From: an uncultured bacterium
GTDB taxonomy: Bacteria; Krumholzibacteriota; Krumholzibacteriia; Krumholzibacteriales; Krumholzibacteriaceae
DNA length: 64,000 nt
Direction: 5' to 3'
Assembly: GCA_965371515.1 (NCBI GenBank)
Contig: CBDUYR010000008.1
Span: 8,592-72,591, forward strand
The notes below the pieces were generated by a model that saw only the letters and a program-made list of their open reading frames with translations, searched no databases and was not told the DNA's origin. Position numbers and translations under genes: made by a program. This document shows, in pieces, positions 1-64,000 of the stretch. How positions within the stretch are numbered: the first letter of the stretch is position 1; every line of letters starts with the position of its first letter.

Positions 1-735
1 ACTGACCATCCTGATAGCCCTCTTCTCGGGGGCCTTGAAGTCTTCCCGTTTTTCCTCGTACAGGGCCTGTATCTCGGTGTCGGTCGGCTCGTACGGCGGA
101 TCTCCGTCGATGAACGGGATCTTTACGTAACGGACTTTTATCCTCGTGTTCTGCCTGTTGAACCTGTCACGGATCTGTCTCTCCGAGACATGCACCTGCG
201 ACGAGAGCATCGTCTCGAGCTTGAGTTCGGGGAGGACGGAGCGTCCCCATCTCTCCAGTTCTATCCAGTCCGCATCGGGATTCGAAAGGGCCTGCAGGTA
301 TGCCTGGTAGTCGAAGTTGCCCTCTTCGTCGGAGAACATCTGTCTCAGGGTGGGATGGGGATTCCGGCGGAGGAACGAGACGAGTTCGCCGTCGGTGACG
401 GTGATCCCGAGTCTCTCGATCTCCCTTGCGATGATCGTTTTCTGGATCATCATCTCCCAGGCCTGCTCGCTGAGCATGTATGACTCTGTGCTGCTCAGCC
501 TGAAATCCTCTCCGCGCTGCATCTTCAGATTCTTGTACAGCTCCTCGAAATTAGAGCGGTACATCTGCCTGCTGAGCTCGATACCGTCGACCGAGCCGAG
601 CACGTTGCTCACTTCGTCCGGTCTCCTGCCACCGCTTCTCTGGTTCATTCCCCAGACGGCGAATATGGAGACGACGAACGCCACCACGACGACCCACAGG
701 ATCGTTTTCGTGTTTTCCCGCAACTGTTTAAGCAT
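1..735 (-). CDS. SurA N-terminal domain / PpiD-like periplasmic chaperone (peptidyl-prolyl isomerase family); 5' part only, runs off the window
   Basis: Not in the ORF track. Manual translation from ATG at 735 gives MLKQLRENTKTILWVVVVAFVVSIFAVWG...LGSVDGIELS...AWEMMIQKTIIAREIERLGITVTDGEL...GNFDYQAY, the typical PpiD N-terminal anchor plus SurA_N domain. The frame is open to position 1. Confidence 0.85.
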   Translation of the reverse strand, partial: MLKQLRENTKTILWVVVVAFVVSIFAVWGMNQRSGGRRPDEVSNVLGSVDGIELSRQMYRSNFEELYKNLKMQRGEDFRLSSTESYMLSEQAWEMMIQKTIIAREIERLGITVTDGELVSFLRRNPHPTLRQMFSDEEGNFDYQAYLQALSNPDADWIELERWGRSVLPELKLETMLSSQVHVSERQIRDRFNRQNTRIKVRYVKIPFIDGDPPYEPTDTEIQALYEEKREDFKAPEKRAIRMVS

Positions 736-842
736 CTGGTGCTACCCTGTCCTTTCGAAACATGTCGAATACTCAGAAATCATTCAGTCATAATCCATTA
801 AACTAGCAAATAAGATGTCTGCTTGCAAATATTTTAACGGCG

Positions 843-872
843 TTGACAGCGTTCGCGCGGCGGTGGTAATTT
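843..872 (+). promoter_or_regulatory. sigma70-type promoter candidate for the M23 peptidase-dnaE unit
   Basis: TTGACA (843-848), 18 nt, then TAATTT (867-872) preceded by an extended -10 TGn. Confidence 0.5.
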
Positions 873-881
873 CCACGGGAC

Positions 882-3146
882 ATGTCGGAAAAGAGATCCT
901 GGAATAAGTCCCGCAGCCGGTCATTTGCCCGGCTGTTCGCTGCCGCCGTCCTGGCGGCGCTGCTGCTTCCCGCGGCATCCCCAGGTGCGCGCGGCGAGGT
1001 CTACCTGTGGCCCATGCACGGCAACAGGCGCCTCAGTTCCAGCTTCAGCGAATACAGGGCCGGCCACTATCACGCCGGGATAGACCTGCGCTCGTACGGG
1101 GCGGTCGGGCTCCCGTGTCTCGCCGTGTCGGAAGGACGGGTCGTCAGGGTGAAGGTCGGAGCCGCCGGGTACGGGAAGGCGCTCTACCTAAAGCTCGCCG
1201 ACGGCCGCACGGCGGTCTACGCCCATCTCGACCAGTTCGACAGGAGGGTCGACTCCCTCGCCTGGCATTACAGGGTGCAGAGGGAGACTAACTGGTGCGA
1301 CTTCCGGCTGCCGGACGGTGCATACACCTTCGAGGTCGGCGATACGGTGGCCTTCTCCGGCGAGACGGGGACGGTGGCCCCGCACCTGCATTTCGAGCTG
1401 CGAGACGAGGCCGGGAGACCGGTCAATCCCCTCGTCGACATCTATACACTCTCCGACAGTGTGCCGCCGATCGTCTCGGGTCTCGAGATCGTTCCCCTCG
1501 GCCGCGGAAGCGTCACGGAGGAGGGTCCCCTGCCCCTTGTCAGGCAGTTCAGGGCGTCCGGGTCGTCGCGGTTCATAATGCCCGATATCATTCATCTCGA
1601 CGGGGAATTCGGTTTCGCGATCTCCACATGGGATGAGCAGGGGTACGGGAGGTACAGGATGGCGCCGGTCTCGATCGAGCTGGCGGTCGATGGACAGATA
1701 CTCTATACGGCAAGAAACGAAGGCTATTCATATACACAGTCGGGCGAGATAACGGCCGAGTACGATGTCAGGGGAGAAGGGCCGGCGAACCGTTATCTGA
1801 GACTCTGGCCAGTCCGGGGAGGCACGAGGACCGACAGGTCCGGTCCGGGAATAGTACATACCGGGAAGAGGGAATCCGGGGTCGTCCTCCAGAAGGGGCT
1901 CCACGTAGGGCTCCTGACGGTCAGGGACGCTTCGGGAAATTCCTCGAGCGCAATTTTCCATTTCGCACTACACGATTTTCCCATGATTACAACGGCGCGA
2001 AGGCTCGAGGCCGCGGCGGAGGTCGTCGTGGCGGCCGTGGACCCGGACGGCGGCGATGTGATCGTCAGGCTCTTCGAATCCTTCGACGGGGGGGGTGCCT
2101 GGAATGCGCTCGCAATCGAGCGCGTGGGGGAGTATTTCAGGGCGGCGGTGACCGATCGTGCCGGAGCGGTCTACAGGGTCGACGCGGTCGATGATGAGGG
2201 CGCCGTGGTCAGCCGATGGTTCGCCTCGCCGCAGGTCTCGGCGGAGAGGGACATGGTCTTCGCGTCGCTCCTTCCGGGGACCTTCGATGAGGGAGTCTGC
2301 CTCCATGTGAAAGCCGATGCCGTTCTTGCCTCGATGCCCGGGATAGCGGTGGGGGAGGACAACCCGCTGTCCGTCTATCAGACGGGCCCGGCGGAGTATA
2401 TAGCGATTGCCGGAAACGAGGCATTCGGCCGGGGCGACGCGGTCTTCACATTCTCTGGTGTTGATTACAGGGGTTTCCCGGTCTTTGCCGCGAAAGCCTC
2501 GAGGATATTCGCGCTGCGCTCTGGCGACAGCGCCCGGTTTACCCTCTCAGATTCGATCGACGCAAGGATGGAAGCGCCTTCCCTTCGCGGGACCACACCG
2601 ATCAGGATCACCGAGGTCCCGATGCGCGGGCCCGCCCCCGTGGGGCTGACCCCGGTCAGCGGGCCTTTCGACCTCGATTTTCCGATGGAGAACCTTTCAA
2701 AACCGATGAGGCTCCACTGCGAGCTGGACAGGAGAACGGGGCTCTTCATCTGGAAGGAGAAGAAGGGGTGGAAATGCGTTGGTGTCCCGGCCATGGATGG
2801 CGGGTACATATCGGTCGGTAAACCGGGCAAGTATATGTTTTTCAGTGACGGTATTCCGCCCGCGATCGAGCATGTAGCGGTGGAGAAGAGTCACGAGGGA
2901 AGCGGATTCTTCAAACCGTATTTCTGTGCAGTCCCCGTTACCGAGGAGGGGACCGGCGTTGATCCGTGGGCCGCCGAGGCCTGGCTCGGGGGAGAGAGGG
3001 TAGTCTGCGAGTGGGACGGGTTCAGAAAGAGGCTCGTCATCCCCGTACCCGCGTCGTTTTCCGCGGGCCATACAGTACTTTCCGTTGAGGTCAGCGACCG
3101 CGCAGGAAACAGAAGTGTCGGCGAATTTGGATTTGTGTTAGAATAA
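882..3146 (+). CDS. Secreted M23 family metallopeptidase with a long C-terminal extension
   Basis: Signal peptide; M23 zinc motifs HAGID (HxxxD) and PHLHFE (HxH); GYGKALY...YAHL. Confidence 0.85.
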   Translation: MSEKRSWNKSRSRSFARLFAAAVLAALLLPAASPGARGEVYLWPMHGNRRLSSSFSEYRAGHYHAGIDLRSYGAVGLPCLAVSEGRVVRVKVGAAGYGKALYLKLADGRTAVYAHLDQFDRRVDSLAWHYRVQRETNWCDFRLPDGAYTFEVGDTVAFSGETGTVAPHLHFELRDEAGRPVNPLVDIYTLSDSVPPIVSGLEIVPLGRGSVTEEGPLPLVRQFRASGSSRFIMPDIIHLDGEFGFAISTWDEQGYGRYRMAPVSIELAVDGQILYTARNEGYSYTQSGEITAEYDVRGEGPANRYLRLWPVRGGTRTDRSGPGIVHTGKRESGVVLQKGLHVGLLTVRDASGNSSSAIFHFALHDFPMITTARRLEAAAEVVVAAVDPDGGDVIVRLFESFDGGGAWNALAIERVGEYFRAAVTDRAGAVYRVDAVDDEGAVVSRWFASPQVSAERDMVFASLLPGTFDEGVCLHVKADAVLASMPGIAVGEDNPLSVYQTGPAEYIAIAGNEAFGRGDAVFTFSGVDYRGFPVFAAKASRIFALRSGDSARFTLSDSIDARMEAPSLRGTTPIRITEVPMRGPAPVGLTPVSGPFDLDFPMENLSKPMRLHCELDRRTGLFIWKEKKGWKCVGVPAMDGGYISVGKPGKYMFFSDGIPPAIEHVAVEKSHEGSGFFKPYFCAVPVTEEGTGVDPWAAEAWLGGERVVCEWDGFRKRLVIPVPASFSAGHTVLSVEVSDRAGNRSVGEFGFVLE

Positions 3147-3168
3147 GCGGCCGGGAGGTAGAGGCAGA

Positions 3169-6100
3169 ATGGCCGGCGCAGGTTTTCTTCATCTTCACAA
3201 CCATTCGGAGTACAGCCTTCTCGATGGAGCGCTTCGTATCAAGGACCTCGTATCCACCTCGGTGGACATGGGGATGAGTGCCGTTGCGCTCACCGACCAT
3301 GGCAATCTCTTCGGCGCGATACCTTTCTTCCGCGAGGCGAAGGCGGCGGGGATCAAGCCGATAATCGGCATGGAGGCCTATGTTGCCAGGGGCGGCCATA
3401 CTCAGAAGACGGCCCTCCGGGGCCAGGCGAAGAACGAGCATCTTGTTCTCCTCGTCAAGAATGAGACGGGTTACAGGAACCTGCTCGAGCTTTCGTCGAT
3501 CGCGTATACGGAAGGCTTCTACTATAAACCGAGGATAGATCTCGAGCTCCTCGAGAAGTACGCCGAAGGCCTTATAGGACTTACCGCCTGCCTTCAGGGC
3601 TCGATCCCGAGGCTTCTCAGGGACGGACGCAGGGAGGAGGCGGCCGGACTTGCGAAGAGGCTCGCCTCGATCTTCGCGCCGGGCGACTTCTACATAGAGC
3701 TGCAGAATCACGGTATTCCGGAGGAGATCGAGCTGATCCCGAAACTCGTCGAACTGGCACGGGAGCTCGACCTCCCGATCGTCGCAACGAACGACTGCCA
3801 CTTCTGCATGGCGGATGACCATGAGGCGCACGATGTCCTGCTCTGCCTGCAGACGGGCAAGGACCTCGATGATCCGGCGAGGGGGATGCGCTCACACCCG
3901 GAGACGTACTTCAAGTCTCCCGAAGAGATGCAAAGGCTCTTCGCCGATTATCCCGAGGCACTGTCGAACACGCTGGAGATCGCTGAGAAGTGCGATTTCG
4001 AGCTGACAGACAGGGGGACACAGCTTCCGATCTTCCCGATACCCGAGCCGTATGAGAGTCCCGAGGAGTATCTCGGTCATATCGTTGACGAGTATCTCCC
4101 GAAGCGCCTGCACGAAGTGACAGCAGAGGTCCGGGAGAGGATCCGGTACGAGCTCGATGTGATCAACAAGATGAACTTTGCCGGATATTTCCTCATCGTC
4201 TGGGACATCGTACACGCGGCCAAGAAGATGGGAATTCCCGTCGGGCCGGGAAGGGGATCGGCGGCGGGAAGCCTCGTCTGCTACACCCTCGGCATCACGA
4301 ATATCAACCCACTCGAGCACGGCCTTCTCTTCGAAAGATTCTTAAATCCAGAGCGTATCTCAATGCCGGATATAGATATAGACTTCTGCGACGATAAGCG
4401 TCAGGAAGTCATCGATCATGTCGTGGAAAAGTACGGCAAGGAGAACGTCTGCCAGATAATCACATTCGGGAGGATGGCCGCGAGGGCGGTCATAAGGGAT
4501 GTCGGCAGGGTGCTGAAGATCCCATACGGCGATGTCGATAAATTCGCCAAGATGATTCCGTCGGTGCCGGGCACTACCCTGACGAAAGCGCTCGAGTCGG
4601 TATCAGAGATGAGGGAACGCTACGACAGCGATCCACAGATAAAGCGCCTCGTAGACCTTTCACTGCGTCTCGAGGGGCTGGCCCGTCACGCCTCGACTCA
4701 CGCCGCCGGGGTCGTCATAACACCTACGAGGCTCGTAGACCACGTCCCCCTCTACCGCTCGACCAAGGGCGAGGTCACCACGCAGTACGAGATGAAGATC
4801 CTCGAGAGCATCGGCCTGCTGAAGGTAGACATCCTCGGGCTGAAGACACTCTCGCATATCGAGAAGACACAGGCCCTTATTAAGGAGCACGAGGGCATCG
4901 AGATCGATATCGACAATATACCTGTCGACGACCCGGAAACCTTCAAACTCCTCGGCAAGGGACGCACGGTGGCTCTTTTCCAGCTAGAGTCCTCTGGTAT
5001 GAGGGATCTCCTGCGCAGGATCGAACCGACCGTCTTCGGCGATATTACCGCTATCAACGCTCTTTACAGGCCCGGCCCGCTCGGAAGCGGGATGGTGACC
5101 GATTTCGTAGAGCGTAAGCACGGGCGCAAGAAGATCAAGTACGACCACGAGCTGCTCGAGCCGATCCTCAAAGAGACGTACGGCGTGATCCTCTATCAGG
5201 AGCAGGTCATGCGCATAGCGAGCGATATGGCAGGCTTCACGCTCGGACAGGCCGACATACTGCGGCGCGCGATGGGGAAGAAAAAAGTCAAGGAGATGAA
5301 GAAGCAGCGCCAGGCCTTCATCGAGGGGGCAGTCGATCGCGGCATCCCGCAGAAGTCTGCCAAGAAGGTTTTCAAGCTGATGGAGCATTTCGCCGGGTAC
5401 GGATTCAACAAGTCGCATTCTGCCGCGTACGCTATGGTCTCGATGCAGACGGCCTACCTCAAGACCCATCACATGGCGGCCTTCATGGCCGCGGCGATGA
5501 CGAGCGACATGGGAGACACCAACAGGCTGGTCGTGCTTCTCGACGAATGCAGGAACCTCGATCTGCTTGTTGACCCGCCCGACATCAATTCGGGCGGCAC
5601 AAGCTTCGGACTGGCCGGCGGCGCGATAACATACGGGCTCGCCGCTATCAAGAACGTAGGCGAGAAGGCGATCGGAGGTGTTGTCGAGGAGAGGAAGCAG
5701 AACGGTCCGTTCCGTGACCTGTTCGATTTCTGCGACCGAATAGATCTGAGGCAGATCAACCGCCGCGTCATCGAGAACCTTATTCAGAGCGGGGCGACGG
5801 ATTGCCTTCCCGGCAGGAGGTCGCAGAAGATGGCCTCGCTGGAACGGATCATCAAGCACGCGCAGCGGAGACAGGCGGAGAAGGACAATAGGCAGGAGAT
5901 CCTCGGCTTCGGCGACGGTTCTCCGGAGTGGGAGACGGTGTCGCTCGACGACGTTCCCGCATGGGATGACAGCGAACGGCTTCACAGGGAGAAGGAATCG
6001 CTCGGATTTTACTTCTCCGGACATCCCCTAGACAGGTATCGGGATTTATTGAGGCCGCTTCTGTCGGTTGACAGCACGACACTGCAGGACAAAAAGGACA

Positions 6101-6600
6101 AGGAGCAGGTCATCCTTGTCGGTATGGTCATCAATCGGAGGGTGATCAACGACCGCAAAGGTCAGGAGATGGCCTTCGTCACGGTGGAGGATTTCAACGG
6201 TTCATACGAGGTGATTGTCTTCGCCAGCTCTTTCCGGACGAGCCGGGAGAGGCTCGAGAAGGACAACCTTGTCGTTATCCCGGGGAAGATTACGATCAGA
6301 GAAGGGACCGAGGCGAAGGTGATCGCCGACAAGGTCTACACGATAGACGAGGCTCTGAGGTACTTGACTCGCGCGGTTCATCTCAGGGTAGAGGGAGAGA
6401 AGCTTGGTGACGCTGAGCTCGAGAGGCTGAGGAACGCCATATCACGCTACGCGGGAGAGAAACAGGTGGTGCTTCACGTGAAGCTCAACGGAGACGGTGA
6501 GAGGAAAGTCAGGCCGAGGACTATGGGAGTCTCTCCCGGCCTCGAGTTGATAGGAGAACTGAAGAAGATATCGGGGGTGGAACATGTGGAAGTCTCGTAG
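3169..6600 (+). CDS. dnaE: DNA polymerase III alpha subunit
   Basis: PHP domain HLHNHSEYSLLDG/TDHGN; GPGRGSAAGS; FERFLNPERISMPDIDIDF; FAGYGFNKSHSAAY; C-terminal OB fold; normal length. Confidence 0.98.
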   Translation: MAGAGFLHLHNHSEYSLLDGALRIKDLVSTSVDMGMSAVALTDHGNLFGAIPFFREAKAAGIKPIIGMEAYVARGGHTQKTALRGQAKNEHLVLLVKNETGYRNLLELSSIAYTEGFYYKPRIDLELLEKYAEGLIGLTACLQGSIPRLLRDGRREEAAGLAKRLASIFAPGDFYIELQNHGIPEEIELIPKLVELARELDLPIVATNDCHFCMADDHEAHDVLLCLQTGKDLDDPARGMRSHPETYFKSPEEMQRLFADYPEALSNTLEIAEKCDFELTDRGTQLPIFPIPEPYESPEEYLGHIVDEYLPKRLHEVTAEVRERIRYELDVINKMNFAGYFLIVWDIVHAAKKMGIPVGPGRGSAAGSLVCYTLGITNINPLEHGLLFERFLNPERISMPDIDIDFCDDKRQEVIDHVVEKYGKENVCQIITFGRMAARAVIRDVGRVLKIPYGDVDKFAKMIPSVPGTTLTKALESVSEMRERYDSDPQIKRLVDLSLRLEGLARHASTHAAGVVITPTRLVDHVPLYRSTKGEVTTQYEMKILESIGLLKVDILGLKTLSHIEKTQALIKEHEGIEIDIDNIPVDDPETFKLLGKGRTVALFQLESSGMRDLLRRIEPTVFGDITAINALYRPGPLGSGMVTDFVERKHGRKKIKYDHELLEPILKETYGVILYQEQVMRIASDMAGFTLGQADILRRAMGKKKVKEMKKQRQAFIEGAVDRGIPQKSAKKVFKLMEHFAGYGFNKSHSAAYAMVSMQTAYLKTHHMAAFMAAAMTSDMGDTNRLVVLLDECRNLDLLVDPPDINSGGTSFGLAGGAITYGLAAIKNVGEKAIGGVVEERKQNGPFRDLFDFCDRIDLRQINRRVIENLIQSGATDCLPGRRSQKMASLERIIKHAQRRQAEKDNRQEILGFGDGSPEWETVSLDDVPAWDDSERLHREKESLGFYFSGHPLDRYRDLLRPLLSVDSTTLQDKKDKEQVILVGMVINRRVINDRKGQEMAFVTVEDFNGSYEVIVFASSFRTSRERLEKDNLVVIPGKITIREGTEAKVIADKVYTIDEALRYLTRAVHLRVEGEKLGDAELERLRNAISRYAGEKQVVLHVKLNGDGERKVRPRTMGVSPGLELIGELKKISGVEHVEVS

Positions 6601-7357
6601 GTCGTTTGTCCTGTCTCTCTCGGTGATCACGGCGGTGATGCTGACCGCGGGCGGTGCGGGAGCGCAGCTGCTCGAGGACCTCAAGGTGGTGTCGACGCCG
6701 ACGGCGGGGCTGATCGGGCACGGATCGTATATGTTCGAGGGCAGGATCGGCCCGGGCAACGATCTCCTGTTCGGCATGGGTGTCGGGTTTCACGACAGGC
6801 TCATGGTCGGTATGTCGTTCGGGCTCCAGAACTTCATCGGAAAGGGCCAGATCGAGGCGAACAACCTGCCCGGTTTCCAGCTGAGACTCAGGATGATCGA
6901 GGAGGGTCTCGCCGGGCCCGCGCTCGCCATCGGGATCGACACACAGGGAGAGGGGCGCTATGACGATGACGATGAGAGATACGAGCGGAAATCGCTCGGT
7001 GTCTATGCCGTAGTGAGCAGGAATTTCGACGCCCGCATCAACATAGGCCTGCACGGCGGAATAAACTATTCATTCGAGAACCGGGACGAGGACGGCATCG
7101 ACCTCTTTGTCGGCACCTCCTTTACGATCATTCCGGGACTGACGCTGCTGCTCGATTACGACGCGTGTTTCGACGACGACAATGCCCACGTCGCAACAAC
7201 GCGGACTAAGGGCAAAGGGTATCTCGACTGCGGGATCAGGTTCGATTACGGAGAGAACCTCAGGATGAGGCTACTGTTCAAGGACCTTCTAGGGAACTAT
7301 ATGCCGGAGAGCGGCGTGGCCCGTTCGATAGAGATCTTGTATATAAACTGGTTCTAG
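6584..7357 (+). CDS. Outer-membrane beta-barrel protein (YjbH-like)
   Basis: Signal peptide, N-terminal 'STPTAG' motif, alternating amphipathic strands, C-terminal aromatic (YINWF). Confidence 0.6.
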   Translation: MWKSRRSFVLSLSVITAVMLTAGGAGAQLLEDLKVVSTPTAGLIGHGSYMFEGRIGPGNDLLFGMGVGFHDRLMVGMSFGLQNFIGKGQIEANNLPGFQLRLRMIEEGLAGPALAIGIDTQGEGRYDDDDERYERKSLGVYAVVSRNFDARINIGLHGGINYSFENRDEDGIDLFVGTSFTIIPGLTLLLDYDACFDDDNAHVATTRTKGKGYLDCGIRFDYGENLRMRLLFKDLLGNYMPESGVARSIEILYINWF

Positions 7358-7397
7358 ATCGGTCCCGCGGTGAAGCGGGCCGGAAAGATGTGATCGG

Positions 7398-8351
7398 ATG
7401 GAACAGAGCGACGCGAGGATCCTCGAATTCGAGAAGCCGGTCTACGAGCTCCAGGGTAGGATCGACCGGCTCAAGAAGGAGGGAAAGGCCTCAGCCGGCG
7501 AGATAGCCGGCCTCGAGCAGCGGCTCGTCGACCTCGAGGGAAAGGTCTACAGGGAACTTTCCGCGTGGGAGCAGGTCCAGCTCGCCAGGCATCCGATGCG
7601 GCCGACGGTCGTCGATTACATCAGAATGATGTGCGAGGAGTTCGAGGAACTCCACGGGGACCGACTTTTCAAGGACGATCCGGCCATGGTCGGCGGGATC
7701 GCCTCGATGGGCGGCCGCAGGATCATGATCGTCGGTCACGAAAAGGGTCGCAGCACGAGGGAGAGGCTGTCACGGAACTTCGGGATGGCCAACCCTGAGG
7801 GATTCAGAAAGGCGCTGCGGCTGATGAAGACCGCCGAGAAGTTCGGAATGCCGATACTCTCGATCGTCGATACCCCCGGCGCATACCCCGGTGTCGAGGC
7901 TGAAGAGAGAGGCCAGCCCAGGGCGATAGCCGACAACCTGCAGCAGGTATTCGATATAGATACGCCCATCGTCGTCGTGATAATCGGCGAGGGGGGCAGC
8001 GGGGGAGCGCTGGCGCTTGCCGTCGGAGACAGAGTGCTGATGCTGGAGCATTCGATATATTCAGTGATCTCTCCCGAAGGGTGCGCCGCGATCCTGTGGA
8101 AGAGCAGGGAGAAAGCTCCCGATGCCGCGGAGGCTCTGCGGCTCACCGCCGGGGACTGCCTCAAGCTGAAGGTGATAGACAGGATAATCGATGAATCCCG
8201 CGGGGCGGCCCACAGGGACCCCGAGGGTACCGCTCAGCGCGTCCGGAGCGAGGTCCTGGCCGAGCTGGAAGGGATCGAAGCCCTCCAGCCCGATCTTCTG
8301 CTCGAACGCCGCAGGCAGAAATTTTCCGAGCTGGGGGTCGTCGAGGAGTGA
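7398..8351 (+). CDS. accA: Acetyl-CoA carboxylase carboxyltransferase alpha subunit
   Basis: LEFEKP, VQLARHPMRP, RNFGMANPEGFRKALR, DTPGAYPG, GEGGSGGALA, YSVISPEGCAAILWK. Confidence 0.97.
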   Translation: MEQSDARILEFEKPVYELQGRIDRLKKEGKASAGEIAGLEQRLVDLEGKVYRELSAWEQVQLARHPMRPTVVDYIRMMCEEFEELHGDRLFKDDPAMVGGIASMGGRRIMIVGHEKGRSTRERLSRNFGMANPEGFRKALRLMKTAEKFGMPILSIVDTPGAYPGVEAEERGQPRAIADNLQQVFDIDTPIVVVIIGEGGSGGALALAVGDRVLMLEHSIYSVISPEGCAAILWKSREKAPDAAEALRLTAGDCLKLKVIDRIIDESRGAAHRDPEGTAQRVRSEVLAELEGIEALQPDLLLERRRQKFSELGVVEE

Positions 8352-8376
8352 CAGGGAGCCCATGATGATTATCGGC

Positions 8377-8406
8377 TTGACCTGAAGGCCTGATATTCCT
8401 TATAAT
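8377..8406 (+). promoter_or_regulatory. sigma70-type promoter
   Basis: TTGACC (8377-8382), 18 nt, then a perfect TATAAT (8401-8406) in an intergenic gap. Confidence 0.75.
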
Positions 8407-8410
8407 TATA

Positions 8411-8520
8411 GAGCCAGCTTAAGGAGCGGGGAGCGATAGTCCCCGCTAAAAAAGTGCTTCTGTGCTGCAGGTCCCTGATGGGAAGTTGGAGATTTCCGTC
8501 TTTGTCAGGGATTTTTCTTT
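8411..8520 (+). ncRNA. Candidate structured leader/attenuator or small RNA (family not recognised)
   Basis: Lies between the promoter and the next ORF. Perfect 8-bp hairpin AGCGGGGA/TCCCCGCT (8425-8447) plus A6, followed by a terminator-like hairpin and U tract. Confidence 0.45.
8471..8520 (+). terminator. Intrinsic terminator-like hairpin upstream of the Trm112-like gene
   Basis: TCCCTGA (8472-8478) pairs with TCAGGGA (8505-8511), with further inner pairing possible, followed by TTTTTCTTT. Confidence 0.6.
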
Positions 8521-8535
8521 AGGGGGAAAAGGACG

Positions 8536-8706
8536 ATGGTCAGACAGGATCTGCTCGATATTCTTGCCTGTCCCCGCTGCAAGGAAAAGGTCATTCTCAG
8601 CGAGGACGGCGGATGGCTGATCTGCGAGAGCTGCGCAGTGAAATATCCCGTGGAAGAGGATATTCCCATAATGCTCATCGAGCGCGCAAAACCTCTCGAT
8701 GACTGA
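8536..8706 (+). CDS. Trm112-like / YcaR (UPF0434) small protein, 56 aa
   Basis: Below the ORF track cutoff. Manual translation MVRQDLLDILACPRCKEKVILSEDGGWLICESCAVKYPVEEDIPIMLIERAKPLDD matches the LLDILACP-x-CK...LIC-x2-C...YPV-x2-DIP-x-ML pattern. Confidence 0.92.
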   Translation: MVRQDLLDILACPRCKEKVILSEDGGWLICESCAVKYPVEEDIPIMLIERAKPLDD

Positions 8707-8727
8707 TTCCCCGCGGAGGCACAGTCC

Positions 8728-9138
8728 GTGAGCGTGTTCACTCATTTTGCCGCCGGAGCACTTGCCGGCGCGCTTATTGCAAATCCGATCGCGGCTCCGT
8801 TCGTCGGTCTGAGCAGTCACCTGCTGCTCGATATGATACCTCACAGGGATTTCGAGGATTACCGTCTGGAGATTGTCCTGTGGGTCATCTCGATGATCGT
8901 CCTGTTCGCCGGCGGGGCGTACAGCATGGCCATAGTTCTGTGCGGACTCTTCGCCGTCCTTCCGGATTTCGAGAACCTTCTCTGGAAGACGGGAAAGATC
9001 CGTGACGACCAGAAGATATTCCCCGGGCACAGGAAGGGACTTATCAGGCATGGAAGAAAGACCGGAACGTGGAGCATCGTTCTGCAGGTCGCATTCACGG
9101 CGGTTGTCATCGTGTGGATGATCAGGAGGAACGGATGA
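8728..9138 (+). CDS. Small integral membrane protein, possibly a YdjM-like membrane metal-dependent hydrolase
   Basis: Four hydrophobic segments; THFAAG, SHLLLDMIPH and LPD motifs. Confidence 0.55.
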   Translation: MSVFTHFAAGALAGALIANPIAAPFVGLSSHLLLDMIPHRDFEDYRLEIVLWVISMIVLFAGGAYSMAIVLCGLFAVLPDFENLLWKTGKIRDDQKIFPGHRKGLIRHGRKTGTWSIVLQVAFTAVVIVWMIRRNG

Positions 9139-12100
9139 AGAAACTTCCGATACTGCTTTTGATCGCCATGCTCGTTCCGGCCGCCGCCGGGGCGGGACAG
9201 TGGCGTATCGTTTCAGAGAATGACACTGGAATAACCGTCGAGTTCACCACCGGCCGTTACGCTGTTTCGAGGGCCGGAGGGGAAGATGGCGCAGGCGCGA
9301 TCGTCCGGATATCCGGATTCACGCAGGAGAGGATACCGGGCATGCCCGTGCTGCCCGTCAAAAGATTTCTGATTGAAGTGCCGGCTGATCGAAGAATCAG
9401 GCTTCAGGTGCTGGACAGCCGGATCGTATCGATAGAAGATGTTGTACCTGAAGTCTGGTCCGTCGACGGCGATCCCGCCGTAGGCGCCAGGAGACCGGCC
9501 GAGGAGAACGTCCCTGCAGCTGCGAGGGATTTCGCCATGCTCGCGTCGGTGGAGATACAGAGGAAGAGAAGGCTGGCGCTCGTCGACATATATCCAGTTC
9601 TCACCGATCAGGAGAACGGGCGCCTGCTCCACGCCGAGAGGATAGTCGTCAGGCTCTCCTGGGCTCCAGCGCGGCCGGCTTCGGGCAAGCGTCCCGCGCC
9701 GAGGCCCGAGGACCGCTACGTCATCGGGGCGGGCAGGTGGACCGTCGTCGAGGACAGGCCGGCGCTCGAGGCCCCCGGTCAGAGGACCCCTTTCGAGTTC
9801 GCTCTCTCCGACAAGTGGCTGAAGCTGACGATGGAGGACACGGGACTTTACAGGATCTCGTATGAGGACATGACCAGAGCCGGTGTCAATCCGCAGGACA
9901 TCGATCCGGCGACCGTCCGCATATTCACCGCCGGCCCGCTGCAGCAGCCCGACAGCACGAGACAGGGTGGGAGTTTCGAGGAGGAGTACCATCTCTCCGA
10001 GGTCGATCTTCACTATTCGGGAGCCAATGCGGGCTCGATGATGCCCGGCGAGTATTTCATCTTCTACGGTCTCGGGATACGCGGATGGACCGACTATCTC
10101 GATCCTTCGGCCGAGGAGATCCACTTCTACAAGCACAAGTACTGTGATAACAGCGTATACTGGATGAGCTGGAGCGGTTCGTTCGAAGGACAGCCTGCAA
10201 GGGTGCAGAGCAGGGATGTCTCTCCGACCGGCTCGCCCGACCTCGAGGTCACGACATGCAGTCACCGTATGCACGTCGAGCGGGACGGGCTCTACGATCC
10301 GATACACACCGACGATTTCTGGTACTGGAGGCGCCTGAACGTGGGCACGACGGTATTCAACGACGAATTCCAGTGCGCAGACGTCGCCGGCGGAGCCGGG
10401 ATGGTCAGGACTCTCGGCTACGGCCCATACATATCCAGCAACAATCTCAACGCCGCCGACTGTTACGTGAACTCCGAGTACGCGGGCCACATGAGCTGGA
10501 TAGTCTATTCCGATTTCAGGCCGGACACTATCGAGGCGGCCGTGAGCTCGATCGTGGAAGGGGCGAACAACTTCAGGTTCACCAAGATCTCCGACGACGT
10601 GATGTACGTCCTATGGTACGAGATATTCTACGACAGGCATCTGAGGCCGATCGACGGGCGGCTCGATTTCCTGGCGCCGTCCGATACGCGCATTGCCGCT
10701 GTCACTATGAACGGATTCCCGTCGGCGGAGGAACTCTTCCTGTTCGACGTCACCGACCACACCGGTCCGGTACGGCTGACCGGATGGCAGAACGATCTGG
10801 GAGAGGTAGTCTTCGAGGACATGCTCGAAACGGTCCCGCTCCACTATCACGCTTCCGCCGCGTCGGCCCTGCGCACCCCGTCGATCGCGATCGAGAGCAT
10901 GTCGCCGGGAGTGTTCCCCTCGCTGAGGGACGAGACTCCTCCCGACATGATCATAGTCTATCACCGCAATTTCCGGGACGCGGCGAACCGCCTGGCGGCT
11001 CATCGCAGGAACAACCTGCCTTATTCGAGCGATCCGGTCGTGAGGGCGGTCGATATCGAAGACATCTACAACAACTTCTCCGGAGGGATGAAGGATCCGC
11101 TGGCAGTCAGGAACTACCTGAAGTTCCTATACGACAATTTCAGCGTTGGCGGCTCGCCGGTGATCGATTACGCGCTGCTCATCGGAAACTGTACCTACGA
11201 CGCGAGGGATATACTAGGACGGTCGAACGATTTCGTGCCGGTCTTCATCAACGTGAAGTACGGGGGCCAGGGAATCGAAGACGACGATTTCCTCGTCAAG
11301 CTCGATACGGGCTTAGATTGGGCGATCGACGTTGCCATCGGCAGGATGCCCGTGCTCACGCGCAGGGCCGCCGACAACTGGGTCGATCGCGTGATAAGGT
11401 ACGAATCGGAAATCGACATGGGGACCTGGAGAAACAGGGTGATCATCGTCGCTGACGACGAACACTCAACACACGGCGACAACGATTTCTATTTTACGGA
11501 AGATGCCGAATGGATGACGGCCGACGACGGCCCGATCCCGAGATTTGTCGACTACAGCAAGATATACCTGACGCACTATCCGTTCGTCGGGGACCTCAAG
11601 CCCGACGCGACCAGTGACCTGCTCGAGGATTGGTCGCGCGGCGCTCTCGTAGTCAGCTATGCGGGGCACGGATCGCCTCAGCAGCTCGCCGACGAGAGAG
11701 TGATGCAGATGTCCGACCTGTATTCCCTGATGAACGGAACAAAGCAGCCCCTCTTTCTCGCTTTCTCCTGCACCGTAGGCGACCTGGAATCTCCATATCA
11801 CAGGAGCATGGGGCAGGAGATCACTGTCCTCGACAACGGCGGGGCCATAGCAGTGATCGCGGGAGTTGCTCCTACGTATCCGATCCCGAACAAGGAACTG
11901 AACTACATCTATTTCGACTATCTTTTCACGGGCGGGGACAGCACCGCGACTGAGCCGATCGGTACCGCCCTGATGATGGCCAAGACCGACAGCAGGACCT
12001 ACATTACTAATGCGAGGAACAACGCAAAATACGTCCTGCTCGGAGATCCAGCGCTCACGCTCACCCTTCCGGGGCACATGGTCGAGCATAATATCGCCGC

Positions 12101-13106
12101 CATAGACACGATGGGAACGGGGGGCAGGTATACGCTGAGCGGCAACGTGACAGAGGGAGGAGAAATCCTCTCGACCTTCAACGGCACGGCGGAGATCGTG
12201 GTCCAGGAATCGATGGAGATGGTAAGCAAGGAGTACATCGATTACAGGGATTCCTTGAGGATGCTCGAATACAGGCTCCCGGGCAAGGATCTGTTCAGAG
12301 GCTCGGTCGACGTTACCGCCGGCAGATTCGATCTCGACTTCGTGATACCGGTAAGGTGCAGGACAGGATCGAGGGCGAGGGTCCGCTCGTATGTCAGCGA
12401 GGCGGGGGCCGACGGTGTCGGCGGCGCCGACACACTGGTAATCGTAACGTCAGGGACCGTTCCGCCGAACGAGGCACCTCCCGACATAGACCTCTACTTC
12501 TCCGGCCAGGCGACGAAAGTGAAGAGGGGGGCTGTCCTTGTAGCCGAGATATCGGACGACGACGGGATCGCCATCCTCGGCACCGAGCCGCAGAGCTCGA
12601 TCTACTTCGAGTTCGATCGCAGCGGCTATCCGATATTTGTGACGCAATACTTCGAATATGAACATGGTTCCTCGACGACCGGGCGCGTCGAGTATCCTCT
12701 TCACTCCGGTTTCGAGCCCGGCGAGCACTCCGTGATAGTCAGGGCATTCGACAACCTCGGCGAATCGGCGACCGACACCCTCTTCTTTGAGGTCGTCGAG
12801 GAGGGCCTTTACACGGTGAGCGATGTATTCAACATGCCCAACCCGTTCACGGAATCGACGAATTTCGTGTTTCAGCTGAGCAGCAGGGCCGATGTATTCC
12901 TGCGCGTGTATAACATCTCCGGCATCGAGATATGGAACGCCGAGCTGGCAGCTGAAGAGGGGTTCAACAGTATTTACTGGGAGGGACGGGATTTCATCGG
13001 TGACCGGATCGCGAACGGTACGTATATCTACGTTCTCGAAGTATCCTTCAGGGATTCCTTCAACCGCAGCGAGACGGTGACCGGGAAGGCGGTACATCTC
13101 AGATAA
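9135..13106 (+). CDS. porU: Type IX secretion sortase PorU-like C25 (gingipain-family) peptidase with a C-terminal Ig-like sorting domain
   Basis: Start moved to ATG 9135 (AGGAGG at 9124, followed by a signal peptide). Propeptide-like N-terminus; IYNNFSGGMKDPLAVRNYLK; AIGRMP; catalytic YAGHGS (His codon 11667) and FSCTVG (Cys codon 11769); YVLLGDPAL; C-terminal FNMPNPF...WEGRD...IANGTYIY. Confidence 0.85.
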   Translation: MKKLPILLLIAMLVPAAAGAGQWRIVSENDTGITVEFTTGRYAVSRAGGEDGAGAIVRISGFTQERIPGMPVLPVKRFLIEVPADRRIRLQVLDSRIVSIEDVVPEVWSVDGDPAVGARRPAEENVPAAARDFAMLASVEIQRKRRLALVDIYPVLTDQENGRLLHAERIVVRLSWAPARPASGKRPAPRPEDRYVIGAGRWTVVEDRPALEAPGQRTPFEFALSDKWLKLTMEDTGLYRISYEDMTRAGVNPQDIDPATVRIFTAGPLQQPDSTRQGGSFEEEYHLSEVDLHYSGANAGSMMPGEYFIFYGLGIRGWTDYLDPSAEEIHFYKHKYCDNSVYWMSWSGSFEGQPARVQSRDVSPTGSPDLEVTTCSHRMHVERDGLYDPIHTDDFWYWRRLNVGTTVFNDEFQCADVAGGAGMVRTLGYGPYISSNNLNAADCYVNSEYAGHMSWIVYSDFRPDTIEAAVSSIVEGANNFRFTKISDDVMYVLWYEIFYDRHLRPIDGRLDFLAPSDTRIAAVTMNGFPSAEELFLFDVTDHTGPVRLTGWQNDLGEVVFEDMLETVPLHYHASAASALRTPSIAIESMSPGVFPSLRDETPPDMIIVYHRNFRDAANRLAAHRRNNLPYSSDPVVRAVDIEDIYNNFSGGMKDPLAVRNYLKFLYDNFSVGGSPVIDYALLIGNCTYDARDILGRSNDFVPVFINVKYGGQGIEDDDFLVKLDTGLDWAIDVAIGRMPVLTRRAADNWVDRVIRYESEIDMGTWRNRVIIVADDEHSTHGDNDFYFTEDAEWMTADDGPIPRFVDYSKIYLTHYPFVGDLKPDATSDLLEDWSRGALVVSYAGHGSPQQLADERVMQMSDLYSLMNGTKQPLFLAFSCTVGDLESPYHRSMGQEITVLDNGGAIAVIAGVAPTYPIPNKELNYIYFDYLFTGGDSTATEPIGTALMMAKTDSRTYITNARNNAKYVLLGDPALTLTLPGHMVEHNIAAIDTMGTGGRYTLSGNVTEGGEILSTFNGTAEIVVQESMEMVSKEYIDYRDSLRMLEYRLPGKDLFRGSVDVTAGRFDLDFVIPVRCRTGSRARVRSYVSEAGADGVGGADTLVIVTSGTVPPNEAPPDIDLYFSGQATKVKRGAVLVAEISDDDGIAILGTEPQSSIYFEFDRSGYPIFVTQYFEYEHGSSTTGRVEYPLHSGFEPGEHSVIVRAFDNLGESATDTLFFEVVEEGLYTVSDVFNMPNPFTESTNFVFQLSSRADVFLRVYNISGIEIWNAELAAEEGFNSIYWEGRDFIGDRIANGTYIYVLEVSFRDSFNRSETVTGKAVHLR

Positions 13107-13166
13107 CCGTTTGTCAGAAAAATGCTTATCACTGCGGGGAAGCATTTCCCGATAGAGGCAAAATGC

Positions 13167-13196
13167 TTGACCCGGAAGTTTTCAGATACTTAATTT
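13167..13196 (+). promoter_or_regulatory. sigma70-type promoter candidate for porV
   Basis: TTGACC (13167-13172), 18 nt, TAATTT (13191-13196); AAGGAG ribosome-binding site ahead of ATG 13232. Confidence 0.5.
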
Positions 13197-13231
13197 ACTT
13201 ATAGAAGACCAACAAAAAGGAGAACCGGAAT

Positions 13232-14227
13232 ATGGCAAGAACGAGAAAGCTGATCATAATCTCATTGTTCATCATCGCAGCCGCATCTTCAGCGGCGTTC
13301 GCACAGGGAGAATCAGGAGCGGGCAGCCTCATAATCCCTCCTGGGGCGAGAGCCAACGGGATGGGCCAGAGTTTCGGGGCGATCGCCGATGACGCGACCG
13401 CTATGTGGTGGAACCCCGCCGGGATGGCGTTCATCGACCATCACGCCATTGACCTGATGCATTCGCAGCTCGTCCCCGATCTTGCCTCAGACGTCTTTTT
13501 TGAATATATAGGCGGTATTTACAAGATAGAGGGCTTAGGAACGATCGGATTCGCAATACAGTACCTGACGTACGGCGAGTATACCGTGACCGGTACTACC
13601 CCCGAGGAGCTGGGAACCGCGTCGGCGTGGGAGATCTCCCCGATGATCGGCGGTGCGGTGAAACTGGGCGACCAGATCTCTCTCGGAATGAATCTGAAGT
13701 TCGTATACATAAGCCTCGCGCCGGCATGGGCCACGATTGAGGGCACTTCGGGAACGGGAAGCTCCGTCGCCGTCGATTTCGGCGCATTGTGGAAGATCCC
13801 CGATTTCGGCGTGAGCAGCGCCCGGATCAGGAGGCTGAACCTCGGCCTCGCCGTCTCGAACCTCGGACCGTCGATCACATACATAAACAGAGACCAGGCG
13901 GCTCCCCTGCCGAGAAATCTCAGGGGAAGCGTAGCATGGGCTCCGGTATGGAGTGAAGTGAGCAAGTGGTACATCACGGGAGAAGTCAACAGGCCGATGG
14001 TCGACTTCGATCGCTCCAACACGTACCATTTCGGGACAGAATTCATTTACTCGAACCTGATCGCCTTGCGTCTAGGGTATGTCTACGACAAGGATGGAAA
14101 TGTCGAATCAGTGACCTACGGTCTCGGATTCGTATTCAATGACAAGGTAAGGATAGATTGGGCCAGCGTTCCGCAGGACAAGGACCTCGCGAGGGTCCAC
14201 CGCTGGTCTCTAGGCGTCAACTTCTGA
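13232..14227 (+). CDS. porV: PorV/PorQ family outer-membrane barrel (T9SS shuttle)
   Basis: Signal peptide; LIIPPGARANGMG...AIADDATAMWWNPAGMA signature; LGLAVSNLGP; LPRNLR; LRLGY; C-terminal F; directly follows porU. Confidence 0.85.
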   Translation: MARTRKLIIISLFIIAAASSAAFAQGESGAGSLIIPPGARANGMGQSFGAIADDATAMWWNPAGMAFIDHHAIDLMHSQLVPDLASDVFFEYIGGIYKIEGLGTIGFAIQYLTYGEYTVTGTTPEELGTASAWEISPMIGGAVKLGDQISLGMNLKFVYISLAPAWATIEGTSGTGSSVAVDFGALWKIPDFGVSSARIRRLNLGLAVSNLGPSITYINRDQAAPLPRNLRGSVAWAPVWSEVSKWYITGEVNRPMVDFDRSNTYHFGTEFIYSNLIALRLGYVYDKDGNVESVTYGLGFVFNDKVRIDWASVPQDKDLARVHRWSLGVNF

Positions 14228-14257
14228 TACCTCTGGGAAAGGCACTTCGTCCAACAG

Positions 14258-17200
14258 ATGGCTTACCGCATTCGCAAGCCTGCCGGTGTAATCATATTCT
14301 TTTTGCTCGCCGTCCTTCAGACGGGCGTGTTCGCAGCAGAAGGACGTCCCGTCCCTGTTCTCGAGAGACGGGCGGGGGGACTGTACTACACCGGACGCGA
14401 AGCTCCCATACCCGACGGAGCCATGACGGGAGCGAGGATATTCGGCTTCGACAGGCCCTCGTCAAGGGGACTGCGCAGAACGCTGGAGGCCTCCTCGAGA
14501 AGGATGCTCCAGGGTCCCGCTGCCCCGGCCGACACATGGAACGTCATCCTCGTGCGGATATCTTTCCAGTCTGACAAGTCGGGCAGCCTGACGAGCATAA
14601 GGACTGGAGGCGATTTCGACTTCGCCCCGGACGGAACATCTGTGATCGACCCGACTCCTCACAACAGATCCTATTTTGATTCACATATGGAAGCAATGGC
14701 CCGGTTTTTCGATTTCCAGTCGTGCGGCGCCGTCGAGATAACGTGTGATGTTCTTCCCGCCGGGGAGAACGGAAGTTACAAACTCACCGACCTGGCCGAC
14801 TACGGTCCGGGAAAATCGGGACAGTGGACGACAGAGATGCTGGTGAAGTTCGTGCAGGACGCGGTAACCGCCTGCGACGACTCGCTTCAGTCGGACGGAT
14901 ACCCCGTCAGGCTGAGCGACTACGATGCGATAGTGCTGGCGCACGCCGGGGCAAATCTGCAGTCCGACGTGCTTGGCAACAGCCCCAACGACATCCCTTC
15001 GTTCTACGCGAGGCTCGGCGACGGCGACGAGATCGTGGTGGAGGGTGGGTACGTGGTCACCGAGCTCTCGGTAATACCCGAGACATCGATTCAGGACGGC
15101 TACAACGGCGGGATCGCCGCCGTCCTGGCGCACGAGTTCGGACACCAGCTCGGACTCCCCGATCTCTACGACATCTACACGAACTCTTCAGCAATAGGCG
15201 TATTCGACAATATGGACAGCGGGGGACAGCTCGGTGCGATCCTCGTCGACGAGGATGGAGACCAGCATTACGCTGAAGGCTTCATACCCGGCGGGCTATG
15301 CGCCTGGTCGAAGTATTTCCTCGGGTGGATGGAAGCCGATACAATCGGCACCTTCGAGGATGCCCTGGCCCTCTCCGCCTCGGGGAAGTGCCCCTGCAGG
15401 GGCGTGAGGGTAGAGATGTCGGCAGATGAGTACTGGCTGATCGAGAACAGGGCGGCCGAGCTCGACGGACTTATCACCGGCTTCGTGACCGACGAGGTCA
15501 CCGGCGTGATACTCGGGCCGGGCAACTGCATGAACTGCGGGAGCGGGATACCCGATATCATCGACTGGGAATTTACCAATGGATACGACTACCTGCTTCC
15601 CACCGAATCACCGTGGCCGGGACCGGACTGGGGACCGGGCCTTCTCGTGTGGCACGTCGACGAGTTCTTTATAGAGCGCAGGTGGGAGGCGAACGAAGTC
15701 AATTCGCGCTGGCCCTTCGGCGTCTCGCTCATCGAGGCGAACGGCGTCGTCGATCTCGGCGATCCCACATCGAGGTTCGGGCTGGGATGGTATGACGACG
15801 CGTTCTACGACGGGAATGCCGTCGAGATGAACGATTCGACACTCCCGCCGGCCTGGAGCAACTGGCAGGTCCAGAGCGGCCTTCGTCTCGAGAACGTCTC
15901 GGGCAGGGATACGCTCATGACATTCGGCGTTGGTTGCAGGGCGCGGGTCGAGACGAAGATGATCCCCGGGGGCGTTTCACCCTCAAGATTCGGGGTGCTT
16001 CCCCTCCCCGGACAGGATAACTCACTGATCATCGATGACACGGGGAAGGGCTGGATGCCCGGTAATCCGTCACCGGTGTTCGACATCGGCGGGCCTGCGC
16101 TGACACCTGCCGCCTTTATCTCCGGCTTCCCCGGATGCGGGGGCACGGTAGCCGACGCGGTAATGGTTGCCAGGAATGACGGGTCTCTTTGCGACATCCA
16201 CATCTTCAACATCGATGACTGGACCGAATGCGGCACCTGGCCCTCCATGGTCAATTCTCTGGTCACATTCCCTGTACCGGTGCACACTCCTGAGGGAATC
16301 TTTATCATAGCGGCCGGGGATGAAGGTTTTCTTATCATGCTGGGACCTGATGGAGATCAGCTTGTCAGCGAGATCCCTCCGCAGTCAGAAAATTACACAA
16401 GTGGCAACCTGGTCATAGAAAAGAACGGGAGCGGGGAAGCGACCGCCGTATACGCGCTCACCGTCCCATATAATCAAGACAGTGGCGGGATCCTCGAAAG
16501 ATGCACGATCACTTCAGGCGAACTTGTATATGACGGAACATTTGCCGTCGATGTTTCACTCTCGGCATCCAACCTCTCCGGAGATCTGTTTCTCGCCGGT
16601 GGGGATATCGTTCCGGAACTGCCCGGAACCGAGATATGGATAACAGCGGCTGCTACAGGAAGGATCCTTCTTTACGGCAGCAACGGCAGGATAAGCGACA
16701 GGAATACAGGACTGGCGATACCTTTCCCTCCGGCTCTGCAGGACATGAACGGCGACGGACGGCTCGACCTGGTCTATACGGACGGCGGAAAGATATACGT
16801 GATCGATCCATCGGGAGCGAATATCACTGGGTGGCCGAGGGACATCAACAACGGCTTGTACCTGCTTCCTGTAGAGGTCAGGATCACTGTACCACTCGTT
16901 ACCGCCTCCAATGCGGATGGGGCCTGGGTTCTGGCAGGGACAGACGCCGGCATTCTCTACATGTTCGATCACGCCGGCGATCTCGTGCCCGGATGGCCGA
17001 GGAAGGCAGCCGGTAGATTCATCGAACCGATCGACCTTACCACCGTTGCCGCTGATGGATACTATTCATGGATCGATCTCATATTCAATTCGGAAGAGAG
17101 CGGGTTCGGGGATTGGCGGCCTGAAAGCGGCAGGGCGAGATGGCACACGACACCATTCGGGGAGTTCGACATGCCGGGTTCGTGGACATCGGTATACGGC

Positions 17201-17542
17201 GGGGCCGACAGGGATTCCTGGGTCCAGCCTTCGTCCGGATTCGTCGTCGAGCAGCCGCAATGGGCCGATCTCGAACAGAACCTGGTGATATACCCAAATC
17301 CCTCGAACGGCGTCAGGGTGGCCTTCCATTTCACCGCGCCTGACGATGGAGAGGCGAATCTCGACATATTCACACTCGAAGGGGAGAGGGTCCTCGAGAA
17401 ATCGATGCACCTGTCCGGGGGACAGGCTGAGTTCACCGTCGAGATGAGCGAACAGGCGTCGGGGGTCTATCTCTGCCGTATCGTCGTCAAGTCCGGCGGC
17501 ACGACGGTGGAGACGACCAGGAAATTTGCTATTGTCAATTAG
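14258..17542 (+). CDS. M6 (immune inhibitor A-like) metalloprotease with FG-GAP/VCBS repeats and a T9SS-type C-terminal sorting domain
   Basis: HEFGHQLGLPDLYD zinc motif (15131), YWLIENR, GLLVWHVD, DMNGDGRLDLV, repeated GWP; C-terminal IYPNPS...IFTLEG...ASGVYLCRI...KFAIVN. Confidence 0.85.
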   Translation: MAYRIRKPAGVIIFFLLAVLQTGVFAAEGRPVPVLERRAGGLYYTGREAPIPDGAMTGARIFGFDRPSSRGLRRTLEASSRRMLQGPAAPADTWNVILVRISFQSDKSGSLTSIRTGGDFDFAPDGTSVIDPTPHNRSYFDSHMEAMARFFDFQSCGAVEITCDVLPAGENGSYKLTDLADYGPGKSGQWTTEMLVKFVQDAVTACDDSLQSDGYPVRLSDYDAIVLAHAGANLQSDVLGNSPNDIPSFYARLGDGDEIVVEGGYVVTELSVIPETSIQDGYNGGIAAVLAHEFGHQLGLPDLYDIYTNSSAIGVFDNMDSGGQLGAILVDEDGDQHYAEGFIPGGLCAWSKYFLGWMEADTIGTFEDALALSASGKCPCRGVRVEMSADEYWLIENRAAELDGLITGFVTDEVTGVILGPGNCMNCGSGIPDIIDWEFTNGYDYLLPTESPWPGPDWGPGLLVWHVDEFFIERRWEANEVNSRWPFGVSLIEANGVVDLGDPTSRFGLGWYDDAFYDGNAVEMNDSTLPPAWSNWQVQSGLRLENVSGRDTLMTFGVGCRARVETKMIPGGVSPSRFGVLPLPGQDNSLIIDDTGKGWMPGNPSPVFDIGGPALTPAAFISGFPGCGGTVADAVMVARNDGSLCDIHIFNIDDWTECGTWPSMVNSLVTFPVPVHTPEGIFIIAAGDEGFLIMLGPDGDQLVSEIPPQSENYTSGNLVIEKNGSGEATAVYALTVPYNQDSGGILERCTITSGELVYDGTFAVDVSLSASNLSGDLFLAGGDIVPELPGTEIWITAAATGRILLYGSNGRISDRNTGLAIPFPPALQDMNGDGRLDLVYTDGGKIYVIDPSGANITGWPRDINNGLYLLPVEVRITVPLVTASNADGAWVLAGTDAGILYMFDHAGDLVPGWPRKAAGRFIEPIDLTTVAADGYYSWIDLIFNSEESGFGDWRPESGRARWHTTPFGEFDMPGSWTSVYGGADRDSWVQPSSGFVVEQPQWADLEQNLVIYPNPSNGVRVAFHFTAPDDGEANLDIFTLEGERVLEKSMHLSGGQAEFTVEMSEQASGVYLCRIVVKSGGTTVETTRKFAIVN

Positions 17543-17558
17543 CAACCGGAGGATATCG

Positions 17559-18476
17559 ATGCGTTTTGTCGTCAGCTGCTTGCTTGCACTGCTCCTCGCA
17601 GGCCTCTCTATAGAGACCTCAGCCGCTCCATCCGCGCATGCAGCCGCCGCAAAGGAGACCGGCGGCAGGACATTTGATCTCGAGGGTTACAGGCTGAACG
17701 AGACGCTGAGGTTCACCGGCAGGAAGCTCGAGACGCCGATTGTCACACGCGAGGAGCTCGAGGCGCAGAGGTCCGGTTTCCAGGAAACGGGCTCGGCAGT
17801 ATCGGCGAGGCCGAAGAGAAACATCGCCGCGGCGATAATCGCCTCGGCTGTCCTTCCCGGAATGGGAGAGCTCTACGTGGCGACAGGTACGAAGAAGGTC
17901 TCCCACTACATCAGGGTCCCGGTCTTCCTCGCGCTCGACGTATACTTCTGGTACTCTTACCGGGATAACTACGACAAGGGCAAGGAAGTGAAGGCCGAAT
18001 ACGAGATGTTCGGCGACGAACACTGGAGCGAGGAGAGGTTCCTCCTGCAGCATCCGTACTGCGACGGGATCGGCGGCTGCGACAGCTGGGAGCAGTACAA
18101 CGAGGATGCGAAGGGCGACTATTATTACTTTGTATACATACCGAAACATCTCGATCACGAGGAATATTACGAGAACATGGGCAAATACGATGCCTTCGCC
18201 TTCGGATGGGACGACTGGAACGGGGACTATAACGATGTCGAGGCGTGGACTCCGAACAGGACCACATACTGGGCGATGCGCACGGAGAGCGACGACTATC
18301 TTCTCAGGGGGGACCGATACGTGATGGCCCTGATCATCAACCGTGTCGTCTCTATGCTCGACGCCGGCTGGCTGGCTTACCGTTACAACAGGGGCGACTA
18401 CGACGACGCCGGGTGGACGCTCGACCTCAGGCCGGGCATGGAATCTTCGTCGATCGGGTTGAGTTATCGTTTCTAG
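17559..18476 (+). CDS. Exported/membrane protein, DUF5683-like (paralogue of the next gene)
   Basis: Start at ATG 17559 after GGAGG; signal peptide; SAVLPGMGELY, YYENMGKY and INRVVSMLDA motifs; ends LSYRF. Confidence 0.6.
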   Translation: MRFVVSCLLALLLAGLSIETSAAPSAHAAAAKETGGRTFDLEGYRLNETLRFTGRKLETPIVTREELEAQRSGFQETGSAVSARPKRNIAAAIIASAVLPGMGELYVATGTKKVSHYIRVPVFLALDVYFWYSYRDNYDKGKEVKAEYEMFGDEHWSEERFLLQHPYCDGIGGCDSWEQYNEDAKGDYYYFVYIPKHLDHEEYYENMGKYDAFAFGWDDWNGDYNDVEAWTPNRTTYWAMRTESDDYLLRGDRYVMALIINRVVSMLDAGWLAYRYNRGDYDDAGWTLDLRPGMESSSIGLSYRF

Positions 18477-18486
18477 GGGGAGGATC

Positions 18487-19278
18487 ATGAGAAAGCTGAC
18501 AATATTCCTGCTCGTAATCGTGACAGCCTCCCATGGAGCGATGGCAGCGAAGCCGTTCTCGACCCGGCTTCCGTCGGACGCGCCCGCGGGCGGATACGCC
18601 TGGCACCTCGCGTCGGAGGGATTCGCGCAGGAAGATGCGGGAAGCATCGCGGTAGGCACCTATTCTCCCGCGAAGGAGGGCGGCCTGAGCCTCCTGCTCC
18701 CCGGCCTCGGCCAGTACCGCATGGGCAGGAAGACGAGGGCATACGTCTACTGGACTCTCGAAGCCGCCGGGTGGATAACCCTCGGGACGTCTCTCTGGAG
18801 GTCTAGCTCGAAAGAGAATGCGTACGAGGAGTACGCGGCGGCATACGCCGGAGTCAGCCAGGCGGGGACCGAAGAGAGCTATTACGAGAACGTGGGCAGA
18901 TGGGTCAGCAGCGATGGTCCCGGCGGATACAACGAGTACGTCAGGCGCGAGGCCCGCGACCTGTACTACCCCGACCAGGCCGCGATGGACGCCTACTACC
19001 TCGAGAACTACGTCTCGTCGGAGATGGCATGGCGGTGGACGTCGACCGACGCCCAGCACAATTTTAACATTCTCAGGGGCGAAAGCGAGGATGCCGGTCG
19101 CTACGCCCTCTACGCGGCCTTTTATCTCTTCGCGCTCAGGGTCGTCAGCTCCGTCGACGCGGTATATATCGCCCGGAAGACGACGAATGATGTCGATACC
19201 TCATCGAACATTCCCGTAAGATTCGAGGCGGGACCGAGGTCGGGCGGATTCTACTTTGCGGTCAACAGGTCGTTCTGA
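18487..19278 (+). CDS. Exported/membrane protein, DUF5683-like (paralogue of the previous gene)
   Basis: GGAGG ribosome-binding site; signal peptide; SLLLPGLGQY, YYENVGRW and LRVVSSVDA motifs; ends VNRSF. Confidence 0.6.
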   Translation: MRKLTIFLLVIVTASHGAMAAKPFSTRLPSDAPAGGYAWHLASEGFAQEDAGSIAVGTYSPAKEGGLSLLLPGLGQYRMGRKTRAYVYWTLEAAGWITLGTSLWRSSSKENAYEEYAAAYAGVSQAGTEESYYENVGRWVSSDGPGGYNEYVRREARDLYYPDQAAMDAYYLENYVSSEMAWRWTSTDAQHNFNILRGESEDAGRYALYAAFYLFALRVVSSVDAVYIARKTTNDVDTSSNIPVRFEAGPRSGGFYFAVNRSF

Positions 19279-19309
19279 CGATTCATCGGCTCTGCGAAAC
19301 GGACGGCAG

Positions 19310-20230
19310 ATGAAAATTCCATCTATTCTCGCACGTATTCTGCTGTGCATGGCCGTCTTCCCTGCGGTTCTGCATGCGCAGGAGGATTCCACCTCGATCG
19401 TCACTGAAGATGTTCTCCGGGCCGAACGGCTCGATATCGTCCTTGGCGCCGATGAACTGAGAGAACCTCTCGGGCTTGCCGTTGACGACAGGGGATTTGT
19501 CCTCGTCGCCGATGCGATGGCGGGAAAGATATACAGGTATTCGCAGGACGGCACATCTCTCGAGTTCGAGGTGCCCCATCTCGACGCGGGGTTCTACCCG
19601 ATAGACGTGGCAGCGCACGGCACGTTCGTGTATGTCCTGGATTACGCGGGAAACAGGATATTGCGGTACGAATACAAGGGGGCCTGGCTCGACGTGCTCC
19701 TCGACTTCTCGCTCTTCGAGCGGATGAAACCCGCATCCCTCACGAGCAGCACTGGCGGGAGGCTGCTGACGACCGACCTCGAAAATCACGATATCACGAT
19801 ATGGTCGCCACTTCTCGATGTGGAGATAAGGACGGGCGAGTACGGCTGGGCCGACGGAAGTTTCGAGAAACCGGTGAAGGCGGCCCTTTTCGGCGACGAG
19901 AGGATCGCGGTGGCCGAGTTCGGGAACTCGCGCGTACAGATCCTCGGTGGCGCGGGAGGCTTCGAGGGTTATGCAGTCCTCGCGGACGGCATGGAGATTA
20001 AATCCCCGCGCTATGTGTGCGGCGGGCTCGACGGCTATCTGTTCATCGCCGATCCGGGAGCGGGTCTCGTCTACGCTTTTACGCCCTCTCTCGATCATGT
20101 GCTGACGATAGGCGGGGGAGAAGGGATCAGGCCCTCCGCTGTGGCGGCCTCGTGGGACTACCGCCTCTACGTCGCCGACCTGAATACGAGGTCGATTATC
20201 GTGTACCGCCTCGACTACCCCGGTAAATGA
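19310..20230 (+). CDS. NHL-repeat beta-propeller protein, exported
   Basis: Start at ATG 19310 gives a signal peptide; NHL-like repeats LREPLGLAVD, FYPIDVA, FEKPVKAA...IAVAEFGNSRVQI, LFIADPG, LYVADLN. Confidence 0.8.
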   Translation: MKIPSILARILLCMAVFPAVLHAQEDSTSIVTEDVLRAERLDIVLGADELREPLGLAVDDRGFVLVADAMAGKIYRYSQDGTSLEFEVPHLDAGFYPIDVAAHGTFVYVLDYAGNRILRYEYKGAWLDVLLDFSLFERMKPASLTSSTGGRLLTTDLENHDITIWSPLLDVEIRTGEYGWADGSFEKPVKAALFGDERIAVAEFGNSRVQILGGAGGFEGYAVLADGMEIKSPRYVCGGLDGYLFIADPGAGLVYAFTPSLDHVLTIGGGEGIRPSAVAASWDYRLYVADLNTRSIIVYRLDYPGK

Positions 20231-23200
20231 TCATGATCTCCTTTCGACTCCAGGCAGCCGTTCTTCTGACTATCCTGGCCGCAGGACCGCTCGCGGCTGA
20301 GGAGGGAGGGAACCTCCGCGTGATGGCTCCCGTACGGGACCATTACGTCGAGTCGAGGAGGATCGCGCTCTCGGAGGGAGAGACCCGTATCGATCTCGGC
20401 GTGTCGTTCATCATAGCCGGGAGCGACTCGGTCGCCATGGACGGATTGCCCCTTCAGAGGGGAACCGGTTACAGGATCAATATTCTCAAGGGAACGCTGA
20501 TACTCGTCGAGCCACCCGTCGGTGGTGAGATACTGGAGGTCCGGTGGAAGAGGTATCCGTTCGCCTTCGCCCCCGTCTTTGCCTCGAGATTCCCCGGGGA
20601 GAGGCCTCAGCATGAGGTCACCATGCCCGCTCTGTCCGCAGCGGAGCCGGTGAAGGAAAAGGCGGTCAATCCGTACAAGCTGAGGCTGTCGGGCAACAAG
20701 ACGGTCGGATTCTCGGTCGGCTCGGGGAAGGATCTCGGGATAGACCAGAGCCTCAAGATAACGATGATGGGGAAGCTGGCGAAGGACCTCGAGGTGAGGG
20801 CGTACCTTACCGATGACAACCTTCCCGTCCAGCCGCAGGGGAACACGGAAGAGCTGAAGCATCTCGACAAGATCGCCGTGCAGGTCAGGAGCAGGCATAC
20901 CGAGACGAACTTCGGTGATTTCACCAGCGGTCAGGACTGGTCGAGTTTCTCGAGATTCGAACGGGAGTTGAGAGGTGCCTCGGTCAAGGTGAACGCCTGG
21001 AACCAGGAGCTCTTCGCCGGCAGCGGTATCACGAAGGGCAGGTTCCAGACGGCGAGATTCTTCGGGACCGAAGGGGTCCAGGGGCCGTACGAGCTCCTCG
21101 ACGCAAGGCGCTTCAACGGAGTCATCATCCTGCCGGGCACCGAGGTCGTCTATCTCGACGGCCGCCGGATGCGGCGCGGTGCGGAGAACAACTACGTCAT
21201 AGATTACGGCAGGGGGACGATCACATTCACGGAGCGTGTGACGATAACATCCGACTCGGAGATCGTCGTCGATTACCAGAGCGGCGAGGACGGATACGGC
21301 AGGACGACACTGACAGGCGGCTGGACGTCGCCCTTCGCCGGAGGCGCGGCGACGCTGAAGGGATTCTACTTCAGGGAGTCGGACGATCCCGACGATCCGG
21401 TCCGCGGCGTGATAACAGACGATGACAAGGAGATCCTCGCCGGGGCAGGAGATGATCCTTCGGAGGCGGTGGCCCCCGGCATCACGCCGGTCGAGGACGC
21501 GCTCGACGCCTACATCCTTGTTCCCGCCGACACGGTCCCCGAGCATTTCGAGTTTGTCGAGGAGGGAGGCGATTTCCTCGTCGACTTCTTCGATGCTGGA
21601 GAGGGGAAGGGCGACTATATCACCAACGGATTCACGAGGCGCGGCGCGGTCAAGTATATATACGCCGGCGCAAGTAAGGGAAACTACCTCGTGGGGAGGC
21701 CGCTTCCTCTGCCCGAGCGCAATGAGGTCTTCTCCCTCGGATTCGACGCGGCGAAGGGAAGCCTCTTTCTCTCGGCCGAGGGAAACCTGTCGCTCTTCGA
21801 CGCCAACGTCCTCTCGAGCGTCGGTGACGAGGACAATCGGGGCGGAGCGCTGCGATTCAGCGGCGGGCTGAAGAACCAGGCGGTCGGCGCGAGCAAATTG
21901 TCGCTGCTTGCCGCGTATTCCGCGCTCGAGGAGAGGTTTCGCGCGCCCGACAGGGCGAGGGAAGCCTATTTCTACAGGAACTGGAACCTCACCGATGTGC
22001 CGCTCGAGGGGACGGAGAAAATCTCGGGTCTCACCCTGACCTGGGAAGGGGAGAAGCTCTGGAAGCTCGGAGGAAGTTACAACAGGCTGCAGAGGACGGG
22101 CGGCCCGGGGGCGCGGAAGACCGAGGCGTCCCTCGCGCTCGGGGACAAGGCCGACCGCGGGATCGAGGCGGCCGGGTACGATTCGAAGAACGACCTCGGG
22201 CGCGACAGGCGATATCTGCACACCGAGGGTGCGTTCGGCTTCTGGGAGCTCCTGCCGAGGGTCGTCTTCGACACCGAGAGGTACAGGTCGTTCAACGTGG
22301 ATGCCCCCGATACGGGCAGGTTCTACTACCAGAACATCTTCTCGCTCTCGAAGAGGAAGGCGGGAAGCTTCAGGGGGACGCTGTCGTACACGATGAGGAA
22401 CACCGACAAGATGGAGACCGAGGGGGGGGGATGGTTCAGGGCGAGGGAGAACGATGAGATAAGGCTCGATGGAGGATACAGCTCGGGCGAGGCGATAGTA
22501 GAGGTGATTGCGAGCAGGAGGAACACGACGTACAGGGATACGGGCGCCTCGGGGAGACACGATCTCGGAAGGTTGAGGTACAGGGACGCCTGGTGGGCCG
22601 GCGCCGTAACGAACGACGTGAGCTACAGGATCAGCTCGGGAGTCGACAGGAGGCTCGAGAAGGCGGTCGTATACGTCGGCGAGAATAAGGGAGACTACGA
22701 CGAGGAGGGAAACGAGGTCGGGCAGAACAGGGGCGATTACATGGTCATCTTTCTTCCCGCCGAGGACGCGGTTCCCGTCCGCACGGTCGAACTTTCATGG
22801 AGGCTCAGCATCGGCAGCGGCGTCCGCGGCCTGTCGCTCAGCCCGTCGTCCGATACCGGCAGGTGGCAGTGGATCAGGAAGAATGTCTCGGTCGACAACT
22901 TCTTCTCGGTCGTAGAGAGGTCGCGTACCGATGAACTGGCGAGGCTCTATCTGCTCGACCCGTCCCTCCTGCAGAGCGACGATTGGACGCTCTACGGGAA
23001 GAACAGTTTCAGGACCGAGTGGGGATTCCTCGGGGACGTGAAGGGGTACAACCTCAGGCTGATCTTCTTCAGGGAGGACGAGGAGGACAACCGGAGCGAG
23101 GACGTCTCGATCGAGAGATATACGAGGGAGATACAGGGGAGGTTCGAGATGATCCCCGCAAGGACTATCACGCTGACCTTCCAGGGACAGACCTCGCTGA

Positions 23201-23637
23201 GTTCGCGCATGGTGTCGGGTGCGGCGGGCCAGATGTACAGGGTCGAGAGCATTCAGGGCTCGACGAAACTCGCGTGGAGGCTGAGGCCGTCGGTCAAACT
23301 CGCCATCGAGGGTGGAGCGGAGGACAGAAAGGACGCCGTCTCGCTGGCCGAACAGGTCTCGATATTTGGCACACCGTCGCTCGACGCTTCAATAGGGACG
23401 AAGATCCATATTAACGCCCTGCTCAAACTCACCTGGACAGACGAGAAGTCGAGCGAGGGCAAACCCCTCTTTTTCCTCGAGCAGGGGCTGAGGGAGGACT
23501 GGACCGTCGTGGGGCAGTACAGGTTCACGAAGTTCATCAGCTTCGGAATAAATTACAACGGGCACAGGGAGAAGGATTTTACCGGAGAGGTAAGGACAGT
23601 CCATGCTTTCAAGCTGGAAAGCCGCGCTTACTTCTAG
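20227..23637 (+). CDS. Large outer-membrane beta-barrel protein with SprA/Sov-reminiscent N-terminal motifs
   Basis: Signal peptide, long run of amphipathic beta strands, C-terminal AYF; motifs DQSLKITMMGKL, FGDF...RELRG, ILPGTEVVYLDGRRMRRG..NYVIDYGRGTITF. Confidence 0.6.
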   Translation: MIMISFRLQAAVLLTILAAGPLAAEEGGNLRVMAPVRDHYVESRRIALSEGETRIDLGVSFIIAGSDSVAMDGLPLQRGTGYRINILKGTLILVEPPVGGEILEVRWKRYPFAFAPVFASRFPGERPQHEVTMPALSAAEPVKEKAVNPYKLRLSGNKTVGFSVGSGKDLGIDQSLKITMMGKLAKDLEVRAYLTDDNLPVQPQGNTEELKHLDKIAVQVRSRHTETNFGDFTSGQDWSSFSRFERELRGASVKVNAWNQELFAGSGITKGRFQTARFFGTEGVQGPYELLDARRFNGVIILPGTEVVYLDGRRMRRGAENNYVIDYGRGTITFTERVTITSDSEIVVDYQSGEDGYGRTTLTGGWTSPFAGGAATLKGFYFRESDDPDDPVRGVITDDDKEILAGAGDDPSEAVAPGITPVEDALDAYILVPADTVPEHFEFVEEGGDFLVDFFDAGEGKGDYITNGFTRRGAVKYIYAGASKGNYLVGRPLPLPERNEVFSLGFDAAKGSLFLSAEGNLSLFDANVLSSVGDEDNRGGALRFSGGLKNQAVGASKLSLLAAYSALEERFRAPDRAREAYFYRNWNLTDVPLEGTEKISGLTLTWEGEKLWKLGGSYNRLQRTGGPGARKTEASLALGDKADRGIEAAGYDSKNDLGRDRRYLHTEGAFGFWELLPRVVFDTERYRSFNVDAPDTGRFYYQNIFSLSKRKAGSFRGTLSYTMRNTDKMETEGGGWFRARENDEIRLDGGYSSGEAIVEVIASRRNTTYRDTGASGRHDLGRLRYRDAWWAGAVTNDVSYRISSGVDRRLEKAVVYVGENKGDYDEEGNEVGQNRGDYMVIFLPAEDAVPVRTVELSWRLSIGSGVRGLSLSPSSDTGRWQWIRKNVSVDNFFSVVERSRTDELARLYLLDPSLLQSDDWTLYGKNSFRTEWGFLGDVKGYNLRLIFFREDEEDNRSEDVSIERYTREIQGRFEMIPARTITLTFQGQTSLSSRMVSGAAGQMYRVESIQGSTKLAWRLRPSVKLAIEGGAEDRKDAVSLAEQVSIFGTPSLDASIGTKIHINALLKLTWTDEKSSEGKPLFFLEQGLREDWTVVGQYRFTKFISFGINYNGHREKDFTGEVRTVHAFKLESRAYF

Positions 23638-25363
23638 AGCGGCCCTGTCGGGCGCGCTGATCGTCACGGCGGTCCTCTCCGCCCCGTGGGGAGGTGTGTC
23701 CGCGGCTGGGAAGCCCGCTTCCGCCCAGGAGGTCGGCGATACCCTCAAGACGGTCCGTCCCTGGATATCGAAGGTGCGCTGGGAGGGGCTGGACCTTCTC
23801 GATGCCGTCGCCGTCGAACGCGGCAGCTACCTCCGTGCGGGCGAACAACTGAGCGATTCATCCGTTGATCTGGAGCTTGGGCGGATAGATTCCCTCTGCT
23901 TCACCGCCGGTCTTCTCGGCGCGCGTGCTGCCGTAGACACGACGATGAGGGGAGAGGTGGTGGAGATCACGATGCGGATCTCAGAGGGGAGCCGGGCGAA
24001 GACGGGCGAAGTCACCGTCAGCGGGTCGGAAGTCATTCCCGGGGAGGAGCTCGCCGGCAGGCTCGGTGTCTCTGCCGGGGCATGGTTCGACCCGGTGGCT
24101 CTCGAGAGTTCGATGACAGGTCTTCTCGAGGAGCTGAACCGTTCGGGATACCCCTACGCCCAGGTCTGGATGACCGGGTTCGAATACAACGCGGAGACGA
24201 ATACCGTGGACCTGACCTTCGCCGTATACGGGGGAGAGGAGTCGATCGTCGAGGCAGTCGTCTTCGACGGCCTTACGAAGACAGACACGTCGCTCGCGCT
24301 GAGGACATCGCGGCTAGTTAAGGGGGAGCGTTTCGACGAGGAAAAACTGTCGCGCGCACGGCGTTACCTTTCCGCCTCGGACCTCTTCGTTGAAGTGGGG
24401 CAGGCCGAGGTACGCAGGCTCGGCCCCGGAATGATCGATGTGAGGATCCCTGTCGAGGAGATCAAACGGGGTAATTCGATACAGGGGATCTTCGGCTTTG
24501 CGAAGAAGGAAGATGAAGGGTATATCAGCAACGGATCGGTCGATATCACGCTGAGGAACATAGGCGGCAGCGGCAGGGACGTCGATTTCCGGTGGCTCAA
24601 CGACGGCCTCAGCTTCCAGACGCTGTTTTTCAGGTACTCGGAGGATTTCTTCTTCTCGCTGCCCACGGGATTCGAAGCGGAGCTGAGGCAGGATGTATAC
24701 GACACCCTGTACGATTATACGCTGGTCGGCTTCGACATGAGTCTCGACGCCGGGCCGGGCAGCGAGCTGCTCGCCGGCTACACCTGGGACAACAACGTTC
24801 CGCAGAACGAATCGCTTTTCGACAGGAGCGTAAGGCACAGGTTCCGGGCAGGCTTCAGGACTCTCTGGCCGGAGAGGGCCAGTCTCGCTCTAAGAGTCGA
24901 GGGCGCCCTGAGGAAGGAATACGCCGACGGCGGTACAGACAGCGACAGTCAGCTGCTCTACCGCTTCGAGGGAGATGCCGAGATACCTGTATTCACGAGA
25001 CAGTCGGTCTATATGAGGCTCGTCTCGGAGGGTGTCTTCTCGGTCGGCGATGTCAAACCGGCCGAGACCTACCCGCTGGGTGGGGCGAGGAGTTTGAGGG
25101 GCTACAGGGAGAACCAGTTCCGCGGCGAGAAGATAGCCTGGGCCAACCTCGAGTACAGGTTCGGCGGCGCGTCGAGGATATTCCTCTTCTACGACGCGGG
25201 AGCGTACTACAGGAGGGATACCGGATGGGACTTCCGGGACGGGTTCGGATTCGGCCTGATGTCTTCCTCGAAGCTCGGCACTGTGGCGCTGAGTTTCGGC
25301 ATGGGGGACAGTATCGCCCTCGATGGTATGCTCATCCACATCTCGCTCATCGAGAACTTCTGA
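23603..25363 (+). CDS. Omp85 family (BamA/TamA-like) outer-membrane protein with POTRA domains
   Basis: POTRA-like segments (SGYPYAQV; VVFDGLTKT...GERFDEEKL); RNIGGSGR; loop-6 motif LGGARSLRGYRENQF; NLEYRF; FYDAG; C-terminal F. Start codon uncertain. Confidence 0.85.
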   Translation: MLSSWKAALTSRAALSGALIVTAVLSAPWGGVSAAGKPASAQEVGDTLKTVRPWISKVRWEGLDLLDAVAVERGSYLRAGEQLSDSSVDLELGRIDSLCFTAGLLGARAAVDTTMRGEVVEITMRISEGSRAKTGEVTVSGSEVIPGEELAGRLGVSAGAWFDPVALESSMTGLLEELNRSGYPYAQVWMTGFEYNAETNTVDLTFAVYGGEESIVEAVVFDGLTKTDTSLALRTSRLVKGERFDEEKLSRARRYLSASDLFVEVGQAEVRRLGPGMIDVRIPVEEIKRGNSIQGIFGFAKKEDEGYISNGSVDITLRNIGGSGRDVDFRWLNDGLSFQTLFFRYSEDFFFSLPTGFEAELRQDVYDTLYDYTLVGFDMSLDAGPGSELLAGYTWDNNVPQNESLFDRSVRHRFRAGFRTLWPERASLALRVEGALRKEYADGGTDSDSQLLYRFEGDAEIPVFTRQSVYMRLVSEGVFSVGDVKPAETYPLGGARSLRGYRENQFRGEKIAWANLEYRFGGASRIFLFYDAGAYYRRDTGWDFRDGFGFGLMSSSKLGTVALSFGMGDSIALDGMLIHISLIENF

Positions 25364-25447
25364 CAATCTGTAAAATCGGAGTAGCAAGGGCGGGACCTGT
25401 GGATTATAATTGAACGCGCTTGAACGGATAGAGAGAGGAGGTTCCGC

Positions 25448-26722
25448 TTGACGGAAGTCGAAAAGGCCAGGGCGGGCGAGACAAGTTCCGCGCTGAAGGA
25501 AGTCGCGCAGTTCGAAGGGATCGATTCCGAAAGACTCAGGGTCCTCGTCGCCGACGGCAAGGTCGTGATCACCGGGTACGCGCGTGCTCAAAGCCGGGTG
25601 ATAGGGATCGGGGAAGGCTTGAGCACGAAGGTCAACGCCAATATCGGAACGAGTCCCGACCACAGCGATCCGGAGGTCGAGCTGCAGAAGCTCAACGCTG
25701 CTATCGACGCGGGGGCCGATGCGCTGATGGATCTCTCGATCGGTGGAGACATCGACGCGATGAGACGATCCATACTCGACAGATGCACAGTGCCCGTGGG
25801 GACTGTACCGATATACCAGTCGGTCGTGGAGGTAACAAGGAGGGGCGGGGAGATCGCCGACTGCACGAAGGAGGATTTTCTCGGCGTTGTCGAACGGCAG
25901 GCGAAAGACGGCGTCGATTTCATGACGATCCACTGCGGGCTCGTGCGCAGGCTCGCCGAAGAGGTTGCCGGGAGCAGGACGGCCGGGGTCGTCAGCCGCG
26001 GAGGATGCTTCCTTCTCCAGTGGATCGTGAAGAACAGAAGAGAAAACCCATACTACGAATATTACGACGAGCTCCTCGAGATCGCCCATAAGTACGATTT
26101 CGCTCTGAGCCTGGGCGACGCGCTGCGTCCAGGTGCGATAGCCGACTCGACCGACCGGCCGCAGATCGGCGAACTCCTCGTCATAGGGGAGCTTGTAGAG
26201 AGGGCGAGGAAGGCCGGAGTCAGCGTCTTCGTAGAGGGCCCGGGCCACGTACCGATACACGAGATCCCATCGAACATGATACTGCAGAAGAAGGTATGCG
26301 GGGGTGCGCCGTTCTACGTCCTAGGCCCGCTCGTGACGGACGTCGCGCCGGGGTACGATCACATAACCGCCGCGATCGGCGGGGCTGTGGCCGCCTGGTA
26401 CGGCGCGGACTTTCTCTGCTACGTCACACCGGCCGAGCACCTCAGGCTCCCATCGGTCGAAGATGTCCGCGACGGTGTGATAGGCACAAGGATAGCCGCC
26501 CACGCCGGTGACATCGCCAAGGGTGTGCGGGGGGCGAGCGACTGGGACAGGAAGATATCCCGCGCGAGGGCGGAGCTCGACTGGAAGACGGCGCTCGATT
26601 CGAGCATCGATCCGGCAAGGGCGAGGGAGATGTTCGACGCGAGCCCGACCGGTGCGGAAGACCTCTGTACGATGTGCGGGGAGTTCTGCGCGATAAGAGG
26701 TACGAGGCGCAGCAGGGAATAG
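25448..26722 (+). CDS. thiC: Phosphomethylpyrimidine synthase ThiC family radical SAM enzyme (ThiC, or a BzaA/B/F-like paralogue)
   Basis: KVNANIGTS, GADALMDLS, PVGTVPIYQ, GVDFMTIHCG, VSRGG, LSLGDALRPG, EGPGHVP, LCYVTPAEHL, C-terminal CTMCGEFC cluster motif; TTG start after GAGGAGG. Confidence 0.85.
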   Translation: MTEVEKARAGETSSALKEVAQFEGIDSERLRVLVADGKVVITGYARAQSRVIGIGEGLSTKVNANIGTSPDHSDPEVELQKLNAAIDAGADALMDLSIGGDIDAMRRSILDRCTVPVGTVPIYQSVVEVTRRGGEIADCTKEDFLGVVERQAKDGVDFMTIHCGLVRRLAEEVAGSRTAGVVSRGGCFLLQWIVKNRRENPYYEYYDELLEIAHKYDFALSLGDALRPGAIADSTDRPQIGELLVIGELVERARKAGVSVFVEGPGHVPIHEIPSNMILQKKVCGGAPFYVLGPLVTDVAPGYDHITAAIGGAVAAWYGADFLCYVTPAEHLRLPSVEDVRDGVIGTRIAAHAGDIAKGVRGASDWDRKISRARAELDWKTALDSSIDPARAREMFDASPTGAEDLCTMCGEFCAIRGTRRSRE

Positions 26723-26743
26723 GAAGTGTGGAGGAGGATCTCG

Positions 26744-29101
26744 ATGCCCGCCGGTAATGGATATGATAAGCCCGACGTCGGCGTCGGTGCATTTCTCGAT
26801 CTGGTTCCTCACAATGACAGGGAATCGCTGAAAGAGCCGGGGGCCGCCGGGCGTCTCTGCGGCGCTATTGCGGCCGGTCCCGTTCCTCCCGCTCTTCTAC
26901 TGCGCTTCGCTCGCGGTACCGGATTCCCCGGGATCCCGATCATCGAAATGGCCGTCGCCCCTGCCTCTGGAAAGGGCGATCTTTTCGAAGGCTCCGTGAA
27001 AGAAGCCTCTGCTGAAGAGAGATCCCGGCCCGTGTCCCCGCGTGAAGAGGTCGAGGCCGGTGCCCTCGAACAGGCCGTCGAACGCGACATCGCGCGGATA
27101 CAGGAAGCCCTCGGCGAGAGGCGCGAGGGCCAGGCAGCGATGGCGAGGACCGTGATGACGGCGCTGGCTCGCGACGAGATCTCTTTCGTGGAGGCGGGAA
27201 CCGGGACCGGGAAATCGCTAGCCTATCTTATTCCGTCGGCGATCTTTGCCTCCGCCACGGGGGAGCGGGTAGTAGTCTCCACACACACGAGAAACCTCCA
27301 GCAGCAGCTGCGCGAGAAGGAACTCCCTGTGCTTCGTGCTCTCACCGGGTACGACCTGCCCGTCGAGAGACTTATGGGGAGGGAGAACTATATCTGCTCG
27401 AGAAAGCTGGTCTCGTGGACGGTCAGGCTCTCGGGCGACGATCCGGATGCGGCGCTGCGTCTCGGGCTTGCCGCGGCCCTCGCATCCGAGGGAACGGCCG
27501 AGTCGATCCCCTCCGCAGTCAGGCCCTCTCCCCTTCGATCGATCTGCGCACCTCCGAGGTGCCTGATGAAGGCATGCTCCCATGCCGGCGGCTGCCCTCT
27601 GCTGCAGGCGAGGAAGAGAGCTGCGGAAGCGTCCATCCTCTTCGTGAACCACGCCCTGCTGATGACCGACCACAGGCAGGGAGGGACAGTGCTCGGGCCG
27701 TACAGCCGTGTCATCTTCGACGAGGCGCACCATCTCGAGCGGTGCGTGATGGACAACCTCTCGATAACAATCTCGAAAAAGACGCTCGAGAGAATATTCG
27801 ACCAGGTCGAGCCGGTATCCCCGCTTGCCGAGAGATGGAAGCTTTTCTCGCACGAACTCGAGTCGGCCGGACGCGGAATCGGGAGGGACAGCTGGGCCGG
27901 GAAGGTGCAGATGCTAGCGGCGAAGAAGACCGGGCTCGAGGCAGCCTTCGCCTCGCTCTTCACGGCGGCGGCCTCGAAATCCAAAGGCGAAGCAGCCGGG
28001 ACAAGGACCCGCTACGATGAAGCAAGGTTCTTCGAAGCCGAAGATGCGTTCAACCGCTTTTATCTTATTAACATTGAATTACGAGAGATGCTTAAACTGT
28101 TTTATGAAGCCAGGGCGCCCAAGTCGATGACCGTCGTTCAGAACGAACTGCGTTTCGTCGATGAGGAACTCGAGGCACTCTCCGAGTCTGTGAGGTACCT
28201 CCAGGATGCGGACGATCCAGACGGAGTCTTCTGGATCGAATGGACCGGGGGTGGAGAGGTCGCTGCGATCTGCGGCTCGCCCCTCGAGATCGACAGGCGC
28301 TTCGCCGATTATCTCGAGGAGCGGACAGTGTCGGCCGTCTTCACATCGGCCACACTCGCCGAAAACGGATCGTTCGACTACGTTATGGAGCGGCTCGGGA
28401 TCGGTCTGACGGGGAAGGACCCGGTCAATCTCCTCGCAGGCTCGCCTTTCGATTACGAAAAGAACCTGCTGATAATCAGGACCGAGGAGAGGACGGACCC
28501 GAACGACGAGTCGTTCGCCGGCCATGTCGGCCGTATGATATACAGTCTCTCCACCTTGACGGAGAGGAGGATCATGGCGCTCTTCACCTCATACAGGATG
28601 TGCCTCGCCACAGGGGCAGAGCTCGAACGCCTCGAGTTCGGCGGCACCCTCCTCATGCAGGGAGGTAAAAGGAGCAGGGAAGAGCTGGCCTCGATCTTCA
28701 GGTCGACCCGTGGAGCGGTCCTGCTCGGGGTCGCCTCGTTCTGGGAGGGAGTGGACTTTCCCGGGGGAGAGCTCGAGATCCTGGTTATCCCGAAACTCCC
28801 GTTCCCCGTTCCCACCGAGCCGGTGATCGAGGCGAGGTCGGAGAGGATGCAGGCCGAGGGAGGCAATCCCTTCGCCCGGCTCTCCCTGCCTGAAGCGATC
28901 CTGAGACTGAGGCAGGGGGTAGGGAGGCTGATCCGGAGGAAGGACGACCGTGGCGTGGTGGTCCTGATGGATCCACGCCTCGGGACGAAGTCGTATGCCC
29001 GGGCCATTCTGTCGTCGCTGCCCGTTATGGCGAGGCATGTATCTTCGGCCGACGATGCGGCGGGATCCGCGGCCGACTGGTTCGAGACGGGCAGTATGTA
29101 A
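26744..29101 (+). CDS. dinG: DinG family ATP-dependent helicase
   Basis: ATG 26744 after AGGAGG; EAGTGTGKSLAYL, STHTRNLQQQL, GRENYIC, VNHALL, IFDEAHHL, TSATL, SFWEGVDFPG, QGVGRLIR; Fe-S-type cysteines. Confidence 0.88.
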   Translation: MPAGNGYDKPDVGVGAFLDLVPHNDRESLKEPGAAGRLCGAIAAGPVPPALLLRFARGTGFPGIPIIEMAVAPASGKGDLFEGSVKEASAEERSRPVSPREEVEAGALEQAVERDIARIQEALGERREGQAAMARTVMTALARDEISFVEAGTGTGKSLAYLIPSAIFASATGERVVVSTHTRNLQQQLREKELPVLRALTGYDLPVERLMGRENYICSRKLVSWTVRLSGDDPDAALRLGLAAALASEGTAESIPSAVRPSPLRSICAPPRCLMKACSHAGGCPLLQARKRAAEASILFVNHALLMTDHRQGGTVLGPYSRVIFDEAHHLERCVMDNLSITISKKTLERIFDQVEPVSPLAERWKLFSHELESAGRGIGRDSWAGKVQMLAAKKTGLEAAFASLFTAAASKSKGEAAGTRTRYDEARFFEAEDAFNRFYLINIELREMLKLFYEARAPKSMTVVQNELRFVDEELEALSESVRYLQDADDPDGVFWIEWTGGGEVAAICGSPLEIDRRFADYLEERTVSAVFTSATLAENGSFDYVMERLGIGLTGKDPVNLLAGSPFDYEKNLLIIRTEERTDPNDESFAGHVGRMIYSLSTLTERRIMALFTSYRMCLATGAELERLEFGGTLLMQGGKRSREELASIFRSTRGAVLLGVASFWEGVDFPGGELEILVIPKLPFPVPTEPVIEARSERMQAEGGNPFARLSLPEAILRLRQGVGRLIRRKDDRGVVVLMDPRLGTKSYARAILSSLPVMARHVSSADDAAGSAADWFETGSM

Positions 29102-29258
29102 ATAGGGGTTTACAGTCTCAGGCGCCCTTTGCGGTTGCCAGTGGGCCTCGGATGGTGTAGAGTCTAATTCGTTCCGATACACAGAGCGATGCGACTTAAA
29201 ACATATTATAACAGCATGTTATGTGAATAGCTGAACCCTTGTTCGGAGGTGGCTGGAA

Positions 29259-30914
29259 ATGAGTCCGGATGTAATCAGAGCTCCTCGCGGCAGCGAGATC
29301 ACCTGTCGGGGATGGTTCCAGGAAGCGGCGATGAGGATGCTGATGAACAACCTCGATCCCGAGAACGCGGAGAATCCAGCCGAGCTGGTCGTGTACGGTG
29401 GGACGGGGAAGGCGGCGAGGAACTGGGACTGCTACCACGCCATCATCGATACCCTCAAGCGTCTCGGTAACGACGAGACCCTTCTCGTCCAGTCGGGCAA
29501 ACCGGTCGCAGTTTTCCCGACCCACGAGGGAGCGCCGCGTGTTCTGATCGCCAACTCCCTTCTTGTTCCAAAGTGGGCCACGTGGGAGCACTTCTGGGAG
29601 CTCGAATCGAAGGATCTGATGATGTACGGCCAGATGACGGCCGGCTCCTGGATGTACATCGGTACGCAGGGGATCCTGCAGGGAACCTATGAGACTTTGG
29701 CGGAATGCGCCAATCAGCATTTTGCTGGAAGCCTCAAGGGGAGGTTCGTCCTCTCCGGAGGACTCGGCGGTATGAGCGGCGCTCAGCCCCTGGCCGTTAC
29801 GATGAACGGCGGCGTCTGCCTCATAGTCGAGGTCGACCCCGAACGGATCAGGAAGCGCCTCGATACGAAGTATTGCGATGTGATGGAGACCGATCTCGAT
29901 CGCGCGCTCGAGAAGGTGGCCGAAGCGGTGAAGGCGAAAAAACCCCTATCCATAGGGCTTGTCGGCAATGCTGCCGACGTCTTCCCTGAGCTGGCCAGGC
30001 GGGATGTCGTCATCGACGTGGTCACCGATCAGACCTCCGCGCACGATCCTCTCAACGGGTATATACCGAGAGGCTACACCCTTGAGGAGGCCGCTGCGCT
30101 GAGGAAGAGCGATCCGGACAGGTACATCAAGGAAGCGACAGAATCGATCGTCCTGCATGTCCAGGCGATGCTCGACCTCCAGAAAAAGGGCTCGATCGTA
30201 TTCGATTACGGCAACAACATCCGGGGCCAGGCGGAGAAGGGTGGCCTGAAGAACGCCTTCGATTTCCCGGGTTTCGTTCCAGCGTTCATCCGTCCGATGT
30301 TCTGTATCGGCAAGGGGCCGTTCCGCTGGATCGCCCTTTCGGGGAAGAAGGAGGATATCTGGAGGACCGACGACCTCGTGCTCGAGATGTTCCCCGAGAA
30401 CGAGTCGCTCTGCAGGTGGATCAGGATGGCACGTGAGCAGGTCGCATTCCAGGGCCTGCCGTCGAGGATCTGCTGGCTTTCGTACGGCGAGAGGGAGAGA
30501 TTCGGCCTGGCGATTCATGACCTCGTGGCCAGAGGTGAGATCAGTGCGCCGATCGTGATCGGGCGCGATCACCTCGACAGCGGGTCGGTCGCTTCACCCT
30601 ACAGGGAGACCGAGAGTATGAAGGACGGCAGCGACGCAGTGGCCGACTGGCCGATCCTCAACGCTCTGCTCAACACGGCGGGCGGGGCGGCATGGGTATC
30701 GGTCCATCACGGGGGCGGCGTGGGCATGGGACTGTCCATCCACGCGGGCATCTCGGTCGTGGCCGACGGAACGCCGGAAGGCCGTGAAAAATTAGCGCGT
30801 TGCCTCAATAATGACCCTGGCACAGGAGTTGCAAGACACGCCGATGCCGGCTATGCGATAGCCGTTGAAAAAGCGAAAGATGCAGGGCTCGACATCCCGA
30901 TGCTGGGGAAATAA
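29259..30914 (+). CDS. hutU: Urocanate hydratase
   Basis: [89 protein letters not shown]. Confidence 0.98.
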
Positions 30915-31037
30915 CTATCTTTCCGCGTCTGGAAATCCGGAACGATTCGAAACTGCGCACTTCTTTCGCGACGCACGAGTTATGCATTTTGCCCGCGTAA
31001 TGGCGGGATTGTGGTTCGATTACGCAAGGAGTGGTGC

Positions 31038-32336
31038 TTGCCTGAGACCGTCGATCTGATGCTCCTCGGCGCCGGACAGCTCGTTACCTGTCGAAGTGGC
31101 GAAAAGGGACCACGCAGGGGAAAATATCTTGCCCATCCCGGTCTGGTGAAGGGTGGTGCGCTGGCAGTGTCCGCCGGGAGGATAGTAGCGGCTGGCACCG
31201 AGGACGAGGTGCGGAAGGCGGTCGGCGGATCCGAGGTCGTATCGACGATCTACGCGGACGGCCGGGTTGTCATGCCCGGATGGGTCGATCCTCACACCCA
31301 CGCCGTCTTCGCGGGGTACAGGGCCGACGAGTACGAGGCCAGGATAAGGGGAGACAGTTATCTCGAGATAGACAGTCGAGGCGGCGGGATAAAGCGCTCC
31401 GTCAGAGAGTTGAGGGAGACGGATGAGGACCGGCTGTTTGAGATAAACAGGCGTCGCATCCTGAAGATGCTCGAGCAGGGAGTAACTACGATAGAGATCA
31501 AGAGCGGGTACGGGCTCGATCTCGAAAACGAAATGAAACAGCTGAGAGTGATCGGGCGCCTCGCGGCCGGGACGCCTCTCGATGTCGTAGCTACATTCAT
31601 GGGCGCGCATCACAAGCCGCCCGGCGAGAAGGACGGCGGAAAGTATGTCGATATTCTGATTGACGAGATGATGCCGGCTGTGGCCGATGCGGGGCTGGCC
31701 AGGTACATCGATGTCTTCTGCGAGAAGGGCGTTTTTGACGTGAACGAGACGAGGCGCATACTCGAGGCGGGTGCACGGCACGGCTTCGGTCTCAAGGTCC
31801 ACTCGGACGAGATATATGCCCTGGGCGGGACTGAACTTGCCGTTGAGATGGGCGCCGTATCGGTGGAGCACCTGACGAAGGTGACTCCGGCCGGGATAGC
31901 CGCCCTCTCGGGAAGCCCGACTATAGCTGTGCTCCTGCCGTCGACATCGTTCGGACTCGCTTCGAAGCATTACGCGCCCGCCAGGAAGATGATCGATTCC
32001 GGCGTCGCAGTCGCTCTGTCGACAGATTTTAATCCGGGGAGCGCGCCGTCGCATTCGATGCCGCTCGCCGTTTCGATAGCCTGTTCACAGATGGGGATGG
32101 TGCCGGCCGAGGCGATAGTCGCGGCGACGTTCAATGCCGCCTGCGCTGTCGGCATGGAAAACGAGGTCGGATCGCTGGAAGAGGGCAAGAAGGCTGATTT
32201 CGTGATATACGACGTCGAGGACTACCGCGAGATTCCATCTCGCGCCGGTGAGAACCACGCAGTCGTCGTCGTCAAGGAAGGTTCCGTGGTCTGGGAACTC
32301 CAGGGGTACAGGGAGAGAAGCGAGGTCGGGCTGTGA
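31038..32336 (+). CDS. hutI: Imidazolonepropionase
   Basis: PGWVDPHTH, GVTTIEIKSGYGL, FMGAH, DVFCEKG, HSDE, STDFNPGS; follows hutU. Probable TTG start at 31038 after AAGGAG. Confidence 0.95.
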   Translation: MPETVDLMLLGAGQLVTCRSGEKGPRRGKYLAHPGLVKGGALAVSAGRIVAAGTEDEVRKAVGGSEVVSTIYADGRVVMPGWVDPHTHAVFAGYRADEYEARIRGDSYLEIDSRGGGIKRSVRELRETDEDRLFEINRRRILKMLEQGVTTIEIKSGYGLDLENEMKQLRVIGRLAAGTPLDVVATFMGAHHKPPGEKDGGKYVDILIDEMMPAVADAGLARYIDVFCEKGVFDVNETRRILEAGARHGFGLKVHSDEIYALGGTELAVEMGAVSVEHLTKVTPAGIAALSGSPTIAVLLPSTSFGLASKHYAPARKMIDSGVAVALSTDFNPGSAPSHSMPLAVSIACSQMGMVPAEAIVAATFNAACAVGMENEVGSLEEGKKADFVIYDVEDYREIPSRAGENHAVVVVKEGSVVWELQGYRERSEVGL

Positions 32337-33874
32337 GCAGGGCCAGTCAGCTCAGACATAAGGCTCAGAATCATCTCAAGAGTGGGAAGCTCGCCGAAGC
32401 CATAGATACGTACAAAAAGCTCCTCCAGATAGAGTCGCATAATCCCAACCTTTACAACGAGCTCGGCGATATATATCTCAGGGCGGAGGACCGGATGCAG
32501 GCCATCTTGTCTTTCGGCAAGGCCGTCGATCACTATGAAAAGGTCGCTCTCTACAACAACGCCGTAGCGGTATGCAAAAAGATACTGAGGGTCGTTCCCA
32601 ACAGACTCGAATCGATATTTAAACTCGGAGAGCTGAAGGCCAAACAGAAGTTCAACTGCGAGGCCTCGAGGATGTTCATACAGTATCTCGAATTGGCATC
32701 CGCCGACGAGATGAACTCGTCGCGGGATAATATCATTCCAAAGGTGGAGTCCATCCTCGAGCTCGTGCCGGAAGACGACGAGCTTCACGCCAGGGTTGCC
32801 GAGGTGCTCACGCAGATCGGTCTGAAGATCGCTTCGGCGGAGGTCTTCGCAAAACTGATCATACGGAGCGTCGAGAACGATGACAATGAGAAGACCGACA
32901 TCTATCGGGGCAAGCTCGATCTCCTCCGGGAATCTCTTTCCGCCGAGGAGCAGGCCAGTATAGAGGAGATCCTTGCCGGAAGCCTCGAGCTGGAGGATGA
33001 TGGAGAGGAATTGGACGAAGAGCCGGATCTCACCGTCGAGGAGATCGATACCAAGGCAGCGGCGGAGTCGGCCGGAAGCGATCCGGTGGAGGCGGAACCC
33101 GTGGTCGAGGAAGAGCCGGCTGTAGAGGAATGCGCTGAGGAACCTGCTCCAGCCCGGGAGGACGAGACACAGCCCGAGCCCGCGGCCGAAACGGCCCGGG
33201 AATACGAGATACCCTCAGAGCCCGAGCCCGAACCTGAGCCCGAAACCGGGACAGGACAGGAATATGAGATTCCAGTAGAGCCTGCAGCCGAAGAGAAACA
33301 GGAAGCCCCGACAGCGCCAGAGGTCGCAGAGGAATATGTCATCGACGAAGCTCCTGCGGACGATTCCACAGTAGAGTCCGATGCGGGCGCCACTATCGCG
33401 AAAGACGGTCTCTCCGACATACTCGAAGCCGAGGATGCCTCCAACGAGGCGACCTTCATCGACACGGAGAAGCTCGCGGAGGAGATAACGAGCGATGTGG
33501 CGGAGGACGATTTCAGGAGCCACTACGATCTCGGAATGGCATACATCGAGATGGCTCTCTACAACGAGGCGATCAGGGAGCTGCAGATATCTGCGAGATC
33601 CGAGCAGCTCCAGCTGCGCGGTCTCGAGATGATCGGGCACTGCTTCCTGATGCTCGACAATCCGCGCCTGGCCGTAAAGCAGCTCATTCGAGGGCTCGAG
33701 ATAGCGATGACGACAGGCGGAGACAACCTCGGTATCCATTATAACCTCGGCCTGGCCTACGAGGGACTGAACGAAGTCGAGAAGGCGAGGGAGCATTTCG
33801 AGGAAGTCTATATAGTCGACGTGGCTTTCCGTGATATATCACAAAAGATGAAGCAGTACAGTACCGTAAGCTGA
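32333..33874 (+). CDS. TPR protein with an acidic low-complexity linker (SgmX/Bd2492-like architecture)
   Basis: N-terminal TPRs (YNELGDIYLR...AVAVCKKILR), E/P/A-rich linker, C-terminal TPRs (DFRSHYDLGMAYIEMALYNEAI...HYNLGLAYE...FRDI). Confidence 0.75.
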   Translation: MSRASQLRHKAQNHLKSGKLAEAIDTYKKLLQIESHNPNLYNELGDIYLRAEDRMQAILSFGKAVDHYEKVALYNNAVAVCKKILRVVPNRLESIFKLGELKAKQKFNCEASRMFIQYLELASADEMNSSRDNIIPKVESILELVPEDDELHARVAEVLTQIGLKIASAEVFAKLIIRSVENDDNEKTDIYRGKLDLLRESLSAEEQASIEEILAGSLELEDDGEELDEEPDLTVEEIDTKAAAESAGSDPVEAEPVVEEEPAVEECAEEPAPAREDETQPEPAAETAREYEIPSEPEPEPEPETGTGQEYEIPVEPAAEEKQEAPTAPEVAEEYVIDEAPADDSTVESDAGATIAKDGLSDILEAEDASNEATFIDTEKLAEEITSDVAEDDFRSHYDLGMAYIEMALYNEAIRELQISARSEQLQLRGLEMIGHCFLMLDNPRLAVKQLIRGLEIAMTTGGDNLGIHYNLGLAYEGLNEVEKAREHFEEVYIVDVAFRDISQKMKQYSTVS

Positions 33875-33883
33875 AAGAACTGG

Positions 33884-34723
33884 ATGAATCCCATTTCTTC
33901 CTGCGACCTTCACATACATTCATATTATTCCGACGGGATGATGTCGCCTGCCGGGATAGTTCGTGCCGGCGCAGAGGCCGGCCTTTCCGCGATATCGATC
34001 GCTGATCATGACACGGCCGCGGGACAGGCCGAAGCGATCGAGGCCGGCGACGTCTCAGGGATCGAGATACTCACTGGGATAGAGTTCAGCGTTATGGAAG
34101 ATGAACTCGATATCCATATCCTCGGATATTGCTTCGATCTTTCGGCCGGAAGGCTGTCCGATGTGCTCGAGGTTCTCGAGAGAGGAAGAGCCGAGCGGGC
34201 AGAGAAGATCGCCGACAAGCTGCAGGACCTGGGAGTGCCCGTGACTTTCGACGAGATAATGGCCGTCGCCGGTGCGGGAACGGTCGGAAGGCCGCATGTG
34301 GCGAGGATCCTCCTGAGGAAGGGGATCGTCGCCGAATTCCAGGAAGCGTTCGACAGGTTCCTGGGATACGGCGCATCGTGCTACGTCCCGAAGATGGTCC
34401 TTCCGCTCGAGGAGGTCGTCTCCATCACAAGGGAATCGGGGGGTGTCGCAGTATGGGCCCATCCCGGAGCGAACATCAGGAAGCGCAGGCTGGTGGACCG
34501 GATCTTCAGTTGCGGGGTCGAAGGCATAGAGGCCTGGCACCCCAACCACACCGAGGAGATAACCAGGCTTGCCGTCCGCGAGGCAGACAGACGCGGGCTC
34601 GTATGCACGGGCGGCTCCGATTACCATTTCGACGAGGCAAAGAAGGCCGGCATCGGGGAAATCGATGTGCCGTACGACTCAGTGACAGCGCTCCGCAACC
34701 GCGCCTCTGGACTTTCGGCTTGA
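33884..34723 (+). CDS. PHP domain protein (TrpH/YciV family)
   Basis: CDLHIHSYYSDG, IADHDT, GIEFS, IHILGY, VGRPHVA, WAHP, TGGSDYH. Confidence 0.9.
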   Translation: MNPISSCDLHIHSYYSDGMMSPAGIVRAGAEAGLSAISIADHDTAAGQAEAIEAGDVSGIEILTGIEFSVMEDELDIHILGYCFDLSAGRLSDVLEVLERGRAERAEKIADKLQDLGVPVTFDEIMAVAGAGTVGRPHVARILLRKGIVAEFQEAFDRFLGYGASCYVPKMVLPLEEVVSITRESGGVAVWAHPGANIRKRRLVDRIFSCGVEGIEAWHPNHTEEITRLAVREADRRGLVCTGGSDYHFDEAKKAGIGEIDVPYDSVTALRNRASGLSA

Positions 34724-34755
34724 CCGACGGGCGTACTGCCCCACAATATCCCTCT

Positions 34756-36609
34756 ATGACACGTCTGAACAATCCGTTGCCGGTCATATTGCTCATATTG
34801 ACTGCCGCTATCGCGGCTATTCCCGCTGCCGAATGCAGGGGGGAGGCGTCCCGCTACGGGGGTGCCTACCTGTCCGCGGCGGGCGATACCCTCGCCCTTC
34901 CCGGTGAAGTCTTCGTAGTGACCGCCGAGGAGCTTGCCCGGTTCGATATTAACACTATCGAGGATATCATAGAGCACCTTCCCGGGATCAGCGTCCTGCA
35001 GGGCGGGCCGCCTGGATCGAAGACCCTCTATACAATAGACGGCAGGACGGTCAAGGGGATGACGCTGCTGGTCAACGGCGTACCATATAACGATCCGTAC
35101 AACGAGGACCCGCTGGCGAGGTTCCTGACGCTCTCGAGGGTCCGCCGGGTGGAGGTCATATACAGTGCTTCGCCGTCACTCACCGGCAGGGCTTCATCAG
35201 GCGGAGTGATAAACATCGTCGTGGAGGAAGGGGGTCGGAAGCCGCCTGTTGCCGCCGGCGATTTTACATGGGGCGGGAACGGCCGCAAGTCGCGCAAGGC
35301 GTGGTTCTCGTCGCCCGATGCATTTATCAACGGAACGATCACATACGACGAGTACATGCAGGATTATTTCGAATCTGTCGTCGATGAACCGTCGGCACGC
35401 GTCGGCGAGTACAACTCGAGATCGGTCATGCTCGAGCTGACCCTAAGGGGAAAGGCAGATGACAGGGTGCTCATCCGGCTCCGAAGGTTTGAGGATTCGT
35501 ACAACGGTACTCGTAACTGGCCCGAGCGCCGCGATCTGCTGAGGCCCCCCGAGAATGTCAGGTACAGCGGACTCGATTCGGAGGTCAGGTATGTGAGGGG
35601 TGGCGCCGAGGTATCGCTGAGGCAGCGGTTCGTCGAGATGAAGAGAAAGGCGGGATGGACCTCGGGACTGGTGTTCGGGGGAGCGGTCACCTGGCACGGC
35701 CTTGCGGGCTCGACCGCCGTGAAGGGATTTGTCACGGCAGAGAGGGCGGCGTTCGAGAACCGTCTCTGGGGCGAGCCTTTCTCACCCGATGTCGACCGTG
35801 CGGAGGGCGGCCTGACCGTCGGCGGCGACACAGGACACCTGCGCTGGAGGGGAGGGATCTCGGCCGGTTCGATGACGGGATCGGGATTCTTCGCCGGCGG
35901 CGAGGCGGCGCTCTCACGGGGAAACGAGAAGGGGTTATATCAGACCCTGATAGTGGCAAGGCGTGTCCGGACACCGACTGCCGAGGAGCTCTACCAGCCT
36001 GACTTCGAGTATCTTCCGAACGGTGATTCGCTGAACACAGCCGGTAATCCCGGCCTCGGCCACGAGACCTCCGACGAGATCTCGCTCGGTCTCGGGTACG
36101 GGACTGCCGTGACTACCGATATCTTCGTGAGGTTCGAGCGAAGCAGGATATCTCTCGAGGGCTCCGATCCCGCCGTCTACATGTCCAACAGCAGTGACGA
36201 TGTGATCGGACTGCGTGCGTCGCTGAGGGGCGGGGGATCGACAGGTATCGCCTCTTTCAGTTACAACTGGCAGCTGAGAGGCTACTGGTTCGCCGACAGG
36301 GCCGAGATCACACCGGGTGTCCCTGAGTATTACGCAAGGGCCGGGCTATGGCTGAGCCGCCCTTCATTTAAAAAGACAGAGCAATTTATCATCGGGGTCT
36401 ACGCATCCGAGACGGGGAGCCGGCTCTTTTACGGAGTCGAGCTGGGCCGCTACACGCTCCTCGATCTCTCCGTTTCGCTCACCGTGCTCGGGGCTGTGGC
36501 GAAGTTCGAGATGAAGAATATCCTCGACGAGAAGTACGAGACGGTGCCGGGAATGTACATGCCCGGCAAGCACTACCGTTTCGGGATCAACTGGCGACTC
36601 TTCGACTGA
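34756..36609 (+). CDS. TonB-dependent receptor-like outer-membrane protein
   Basis: Real start probably ATG 34756 (signal peptide). Plug domain VFVVTAEEL...IEDIIEHLPGI...LLVNGVP...RVEVI...GGVINIV; barrel end KNILDEKYE...PG.HYRFGINW. Confidence 0.8.
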   Translation: MTRLNNPLPVILLILTAAIAAIPAAECRGEASRYGGAYLSAAGDTLALPGEVFVVTAEELARFDINTIEDIIEHLPGISVLQGGPPGSKTLYTIDGRTVKGMTLLVNGVPYNDPYNEDPLARFLTLSRVRRVEVIYSASPSLTGRASSGGVINIVVEEGGRKPPVAAGDFTWGGNGRKSRKAWFSSPDAFINGTITYDEYMQDYFESVVDEPSARVGEYNSRSVMLELTLRGKADDRVLIRLRRFEDSYNGTRNWPERRDLLRPPENVRYSGLDSEVRYVRGGAEVSLRQRFVEMKRKAGWTSGLVFGGAVTWHGLAGSTAVKGFVTAERAAFENRLWGEPFSPDVDRAEGGLTVGGDTGHLRWRGGISAGSMTGSGFFAGGEAALSRGNEKGLYQTLIVARRVRTPTAEELYQPDFEYLPNGDSLNTAGNPGLGHETSDEISLGLGYGTAVTTDIFVRFERSRISLEGSDPAVYMSNSSDDVIGLRASLRGGGSTGIASFSYNWQLRGYWFADRAEITPGVPEYYARAGLWLSRPSFKKTEQFIIGVYASETGSRLFYGVELGRYTLLDLSVSLTVLGAVAKFEMKNILDEKYETVPGMYMPGKHYRFGINWRLFD

Positions 36610-36923
36610 CGCCGCTCGATCACACCCGCAACTTCTTTCGCTGGCAGAAAATCCGACAGAAGGTAAACGATTCTGGACACCGGCGCGGGAATTTTGTGCC
36701 GTCGTCCGGCCTTGCATTGTGCGAATCCGCTTGCAAGCTGCACCCGGCCCGTCAGTCCACGAGGATGTGCCGCCGCGTCGGCGGATTTTCCGATAATCCC
36801 ATGTAGACAGGCCTTTTCCTTAAGTCAGGGTTCTGGCCGTTCGACGCTTCCAGGTGGTCCACGGGCCCCGATATTTTCCTGAAAGCTGTTGACCCTTATC
36901 CCGTTATCCGGCCGTCCGACCCA

Positions 36924-36938
36924 TGGCATGCTTATTGC
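36924..36938 (+). promoter_or_regulatory. sigma54 (-24/-12) promoter upstream of pilB
   Basis: TGGCATGCTTATTGC: GG-N10-GC, near the consensus TGGCACGnnnnTTGC. Confidence 0.75.
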
Positions 36939-37060
36939 GGTCGGGGGGATGAAATTAAGGGCAGGAGTGTTTATAAGGCAGAATAACGCTCACGACTGCT
37001 TCAGGTGGATACGGATTTGCATCAGGTTCGTGAGGATTGATATCCGGGCGGAGGAAGTCC

Positions 37061-38743
37061 TTGAGTGACAATATAGCCAACCAGCTGATCGAGTCGAGTC
37101 TTATCAGCCAGGACCAGCTTGAACTTGCTCTGACCGAGCAGGGGCAGTCCGGCGGCAGTCTCGGCTACAACCTGGTGAAGACGGGAGCGATCTCGGAGAA
37201 GGCCTTTTCCGAGTTTCTCTCGCAGCAGTACCAGGTACCCGCGGTCGATCTCGACGAGCTCGAGGCGGAGGAGCACTCCGTCGAGCTGATACCGTCAGAG
37301 GTCGCGACCAAGTTCCAGGTCGTACCCATCTCCAGAGAGGGCAGGGTTCTTACTCTGGCGATGGCTAACCCCGACAACATTTTCGCTATCGACGACATCA
37401 AGTTCATCACGGGTCTCGAAGTGCGTCCGGTAGTCGCCACTGAGACGGCGATCAAGAGGGCGATCGACCGGTTCTACGATTCGGCCGATTCGCTCGCCGA
37501 GGTGATGCGCGACATCGAGGAGGATGACTTCGAGGTTGTCGAGGACATGGAAGAAGATCTCGGGCTTGCCGAGGCGCAGAGCGAGGACGCTCCAGTCGTC
37601 AAGCTCGTCAACTCCCTCATATCAGATGCGGTGAACAAGGGCGCGAGCGATATCCACATCGAGCCGTTCGAGAGATCGATGAGGGTCCGCTTCAGGATCG
37701 ACGGGCAGCTGCACGAGATGATGTCGCCCCCGATCAAGATGAGAAGCGCCATAACCTCGCGAATAAAGATCATGGCCGAACTGGATATCGCGGAGAAGAG
37801 GGTGCCGCAGGACGGGCGCATCAAGATCAGGATCGGCAGTAAGAAGATCGATCTCCGTGTCAGCAGTCTGCCTACGATATTCGGCGAGAAGATCGTGATG
37901 CGAATCCTCGACAAGAGTAACCTCGAGATAGACCTGACCAGGCTGGGATTCCAGACTGAGGCTCTCGATAAGTTCCTGAAGGCGATCGAATCGCCCTACG
38001 GCATGGTGATCGTGACCGGTCCGACTGGTAGCGGAAAGACGACCACTCTTTACTCAGCACTTCACAAGATCAACCTTCCGCACCACAATATAATGACCGC
38101 AGAGGACCCGGTCGAGTACAACCTCGAAGGGATCAACCAGGTCAACGTGCATGAGGAGATAGGCCTGACCTTTGCCTCGTCGCTCAAGGCCTTCCTCCGT
38201 CAGGACCCGAACATAATAATGGTTGGCGAGATCCGTGACCTCGAGACGGGATCGATCGCCGTCAAGGCGGCGCTTACAGGCCACCTTGTGCTCAGCACCC
38301 TTCATACGAACGATGCTGCGAGTACGATCAACAGGATGATCGATATGGGTATCGAGCCGTTCCTCGTGGCGAGCTCCACGAACCTCATCCAGGCGCAGAG
38401 GCTTATCCGCCGGCTTTGTGAGAGCTGCAAGGAGAAGGAAATGATCCATCCCGAGGTGCTGCGCGAGCTCAACATACCTGACGAGACTCCATTCGAGATC
38501 TTCGAGCCCGTCGGCTGTCCGAAATGCAGCAACACGGGCTACAAGGGCAGGACGGGACTGTACGAGGTCATGCCGATATCCCCGGAAATCAGAGACATGA
38601 TACTGAACAGATGTTCGTCGACGGAGATCGGCGAGCAGGCCGTAAAGGAAGGCATGCTCACGCTCAGGGCCGACGGTGTACAGAAACTGAAAACCGGCTG
38701 GACCTCGGTCGAAGAGGTGCTCAGAGAGACGACCGACCAGTAA
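37061..38743 (+). CDS. pilB: Type IV pilus extension ATPase PilB
   Basis: Probable TTG start 37061 after GGAGGA; ASDIHIEP, EKRVPQDGR, Walker A GPTGSGKTT, AEDPVEY, LRQDPNIIMVGEIRD, TGHLVLSTLHTND, zinc motif CESC...CPKC. Confidence 0.95.
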   Translation: MSDNIANQLIESSLISQDQLELALTEQGQSGGSLGYNLVKTGAISEKAFSEFLSQQYQVPAVDLDELEAEEHSVELIPSEVATKFQVVPISREGRVLTLAMANPDNIFAIDDIKFITGLEVRPVVATETAIKRAIDRFYDSADSLAEVMRDIEEDDFEVVEDMEEDLGLAEAQSEDAPVVKLVNSLISDAVNKGASDIHIEPFERSMRVRFRIDGQLHEMMSPPIKMRSAITSRIKIMAELDIAEKRVPQDGRIKIRIGSKKIDLRVSSLPTIFGEKIVMRILDKSNLEIDLTRLGFQTEALDKFLKAIESPYGMVIVTGPTGSGKTTTLYSALHKINLPHHNIMTAEDPVEYNLEGINQVNVHEEIGLTFASSLKAFLRQDPNIIMVGEIRDLETGSIAVKAALTGHLVLSTLHTNDAASTINRMIDMGIEPFLVASSTNLIQAQRLIRRLCESCKEKEMIHPEVLRELNIPDETPFEIFEPVGCPKCSNTGYKGRTGLYEVMPISPEIRDMILNRCSSTEIGEQAVKEGMLTLRADGVQKLKTGWTSVEEVLRETTDQ

Positions 38744-38786
38744 CAATCATCGGTCGTGTATCACATAGGAGAGAAGAAGGAAAAAT

Positions 38787-39896
38787 ATGCTGAATCTCAG
38801 AGAATTGCTGCAGGAAATGATAGAGAAGAGGGCGAGTGATCTGCACATCACAGCGGGCATCCCGCCGATGCTGAGAGTGGATGGCCTCCTGCACCCTACC
38901 TCGCATCCCGTCGTCACCCCCGAGTTCAGCAAACAGATCGCTTACAGCGTTCTTACAGAGGAACAGCAGAAGAGATTCGAGAACGAGAAGGAGCTCGATT
39001 TCTCGTTCGGGGTACAGGGCCTGTCGAGGTTCCGCGCGAACGTTTTCCAGCAGAGGGGCGTCACGAGCATGGCGATCAGACAGATCCCGTTCGAGATTCT
39101 CAGCTTCGATGAGCTCGGCCTGCCTCCCGTCGTGAAGGCATTCGCCGAGAAGCAGAAGGGGCTAGTGCTGGTCACCGGGCCTACGGGCTCGGGTAAATCG
39201 ACGACGCTTGCCAGCCTGATCGACAAGATCAACAGGGAACGCCAGGCGCACGTGATCACGATCGAGGACCCGATCGAGTACATCCACCAGCACAAGCAGT
39301 GCATCGTGAACCAGCGGGAGGTCAAGGCCGATACGAATAACTTCGCAACGGCCCTGAAGCACGTTCTGAGACAGGATCCCGACATCATCCTCATCGGTGA
39401 GATGCGCGATCTCGAGACGATGTCTGCGGCGCTTACGATAGCGGAGACCGGTCATCTCGCGCTCGCGACTCTTCATACCAACTCGACATTCGAGTCGATC
39501 AACAGGATAGTCGACACTTTTCCCTCGACCCAGCAGGGGCAGGTCCGCGCCCAGCTCGCATTTGTCCTGGAGGGCGTCGTGACCCAGCAGCTCATACCGC
39601 ACGCTTCGGGGAAGGGCCGGGTCATGGTCTGCGAGGTGATGGTGTGCACGCCCGCGATCCGGGCGACGATACGAGACGATAAAGTCCACCAGATATACGG
39701 CTTGATGCAGGCCGGTCATAAATTCGGAATGCAGACGATGAACCAGGGCCTCTTCCAGGCCTTCTGCGACAGGAAGATAACGAAGGAAGAGGCTGTGAGA
39801 AGGAGCAGCGATCCTGTCGAGCTGCAGCAGATGCTCGGCGAGGATCCTAGTAGCGGCAACGATTACCGCACGCGCGACTACCAATTCAAGAAGTGA
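38787..39896 (+). CDS. pilT: Type IV pilus retraction ATPase PilT
   Basis: ASDLHI, RFRANVF, GPTGSGKSTT, TIEDPIEY, LRQDPD, AETGHL, AIRATIRD (AIRNLIRE-like), GMQTMNQ. Confidence 0.95.
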   Translation: MLNLRELLQEMIEKRASDLHITAGIPPMLRVDGLLHPTSHPVVTPEFSKQIAYSVLTEEQQKRFENEKELDFSFGVQGLSRFRANVFQQRGVTSMAIRQIPFEILSFDELGLPPVVKAFAEKQKGLVLVTGPTGSGKSTTLASLIDKINRERQAHVITIEDPIEYIHQHKQCIVNQREVKADTNNFATALKHVLRQDPDIILIGEMRDLETMSAALTIAETGHLALATLHTNSTFESINRIVDTFPSTQQGQVRAQLAFVLEGVVTQQLIPHASGKGRVMVCEVMVCTPAIRATIRDDKVHQIYGLMQAGHKFGMQTMNQGLFQAFCDRKITKEEAVRRSSDPVELQQMLGEDPSSGNDYRTRDYQFKK

Positions 39897-39915
39897 TTCT
39901 GTAAGGGGGAAACCG

Positions 39916-41124
39916 ATGGCGACTACATTCCTTTGGAAGGGAAGAACGCCGACGGGCGAAGTTCTTTCCGGTGACTTCAAGTGTGAAAACAAGCAGGAAC
40001 TGATCAATCACCTGCGTAAACGTAAGATCATAATTACGTCGATCCGTAGCAAGCCGAAGGATATCCGGATCAATTTCGGCATGAGTAACAGGGTCACGGT
40101 AAAGGAAATGGGGATCTTCACGAGGCAGTTCGCGACGATGATCAATGCCGGACTGCCGATGGTCCAGTGCCTCGACATCCTCTCGAGTCAGATCGAGAAA
40201 CCCTTCTTCAAGAAGGTCGTATCCGATGTGATGTCGGACGTCGAGTCGGGGTTGACCCTGGCTGAGTCGCTGCGCAAGCACAAGTGCTTCGGCGATCTGT
40301 TTGTCAACATGATCGACGCCGGAGAGGCCGGAGGTATCCTCGACGTGATCCTTAACCGTCTGGCCGTATATCTCGAGAAGGCAGACGCGCTGAGGCGCAA
40401 GGTCAAGGGCGCCCTGACCTATCCGACGATCGTGTTCTGTGTCGCCACCGGAGCGACGATCTTCATGCTGATGTTCATTATCCCGACCTTCGCCAAGATG
40501 TTCAGCGATTTCGGCGGTGAGCTCCCGCTCCCGACGTTGATCGTCATGATGCTCAGCAACTTTCTGCGGGCGAACTGGTGGCTGCTCCTCGGAGTCATTA
40601 TTGGAAGCGGCGTCGCACTGAAGAGGTACTACACGACCGAAAGCGGGCAGTACAGGCTGGACATGATCCTGCTCAACTTCCCCATCCTCGGTAACGTCGT
40701 CCGCAAGGGCGCTGTTGCGAGATTTACCCGTACGCTCGGCACTCTGATCGCCAGTGGTGTGCCGATCCTCAACGGTCTCGAGATCACGGCCCGCACGGCC
40801 GGCAACAAGGTCCTCGAGAGGGCCATCATGGAGACGAGGCAGAGCATCAGCGAAGGTAACACGATCGCCGAGCCGCTCAAGGCCTGCGGTGTGTTCCCGC
40901 CCATGGTAGTTCAGATGATCTCCGTAGGAGAACAGACGGGCGCTCTGGACGAGATGCTCGACAAAATAGCGGATTTCTATGATGACGAGGTCGATGCGGC
41001 CGTCGAGGCGCTTACAGCCGCTATCGAGCCGATAATGATCGTCGTGATGGGTGCGGTCGTCGGAGGGATGCTCGTAGCGATGTATCTTCCGATGTTCAAG
41101 CTCGTTACCGTCGTCGCCGGCTAG
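39916..41124 (+). CDS. pilC: Type IV pilus platform protein PilC
   Basis: FTRQFATMINAGLP, AGEAGGILD, ALTYP, ARFTRTLGTL, GEQTGALDEML, EPIMIV...YLPMF. Confidence 0.95.
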   Translation: MATTFLWKGRTPTGEVLSGDFKCENKQELINHLRKRKIIITSIRSKPKDIRINFGMSNRVTVKEMGIFTRQFATMINAGLPMVQCLDILSSQIEKPFFKKVVSDVMSDVESGLTLAESLRKHKCFGDLFVNMIDAGEAGGILDVILNRLAVYLEKADALRRKVKGALTYPTIVFCVATGATIFMLMFIIPTFAKMFSDFGGELPLPTLIVMMLSNFLRANWWLLLGVIIGSGVALKRYYTTESGQYRLDMILLNFPILGNVVRKGAVARFTRTLGTLIASGVPILNGLEITARTAGNKVLERAIMETRQSISEGNTIAEPLKACGVFPPMVVQMISVGEQTGALDEMLDKIADFYDDEVDAAVEALTAAIEPIMIVVMGAVVGGMLVAMYLPMFKLVTVVAG

Positions 41125-41156
41125 AATCCGGCGACGTCAGGATCCAGAGGGAGAAG

Positions 41157-42905
41157 ATGTTTACACCGCGTGCTCTCTCACATTCTGACGAGTCCAGTGC
41201 CAGGAGGCTGGTCTACCTGCGGCTTGTCGTTTCGACCCTGATGGTCGGTGCGGCGATCATGGTGCTGCAGATGGAGGACCGGGCTCTCTCGGTGGCCGCG
41301 ATGTACGGGCTCCTCGGGGTGATCTATCTCAGCGCCGGCGCCGTATACCTGACCTTCAGGGTGGGCGTCGAGCTGAAGGTCATCGTCCGTATTCTCGTCG
41401 CCGTGGACATAGTAGTACTCACGATGCTTGCCCACTTCAGCGGCGGTTCGGGTTCGTTCTTTTCCATTCTCTATATCCTGCCGATAATCGTAGGCGGCGA
41501 GTATTTCAAGGTCTCCGGCGGGCTGGTAACGGCCCTCGTGGCGACCTCGGCCTACATCACATACATACTTCTCGAGATCGGCGGCTACGTCGTTCCGGAG
41601 AGCGGGGGATGGGTCGTCGACGTCTCATCGCGGGGCGTCGCCAGGATGATCCTGCGAGGCTACCTCCACATGGCGGTCTTCATCTTTACCGGCCTGGTGA
41701 GCGGGTACGTATCGTACCGCCTCCAGAACAAACACGAGGAGATCGCCGACAAGGAGAAGGAGATAAGGCAGATCAGGCTCGACACGGACAGCATCCTGAA
41801 GAACATGAGCAGCGGACTGATCGTGACTGATCCGGATGGTTGCGTACTGACGGTAAATCCGGCAGCGGAATCGATACTCGGACTGGACAGAAGCATGGGA
41901 TTCGAGGGGGTGCCGGTCACCGACGCCTTTCCACATATGTCTGTTCTGGCCGGAGAACTTTCGTTCGCGCTGAGGAGCGGGGTGCCGAGGCAGCGCCACG
42001 AGATCGATGTTGTGAGGGAGGACGGGACTCTGCTGCAGCTCGGGATAAGCATATCGCTCCTGAAGGACGAACAGGGCGAGATAAAAGGGGTAATCGCGAT
42101 CTTCCAGGATCTCTCGGAGGTCAAGGAGATGCGCGAGAGGATCCGGCAGGCTGACCGGATGGCCGCCGTTGGTGAGCTGTCCGCAGCTATCGCTCACGAG
42201 GTCCGGGCTCCGCTGGCGTCTATCAGTGGATCGATCGAGATGCTCAAGGGAGATATAGAGGGACTTTCCGGCGACAACGCCGAACTGATGGATCTCATCA
42301 TAAGGGAATCGGAGAGGCTCGACAGGATCATATCCGATTTCCTCGAGTATGCGAGACTCCGCAAGCCGTCGTTCTCGTCGTCGGATATCGACAGGTGTAT
42401 CGGCGAGATCGCGCTGCTTCTGAGGAACGCGACTCTTTCGGGGGAAGGCGTGGAGATCACAATCGACAGCGATTCGGAGGGTTCGAGGATATATGTCGAC
42501 GAGGAACAGATTCGCCAGGTATTCCTCAATCTCGGCATCAATGCATGCGAGGCGATGAGCTCCGGCGGAAAGCTGACGCTCTCGGTGAGCAGGGTGCAGC
42601 GCCTGCTTTCCGAGGACAGAACCGACGAGGAATGTATCGAGGTCCGATTCCACAACGATGGGCCGGCTATTCCGGAAGAAGTACTTCCGCATGTCTTCGA
42701 ACCGTTCTTTACAACGAGAGAGGGAGGAACCGGGCTGGGCCTCGCGATCGCCGCGCGTATCGTAGAGAGCCATTCCGGTCTGATAGATGTCCGCAGTTCG
42801 GACGACGGGGGGACGGAGTTCATCGTAATCCTGCCCGTCCGGCGCTGCGTGGCCGAAGAAACTGAAGAAGAAATGATAATCGAGGATGAGTTCGCAATGG
42901 TCTGA
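41157..42905 (+). CDS. pilS: Sensor histidine kinase PilS-like (multi-TM, PAS, HisKA, HATPase)
   Basis: About six TM segments, PAS region, H-box AHEVRAPL, QVFLNLGINACEA, DGPAI, FEPFFTT, GTGLGL; sits between pilC and pilR. Confidence 0.88.
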   Translation: MFTPRALSHSDESSARRLVYLRLVVSTLMVGAAIMVLQMEDRALSVAAMYGLLGVIYLSAGAVYLTFRVGVELKVIVRILVAVDIVVLTMLAHFSGGSGSFFSILYILPIIVGGEYFKVSGGLVTALVATSAYITYILLEIGGYVVPESGGWVVDVSSRGVARMILRGYLHMAVFIFTGLVSGYVSYRLQNKHEEIADKEKEIRQIRLDTDSILKNMSSGLIVTDPDGCVLTVNPAAESILGLDRSMGFEGVPVTDAFPHMSVLAGELSFALRSGVPRQRHEIDVVREDGTLLQLGISISLLKDEQGEIKGVIAIFQDLSEVKEMRERIRQADRMAAVGELSAAIAHEVRAPLASISGSIEMLKGDIEGLSGDNAELMDLIIRESERLDRIISDFLEYARLRKPSFSSSDIDRCIGEIALLLRNATLSGEGVEITIDSDSEGSRIYVDEEQIRQVFLNLGINACEAMSSGGKLTLSVSRVQRLLSEDRTDEECIEVRFHNDGPAIPEEVLPHVFEPFFTTREGGTGLGLAIAARIVESHSGLIDVRSSDDGGTEFIVILPVRRCVAEETEEEMIIEDEFAMV

Positions 42906-42954
42906 TCCGCCGCCGGCGGAGGACCATTTCGCTAAAATGGAGGATTATTGATAA

Positions 42955-44328
42955 ATGGCGGGTGAAAAGATACTGATAGTCGACGACGAGAAGAGTATGT
43001 GCCAGTACCTTTCGATCATGCTCAAGAAGGAGGGGTACAAGGTGAAGACTGCCTCGAGCGGCAACAAGGCCGTCAGCGAGGTGAAGAGCTCGAATTTCGA
43101 CGTCGTGATCACGGATATCCGGATGGAGGGGATGGACGGGATAGAACTCCTCTCCGCGGTCAAGGAGCTCGATCCGAGTCTCCCGGTTATAATCATGACA
43201 GCCTACGCTTCGCAGAAGACGGCTATCGAGGCCCTCAACAGGGGAGCCTTCCACTACCTGATAAAGCGGGCAGCGAAGAACGACCAGATAAAGATGGTCA
43301 TTCGCAATGCCCTCGATGTCCGTCGTGTGAGGAGCGAAAACACCTTCCTCAAGAAACAGCTCAGGAACAAGGACGATTTCAAGGAGATCATCGGTAAGAG
43401 CGAGGAGATCCAGAAGGTCTTTACACTCGTCGACAAGGTGGCCGATACCGACAGCACGATCCTCGTATGCGGGGAGAGCGGAACGGGGAAGGAGCTCATC
43501 GCGAGGGCGATACATTACAGGTCGGTGCGGGCAGAAAGTCCGTTTGTCTCGATCAACTGCGGTGCCCTTCCGGAAAACCTTCTCGAGAGCGAACTCTTCG
43601 GGCACGTCAAGGGGAGCTTTACGGGAGCGATCAGGGACAAGGACGGTCTCTTCAAGGTGGCCAGCGGCGGGACCTTCTTCCTCGACGAGGTCGGCGAGAC
43701 CTCGCCTGCGATCCAGGTCAAACTTCTCAGGGTCCTGCAGGAACGCGAGATCATCCCCGTCGGCGGGACCGCACCGATAAAGGTCAACGCACGGCTGATC
43801 GCTGCCACAAATGCCGATCTGGAGAGAGCGGTCCAGGAGGACAACTTCAGGGCCGATCTCTTTTACAGGCTCAACGTGATCCCTATAGTTATCCCGCCGC
43901 TGCGCCAGAGGCGTGACGATATCCCCCTTCTCGTCGAGCATTTCCTCGAGAAGGCTCACATCAAGACCGGCGAGAAGAAGACGATATCAAAGGAGGCGAT
44001 GAACCTCCTGACCGAATACGATTTTCCCGGCAATGTCCGCGAGCTCGAGAACATCATGGAAAGGGCAGTCATCTTGAAGGATGGCGAACAGGTCGAGGTC
44101 GAAGACCTTACCGATAACGTCAGGTCCAGGATCGGCAACAGACGCTGTCTCAACATGGATACAGCGCAGATGACTCTCGAGGAACTTGAGAAGGAGTACC
44201 TGATCTCGGTCCTCGAGGAGACGAACTGGCAGAAGAAGAAGGCCAGCGCGATACTCGGGATTAATGCTTCGACTCTTTACAGGAAGATTCAGAGATACGG
44301 CCTCGAACGCGAGATGATGAAGGTCTGA
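42955..44328 (+). CDS. pilR: sigma54-dependent response regulator PilR-like (NtrC family)
   Basis: Receiver domain (ILIVDDE, ITDIRM), GESGTGKELIA, ESELFGHVKGSFTGA, FLDEVGE, FRADLFYRLNV, PGNVREL, Fis-type HTH. Confidence 0.92.
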   Translation: MAGEKILIVDDEKSMCQYLSIMLKKEGYKVKTASSGNKAVSEVKSSNFDVVITDIRMEGMDGIELLSAVKELDPSLPVIIMTAYASQKTAIEALNRGAFHYLIKRAAKNDQIKMVIRNALDVRRVRSENTFLKKQLRNKDDFKEIIGKSEEIQKVFTLVDKVADTDSTILVCGESGTGKELIARAIHYRSVRAESPFVSINCGALPENLLESELFGHVKGSFTGAIRDKDGLFKVASGGTFFLDEVGETSPAIQVKLLRVLQEREIIPVGGTAPIKVNARLIAATNADLERAVQEDNFRADLFYRLNVIPIVIPPLRQRRDDIPLLVEHFLEKAHIKTGEKKTISKEAMNLLTEYDFPGNVRELENIMERAVILKDGEQVEVEDLTDNVRSRIGNRRCLNMDTAQMTLEELEKEYLISVLEETNWQKKKASAILGINASTLYRKIQRYGLEREMMKV

Positions 44329-44449
44329 TTTTGCAAACTGAAACGGAACCGGGCAATTATACACGTCAAAGACCGATTGCAGGGCGAGGGAGGAGGCCGT
44401 AATTCCCTGTAAAACAACCGATTGGGCAAGAAGGATCTTCTCCAACGGT

Positions 44450-44465
44450 TGGCACAGAAGATGCA
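44450..44465 (+). promoter_or_regulatory. sigma54 (-24/-12) promoter of pilA
   Basis: TGGCACAGAAGATGCA: GG-N10-GC, directly downstream of pilR and upstream of the pilin. Confidence 0.8.
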
Positions 44466-44587
44466 TTAAAAGTCTCGAGCCCCGAATCCGATGGCGGGGC
44501 ACCAGGACGAGATCAACGGCTTTCGGGCCGTAAGACCGATGGACTGAAGCCCAAAAGGCTTCAACAGATTGTACCAGGAGGTGCAAG

Positions 44588-45022
44588 ATGAATAACAAGG
44601 GTTTCACCCTTATCGAGCTGATGATCGTTGTGGTCATCATCGGTATCCTCGCTGCTATCGCTATCCCGAACTTCATCAACATGCAGGCCAGGGCCAAGGA
44701 AGCCTCCGTCAAGTCGAACTGCCACACTGTGCAGCTCGCTGCCGAGGACTTCGCGGTCCAGAACGATGGCGTTTATGCGGCTAACGTCGGTGTCGACGCC
44801 GCTCCGAACGGTGACTCGATCAGTGATATGCTCCCTGGTGGAATACTTCTCGAGAACCCTTTCACCAAGGGCGTTACTGAGCCGGTCGACGTTACTGCTG
44901 CGACTTCCGGTCAGACGGGCTACGTGCCTGTCGTCCTGAACCTCGTCAACATTGGCTATACGATTACCGGTTGCGGTAAGGACGCTGGCTTCCTGGTCAT
45001 CACGCTGACGAGTGGTCAGTAG
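44588..45022 (+). CDS. pilA: Type IVa major pilin
   Basis: Class III signal MNNKG|FTLIELMIVVVIIGILAAIAIPNF; strong AGGAGGT ribosome-binding site; own promoter and terminator. Confidence 0.95.
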   Translation: MNNKGFTLIELMIVVVIIGILAAIAIPNFINMQARAKEASVKSNCHTVQLAAEDFAVQNDGVYAANVGVDAAPNGDSISDMLPGGILLENPFTKGVTEPVDVTAATSGQTGYVPVVLNLVNIGYTITGCGKDAGFLVITLTSGQ

Positions 45023-45046
45023 AGCTCGATAGACATCAAGTCGATC

Positions 45047-45080
45047 AAGGGGCGGCTCACGCGGGCCGCCCCTTTCTTTA
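45047..45080 (+). terminator. Intrinsic terminator after pilA
   Basis: AAGGGGCGGCTC-acgc-GGGCCGCCCCTT stem followed by TCTTTA. Confidence 0.85.
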
Positions 45081-45088
45081 TGCCCGGT

Positions 45089-45104
45089 CGGTACGGAATC
45101 TGCA
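45089..45104 (+). promoter_or_regulatory. sigma54-like motif upstream of the ABC module (distal)
   Basis: CGGTACGGAATCTGCA: GG-N10-GC. Confidence 0.4.
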
Positions 45105-45160
45105 ACCTCTTACAGAAGAAGGATATTCAGGGTCCGGGTGTCCGGATACAGGGCGGCCGG

Positions 45161-45175
45161 TGGTACGTTTTCTGC
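45161..45175 (+). promoter_or_regulatory. sigma54-like motif upstream of the ABC module (proximal)
   Basis: TGGTACGTTTTCTGC: GG-N10-GC, ending 27 nt before ATG 45203. Confidence 0.55.
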
Positions 45176-45202
45176 CGGTTAAGGCAGTAAAGGGGCAGGA
45201 AT

Positions 45203-46195
45203 ATGGAAGTTCTACAGGTCGACGGGGTGAAGAAATCGTTCCGGGGGGACATGTCGTTTACCTCGCGCGAGATCCTTCACGGCGTCTCATTCTCGGCGGG
45301 CACAGGCGAGATACTCGGATTTCTCGGCCCGAACGGCGCGGGCAAGACGACCACTATAAAGATAATCCTCAACCTTCTCAGGCCTGATTCAGGCTCGGTT
45401 CAGATATTCGGAAAAACTCTCGGAAACAGGTCGGTCATGAAGAAGGTCGGATATCTTCCCGAGAATCCCTATATCTATCCTCACCTGACACTGAGTGAAT
45501 TCCTCCGCTTCTGCGCCGATCTCAGCGATGTACCGGTGAAAGAGGTCGCATCGAGGGTCAGGAAGGCCATCTCGCTCCTCGGGCTCGAGGAGCACGCGAA
45601 CAGGAGGACGAAGGGATTCTCGAAGGGGATGCTCCAGAGGGCCGGGATCGCGCAGGCGATCCTCCACGACCCCGATCTCCTGATCCTCGACGAGCCTTTC
45701 TCCGGTCTCGATCCGATCGGCAGGAAGACAGTGAAGGATATCCTTATCGATCTGAAGGGCAGGGGAAAGACGATCTTCTTCTCATCGCATATTCTTCCCG
45801 ATATGGAGGCTCTCTGTGACAGGGCATGCATCATCAAGGACGGAATAGTGATCAGGACAGTCGGCCTGGCCGACGTCTTTCGGATGGGCGAAGGGATGGT
45901 GGAGATAACCGCCAGGGGATGCCTCGTCTCCGAGCTTGAGCCAGTATCCAGGTACATGGATACGGTTGCCGTCAACGGTGAGGAGATATTCCTCGTCGTG
46001 AAGAAACGGGAACTTGTCCGCACCGTCGTTCAGCATCTCTACAACCGCGGCGCGGAAGTGCTCAATGTCTCAAACCATCATCCGTCGCTCGAGGACGTGT
46101 TCCTGGACGAGATTAACGAAAAAAGAACGGAAGAGAGGAAAGGCGCGGAGAAGAAGCATTACGCCGGCCACGCGACAGGGGGTGGCAAGCAGTGA
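45203..46195 (+). CDS. ABC transporter ATP-binding protein (Myxococcus PilH-like, pilus-associated)
   Basis: GPNGAGKTT, FSKGMLQR, LILDEPFSGLDP, FSSH; directly after pilA. Confidence 0.9.
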   Translation: MEVLQVDGVKKSFRGDMSFTSREILHGVSFSAGTGEILGFLGPNGAGKTTTIKIILNLLRPDSGSVQIFGKTLGNRSVMKKVGYLPENPYIYPHLTLSEFLRFCADLSDVPVKEVASRVRKAISLLGLEEHANRRTKGFSKGMLQRAGIAQAILHDPDLLILDEPFSGLDPIGRKTVKDILIDLKGRGKTIFFSSHILPDMEALCDRACIIKDGIVIRTVGLADVFRMGEGMVEITARGCLVSELEPVSRYMDTVAVNGEEIFLVVKKRELVRTVVQHLYNRGAEVLNVSNHHPSLEDVFLDEINEKRTEERKGAEKKHYAGHATGGGKQ

Positions 46196-46962
46196 GAAGG
46201 ATATACAGCGTCGCGCTGAATACGTTCAGGGAATCTGTAAGGGAGAAGCTGCTCTACCTTGTTATCATATACGCGATGATCCTGCTCGTCAGCGTCTTCA
46301 TCCTGTCGCCCCTCTCGGTCGGAGTGGCGAAGGGGAAGATCGTGACCGATGTCGGGCTGGCCGGAATCTCGATACTGGGGATCCTGACGGCAATAATCGT
46401 AGGCAGCAATCTAGTTCACAAGGAAGTGGACAAGAAGGCCGTCCTGATGGTGCTTGCCAGACCGGTGTCGCGTGCCGAGTATGTCATCGGAAAATTCGCC
46501 GGCGTCTCGCTGTCTCTGGCGGTCCTCATCGGGCTCATGACGGCCGTGCTCGTCGTGATGATGCTTCTCGGGGGTGCCGCGCTGACTCCGGCGGTATTCC
46601 TGGCAGTCGGCCTGTCCATCGTCGAGATAGGGCTGATAATAGCCGTGATGATATTCTTCAGCACCTTCACGACGCCCATTCTGACGTCTTTTTTCACTAT
46701 CTGCATATTTGTCGCCGGTACGTTGAGCGGCGACCTGAGGCTCTTTGCGCAGAAGTTCGGCGGGAAAGCGATGAACTATGTGATGGACATATTGTATTTC
46801 ACGCTTCCGAACCTGAAGGTTTTCAATCTCCGTCATGAAGCGGTACACGGGCTGAGGTACTCGGCATCCGAGATCCTTCTGCCTGCGGCGTATGGAATAG
46901 TATATACGTGCGCCATGCTCTATTTCGCCTGGCTGGTATTCAGGCGGAGGGAGTTCAGCTGA
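46192..46962 (+). CDS. ABC transporter permease (PilI-like)
   Basis: About six TM segments; ALNTFRESVR, KEVDKK, ARPVSRAEYVIGKF, FRRREF; overlaps the ATPase stop codon. Confidence 0.85.
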   Translation: MRRIYSVALNTFRESVREKLLYLVIIYAMILLVSVFILSPLSVGVAKGKIVTDVGLAGISILGILTAIIVGSNLVHKEVDKKAVLMVLARPVSRAEYVIGKFAGVSLSLAVLIGLMTAVLVVMMLLGGAALTPAVFLAVGLSIVEIGLIIAVMIFFSTFTTPILTSFFTICIFVAGTLSGDLRLFAQKFGGKAMNYVMDILYFTLPNLKVFNLRHEAVHGLRYSASEILLPAAYGIVYTCAMLYFAWLVFRRREFS

Positions 46963-46963
46963 G

Positions 46964-47644
46964 ATGATCCGGATGCTTGCCAGGATATTCTTTTTTGCAG
47001 TCGCTATCTCCGCGATCGTCGGAACCGCGATGATGGTCGAGCCTGTTCTGGATGGCAAAGCCGAGATCGAAGTCTCCTACCTGCCCACGAGCGATTTCAT
47101 GAAAATGGCCTCTCTCGGTTACAGGGAACTTGCCGCCGATCTCTACTGGTTCAGGGCGGTGCAGTACTACGGTGGTTACAGGCTCAACCAGAACGACATC
47201 CACCTGTTCAATCATCTTGCCGAGATGATAACCGATCTTGATCCTCATTTCATCGGCGCCTACAAGCTCAGTGCCCTGGTGATCACGGAGGACCTGGGGA
47301 ATTTCGCCGCGGCAAAAAATCTTATGGATAAGGGACTTAAGCACAACCCCTATGATTACTGGCTCACTTTCGAGATGGGATTGCTCCACTACCTCGAGGG
47401 CAGGGATTACAGCGAGGCGGAGAAGTATTTCCGCGTCGCCGCCACGCTGCCCAATTCTGACGGTAACAGGGCGGCCAGGTTCGCCGCCGAAGCGGCTTCG
47501 AAGGGCGGAAACGTCGAGGCGAGCATCATCCTGTGGAAAGAGATGGCGGAGAACTCGGACAACAGATACATACGCGAGCTGGCGGAAAAATATATCGCCA
47601 GACTCGAGGCGAGAAGGCAGCAGCAGGACAGGGGCAGCGTATGA
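46964..47644 (+). CDS. Membrane-anchored TPR-like accessory protein (Myxococcus PilG-like)
   Basis: N-terminal TM; LGYRELAADLYWFRAVQYYG; ITDLDPHF; TPR-like helices; lies within the pilus ABC module. Confidence 0.6.
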   Translation: MIRMLARIFFFAVAISAIVGTAMMVEPVLDGKAEIEVSYLPTSDFMKMASLGYRELAADLYWFRAVQYYGGYRLNQNDIHLFNHLAEMITDLDPHFIGAYKLSALVITEDLGNFAAAKNLMDKGLKHNPYDYWLTFEMGLLHYLEGRDYSEAEKYFRVAATLPNSDGNRAARFAAEAASKGGNVEASIILWKEMAENSDNRYIRELAEKYIARLEARRQQQDRGSV

Positions 47645-48405
47645 ATTGGATAGTGGACATACCAGTCTTCATATTCGGCCTTATGGCAGGGAGCTTTCTC
47701 AACGTGGTCATCTATCGGCTGCCGCTGGGCAGATCTGTGGTCAGGCCCAGGTCGTTCTGCCCCGGATGTGGAAAGACGATCTCCTGGTACGAGAACATCC
47801 CCGTTCTCAGTTATGTCATTCTGCGCGGCAATTGCCGCCGCTGCGGCGTTTCGATCTCTCCGCGCTATCCGGTGGTCGAAGTGCTCGGGGGCCTGCTCGC
47901 CGTTCTGGCCGTGTATCTCCACGGCGACTGGATCAATGTCGCTTTCACTTACGCGTTCCTGATGGCGCTGCTCGCGATAACGATGATCGACTGGGACCAC
48001 AGGATCATTCCCGACCAGATCAGCCTCTCCTTTATTGTGGTCGGGCTCGCATGGAGCTTTTTCAATCCGGGTCTCAGCCTGATCTCGTCGGTGGCGGGAG
48101 CGCTCGCCGGCGGCGGCAGCCTCTGGCTCGTTGGTATCCTCTACAGGAAGATGAGGAAAGCCGAGGGGATGGGTGGAGGCGACGTCAAACTGATGGCGAT
48201 GATCGGGGCCTTTCTCGGAATCAGCCTGGTTCTGCCCGTGATAGTGATCGCCTCTTTCTTCGGTTCGGTATACGGCATCTCCCTGATGCGCAGGGGCGGT
48301 GACGGCCGGATGGCTGTCGCCTTCGGCTCGTTTCTGGCACCGGCAGCCGCATTTTGCATGATATTCGGCTCGACTCTGCTTGCCTGGTATTTCGGACGGT
48401 TCTGA
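47641..48405 (+). CDS. pilD: Prepilin peptidase / N-methyltransferase
   Basis: Start at ATG 47641 (overlaps the upstream stop). GSFLNVVIYRLP, SFCPGC...NIPVLSY..LRGNCRRC, IDWDHRIIPD, GMGGGDVKL, AFGSFL. Confidence 0.95.
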   Translation: MNWIVDIPVFIFGLMAGSFLNVVIYRLPLGRSVVRPRSFCPGCGKTISWYENIPVLSYVILRGNCRRCGVSISPRYPVVEVLGGLLAVLAVYLHGDWINVAFTYAFLMALLAITMIDWDHRIIPDQISLSFIVVGLAWSFFNPGLSLISSVAGALAGGGSLWLVGILYRKMRKAEGMGGGDVKLMAMIGAFLGISLVLPVIVIASFFGSVYGISLMRRGGDGRMAVAFGSFLAPAAAFCMIFGSTLLAWYFGRF

Positions 48406-48647
48406 TTCCATAATACATTTTCAGCGACTTTTTTTAACGTCTCCAGAAGTGCCTTTCCTTCCGGATTGGAGTGCTTCATGGCCGTTAATGACTCCACGTC
48501 CATTAAAGTTGACAGGAATATCCCCTGATTCTGGCGAATTGCATGGATTTATTGCAGATACTGTGGGCGCAGCCGTCAGCGTCCGGGATATCGGTTTGTA
48601 AGCACGTAGTAATACTGGAGTTGAATGATGCCGGGGTATCGATACGT

Positions 48648-48662
48648 TGGCACATTTGTTGC
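48648..48662 (+). promoter_or_regulatory. sigma54 (-24/-12) promoter upstream of pilM
   Basis: TGGCACATTTGTTGC: essentially consensus GG-N10-GC, in a 390-bp intergenic region. Confidence 0.8.
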
Positions 48663-48795
48663 GTTATCGAGCTCTCGAGGAAGGAATTATTGAATTATCT
48701 CAATCGGTTACGGCGCTTCAAATGCGTCGGCAAGGGGTGACAGGCGCGGTCCTGGACCACTCCATTGAGAGGAATTTTAAAAGGCTGGTGCGAGA

Positions 48796-49917
48796 ATGAT
48801 CTCATTACCATTTCTGAGCAAGAAATCCTCGACTGTCGGACTCGACATCGGGTCGAGCCTGATCAAGATCGTCGAGATCGATTACTCCGGCGGCTCGCCG
48901 AAGATCGTCAATTTCGGCTGCACGAGGCTCCTGCCCGAGGCAATCGTCGAGGGCGAGATCATGGACAGGGGGCTGGTGATCGACGGGATCAGGGAGTGCG
49001 TCGAACAGTCGGGGATAACGACCGACAATGTCGTGTCGGCTGTTTCGGGCCGTGCGGTCATCGTCAAGAAGGTCGTCATGGACAAGATGACCCCGGAGGA
49101 CGCGCAGGAGGCGATCTACTGGGAAGCCGAGCAGCACGTGCCGTTCGATATCGACGACGTCTGCCTCGATTTCCAGATTCTAAATGACGACATCGGGGCT
49201 AACCAGATGGAGGTCCTGCTGGTCGCTGCCAAGAAGGACATGGTAACTGTCCACGCCAGCCTGATAAGGGACGCCGGTCTATCCCCGACGATTATCGACG
49301 TCGATTCGTTTGCCGTCCAGAACTGCTTCGAGGCGAGCAGGAATGCCGGCAGCTTCGGCGATTCGGACGGGGACGATGATTTCGACGATCGTCATTCTGG
49401 CGGCAGCCGGAAGGCGATCGGCCTGATCAACATCGGAAGCGATGTTACCAACATCAACATTATACAGGGAGACAGTCCCCAGTTCACGAGGGACATCAGT
49501 GTCGGCACGGACCAGTTCGTCGAATCCATGCAGAAGGAACTCGGTCTTGATTACGAGGCGGCCCAGAATGTAGTCCACGGGGAGATCGGGGAACTGGACG
49601 GTTCGAAGATAAGGGAGATCATAAAGAAGCGCTCCGACGACCTCTCACTCGGCATCGAGCGCAGCCTTTCTTTCCTGAAGGCTGCAGGAGACGCCGATAC
49701 TATAGACGAGGTTGCTCTGAGTGGAGGAGGGGCGCACATACCTTACCTCAAGGAGATCCTTTCGGAAAGGCACGGAATGGAATTCTCCATACACAATCCT
49801 CTCGACGGCGTCGAATGGGATGAAGGCGTATTCGGCGAATACGAAGAAGACCTCGACAGCCTGGCGCCGCTGCTGACTGTCGGCATCGGTCTCGCTCTTA
49901 GAAAGGCGGGCAAGTAA
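48796..49917 (+). CDS. pilM: Type IV pilus alignment protein PilM
   Basis: VGLDIGSSLIKIVE, EAEQHVPFDIDDV, VLLVAAKK, DVDSFA, INIGS, LSGGGA, GIGLALR. Confidence 0.95.
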   Translation: MISLPFLSKKSSTVGLDIGSSLIKIVEIDYSGGSPKIVNFGCTRLLPEAIVEGEIMDRGLVIDGIRECVEQSGITTDNVVSAVSGRAVIVKKVVMDKMTPEDAQEAIYWEAEQHVPFDIDDVCLDFQILNDDIGANQMEVLLVAAKKDMVTVHASLIRDAGLSPTIIDVDSFAVQNCFEASRNAGSFGDSDGDDDFDDRHSGGSRKAIGLINIGSDVTNINIIQGDSPQFTRDISVGTDQFVESMQKELGLDYEAAQNVVHGEIGELDGSKIREIIKKRSDDLSLGIERSLSFLKAAGDADTIDEVALSGGGAHIPYLKEILSERHGMEFSIHNPLDGVEWDEGVFGEYEEDLDSLAPLLTVGIGLALRKAGK

Positions 49918-50471
49918 TGATACGGATAAATCTTCTTCCAGCGGAAGACAGGACCAAGAAGAAGGAACTGCATCTTCCCGAGATGTCGACTGTGTACCTG
50001 GTTGTGGCGATTGTGGTTTTTGTCGCCTCGATAGCCGTGAGCAGCACTATTCAGCGGCACAGGGTCAGGAGTCTCGAAAAGAAGATCGAGGTGGCGAAGG
50101 AGGAGGCCAGAAAGCTTGCTCCTCAGCTGGCCAAGATCAAGCAGATAACTAAGGAGCGTGAGGAAGTCAACAAGAGACTCAACCTTATCACTTCGCTCGA
50201 CAGACACAGGTATTACAGGGTGAAGCTTCTCAACGATATCAGCTACAAGCTGCCGGCAAACTGCTGGCTGACCGATATCGTCGAGCTTTCCCCGAACAAT
50301 TTCACCATAGATGGAATAACGTTTTCCAATTTCACCGTCGCCGACATGATCTCCAATCTGGAGAATTCGCCGCTCGTGACTAGCGTCGATCTCAAGATCG
50401 CGGAGCGGGGGCAGATCAAGAAGCGTGAAGTGATGAAATTCAGCATGAGCGCTAACGTCATGCCTCAGTAG
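49917..50471 (+). CDS. pilN: Type IV pilus alignment protein PilN
   Basis: MIRINLLP motif, single TM, coiled coil, PANCWL. Confidence 0.92.
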   Translation: MIRINLLPAEDRTKKKELHLPEMSTVYLVVAIVVFVASIAVSSTIQRHRVRSLEKKIEVAKEEARKLAPQLAKIKQITKEREEVNKRLNLITSLDRHRYYRVKLLNDISYKLPANCWLTDIVELSPNNFTIDGITFSNFTVADMISNLENSPLVTSVDLKIAERGQIKKREVMKFSMSANVMPQ

Positions 50472-50488
50472 GGAAGAGAGGAAATGGA

Positions 50489-51097
50489 ATGGATTTCAAG
50501 GATCCCAATGTACAGAAGACGATTGTTGTGGGGATACTCCTCGTCATAGTCGGCTACGTATACTTTTTCACGTCTTTCATGCCTTTCTTCTTCCAGCCGC
50601 TGAAGGCGCACGTCAACACGCTCGATTCGGAGTATGACAAGATAAGCGCAGAGCTGGAGAAGGCCAGGAAGACCGTGAACAGTCTGGCCAGACTCGAGGA
50701 GGAGTACGAGCGGCTTCACGATAAGTGGATGGCCGCCCAGAGCCTCCTGCCCCAGGAGAATGAAGTAGCGCAGCTGCTCCGCAAGGTGACTCGTGCGGGA
50801 AGCCAGTCCGGCGTCCAGTTCGATCTCTTCGAGCCGCAGATCCCTGTCACGGGAGAATTCATAACCGAGAATCCCGTGAAGGTGAAGATCCGGGGTGAGT
50901 ATCACGAGGTCGGCGTATTCCTGTCGAAGGTGGCGAACCTCGACAGGATCATCAACGTGACCGGCCTGAAGGTCAGGCCTTACAAGGACAAGGAAAATGC
51001 AGGCGGATTTACCGTCGAAGCAGAGATGATTATGACCGCGTTCACGATGAACAAAAGTGGGGAGGTGACAGATGAGAGCGTCAAGAAGAGTTCATAA
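50489..51097 (+). CDS. pilO: Type IV pilus alignment protein PilO
   Basis: TM plus coiled coil; LLPQENEVAQLL; GEYHEVGVFLSKVANLDRIINV. Confidence 0.92.
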   Translation: MDFKDPNVQKTIVVGILLVIVGYVYFFTSFMPFFFQPLKAHVNTLDSEYDKISAELEKARKTVNSLARLEEEYERLHDKWMAAQSLLPQENEVAQLLRKVTRAGSQSGVQFDLFEPQIPVTGEFITENPVKVKIRGEYHEVGVFLSKVANLDRIINVTGLKVRPYKDKENAGGFTVEAEMIMTAFTMNKSGEVTDESVKKSS

Positions 51098-51539
51098 GAA
51101 AGCCTGGAAAGCAATCTGGGCGTTTACGGGCGCCGCTCTTCTCCTTTCCGCTTTACCGCTTTACCCGGTCCTCGCACAGGACGGAAAGACGGTGGAAGGC
51201 AAGATCATCCGCGAGAAGAGGTATTATTACCAGGCGTTCAACCGGAGAGATCCCTTCCAGAGCCTCATCGTCGGAGAATATGAGCAGTCCGAATTCGAGC
51301 TCGTCGATATCAACGGAGTGAGACTCGTCGGAGTCCTTTCCGGCGGTATGGAAAAGTTCGCGATGCTCGAGGACAGCAATGGATTTGCTTACATCCTCAA
51401 GGCCGGCGATCCGGTCCGTAACGGAAGCGTTGTTTCCGTTGGCAACCGGACGCTGGTGGCGAGGATCTCGATGTTCGGACAGACGACCAGTGTAACCCTC
51501 AATATAGAGGGCAGCAGTAAGAACAAAGGAGAATCATGA
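51072..51539 (+). CDS. pilP: PilP-like pilus assembly protein
   Basis: Between pilO and pilQ; YYQAFNRRDPF; RLVGVL; AMLEDSNGFAYILKAGD; GGAGG ribosome-binding site; no lipobox Cys seen. Confidence 0.75.
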   Translation: MRASRRVHKKAWKAIWAFTGAALLLSALPLYPVLAQDGKTVEGKIIREKRYYYQAFNRRDPFQSLIVGEYEQSEFELVDINGVRLVGVLSGGMEKFAMLEDSNGFAYILKAGDPVRNGSVVSVGNRTLVARISMFGQTTSVTLNIEGSSKNKGES

Positions 51540-53461
51540 TGATGAGCATCCGCAGATTCGCCCTGGTAATCATCGCGGGTCTTGTCCTGCCCGGTCTCGG
51601 TCTCGCCGCTGTGTCGGAGATCAACGGCGTTAAGGTCGTTCCCGAGGGTGAAAAGGTCAGGCTCGAGATAAGTAAGGTCGGGGACATTCAGTTCAAGGCC
51701 TTCACTATGAGCGATCCTGACAGGCTCGTAGTGGATTGCTTCGGTGCAATGTACGACGTGCGAAGCGTCAACGACTATCCCGAGAATGGAATAGTCCGCA
51801 ATGTCAGAACGAGTCAGTATCAGAACGAACCCACGCTGATCAGCCGGGTCGTTGTCGACCTGAAGACTAAGGTCGACTGGAAGATATACGAAAACGGCGA
51901 CTACCAGATCGTGGAGATGTCGCCCCGGGGTACGGTCAGGACCGCTTCGGCCGATGCCGCCCCGATCCTCGAGGTAAAGCCGGTCGCAAAACCGGAACCT
52001 GCCGAGCCGAAACACATCCCGGTCGCCGCGGCCGAGATGGGTCCGGTACTGCCGATGACAATTCCGGAGAAGAAAACGGACACCGTGCAGCAGCCGGTCA
52101 CCGTGCAGCAGCCGGTCATCGTGCAGCAGACCGAGGAAAAACAGGAAGAGCCCGAGGAAGATGATCCCTGGGTGAAGGTCGAGCCGGTCGAGATCAAGAA
52201 CGAGATCAACTCGGCTCCAGCCAGGGCTGCCAGGATGACAACCGACTGGACACAGAACTACGTGCGCGGCGCTCCCGCCGCTGGCGGCGGCCTGGCCATG
52301 GGTAAGCGCAAGATCACGCTGGACGCGCAGGGCGCTGACATCAAGACGGTACTCCGCACCATCTCGGACTTTGCAGGCGTAAACATCGTCTCGGGCAAGG
52401 ACGTCGAGGGCGATGTATACGTCCATATCAAGGACACACCGTGGGAAGAGGCGCTCGACATCCTTCTGAAGGCGTATGGTTACGGCTTCCGCGAGGAGTT
52501 CGGCATGATCAGGGTTGCCGAGAAGCAGTCCCTGATGAAAGAGGAGCTTGACGAGAAGACGGCCGAGAGGAAGAAGGACGAACTTCTGCCCCTCGTCACC
52601 AAGATCATCTTTGTCAACAACTCGAATGCCGAGGAGATGCGTATAGCGCTGGAGAATATCGTGAGCCAGCGCGGAATGATCGCTGTCGACGAGGGAAGCA
52701 ACTCGCTGATCGTCAACGACATCGAGAAGAATATCGTGAAGATCGAGGGAATGGTACGCGAGCTCGACAAGAAGACCTACCAGGTCGATATCAACGCCAA
52801 GCTAGTCGAGATCGACGTCGAGGCTTCCAGGGAGCTCGGTATCGACTGGGCCGTCATGAACCTCGCATCGTCCACTCTGGACGGAACGGGAAGCGCCGAA
52901 GTCACGGCGAATATCCCGATGTCGGCCGCCAAGCTGACATACGGGACCGTTCAGTCCTGGGGTGAGTTCGCCGCCATCTTCAAGGCTCTCGAGAAGGAAA
53001 ACAAGGCGCACCTGATTTCCAACCCGCGGATCACCACAATGGACAACCGCGAGGCGAGCATTCTGGTCGGTAAGGAGATTCCACTCATCGTAGCGGATGA
53101 GGCTGGAAACCCGATCACAGAGCTCACCAAGATCGGTATCATGCTGAGGGTCACCCCTCACGTGAATTCCGACAGGACCATCACTCTCGATCTGCATCCC
53201 GAAGTCAGTGACCTCCAGTCCGAGGCTACCGCCCAGGGCGGAGTTATCATTACCACCTCCGAGGCCGATACCAGGGTTATAGTCGACAACGGAGCGACGG
53301 CTGTGATCGGTGGACTGATGAAGGAGATCGAAAGCGAGTACGTGAGTGGAGTTCCCATTCTCAAGGACATTCCGGGGATCGGCTGGTTCTTCTCTTCGAA
53401 GTCGAAGGTAAGCAAGCAGCAGGAACTCGTGATATTTGTGACACCGACGATAGTGGAATAA
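51536..53461 (+). CDS. pilQ: Type IV pilus secretin PilQ with an N-terminal AMIN domain
   Basis: AMIN domain (FTMSDPDRLVVD...VRTSQY...RVVVDL); ITLDAQGADIKTVL; PWEEALD; NPRITTMDN; VTPHV; VPILKDIP; ELVIFVTPTI. Confidence 0.95.
   Translation: MMMSIRRFALVIIAGLVLPGLGLAAVSEINGVKVVPEGEKVRLEISKVGDIQFKAFTMSDPDRLVVDCFGAMYDVRSVNDYPENGIVRNVRTSQYQNEPTLISRVVVDLKTKVDWKIYENGDYQIVEMSPRGTVRTASADAAPILEVKPVAKPEPAEPKHIPVAAAEMGPVLPMTIPEKKTDTVQQPVTVQQPVIVQQTEEKQEEPEEDDPWVKVEPVEIKNEINSAPARAARMTTDWTQNYVRGAPAAGGGLAMGKRKITLDAQGADIKTVLRTISDFAGVNIVSGKDVEGDVYVHIKDTPWEEALDILLKAYGYGFREEFGMIRVAEKQSLMKEELDEKTAERKKDELLPLVTKIIFVNNSNAEEMRIALENIVSQRGMIAVDEGSNSLIVNDIEKNIVKIEGMVRELDKKTYQVDINAKLVEIDVEASRELGIDWAVMNLASSTLDGTGSAEVTANIPMSAAKLTYGTVQSWGEFAAIFKALEKENKAHLISNPRITTMDNREASILVGKEIPLIVADEAGNPITELTKIGIMLRVTPHVNSDRTITLDLHPEVSDLQSEATAQGGVIITTSEADTRVIVDNGATAVIGGLMKEIESEYVSGVPILKDIPGIGWFFSSKSKVSKQQELVIFVTPTIVE
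52082..52129 (+). repeat. In-frame 18-bp tandem repeat in the pilQ linker
   Basis: ACCGTGCAGCAGCCGGTC twice plus a partial ATCGTGCAGCAG (TVQQPV-TVQQPV-IVQQ). Confidence 0.85.
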
Positions 53462-53485
53462 TCTTGCCCCTCCACTGGACGTCGC

Positions 53486-53522
53486 GCCCCCGGGTGATTC
53501 CCTGACCCCGGGGGCTTTTTTT
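53486..53522 (+). terminator. Intrinsic terminator after pilQ
   Basis: GCCCCCGGG (53486-53494) pairs with CCCGGGGGC (53507-53515), followed by T7. Confidence 0.9.
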
Positions 53523-53590
53523 ATGCCGGACGGACTTGAAGCCCTTTTCGCTTGCCGCACGCCCGTTGATTATTTATCCTGAAATGCCTA

Positions 53591-54175
53591 ATGAGAGTAA
53601 TAGCGGGAAGAAGCAGGGGCCTTGCCTTGAGGGGCGGACATGGACCCCAGTTCAGACCTACGGCCCAGATCGTCAAGGGATCGGTATTCGATACCCTGTA
53701 CGGCACGGTCCAGGATGCCGTGGTGCTCGACCTCTTCGCCGGCTCCGGTTCCATGGGGATCGAGGCCCTGAGCAGGGGGGCGTCGAGGGCGGTATTCGTC
53801 GAGCAGGACCAGAAGATCCTCAGGGCCCTGAGGACCAACCTCGACAGGTGCGGGGTGGCCGATCAGGCCGAAGTAGTGCGCGGAGACGCCATGAAGTACC
53901 TCGAGCGCCTCATCAGATCGAAGAAATCATTCGACATAATCTTCGCAGATCCACCCTACGCCTCGAAGCTCTCGCAGAAGATCGCCGTGACGATCAACTC
54001 GGTGAAGAGGAAGGTCTGCGGTCTGCTGATCACCGAGAGCGGCGAGGAGTACGATATCCCCTCCGGCGGCTCGCTCGAGAAGAAAAGGACGAGGAAATTC
54101 GGACAGACGATAGTGACGTATCTCGAATATAGAGAGGACGGGCCGCAGGGCCCAGGCACGGAGGGACAGGAGTGA
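53591..54175 (+). CDS. rsmD: 16S rRNA (guanine966-N2) methyltransferase
   Basis: MRVIAG, RPT, LDLFAGSGSMGIEALSRGA, FADPPY; precedes coaD. Confidence 0.93.
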   Translation: MRVIAGRSRGLALRGGHGPQFRPTAQIVKGSVFDTLYGTVQDAVVLDLFAGSGSMGIEALSRGASRAVFVEQDQKILRALRTNLDRCGVADQAEVVRGDAMKYLERLIRSKKSFDIIFADPPYASKLSQKIAVTINSVKRKVCGLLITESGEEYDIPSGGSLEKKRTRKFGQTIVTYLEYREDGPQGPGTEGQE

Positions 54176-54666
54176 AAGGCAGGACAGCCCTTTATCCGGG
54201 CACTTTCGACCCGATCACGAACGGCCACGTGGATCTCGTGGAGCGGATCTCGGGCCTGTTCGACAATGTCATCGTGGCGGTGGCCGCGGGTTACCACAAG
54301 GGGCCGCTTCTCACGCTCGAGCAGCGCGAGACGCTCGTGAGGGAAAGCCTCACCGGAATCGACCGGGTAGAGGTAGTCACCTTTGAAGGGCTGCTCGTCG
54401 ATGAGTTCAGGGACAGGGAGGTCGATGTGGTCATCAGGGGCCTCAGGGCCGTTTCGGACTTCGAGTACGAGCTGATGATCGCGCTTATGAACAGAAAATT
54501 ACATCCGGAATTCGAGACGGTATTCCTCATGCCGAGCGAGAAGTACATCTACCTTCACAGCTCCCTGGTGAAGGAGATATACAGGCTCGGCGGGGATATC
54601 GCTTGTCTCGTTCCGGAAGCTGTTGTGAAAAAGCTCGAAGAGTGGAAACCACTGCAGGGCGGATAA
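54172..54666 (+). CDS. coaD: Pantetheine-phosphate adenylyltransferase
   Basis: YPGTFDPITNGH, IRGLRAVSDFEYE, HSSLVKE. Confidence 0.97.
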   Translation: MKGRTALYPGTFDPITNGHVDLVERISGLFDNVIVAVAAGYHKGPLLTLEQRETLVRESLTGIDRVEVVTFEGLLVDEFRDREVDVVIRGLRAVSDFEYELMIALMNRKLHPEFETVFLMPSEKYIYLHSSLVKEIYRLGGDIACLVPEAVVKKLEEWKPLQGG

Positions 54667-54682
54667 CCCCGGGAGGGACGAA

Positions 54683-55873
54683 TTGTCAGGATTCATCAGC
54701 AGGAGGGCGGCAGGAATCGAGCCGTCCGTGACCCTCAGCCTCAACACGAGGGCCAACGCCCTCAAGGAAGCGGGCGAGGATGTCGTGGGACTCGCCGCCG
54801 GCGAGCCCGATTTCGAGACGCCTGATATCATCAAAGAGGCGGGTATAAAAGCGATTAGAGAGGGAAAGACGCGCTACACCCCGGCAGCCGGGATCAGGCA
54901 GCTCCGCGAGGCGGTGGCCGAGGAGTACACGGTGTTCCTCGGCGTCGATTACGGCTGGAAAGAGGTCGTCATCTCTCACGGGGCGAAGCACTCCATATTC
55001 AACTCTCTCTACGCCCTCACCGATCTGGGCGACGAGGTGATGTTCGTAACGCCGTACTGGGTCAGCTATCCGGAGATGGTCAAGCTCGTCGGGGCGGTGC
55101 CGAGGATCGTCGAGACGGGGGCGGAGACGGGGTACAAGATGACCGTCGAGATGCTCAGGGAGGAGATCGGCAGGAAGAAACCTAAGGTACTGCTCTTTAA
55201 CTCGCCGAACAACCCTGCGGGGATCGTCTACACGCGAGAAGAGCTTACGGCTATCGGAAATGTCCTCCTCGAAGAGGGAATAGCGCTCATAAGCGACGAG
55301 ATATACGAGTTCCTCACATTCGACGGGGTCGAGCATTACTCTCCCGTCACGCTTCTACCCGAGCTCAAGGACCAGTCGGTCGTGGTCACCGGTGTATCGA
55401 AGAGCTATGCGATGACGGGCTGGAGGGTCGGATTTGCGCTGGCCGAGGAGCAGCTCGCCTACAGGATGGGCGCCTACCAGGCCCACGCGACGGGGTGCCC
55501 CAACGCGATCTCCCAGTGGGCCGCTCTCGAGGCGGTTCGGAACGGTGCTGCCGACCGCGAGCGTATGCGCGTCGAGTTCGAGAAGCGAAAGAAGATGTTC
55601 GGAGAGCGCCTGGCGGCGATTCCGGGGATCAGTTTCCCCGAGCCTGGCGGCGCTTTCTACTTTCTCGCCGACGTCTCGTCGCTCTATCCCGCCTGCGGGG
55701 TGACCGGGAGCGCCGAGTTCTGCGAAAAGCTTCTCCAGGAGAAGGGGCTGCTCGTGATCCCTGGCGAGCCGTTCGGCCTGGACAACATGATCCGTTTCTC
55801 GTTCGCTGCGGGTGAGGAACAGCTGACGATGGCCCTCGACAGGTTCGAGAGCTTCGTGAGCGACTATTCTTAG
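54683..55873 (+). CDS. PLP-dependent class I aminotransferase (aspartate aminotransferase-like)
   Basis: GEPDFETP, GAKHS, PYWVSY, NSPNNPAG, SDEIY, SKSYAMTGWRVG. Confidence 0.93.
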   Translation: MSGFISRRAAGIEPSVTLSLNTRANALKEAGEDVVGLAAGEPDFETPDIIKEAGIKAIREGKTRYTPAAGIRQLREAVAEEYTVFLGVDYGWKEVVISHGAKHSIFNSLYALTDLGDEVMFVTPYWVSYPEMVKLVGAVPRIVETGAETGYKMTVEMLREEIGRKKPKVLLFNSPNNPAGIVYTREELTAIGNVLLEEGIALISDEIYEFLTFDGVEHYSPVTLLPELKDQSVVVTGVSKSYAMTGWRVGFALAEEQLAYRMGAYQAHATGCPNAISQWAALEAVRNGAADRERMRVEFEKRKKMFGERLAAIPGISFPEPGGAFYFLADVSSLYPACGVTGSAEFCEKLLQEKGLLVIPGEPFGLDNMIRFSFAAGEEQLTMALDRFESFVSDYS

Positions 55874-57244
55874 ATGGAGCTCGAAAGCGAAATAAATGAG
55901 CTGGGTAAGAGGTTGCGGGGAATATCCTTCCGCCGGGAGGCACGCTACACGTTGTCGTACGGTTTCGATGCTACCGGCAGGAGAGGGCGGTGCGACGCAG
56001 TAGTTTTCCCCCGGGATCTCGATGATCTGCAGAAGACGGTTTTTGAGGCGCGCCGGATCGGTGTGCCTCTTTTCATGAGGGGGGCCGGGACCGGATTCTC
56101 AGGAGGATCGGTTCCATGCGGCGGAGTCGTTGTTTCGACAGAGAAGATGAACAGGGTGCTCGAACTCGATACGGAGGCACGGACCGTGACAGTCGAGTCG
56201 GGGATCGTGAACAACGATCTCCAGGAGTATCTCGAGCCTCACGGATTCTTCTACCCGCCCGACCCGGCGAGCTTCAGGGTCTCGACGATCGGCGGCAACA
56301 TCGCGGAGAACGCCGGCGGCCCGAGGGCCTACAAGTACGGAGTGACGAGGCGGTACGTGCGGTCGATGGTCTGGATCGATTCCGGGGGAGAGGTGATCGA
56401 GTCTGCTGTGCGAGGGCCCGCGGCGCTGCTGATCGGCGCTGAAGGCACCCTCGGCGCGATCTACTCAGCCACGATGCGAGTGCTCCCGAGGCCGGAGATG
56501 TTCAGGACCGTGCTCGTGGCGGCGGGGGAGGACAGCGAGGCGATGAATACAGCCTCCGCTCTCCTTGCGACAGGCTTCACACCCAGCGTCCTCGAGTTCA
56601 TCGACTCGAAGACGATGCGCTGCGTCAGCGAGTACAGGGAACTCTCGGGGATCGACAGGAGGAGCAGCTATCTCTTCTTCGAGATAGACGGCTCACCGGA
56701 GGATGTGGATATGCAGTACGGCCTTCTGTCGTCGTTCTGCGACAATCGAGGGCTCGAGATGCTGACCGCACGGGACGACGGGGAGAGGGAGATCCTCTGG
56801 GAGCTGCGCCGGTCGGTCAGCCCCAGTCTGGCACGCATGGGGATCACGAAGATCAACGAGGATGTCTCGTTCCCGCTCGGCAGGCTGGGTGAGGCCGTCT
56901 CGTGGATTCACGGGCTCGCCTCGGAGCTCGAGCTCGACTGCTACATATTCGGCCATTGCGGGGACGGGAACCTGCACGTCAACATCATGACCGACAGGCG
57001 CCGCAGGGAGGAGATGGAGCGGGCGATGGTGTTCGTCGAGCGCCTCTTCAGGCGAGTTGCGGAGATGGGGGGGACGCTGAGCGGCGAGCACGGGATAGGG
57101 ATCACAAAGAAGGACTTTCTCGGCCTGGTCTTTTCACCGGCCGAGCTCGAGCTGCAGTACGGGATCATGAACGCGATGGATCCGGAGAACATATTCAACC
57201 CGGGCAAGTATTTCGATCCGGGGGGGCATGACGATGTTCATTGA
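55874..57244 (+). CDS. FAD-linked oxidase, GlcD / D-lactate dehydrogenase family
   Basis: RGAGTGFSGG, YPPDPAS, TIGGNIAENAGG, KYGVT, GAEGTLG, FGHCGDGNLH, SGEHGIG, DPENIFNPGK. Confidence 0.9.
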   Translation: MELESEINELGKRLRGISFRREARYTLSYGFDATGRRGRCDAVVFPRDLDDLQKTVFEARRIGVPLFMRGAGTGFSGGSVPCGGVVVSTEKMNRVLELDTEARTVTVESGIVNNDLQEYLEPHGFFYPPDPASFRVSTIGGNIAENAGGPRAYKYGVTRRYVRSMVWIDSGGEVIESAVRGPAALLIGAEGTLGAIYSATMRVLPRPEMFRTVLVAAGEDSEAMNTASALLATGFTPSVLEFIDSKTMRCVSEYRELSGIDRRSSYLFFEIDGSPEDVDMQYGLLSSFCDNRGLEMLTARDDGEREILWELRRSVSPSLARMGITKINEDVSFPLGRLGEAVSWIHGLASELELDCYIFGHCGDGNLHVNIMTDRRRREEMERAMVFVERLFRRVAEMGGTLSGEHGIGITKKDFLGLVFSPAELELQYGIMNAMDPENIFNPGKYFDPGGHDDVH

Positions 57245-58238
57245 CAGGGTGGAGCTCCGCGTGAGGGCGGGAAACGGGGGGAACGGGTGCGTCTCCTTCA
57301 GGAGGGAGAAGTTTGTCCCCCGTGGAGGGCCTGACGGCGGGGACGGTGGAAGGGGCGGCGATGTTATCATCAGGGTCCAGTCGCAGATGAGGACCCTGCT
57401 CGATCTGAGATACAGGAAGGAATACGCGGCGAAGAACGGCAGGCCCGGAGAAGGCGCGAGGAAGACCGGCAAAAGCGCTCCGCCGGTGGTCATCAATGTG
57501 CCGTCCGGAACACTCATAGAGGATATCAATACGGGTGAGACCGTTGCCGACCTGATGAACGATCACGATGAGGTCATGGTGGTAACAGGGGGGAAGGGAG
57601 GCAGTGGAAACTGGCACTTCAGGAGCGCGACCGACCAGACTCCGCGAAGGGCAATGCCGGGTATATCCGGCGCGGAAAGAAACCTGCGCCTGACGCTCAA
57701 GCTGATCGCGGACGTCGGTCTTGTCGGCCTTCCGAACGCCGGCAAGTCGACACTGCTGCGGTCGGTGAGCGAGGCGAATCCTCTTGTGGCCGAGTATCCA
57801 TTCTCGACCCTCACGCCGAATCTCGGTATCGTGAAAATCGACGAGGCCGCCTCGTTCTGCATGATCGATATCCCCGGACTTATCGAGGGGGCGCACGAGG
57901 GCAAGGGGCTCGGCCTCGAGTTCCTCCGCCATATCGAGAGGTGCAGAGTGCTCTGCTTCATCGTCGATGCCGCCTCGCATGAGGCGACTCCGGAGGACGC
58001 TTATCGCCAGCTGATCTCCGAGCTGGGGCAGTACAGCGCGGCGCTGCTCGAAAGGCCCCGCTTCGTTGCTCTCAACAAGATCGATCTGCTGCCCGGCGGA
58101 GTGGAAGAGGTCGAGTTCCAGCCGGTGGGGGAGGAGAGGGTCCATATCATCTCGGCCCTTGCGCGCAGGGGCCTCGAAGATCTCATGCGAGAGCTCTATC
58201 ACGCAGTTCTCGACGCGGAGAACGCAGGGGACGGGTAA
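57228..58238 (+). CDS. obgE: GTPase ObgE/CgtA
   Basis: FIDRV...GNGGNGCVSFRREKFVPRGGPDGGDGG; GLPNAGKST; DIPGLIEGAHEGKGLG; NKID. Confidence 0.97.
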   Translation: MTMFIDRVELRVRAGNGGNGCVSFRREKFVPRGGPDGGDGGRGGDVIIRVQSQMRTLLDLRYRKEYAAKNGRPGEGARKTGKSAPPVVINVPSGTLIEDINTGETVADLMNDHDEVMVVTGGKGGSGNWHFRSATDQTPRRAMPGISGAERNLRLTLKLIADVGLVGLPNAGKSTLLRSVSEANPLVAEYPFSTLTPNLGIVKIDEAASFCMIDIPGLIEGAHEGKGLGLEFLRHIERCRVLCFIVDAASHEATPEDAYRQLISELGQYSAALLERPRFVALNKIDLLPGGVEEVEFQPVGEERVHIISALARRGLEDLMRELYHAVLDAENAGDG

Positions 58239-58247
58239 CGCTGCAGC

Positions 58248-59492
58248 CTACTCCGGATCGCTGATCGCACCCATGAACAGTATCAGCCCTGTATTGTCAT
58301 CGACGATCGCGATGAGGAAGGGCCTGTCGACGACCATGTGGAATGGATCCACAACGGGCATTGCCGATGTGAGCCGGATCGTGATCGCCGTCGCGGCGGC
58401 GGCCTCGGTGCCTTTCTCGTTCACCTCTATGACTGCCTTATGCAGGACGTCGCTTATGTAGACATCGCCCGGTCCGCATTCGCAGAGGTTCGAGAAATCG
58501 GCGCTGCGGCTGAAGGCATCCTTCATCCCCATGCCCGAGAGTGTTCCGTTGAGTCTCGAGAAGTACTCCGCCTTGAATCGCGGCATCTCGATCGTGCCGT
58601 CGCGCTCCGCAAGGGTGCCGGTCCACGTCTTCCAGTCTTTGAGAGCAAGTTTTCCGATAAGGTCTGCGAGCGTGTTTTCCCCGGAGGGGAGGAAGACGTA
58701 CATCGAGGTCCCGCCTCCGGAGGGCCCGTCATCCGATGCGTTCTTGCCGTATGGCAGTCTCACAGCCTGAAAGAGTTCGTTCTCGTGACAGTCGAGCTTT
58801 CCGGAACGTTTCATCATCGGGACCGATTTTTTACCCTTCGGCGAGTGGAAAGGCCTTTCTTCCGTGAGATCCTTGTCGAATTCGACCGTCCATTCGCCTT
58901 TGAAATAGATCGCGTTGACGAGGATCGCGACGTCGTCCGGATCGACCGAATCGATAATAGAGGGGATCATCCCCTCCGTCCGCTCCTCGACCCACCTGTT
59001 GATCTCCTTCTCCGTCTCGAGCAGGCAGACGCCGGCGTTGAAATGCTTCTCGTTCCTGCTTACGAATTCCTTCCTGAAGGGGAAGCCCTCCCTGAGCCAT
59101 AGAGAGTTGGCGATCGACAGGGTGATCCCCGTACCCGTCTCGGACAGATGGTCGACGAGCAGCCCGTTGGCCCCGTTGTAAGCGCTCAGCTCCATCGACC
59201 CGGCACCGAGAAGGCGGGCCATCTCAGCGGCTGTAGTGCCGCCGGCGCCGTTGTATGCCATGCCGAGGCAGAGAGCCACGCTGACGGGGGAGACGAACAC
59301 GTTGTCCCCATCGCTGCCGGCCGCTTCGCGGGTGAAGAGATCGACGCCGAACCGGTTGTAACCTTCGAGCAGCGGCCCCGCGCTCGCGGGCTCCGTCCCG
59401 GATTCGTCAGTCCCGGCGCACGCGAACGACTGGGTGAGGCAGAAAAGGACTAGAAAGAACAGTGGAACAGTTCTGAAGATGCGTTTCATCAT
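58248..59492 (-). CDS. Serpin (serine protease inhibitor), exported
   Basis: Signal peptide; NVFVSPVS, YNGAGGTT, INRWVEERTEGMI, LVNAIYFKGEW, MPRFK; hinge EVNEKGTEAAAAT; VDRPFL...ILFMG. Confidence 0.95.
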   Translation of the reverse strand: MMKRIFRTVPLFFLVLFCLTQSFACAGTDESGTEPASAGPLLEGYNRFGVDLFTREAAGSDGDNVFVSPVSVALCLGMAYNGAGGTTAAEMARLLGAGSMELSAYNGANGLLVDHLSETGTGITLSIANSLWLREGFPFRKEFVSRNEKHFNAGVCLLETEKEINRWVEERTEGMIPSIIDSVDPDDVAILVNAIYFKGEWTVEFDKDLTEERPFHSPKGKKSVPMMKRSGKLDCHENELFQAVRLPYGKNASDDGPSGGGTSMYVFLPSGENTLADLIGKLALKDWKTWTGTLAERDGTIEMPRFKAEYFSRLNGTLSGMGMKDAFSRSADFSNLCECGPGDVYISDVLHKAVIEVNEKGTEAAAATAITIRLTSAMPVVDPFHMVVDRPFLIAIVDDNTGLILFMGAISDPE

Positions 59493-59700
59493 TTACCTCC
59501 ATGTATTGGCCATAATAGATTCTACAAGCGAAGCCGCTACGGATTCCATGATAATAAACGGATCGGACTCTCCTGGTAAATGTGCAATGCTATATCTTGC
59601 ATCAAATGAGAACACTTTTCAAACACGTCGCAAATCGTATAGAATCGGCACCCGGTAGGCAGCGGGCAAAAAGTGGCGATGAGAGGGGCAGGCTGACGGA

Positions 59701-61023
59701 TTGAAAGACGACGGCAGAAGAGCCATCTTCTCCTGGGCTATGTACGACTGGGCCAACTCCGCCTTCGCCACGACGGTGATAGCTGGATTCTTCCCCGTAT
59801 TCTTCAACGGGTACTGGAGCGCTGGAGCCGACACGACGGTGACGACCGCAAGGCTGGGGCTCGCGAACGCAATCGCCGGGATAACGGTAGCCCTGCTCGC
59901 GCCGGTGCTCGGCGCCATCGCCGACCGCAGCTCGGCGAGGAAGAAATTCCTCGTCTTTTTCGCCTTCATGGGGGCCCTGATGACCGCGTCTCTCTGGATG
60001 GTCTCGCGAGGGGACTGGAAGGCTGCGATCCTCATCTTCGTCCTCGCCTCTATCGGGTTCAGCGGAAGCATCGTTTTCAACGATTCCCTTCTCGTTTCGG
60101 TGGCCGGGCCGAAGCAGAGGGAAAGGGTATCTGCCCTGGGCTACGCACTCGGATATCTGGGCGGCGGCCTTCTCTTTGCCCTCAATATCGCGATGACGCT
60201 GCGTCCGGCGGCCTTCGGGCTCGCCGGGCCGGAGGAGGCGGTCAGATACTCGTTTCTCACTGTGGGACTCTGGTGGGTGGTCTTTACCATACCTCTGATC
60301 ATGTTTGTCAAAGAGAAGCGCCCGGAACGGACACCGGGTATCCGCAGAACGGTGGCGGGCGGTATGCGGGAGCTGGTGGGCACCTTCAGGGCGATAAGGC
60401 GGCTCAGGATGGTATTCCTCTTTCTCGTAGCCTACTGGCTGTACATCGACGGGGTCGACACGATCGTGAGGATGGCAGTCGACTATGGCATGTCGATCGG
60501 CCTCGAGCGCAACGATCTGATAATGGCTCTTCTCGTGACGCAGTTCGTAGGCTTCCCATCGGCGATCGCGTTCGGGAGGATCGGCGCGAAGATCGGCGCG
60601 CGCAGGGCGATATTCATCGCGATAGGGGTCTATCTTTTCGTAACGGTCTGGGCGGCGCTGATGGACAGCCGCGAGGAGTTCTATGTCCTCGCCGTCTCGG
60701 TCGGTCTTGTCCAGGGCGGCATCCAGGCGCTGAGTCGTTCGCTCTTCGCCGGGATCGTGCCGGAGGAAAAATCGGCGAGGTATTTCGGATTCTACAACAT
60801 GGTCGGGAAATTCGCCGCGGTGATAGGTCCGGTACTCATGGGCACTACCGGCATCGTGCTGAGATCCTTAGGCGCCGGCGCAGAGACGGCGACGAGGCTT
60901 GGCATCACCTCGGTCGCGATCCTGTTCATAGCGGGCGGCATCCTGCTCTACTTTGTCGACGAGGAGAAAGCGAGACGGGAGATCATGGAAGTCGAGAGCG
61001 GCGGGAGCACGCTCGGCACTTGA
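59701..61023 (+). CDS. MFS transporter (UMF1/Atg22-like family)
   Basis: SWAMYDWANSAF, APVLGAIAD, VSALGYALGYLGG, YIDGVDT, GGIQALSRS; about 12 TM segments. Confidence 0.9.
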   Translation: MKDDGRRAIFSWAMYDWANSAFATTVIAGFFPVFFNGYWSAGADTTVTTARLGLANAIAGITVALLAPVLGAIADRSSARKKFLVFFAFMGALMTASLWMVSRGDWKAAILIFVLASIGFSGSIVFNDSLLVSVAGPKQRERVSALGYALGYLGGGLLFALNIAMTLRPAAFGLAGPEEAVRYSFLTVGLWWVVFTIPLIMFVKEKRPERTPGIRRTVAGGMRELVGTFRAIRRLRMVFLFLVAYWLYIDGVDTIVRMAVDYGMSIGLERNDLIMALLVTQFVGFPSAIAFGRIGAKIGARRAIFIAIGVYLFVTVWAALMDSREEFYVLAVSVGLVQGGIQALSRSLFAGIVPEEKSARYFGFYNMVGKFAAVIGPVLMGTTGIVLRSLGAGAETATRLGITSVAILFIAGGILLYFVDEEKARREIMEVESGGSTLGT

Positions 61024-61085
61024 CACCGCGGCGGTACTGTTGCACGATGGGCCTCTGACGGAAAGCGCCCGCACAAGGAGGACTC

Positions 61086-62453
61086 TTGGATTTCAGGAAC
61101 CTTTTCGAGCCGAAGACGATGGCGGTTATCGGATTGTCGCTGAGCAACGAACGCCATCCGGCTAACATCATCTACAACAAGAACTACTTTCGTTACCCGG
61201 TGAAGGTGTACGGCGTGAACCCGAAGGGCGGGACGTACCACAAGGAAAAGATCTACACGTCGATCTCGGAGATCCCCGAGAAGATCGACCTGGCGGTAAT
61301 CGCCGTGCGGGCCGAGTACGTTTCCGGCGTTCTGAGGGATTGCATCGACAGCTGGGTCGGCGGGGCCGCCGTAATATCGGGCGGGTTCGCCGAGACGGGG
61401 AGGCTCGACCTGAGGCGGCAGTTCGAAGAGATCGCCGCCGAGGCCGATTTTCCCATCATCGGCCCCAACTGTCTCGGGATCTACTCCCCGGGCGAGGTCG
61501 ACTCCCTCTTTCTGCCGAGCGAGAGGATGGTCAGGCCCGAGCAGGGGAACGTGGCGCTCGTCAGCCAGAGCGGCGGAATACTGGTCGACCAGATGGTCAA
61601 GTTCGCCGGGCAGGGAATCGGGCTCTCGAGGGCGGTCAGCATCGGCAACAAGGCTGCTGTCGGGGAGCTCGAACTGCTCAAGTACCTCGCGAGGGACGAA
61701 AAGACAGATGTGATCGCCTTCTATATCGAGGGATTCGGCCCGGGTGAGGGGAGGGAGTTCGTGACTGCGGCAGCGAGGTGCCCCAAGCCCGTGATTATCA
61801 TGAAGGCCGGCAAGAGCGCCGGGGGAAGCCGTGCCGTGTCGAGCCACACCGCCTCGATTGCGGGGGACTACGCTGTTTTTTCATCCGTGATGCGTCAGTT
61901 CGGGATCGTCGAGGCGAAGGACGAGTTCGAGATGGTCTCGTTCTGCGAATCGCTCAGCTGCTACAGCAGGGGAATCGACGGCAGGGTCGGCATCGTGACG
62001 GCGAGCGGAGGGCACGGCGCCGTGGCGGTCGACACGTGCGAGGCGTCGGGACTTGTGGTGCCGCAGTTCTCCGAAGAGATCCAGGAGAAGCTACGCGGGC
62101 GTCTCTCTCAAAGCGTCCAGCCGATCGCCTCACTGGGTAACCCGATTGACCTTACCGGAAGCGCACGGGACGACGATTTCGTCATCTCGGCCAGTGAGCT
62201 GAGCAGGCTTCCCGACATCGACTGCGTGATCATCCTCCTGCTGCCCTACATACCCGAGGTCACATCGGACGTGGGCGCGAGGCTGAGCCAGGTCTACCAT
62301 GAGGAGGGGAAGCCGATAGTGGCGTATGTCCCGCACGTCGAAAAGTACAGGATGATCATAGAGGGATTCCAGCTCAACAACGTTCCCGTCTCTCACTCTA
62401 TCGAGGGAGCGATCCTGATGGTTGAGGCGATGAAGAGGTGCAAGCCATGCTGA
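61086..62453 (+). CDS. ADP-forming acyl-CoA (acetate-CoA) ligase, alpha subunit
   Basis: CoA-binding domain (VNPKG, IDLAVIAV, GGFAETG, IIGPNCLG), SQSGG, SIGNKA, phospho-His region AVSSHTASIAG, NPIDLTG. Confidence 0.88.
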   Translation: MDFRNLFEPKTMAVIGLSLSNERHPANIIYNKNYFRYPVKVYGVNPKGGTYHKEKIYTSISEIPEKIDLAVIAVRAEYVSGVLRDCIDSWVGGAAVISGGFAETGRLDLRRQFEEIAAEADFPIIGPNCLGIYSPGEVDSLFLPSERMVRPEQGNVALVSQSGGILVDQMVKFAGQGIGLSRAVSIGNKAAVGELELLKYLARDEKTDVIAFYIEGFGPGEGREFVTAAARCPKPVIIMKAGKSAGGSRAVSSHTASIAGDYAVFSSVMRQFGIVEAKDEFEMVSFCESLSCYSRGIDGRVGIVTASGGHGAVAVDTCEASGLVVPQFSEEIQEKLRGRLSQSVQPIASLGNPIDLTGSARDDDFVISASELSRLPDIDCVIILLLPYIPEVTSDVGARLSQVYHEEGKPIVAYVPHVEKYRMIIEGFQLNNVPVSHSIEGAILMVEAMKRCKPC

Positions 62454-63139
62454 GTGAAACAGCTGCCGCTGTCCTTGAGGAATCGAAGAAACGAGGCTGG
62501 GTCCTCGAACCCGACGCGAAGCGTCTCTTCGCCGACGCCGGATTCGATGTTCCCGTCTCGGAGCAGGTACGCTCGGAAGACGAGGCCGTCGCGGCGGGAG
62601 AGCGGATCGGCTGGCCCGTGGTGGCGAAGGTCGTCTCGCCCGACGTTATTCACAAGTCGGAAGCAGGTGGCGTCGCCGTTGGGATAGACGGACCCGGGGC
62701 GATGCGTGAGGTGTTCGCTCGCCTGAGTAATATCGATGGGTGCGAAGGCGTTCTTGTCGAGGAGATGCTGCCCGGGATCGAGCTGATCATAGGCGGCAAG
62801 ATCGACGGGCAGTTCGGGCCCGTGGTGCTTGCCGGGATTGGTGGAGTCGGCGTCGAGATTTACAAGGACACGGCGATAAGGATGGCTCCGATCGAGGAAA
62901 AAGACGTTGCCTCGATGCTCAACGACATCGTGGCAGGCAGCATCCTGCGCGGCTACCGCGGCTCGGCGGGAGTGAACCTGGAGGAACTGAAGAAGTTGAT
63001 AGCAGGTTTCTCCAGCCTGATCGTCGAGATGGCGGACCTCGTCGAATCGGTCGATCTCAATCCGGTTCTCTGTACGGAGGAAAGATGCGTCATCGCCGAC
63101 GCGAGAATAATCCTTAAAAAAAACGACAAATGCAGTTGA
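62447..63139 (+). CDS. ADP-forming acyl-CoA ligase, beta (ATP-grasp) subunit
   Basis: Probable ATG 62447 overlapping the alpha-subunit end; IGWPVVAKVVSPDVIHKSEAGGV, ELIIGG..DGQFGPVV, LRGYRG, DLNPV, ADARI. Confidence 0.88.
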   Translation: MLSETAAAVLEESKKRGWVLEPDAKRLFADAGFDVPVSEQVRSEDEAVAAGERIGWPVVAKVVSPDVIHKSEAGGVAVGIDGPGAMREVFARLSNIDGCEGVLVEEMLPGIELIIGGKIDGQFGPVVLAGIGGVGVEIYKDTAIRMAPIEEKDVASMLNDIVAGSILRGYRGSAGVNLEELKKLIAGFSSLIVEMADLVESVDLNPVLCTEERCVIADARIILKKNDKCS

Positions 63140-63165
63140 CAAGGCAAATGGAAGCGGTTTAGGCT
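63136..63165 (+). promoter_or_regulatory. sigma70-type promoter of the histone gene
   Basis: Perfect TTGACA (63136-63141), 18 nt, TAGGCT (63160-63165). Confidence 0.6.
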
Positions 63166-63233
63166 TCGTTCAGGTAAACAGGTAAGCAACTCGTCTCAAA
63201 GTCTGTCAAGCGACAGAAAGAAGGAGGTACAAG

Positions 63234-63410
63234 ATGGCAGAGACTTACGTTTACGCTTCGAGGATCAAGGAACTGGCCAAGAAGTTCGGTCTCAGGATGA
63301 GCGGGGACGCAGCCGACGCCCTTAACGCGCAGATCGCTGAGATGGTCAAGGCCGCTGCCGATAGGGCGAAGGGTAACAAGCGCAAGACTATCTACCCGTT
63401 CGACTTCTAG
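63234..63410 (+). CDS. Bacterial histone-fold protein, 58 aa
   Basis: Below the ORF track cutoff. MAETYVYASRIKELAKKFGLRMSGDAADALNAQIAEMVKAAADRAKGNKRKTIYPFDF: alpha1, L1 'RMS', long alpha2, L2 RKTIxxxD histone signature. AGGAGGT ribosome-binding site, promoter and terminator. Confidence 0.9.
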   Translation: MAETYVYASRIKELAKKFGLRMSGDAADALNAQIAEMVKAAADRAKGNKRKTIYPFDF

Positions 63411-63435
63411 AGCCTGCGCGCCAGTATTTGATATC

Positions 63436-63470
63436 AAGGGGCGGCCGCTTGTCGGTCGCCCTTCTCTTTG
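63436..63470 (+). terminator. Intrinsic terminator after the histone gene
   Basis: GGGCGGCCG-cttgt-CGGTCGCCC stem followed by TTCTCTTTG; lies between convergent genes. Confidence 0.8.
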
Positions 63471-63475
63471 TGCAG

Positions 63476-64000
63476 TCACAGTCGGTTCTTAGGCATGAAT
63501 CCCTCAAGCATATGAAGCTGCCAGAGGTCACGGCTGTTCCAGCGGAGCAAAGGATGCAGCGCGAGCTTTCCGGTAATGCCTATGCGCCCCTCGAGGTATT
63601 TGAGCTCACTGAACATGTCCTCGACGTCGGGGTCGGGGGGAGGCTCGAAATCATTCTCCCGCATCAGGAGGATTCCCTTTGCCCTTATAGACAGCTCGAT
63701 GTGCAGGCGCAGGTAGCAGAGCATATCGGCCACTGTCTCGCCCGGGAAGGTCCGTTTGAGTGAGATGAGATATTCACCGACAGGCGTACTCGCAATGTCG
63801 CCTGAGGTTATCATCTCCAGCATCTGTTGGTCAGAGTCGAAGCCGATACCGAGCCATCTGCGGAGCGTACGCTCGCTCTGACGAAATACGAGCATCATCA
63901 CCAGGGGGACGCCGATCAGCAGTGCGAGGAGCGTGACGCGCAGGGAGATGAAGAAATGGTTGAAGAGAGAGTGTATCAGGACAGCCATCAGGAAGGCGGG
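63476..64000 (-). CDS. PrsW family intramembrane metalloprotease, C-terminal part (5' end outside the window)
   Basis: Frame open to the window edge; AVLIHSLFN resembles the PrsW HxxxN motif and is followed by a TM segment and a soluble tail. Confidence 0.55.
   Translation of the reverse strand, partial: PAFLMAVLIHSLFNHFFISLRVTLLALLIGVPLVMMLVFRQSERTLRRWLGIGFDSDQQMLEMITSGDIASTPVGEYLISLKRTFPGETVADMLCYLRLHIELSIRAKGILLMRENDFEPPPDPDVEDMFSELKYLEGRIGITGKLALHPLLRWNSRDLWQLHMLEGFMPKNRL

What the first reader, a model, noticed from the sequence alone, without database searches (positions are those of the whole stretch)
63136..63470. Unannotated bacterial histone in its own transcription unit
Seen: a 58-aa basic ORF missed by the track, MAETYVYASRIKELAKKFGLRMSGDAADALNAQIAEMVKAAADRAKGNKRKTIYPFDF, with a TTGACA promoter, a small leader hairpin (TCTGTC/GACAGA, 63202-63217), a strong Shine-Dalgarno site and its own terminator. 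Established: RKTIxxxD after a long alpha2 helix, with R-x-S in loop 1, is the histone-fold signature of archaeal HMf and bacterial histones such as Bdellovibrio Bd0055. Ending one residue after the Asp leaves alpha3 truncated, as in the non-nucleosomal 'face-to-face' class. Inference: an abundant histone-based chromatin protein in a little-studied phylum; the aromatic tail YPFDF and N-terminal YVY are unusual and may define the oligomer interface.
Basis: partly seen in the sequence, partly recalled or inferred. Interest (0 to 1): 0.85.

Follow-up and report, generated by a model that had tools for sequence, protein, structure and literature searches.

The report
Re-acquired face-to-face bacterial histone
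This small gene of an uncultured Krumholzibacteriota bacterium encodes a histone-fold protein with every sequence mark of the known "face-to-face" class, predicted to form a four-part ring that wraps DNA; the family is known, and the new detail is that this branch likely took the gene from another lineage after its order had lost the phylum's own histone.

Summary
Observation confirmed. The 58-aa ORF (63234-63410, +) is a real gene under purifying selection (pN 0.02-0.05 against pS 0.30-0.42). Its model has the alpha3-truncated histone fold, nearest to HLp of Leptospira (Z 8.9, rmsd 0.8 A). It keeps the face-to-face (FtF) tetramer residues R44, N48, R50 and a C-terminal F58, so it is an HLp/HTkC-type histone, not a Bd0055 dimer. 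Its alpha2 is short, not long. Tetramer and DNA wrapping are inferred from homologues; the complex predictor was unavailable. The family is described, and this scan has already found FtF histones on other DNA, including a 56-aa one in this phylum.

The added point is distribution. 130 of 144 genomes in five other families of the phylum carry a histone, and each of those families has a 56-aa type. In the window's order only 8 of 52 genomes have one; they form one nested clade and carry a different 58-aa type. Loss followed by re-acquisition fits best, but an AU test (p 0.113) does not exclude common descent, and no donor was found. HU/IHF genes are kept. New member of a known kind.

The parts
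63136..63141 (+). -35-like box TTGACA, overlapping the stop codon (63137-63139) of the upstream ATP-grasp gene
   Evidence: sequence; invariant in 8 of 8 loci; promoter function inferred
63160..63165 (+). -10-like box TAGGCT, 18 nt after the -35 box
   Evidence: 3 of 6 to consensus, not listed by the scan; TAG(G/T)CT at the same spacing in 8 of 8 loci
63166..63233 (+). conserved 5' region (leader); start of transcription presumed near 63172
   Evidence: promoter plus leader differ at 8-10% of sites against pS 0.24-0.68 in the neighbouring gene; no Rfam match
63202..63217 (+). small inverted repeat (T)CTGTC-N4-GACAG(A); RNA hairpin or protein-binding site, not told apart
   Evidence: core invariant and loop variable in 7 of 7 genus members; folding z -0.74; 10 copies in the genome, as at neighbouring spacings
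63221..63228 (+). Shine-Dalgarno site AAGGAGGT
   Evidence: sequence; AAGGAGG invariant in 8 of 8 loci; top 0.3% pairing energy in a crude genome-wide set
63234..63410 (+). 58-aa face-to-face (alpha3-truncated) histone gene: alpha1 8-17, alpha2 24-47, alpha3 55-57; R44, N48, R50-K-T52, D57, F58
   Evidence: single copy in the genome
63437..63472 (+). intrinsic-terminator-like hairpin (11 pairs) with a pyrimidine-rich tail
   Evidence: hairpin kept in 6 of 6 loci despite sequence changes
62438..63139 (+). context: ATP-grasp subunit of an NDP-forming acyl-CoA synthetase, fixed upstream neighbour in all 8 carrier genomes; no functional link shown
   Evidence: PF13549; synteny
63476..64000 (-). 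context: 3' part of a convergent gene of no assigned family, cut by the contig end
   Evidence: no family hit; neighbour in 7 of 8 carrier genomes

Best explanation
The ORF encodes a 58-residue alpha3-truncated histone with the face-to-face signature, which likely pairs into dimers and closes into a ring-shaped tetramer predicted to wrap about 60 bp of DNA without sequence preference, and which was probably acquired by gene transfer into one branch of its order. Shown here: the gene, its selection, the fold of the monomer model, the signature residues and the distribution. Inferred from HLp and HTkC: antiparallel alpha2 helices make the dimer; R44 and N48 contact the C-terminal F58 and R50 of the opposing dimer, which uses up both tetramer faces so no hypernucleosome can grow; A8-S9-R10, K12, K16, G24 and K51-T52 form a basic belt on the phosphate backbone. 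It would act beside, not instead of, the three HU/IHF proteins. The conserved promoter-like boxes, strong ribosome-binding site and terminator suggest steady, fairly high expression from its own short mRNA.
For: Best PDB sequence match is HLp (E 4.6e-8, ungapped over 56 residues), then HTkC (5e-4) and Bd0055 (3e-3); same order with a profile. Model pLDDT 85.7, helices 8-17, 24-47, 55-57. The three best of 48,161 chains are HLp, HBb and HTkC at Z 8.9, 8.3, 8.2; the next is 6.3. HLp's tetramer residues R49, N53, R55, F63 map to R44, N48, R50, F58. The equivalent Arg is needed for the HTkC tetramer (R45A is a dimer). Of 9 HLp DNA-contact residues 6 are identical and 1 is Lys-to-Arg. Purifying selection. 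One RNA contig of run X1 matches 63216-63355 with no mismatch. Transfer: 8 of 52 genomes of the order carry it and form one nested clade (99% SH-aLRT), while the 56-aa type of five other families forms a starred clade (97/94) that excludes it.
Against: No tetramer model and no DNA-binding test. The fold search cannot tell FtF from bacterial dimer (Z values within 1). Two HLp features are not kept: the S52/T61 pair is G47/F56, and the DNA contact T27 is M22. Pfam and NCBIfam scores are under their cut-offs. The expression evidence is one contig from one run found with this gene, and DNA in the library is not excluded. 25 of 31 near-complete genomes of the order gave no histone match, so it is not needed for the order's way of life. 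For transfer: the AU test did not reject joining it with the 56-aa type (p 0.113), the tree has only 58 columns, and no donor was found.
Confidence: 0.85

Rival explanations
1. It is a Bd0055/HBb-type bacterial dimer that bends or coats DNA and forms no stable tetramer; the clade-specific Y54 and F56 would block the ring interface.
For: HBb is tied with HLp in the fold search (Z 8.3 against 8.9). It has the RKT motif noted for bacterial dimers. G47/F56 replace HLp's S52/T61 hydrogen-bond pair.
Against: Bacterial dimers are described as lacking the Arg and Asn that this protein has (Bd0055 has Ser and Asp there). R44 and N48 are invariant in its clade. Position 56 varies widely among relatives that keep the signature. 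RKT also occurs in HTkC.
Confidence: 0.08
2. On origin only: the gene is the phylum's own ancestral histone, or an old paralogue, inherited vertically and lost many times in the rest of the order.
For: Histones are near-universal in five other families (130 of 144). The AU test does not reject a union with the 56-aa type (p 0.113). Other families carry second paralogues, and one genome of family f7 has a 58-aa type 49% identical. Draft genomes can miss small genes.
Against: It needs at least 3 independent losses on starred branches alone, and 5-7 on the drawn tree, against one loss and one gain. It lacks the 2-residue deletion that marks the 56-aa type. It shares 18-25 of 58 residues with that type but 28-29 with Gemmatimonadota histones. 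Four assemblies of 1 to 50 contigs gave no match even at E 0.1.
Confidence: 0.3
3. It is an FtF tetramer with a minor, conditional role (for example packing DNA in stationary phase or bridging DNA) and not a bulk chromatin protein.
For: HU/IHF number is 3 in all 6 carriers tested and mostly 3 in non-carriers, unlike Leptospira, which lacks HU. Close relatives lack the gene. Expression of FtF histones differs among organisms, and bridging by HLp in vivo is not excluded by its authors.
Against: Very strong ribosome-binding site, C-ending codons in 14 of 15 Phe/Tyr/Asn/Asp/Ile cases, pN as low as or lower than the neighbouring enzyme, and one of only three near-identical RNA pieces in 20 kb.
Confidence: 0.3
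4. It is a chance ORF or a contaminant contig.
For: Short, not called by the track, and below Pfam cut-offs.
Against: Same gene and neighbours in 8 genomes; pN far below pS; GC and GC3 typical of the genome; exact protein seen on 10 contigs.
Confidence: 0.01

Closest known systems
HLp, bacterial face-to-face histone of Leptospira perolatii (PDB 9QT0, 9QT1, 9QT2; PMC12701072)
   Same: Ungapped alignment over 56 residues, 39% identity, rmsd 0.8 A; R/N/R tetramer triad, RD clamp, terminal Phe; 7 of 9 DNA-contact residues identical or Lys-to-Arg.
   Different: No N-terminal tail; G47/F56 for S52/T61; more aromatic residues (6, where 100 of 104 relatives have 4 or fewer); host keeps three HU/IHF genes; different gene neighbours (acyl-CoA synthetase, not SMC).
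HTkC, archaeal face-to-face histone of Thermococcus kodakarensis (PDB 9F2C; PMC11390915; 10.64898/2025.12.06.692711)
   Same: Fold (Z 8.2, rmsd 0.9 A), tailless, the tetramer Arg, RKT-hydrophobic-Tyr in loop 2, coexistence with other chromatin proteins.
   Different: 32% identity; HTkC has a 2-residue longer loop 1, Glu for N48 and His for D57; archaeal host.
Bd0055/HBb, bacterial dimer histone of Bdellovibrio bacteriovorus (PDB 8FVX, 8CMP; PMC10627809)
   Same: alpha3-truncated fold (Z 8.3), short alpha2, S-K/R motif before alpha1, RKT motif.
   Different: Lacks R44 and N48; dimer that bends or coats DNA, not a wrapping tetramer.
The 56-aa FtF-type histone of other Krumholzibacteriota families
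   Same: Same phylum, same signature residues, small stand-alone gene.
   Different: 18-25 of 58 residues identical, 2-residue deletion after alpha1, separate starred clade, other gene neighbours.

Membership tests
Histone fold | three helices alpha1-L1-alpha2-L2-alpha3 | tested here: met
   model helices 8-17, 24-47, 55-57; the 23 best rows of the fold search are all histone-fold entries by their titles
alpha3 histones (PMC11390915) | alpha3 of 3-4 residues | tested here: met
   helix 55-57, chain ends at 58; definition
alpha3 histones (PMC11390915) | alpha2 4-5 residues shorter than in nucleosomal histones | tested here: met
   24-residue alpha2; ungapped to HLp; the 58-position profile spans 51-56 residues of HMf-type chains over 45-51 positions
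Face-to-face histones | conserved Arg and Asn at the end of alpha2 (HMM R48, N52; HLp R49, N53) | tested here: met
   R44 and N48, invariant in the clade
Face-to-face histones | RxTxxxxD motif and a free C-terminus one residue after the Asp | tested here: met
   R50-K-T52-I-Y-P-F-D57-F58-stop; 90 of 104 relatives end the same way
Face-to-face histones | conserved alpha1 lysine (HMM K16) and neighbouring basic residues | tested here: met
   R10, K12, K16 against HLp K15, K17, K21
Face-to-face histones | ring-shaped homotetramer, predicted or solved (the formal definition) | not testable with these tools
Face-to-face histones | non-specific wrapping of about 60 bp of DNA | not testable with these tools
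   needs EMSA, MNase and tethered-particle assays
Bacterial dimer histones (Bd0055/HBb) | absence of the FtF Arg and Asn | tested here: not met
   both present; Bd0055 has Ser and Asp
Nucleosomal archaeal histones (HMf) | long alpha2 and a 10-residue alpha3 | tested here: not met
   NF043032 scores 19 bits against a cut-off of 50
DUF1931 pseudodimeric histones | two folds in one chain; PF09123 above cut-off | tested here: not met
   single 58-aa fold; 14.7 bits against 21.8

The most novel reading that the evidence does not exclude
A bacterial order lost the histone that the rest of its phylum keeps, and one nested branch later regained a foreign face-to-face histone, placed it behind an acyl-CoA synthetase gene with its own conserved promoter and leader, and fixed it under strong selection on top of a full HU/IHF set. 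This gives matched relatives with the ancestral histone, with none, and with a replacement: a natural experiment on what a histone adds to a bacterial nucleoid.
Probability: 0.6. Interest if true: 0.45.

Novelty: new member of a known kind. Interest (0 to 1): 0.3.

Why it matters
Bacterial histones were recognised only recently, and in the papers read here HLp is the one bacterial face-to-face member studied at the bench. This gene adds a compact, tailless member from a phylum that the histone surveys searched here do not name. The survey made on the way shows that histones are the rule in that phylum (139 of 208 genomes after removing one false hit). The patchy pattern in this order suggests that bacterial histones can be dropped and taken up again like accessory nucleoid proteins. 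It does not reveal a new mechanism.

Tried and rejected
Tetramer prediction: not available, so no verdict. Promoter scan: no site at its threshold. Leader as a structured RNA: no Rfam match, folding no better than shuffles in 4 of 4 leaders (z -0.74 to +0.89), no second copy in the genome, and the inverted repeat no commoner at spacing 4 than at 3 or 5. Compensation between G47 and an aromatic residue at 56: not supported (Fisher p 0.34, 103 relatives). A phage carrier: no relative in the viral contigs with the single protein. A donor: none found; nearest named outside relatives are Gemmatimonadota, Nitrospirales, WOR-3 and Planctomycetota proteins with no supported sister branch. An 'empty site' test: the DNA after the ATP-grasp gene differs among the 23 non-carrier loci, so it shows only that no histone lies there. 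In family f4 the histone often precedes a gene whose counterpart in this genome has no histone before it, but that neighbourhood is not shared by f6 or f8. The weak hit in G022 (E 9e-4) lies antisense to another gene and was dropped. Histone replacing HU: rejected. The neighbour's dN/dS was computed out of frame and is replaced. Parts of the window without RNA cover in run X1 were not read as silent.

Full report
Observation. The ORF at 63234-63410 (+) gives the quoted 58 residues. It has 11 Lys/Arg and 7 Asp/Glu, pI 9.6, and is single-copy in a 3.08-Mb genome rated 99.6% complete. TTGACA is at 63136-63141 and TAGGCT follows after 18 nt. The scan listed no promoter because the second box matches 3 of 6, but both boxes and the spacing recur in 8 of 8 aligned loci. 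The hairpin at 63202-63217, the AAGGAGGT site at 63221-63228 and the terminator-like stem at 63437-63463 are present. No terminator-like site lies between the upstream acyl-CoA synthetase genes and the ORF, so read-through is possible.

It is a real gene. A word-based search gave 16 relatives of 16 candidates, 15 of them at 69-95% identity; one is named from Candidatus Krumholzibacteria and four are labelled 'histone H3/H4' by JGI. Record titles of the closest genomes name Krumholzibacteriota, or an uncultured bacterium, so the phylum is inferred from relatives. Against five genomes of the genus, pN is 0.022-0.051 and pS 0.295-0.423; the upstream enzyme has pN 0.034-0.136. Promoter plus leader differ at only 8-10% of sites. 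The copy in G006 has a frameshift, but both neighbours there are broken too, which points to assembly errors. One RNA run was listed; a contig of it covers 63216-63355 without mismatch. Over 20 kb, 28 pieces were laid and 3 were at least 99% alike: this one and two in the pilus-assembly-like genes at 49852-50344 (label recalled). This is weak support: one run, found with this gene, contigs only.

What it is. Pfam hits to Histone, CBFD_NFYB_HMF and DUF1931 are all under cut-off, which may be why such genes go unnamed. Among solved structures the best match is HLp (E 4.6e-8), then HTkC, then Bd0055; an 80-sequence profile gives the same order, with HMf-type histones over ten orders of magnitude weaker. 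The model (pLDDT 85.7) has helices 8-17, 24-47 and 55-57. Against 48,161 chains the top three are HLp (Z 8.9, rmsd 0.8 A, 56 residues), HBb (8.3) and HTkC (8.2); the fourth is at 6.3. The three are tied, so the fold fixes the alpha3 family and not the subclass.

The subclass rests on residues. FtF histones are defined by a ring tetramer with a conserved Arg and Asn at the end of alpha2, which bacterial dimers lack (PMC11390915, passages). In HLp the interface uses R49, S52, N53, R55, T61 and F63 (10.1101/2025.05.08.652872, section 25). With the offset of 5 from the structural alignment these are R44, G47, N48, R50, F56 and F58 here: four of six are identical, including all three called conserved. 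In HTkC the equivalent Arg binds the C-terminal carboxyl of the opposing dimer, and R45A is a dimer (10.64898/2025.12.06.692711, section 5). HLp's DNA contacts A13, S14, K15, K17, K21, T27, G29, T56, T57 (section 27) map to A8, S9, R10, K12, K16, M22, G24, K51, T52. Among the 104 of 149 distant representatives that are at most 100 aa long, 91 have R44, N48, R50, T52 and D57 together. I could not model the tetramer.

The aromatic residues. But position 54 is Met and position 56 is Val or Tyr in some close relatives, HTkC has the Tyr at 54, and G47 does not covary with an aromatic 56 (p 0.34). A role in the interface is untested.

How it likely works. Dimer through crossed alpha2 helices; two dimers locked face to face into a ring; about 60 bp wrapped round the basic rim, as reported for HLp (PMC12701072, passages). 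All of this is inferred from homology. Unlike Leptospira, this genome has three HU/IHF genes. All 33 genomes of the order tested have HU/IHF, 3 copies in all 6 carriers and 2-6 in the rest. The histone is thus an addition.

Distribution. A profile search of 208 genomes of the phylum matched 140. Five families outside the order score 130 of 144, family f7 1 of 12. In the order (52 genomes) the matches are the window's genome, 6 of 6 others of its genus, the single genome of genus g3, and one false hit. Of the order's 31 genomes at least 90% complete, 25 have no true match; this means not found in those searched. A tree of five ribosomal proteins for 41 of the 52 genomes (11 left out, most with a partial or missing locus) and 5 outgroups puts the 8 carriers in one clade (99), nested in clades of 18 (98), 35 (97) and 41 (100) genomes. 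All 8 have the gene behind the ATP-grasp gene. The common histone of the other families is a 56-aa type with a 2-residue deletion. In a 69-row tree, 21 such rows from five families and one Spirochaetales row form a starred clade (97/94) without the window's clade. Retention would need at least three losses on starred branches. Against this reading: only 58 columns, an open backbone, weak support for the window's own clade in that tree (91/79; 99), p-AU 0.113 for the union on a 46-row set, further paralogues in f6, f8 and f9, and no donor. I put loss plus re-acquisition at about 0.6-0.7.

What is in print. FtF histones are the largest alpha3 class, reported mainly from Spirochaetota, Planctomycetota, Bdellovibrionota and Myxococcota, and transfer of these genes is already proposed (PMC11390915). 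A search for 'Krumholzibacter' with 'histone' found 0 papers; related searches were (listings only). The name is absent from the readable supplements of PMC11390915 and PMC12701072. The supplementary PDF of PMC11390915 that holds its bacterial distribution figures could not be read and may show the phylum. PMC10627809 (passages) lists one Krumholzibacterium genome among those searched and nowhere else. Supplements of the bioRxiv papers were not seen. This scan has reported several FtF histones before, among them the 56-aa type of this phylum; no earlier finding matched this sequence or place.

Verdict. A real, conserved FtF-type histone gene; new member of a known kind; interest 0.3, carried mostly by the loss-and-regain pattern.

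Noticed in passing
proteins P0038-P0046, P0048, P0049 and others: About 38 of the 150 best distant hits match in two stretches; the seven printed (118-150 aa) are natural tandem fusions of two FtF-type folds, each half ending in an R..N.R.T....D-like motif. They fall in several places of the tree. No passage on such doublets was found in PMC11390915 with the words doublet, tandem or pseudodimer.
   Followed up: partly
L013, L021, L022, L151 (family f8); L141, L143, L148, L149 (families f6, f9): Several Krumholzibacteriota genomes carry a second, unrelated alpha3 histone. The f8 one has a Lys-rich stretch in frame before the fold; the f6/f9 one resembles Bd0055 in sequence (VVVSKxK...GRKTVMDRDF) yet has Asn or Lys, not Arg, at the position of R44.
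   Followed up: partly
L017 (G052:C32:770-940): The only histone match among 12 genomes of family f7 is a 58-aa type, 49% identical to the window's and unlike the 56-aa type: possibly a second, separate acquisition.
   Followed up: partly
L132: A Spirochaetales genome carries a histone that falls inside the Krumholzibacteriota 56-aa clade: transfer out of the phylum or mis-binning.
   Followed up: no
window 63187-63198 and 63220-63229: The leader stretch CTCGTCTC is invariant in 7 of 7 genus members and pairs weakly with the Shine-Dalgarno site in the lowest-energy folds; a possible handle for translational control, with no covariation to support it.
   Followed up: partly
L008/L012 (G006:C1 near 1956111-1956285): The histone gene and both neighbours carry frameshifts in this 6-contig assembly; likely sequencing indels.
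   Followed up: partly
window 44588-53461: Type IV pilus-like cluster (pilin, ABC transporter, prepilin peptidase, PilM/N/O/P/Q-like genes; labels recalled from the translations); two near-identical RNA pieces of run X1 lie in it.
   Followed up: no
window 58248-59492 (-): A serpin-like ORF with a signal peptide and lipobox-like Cys (label recalled from the translation).
   Followed up: no
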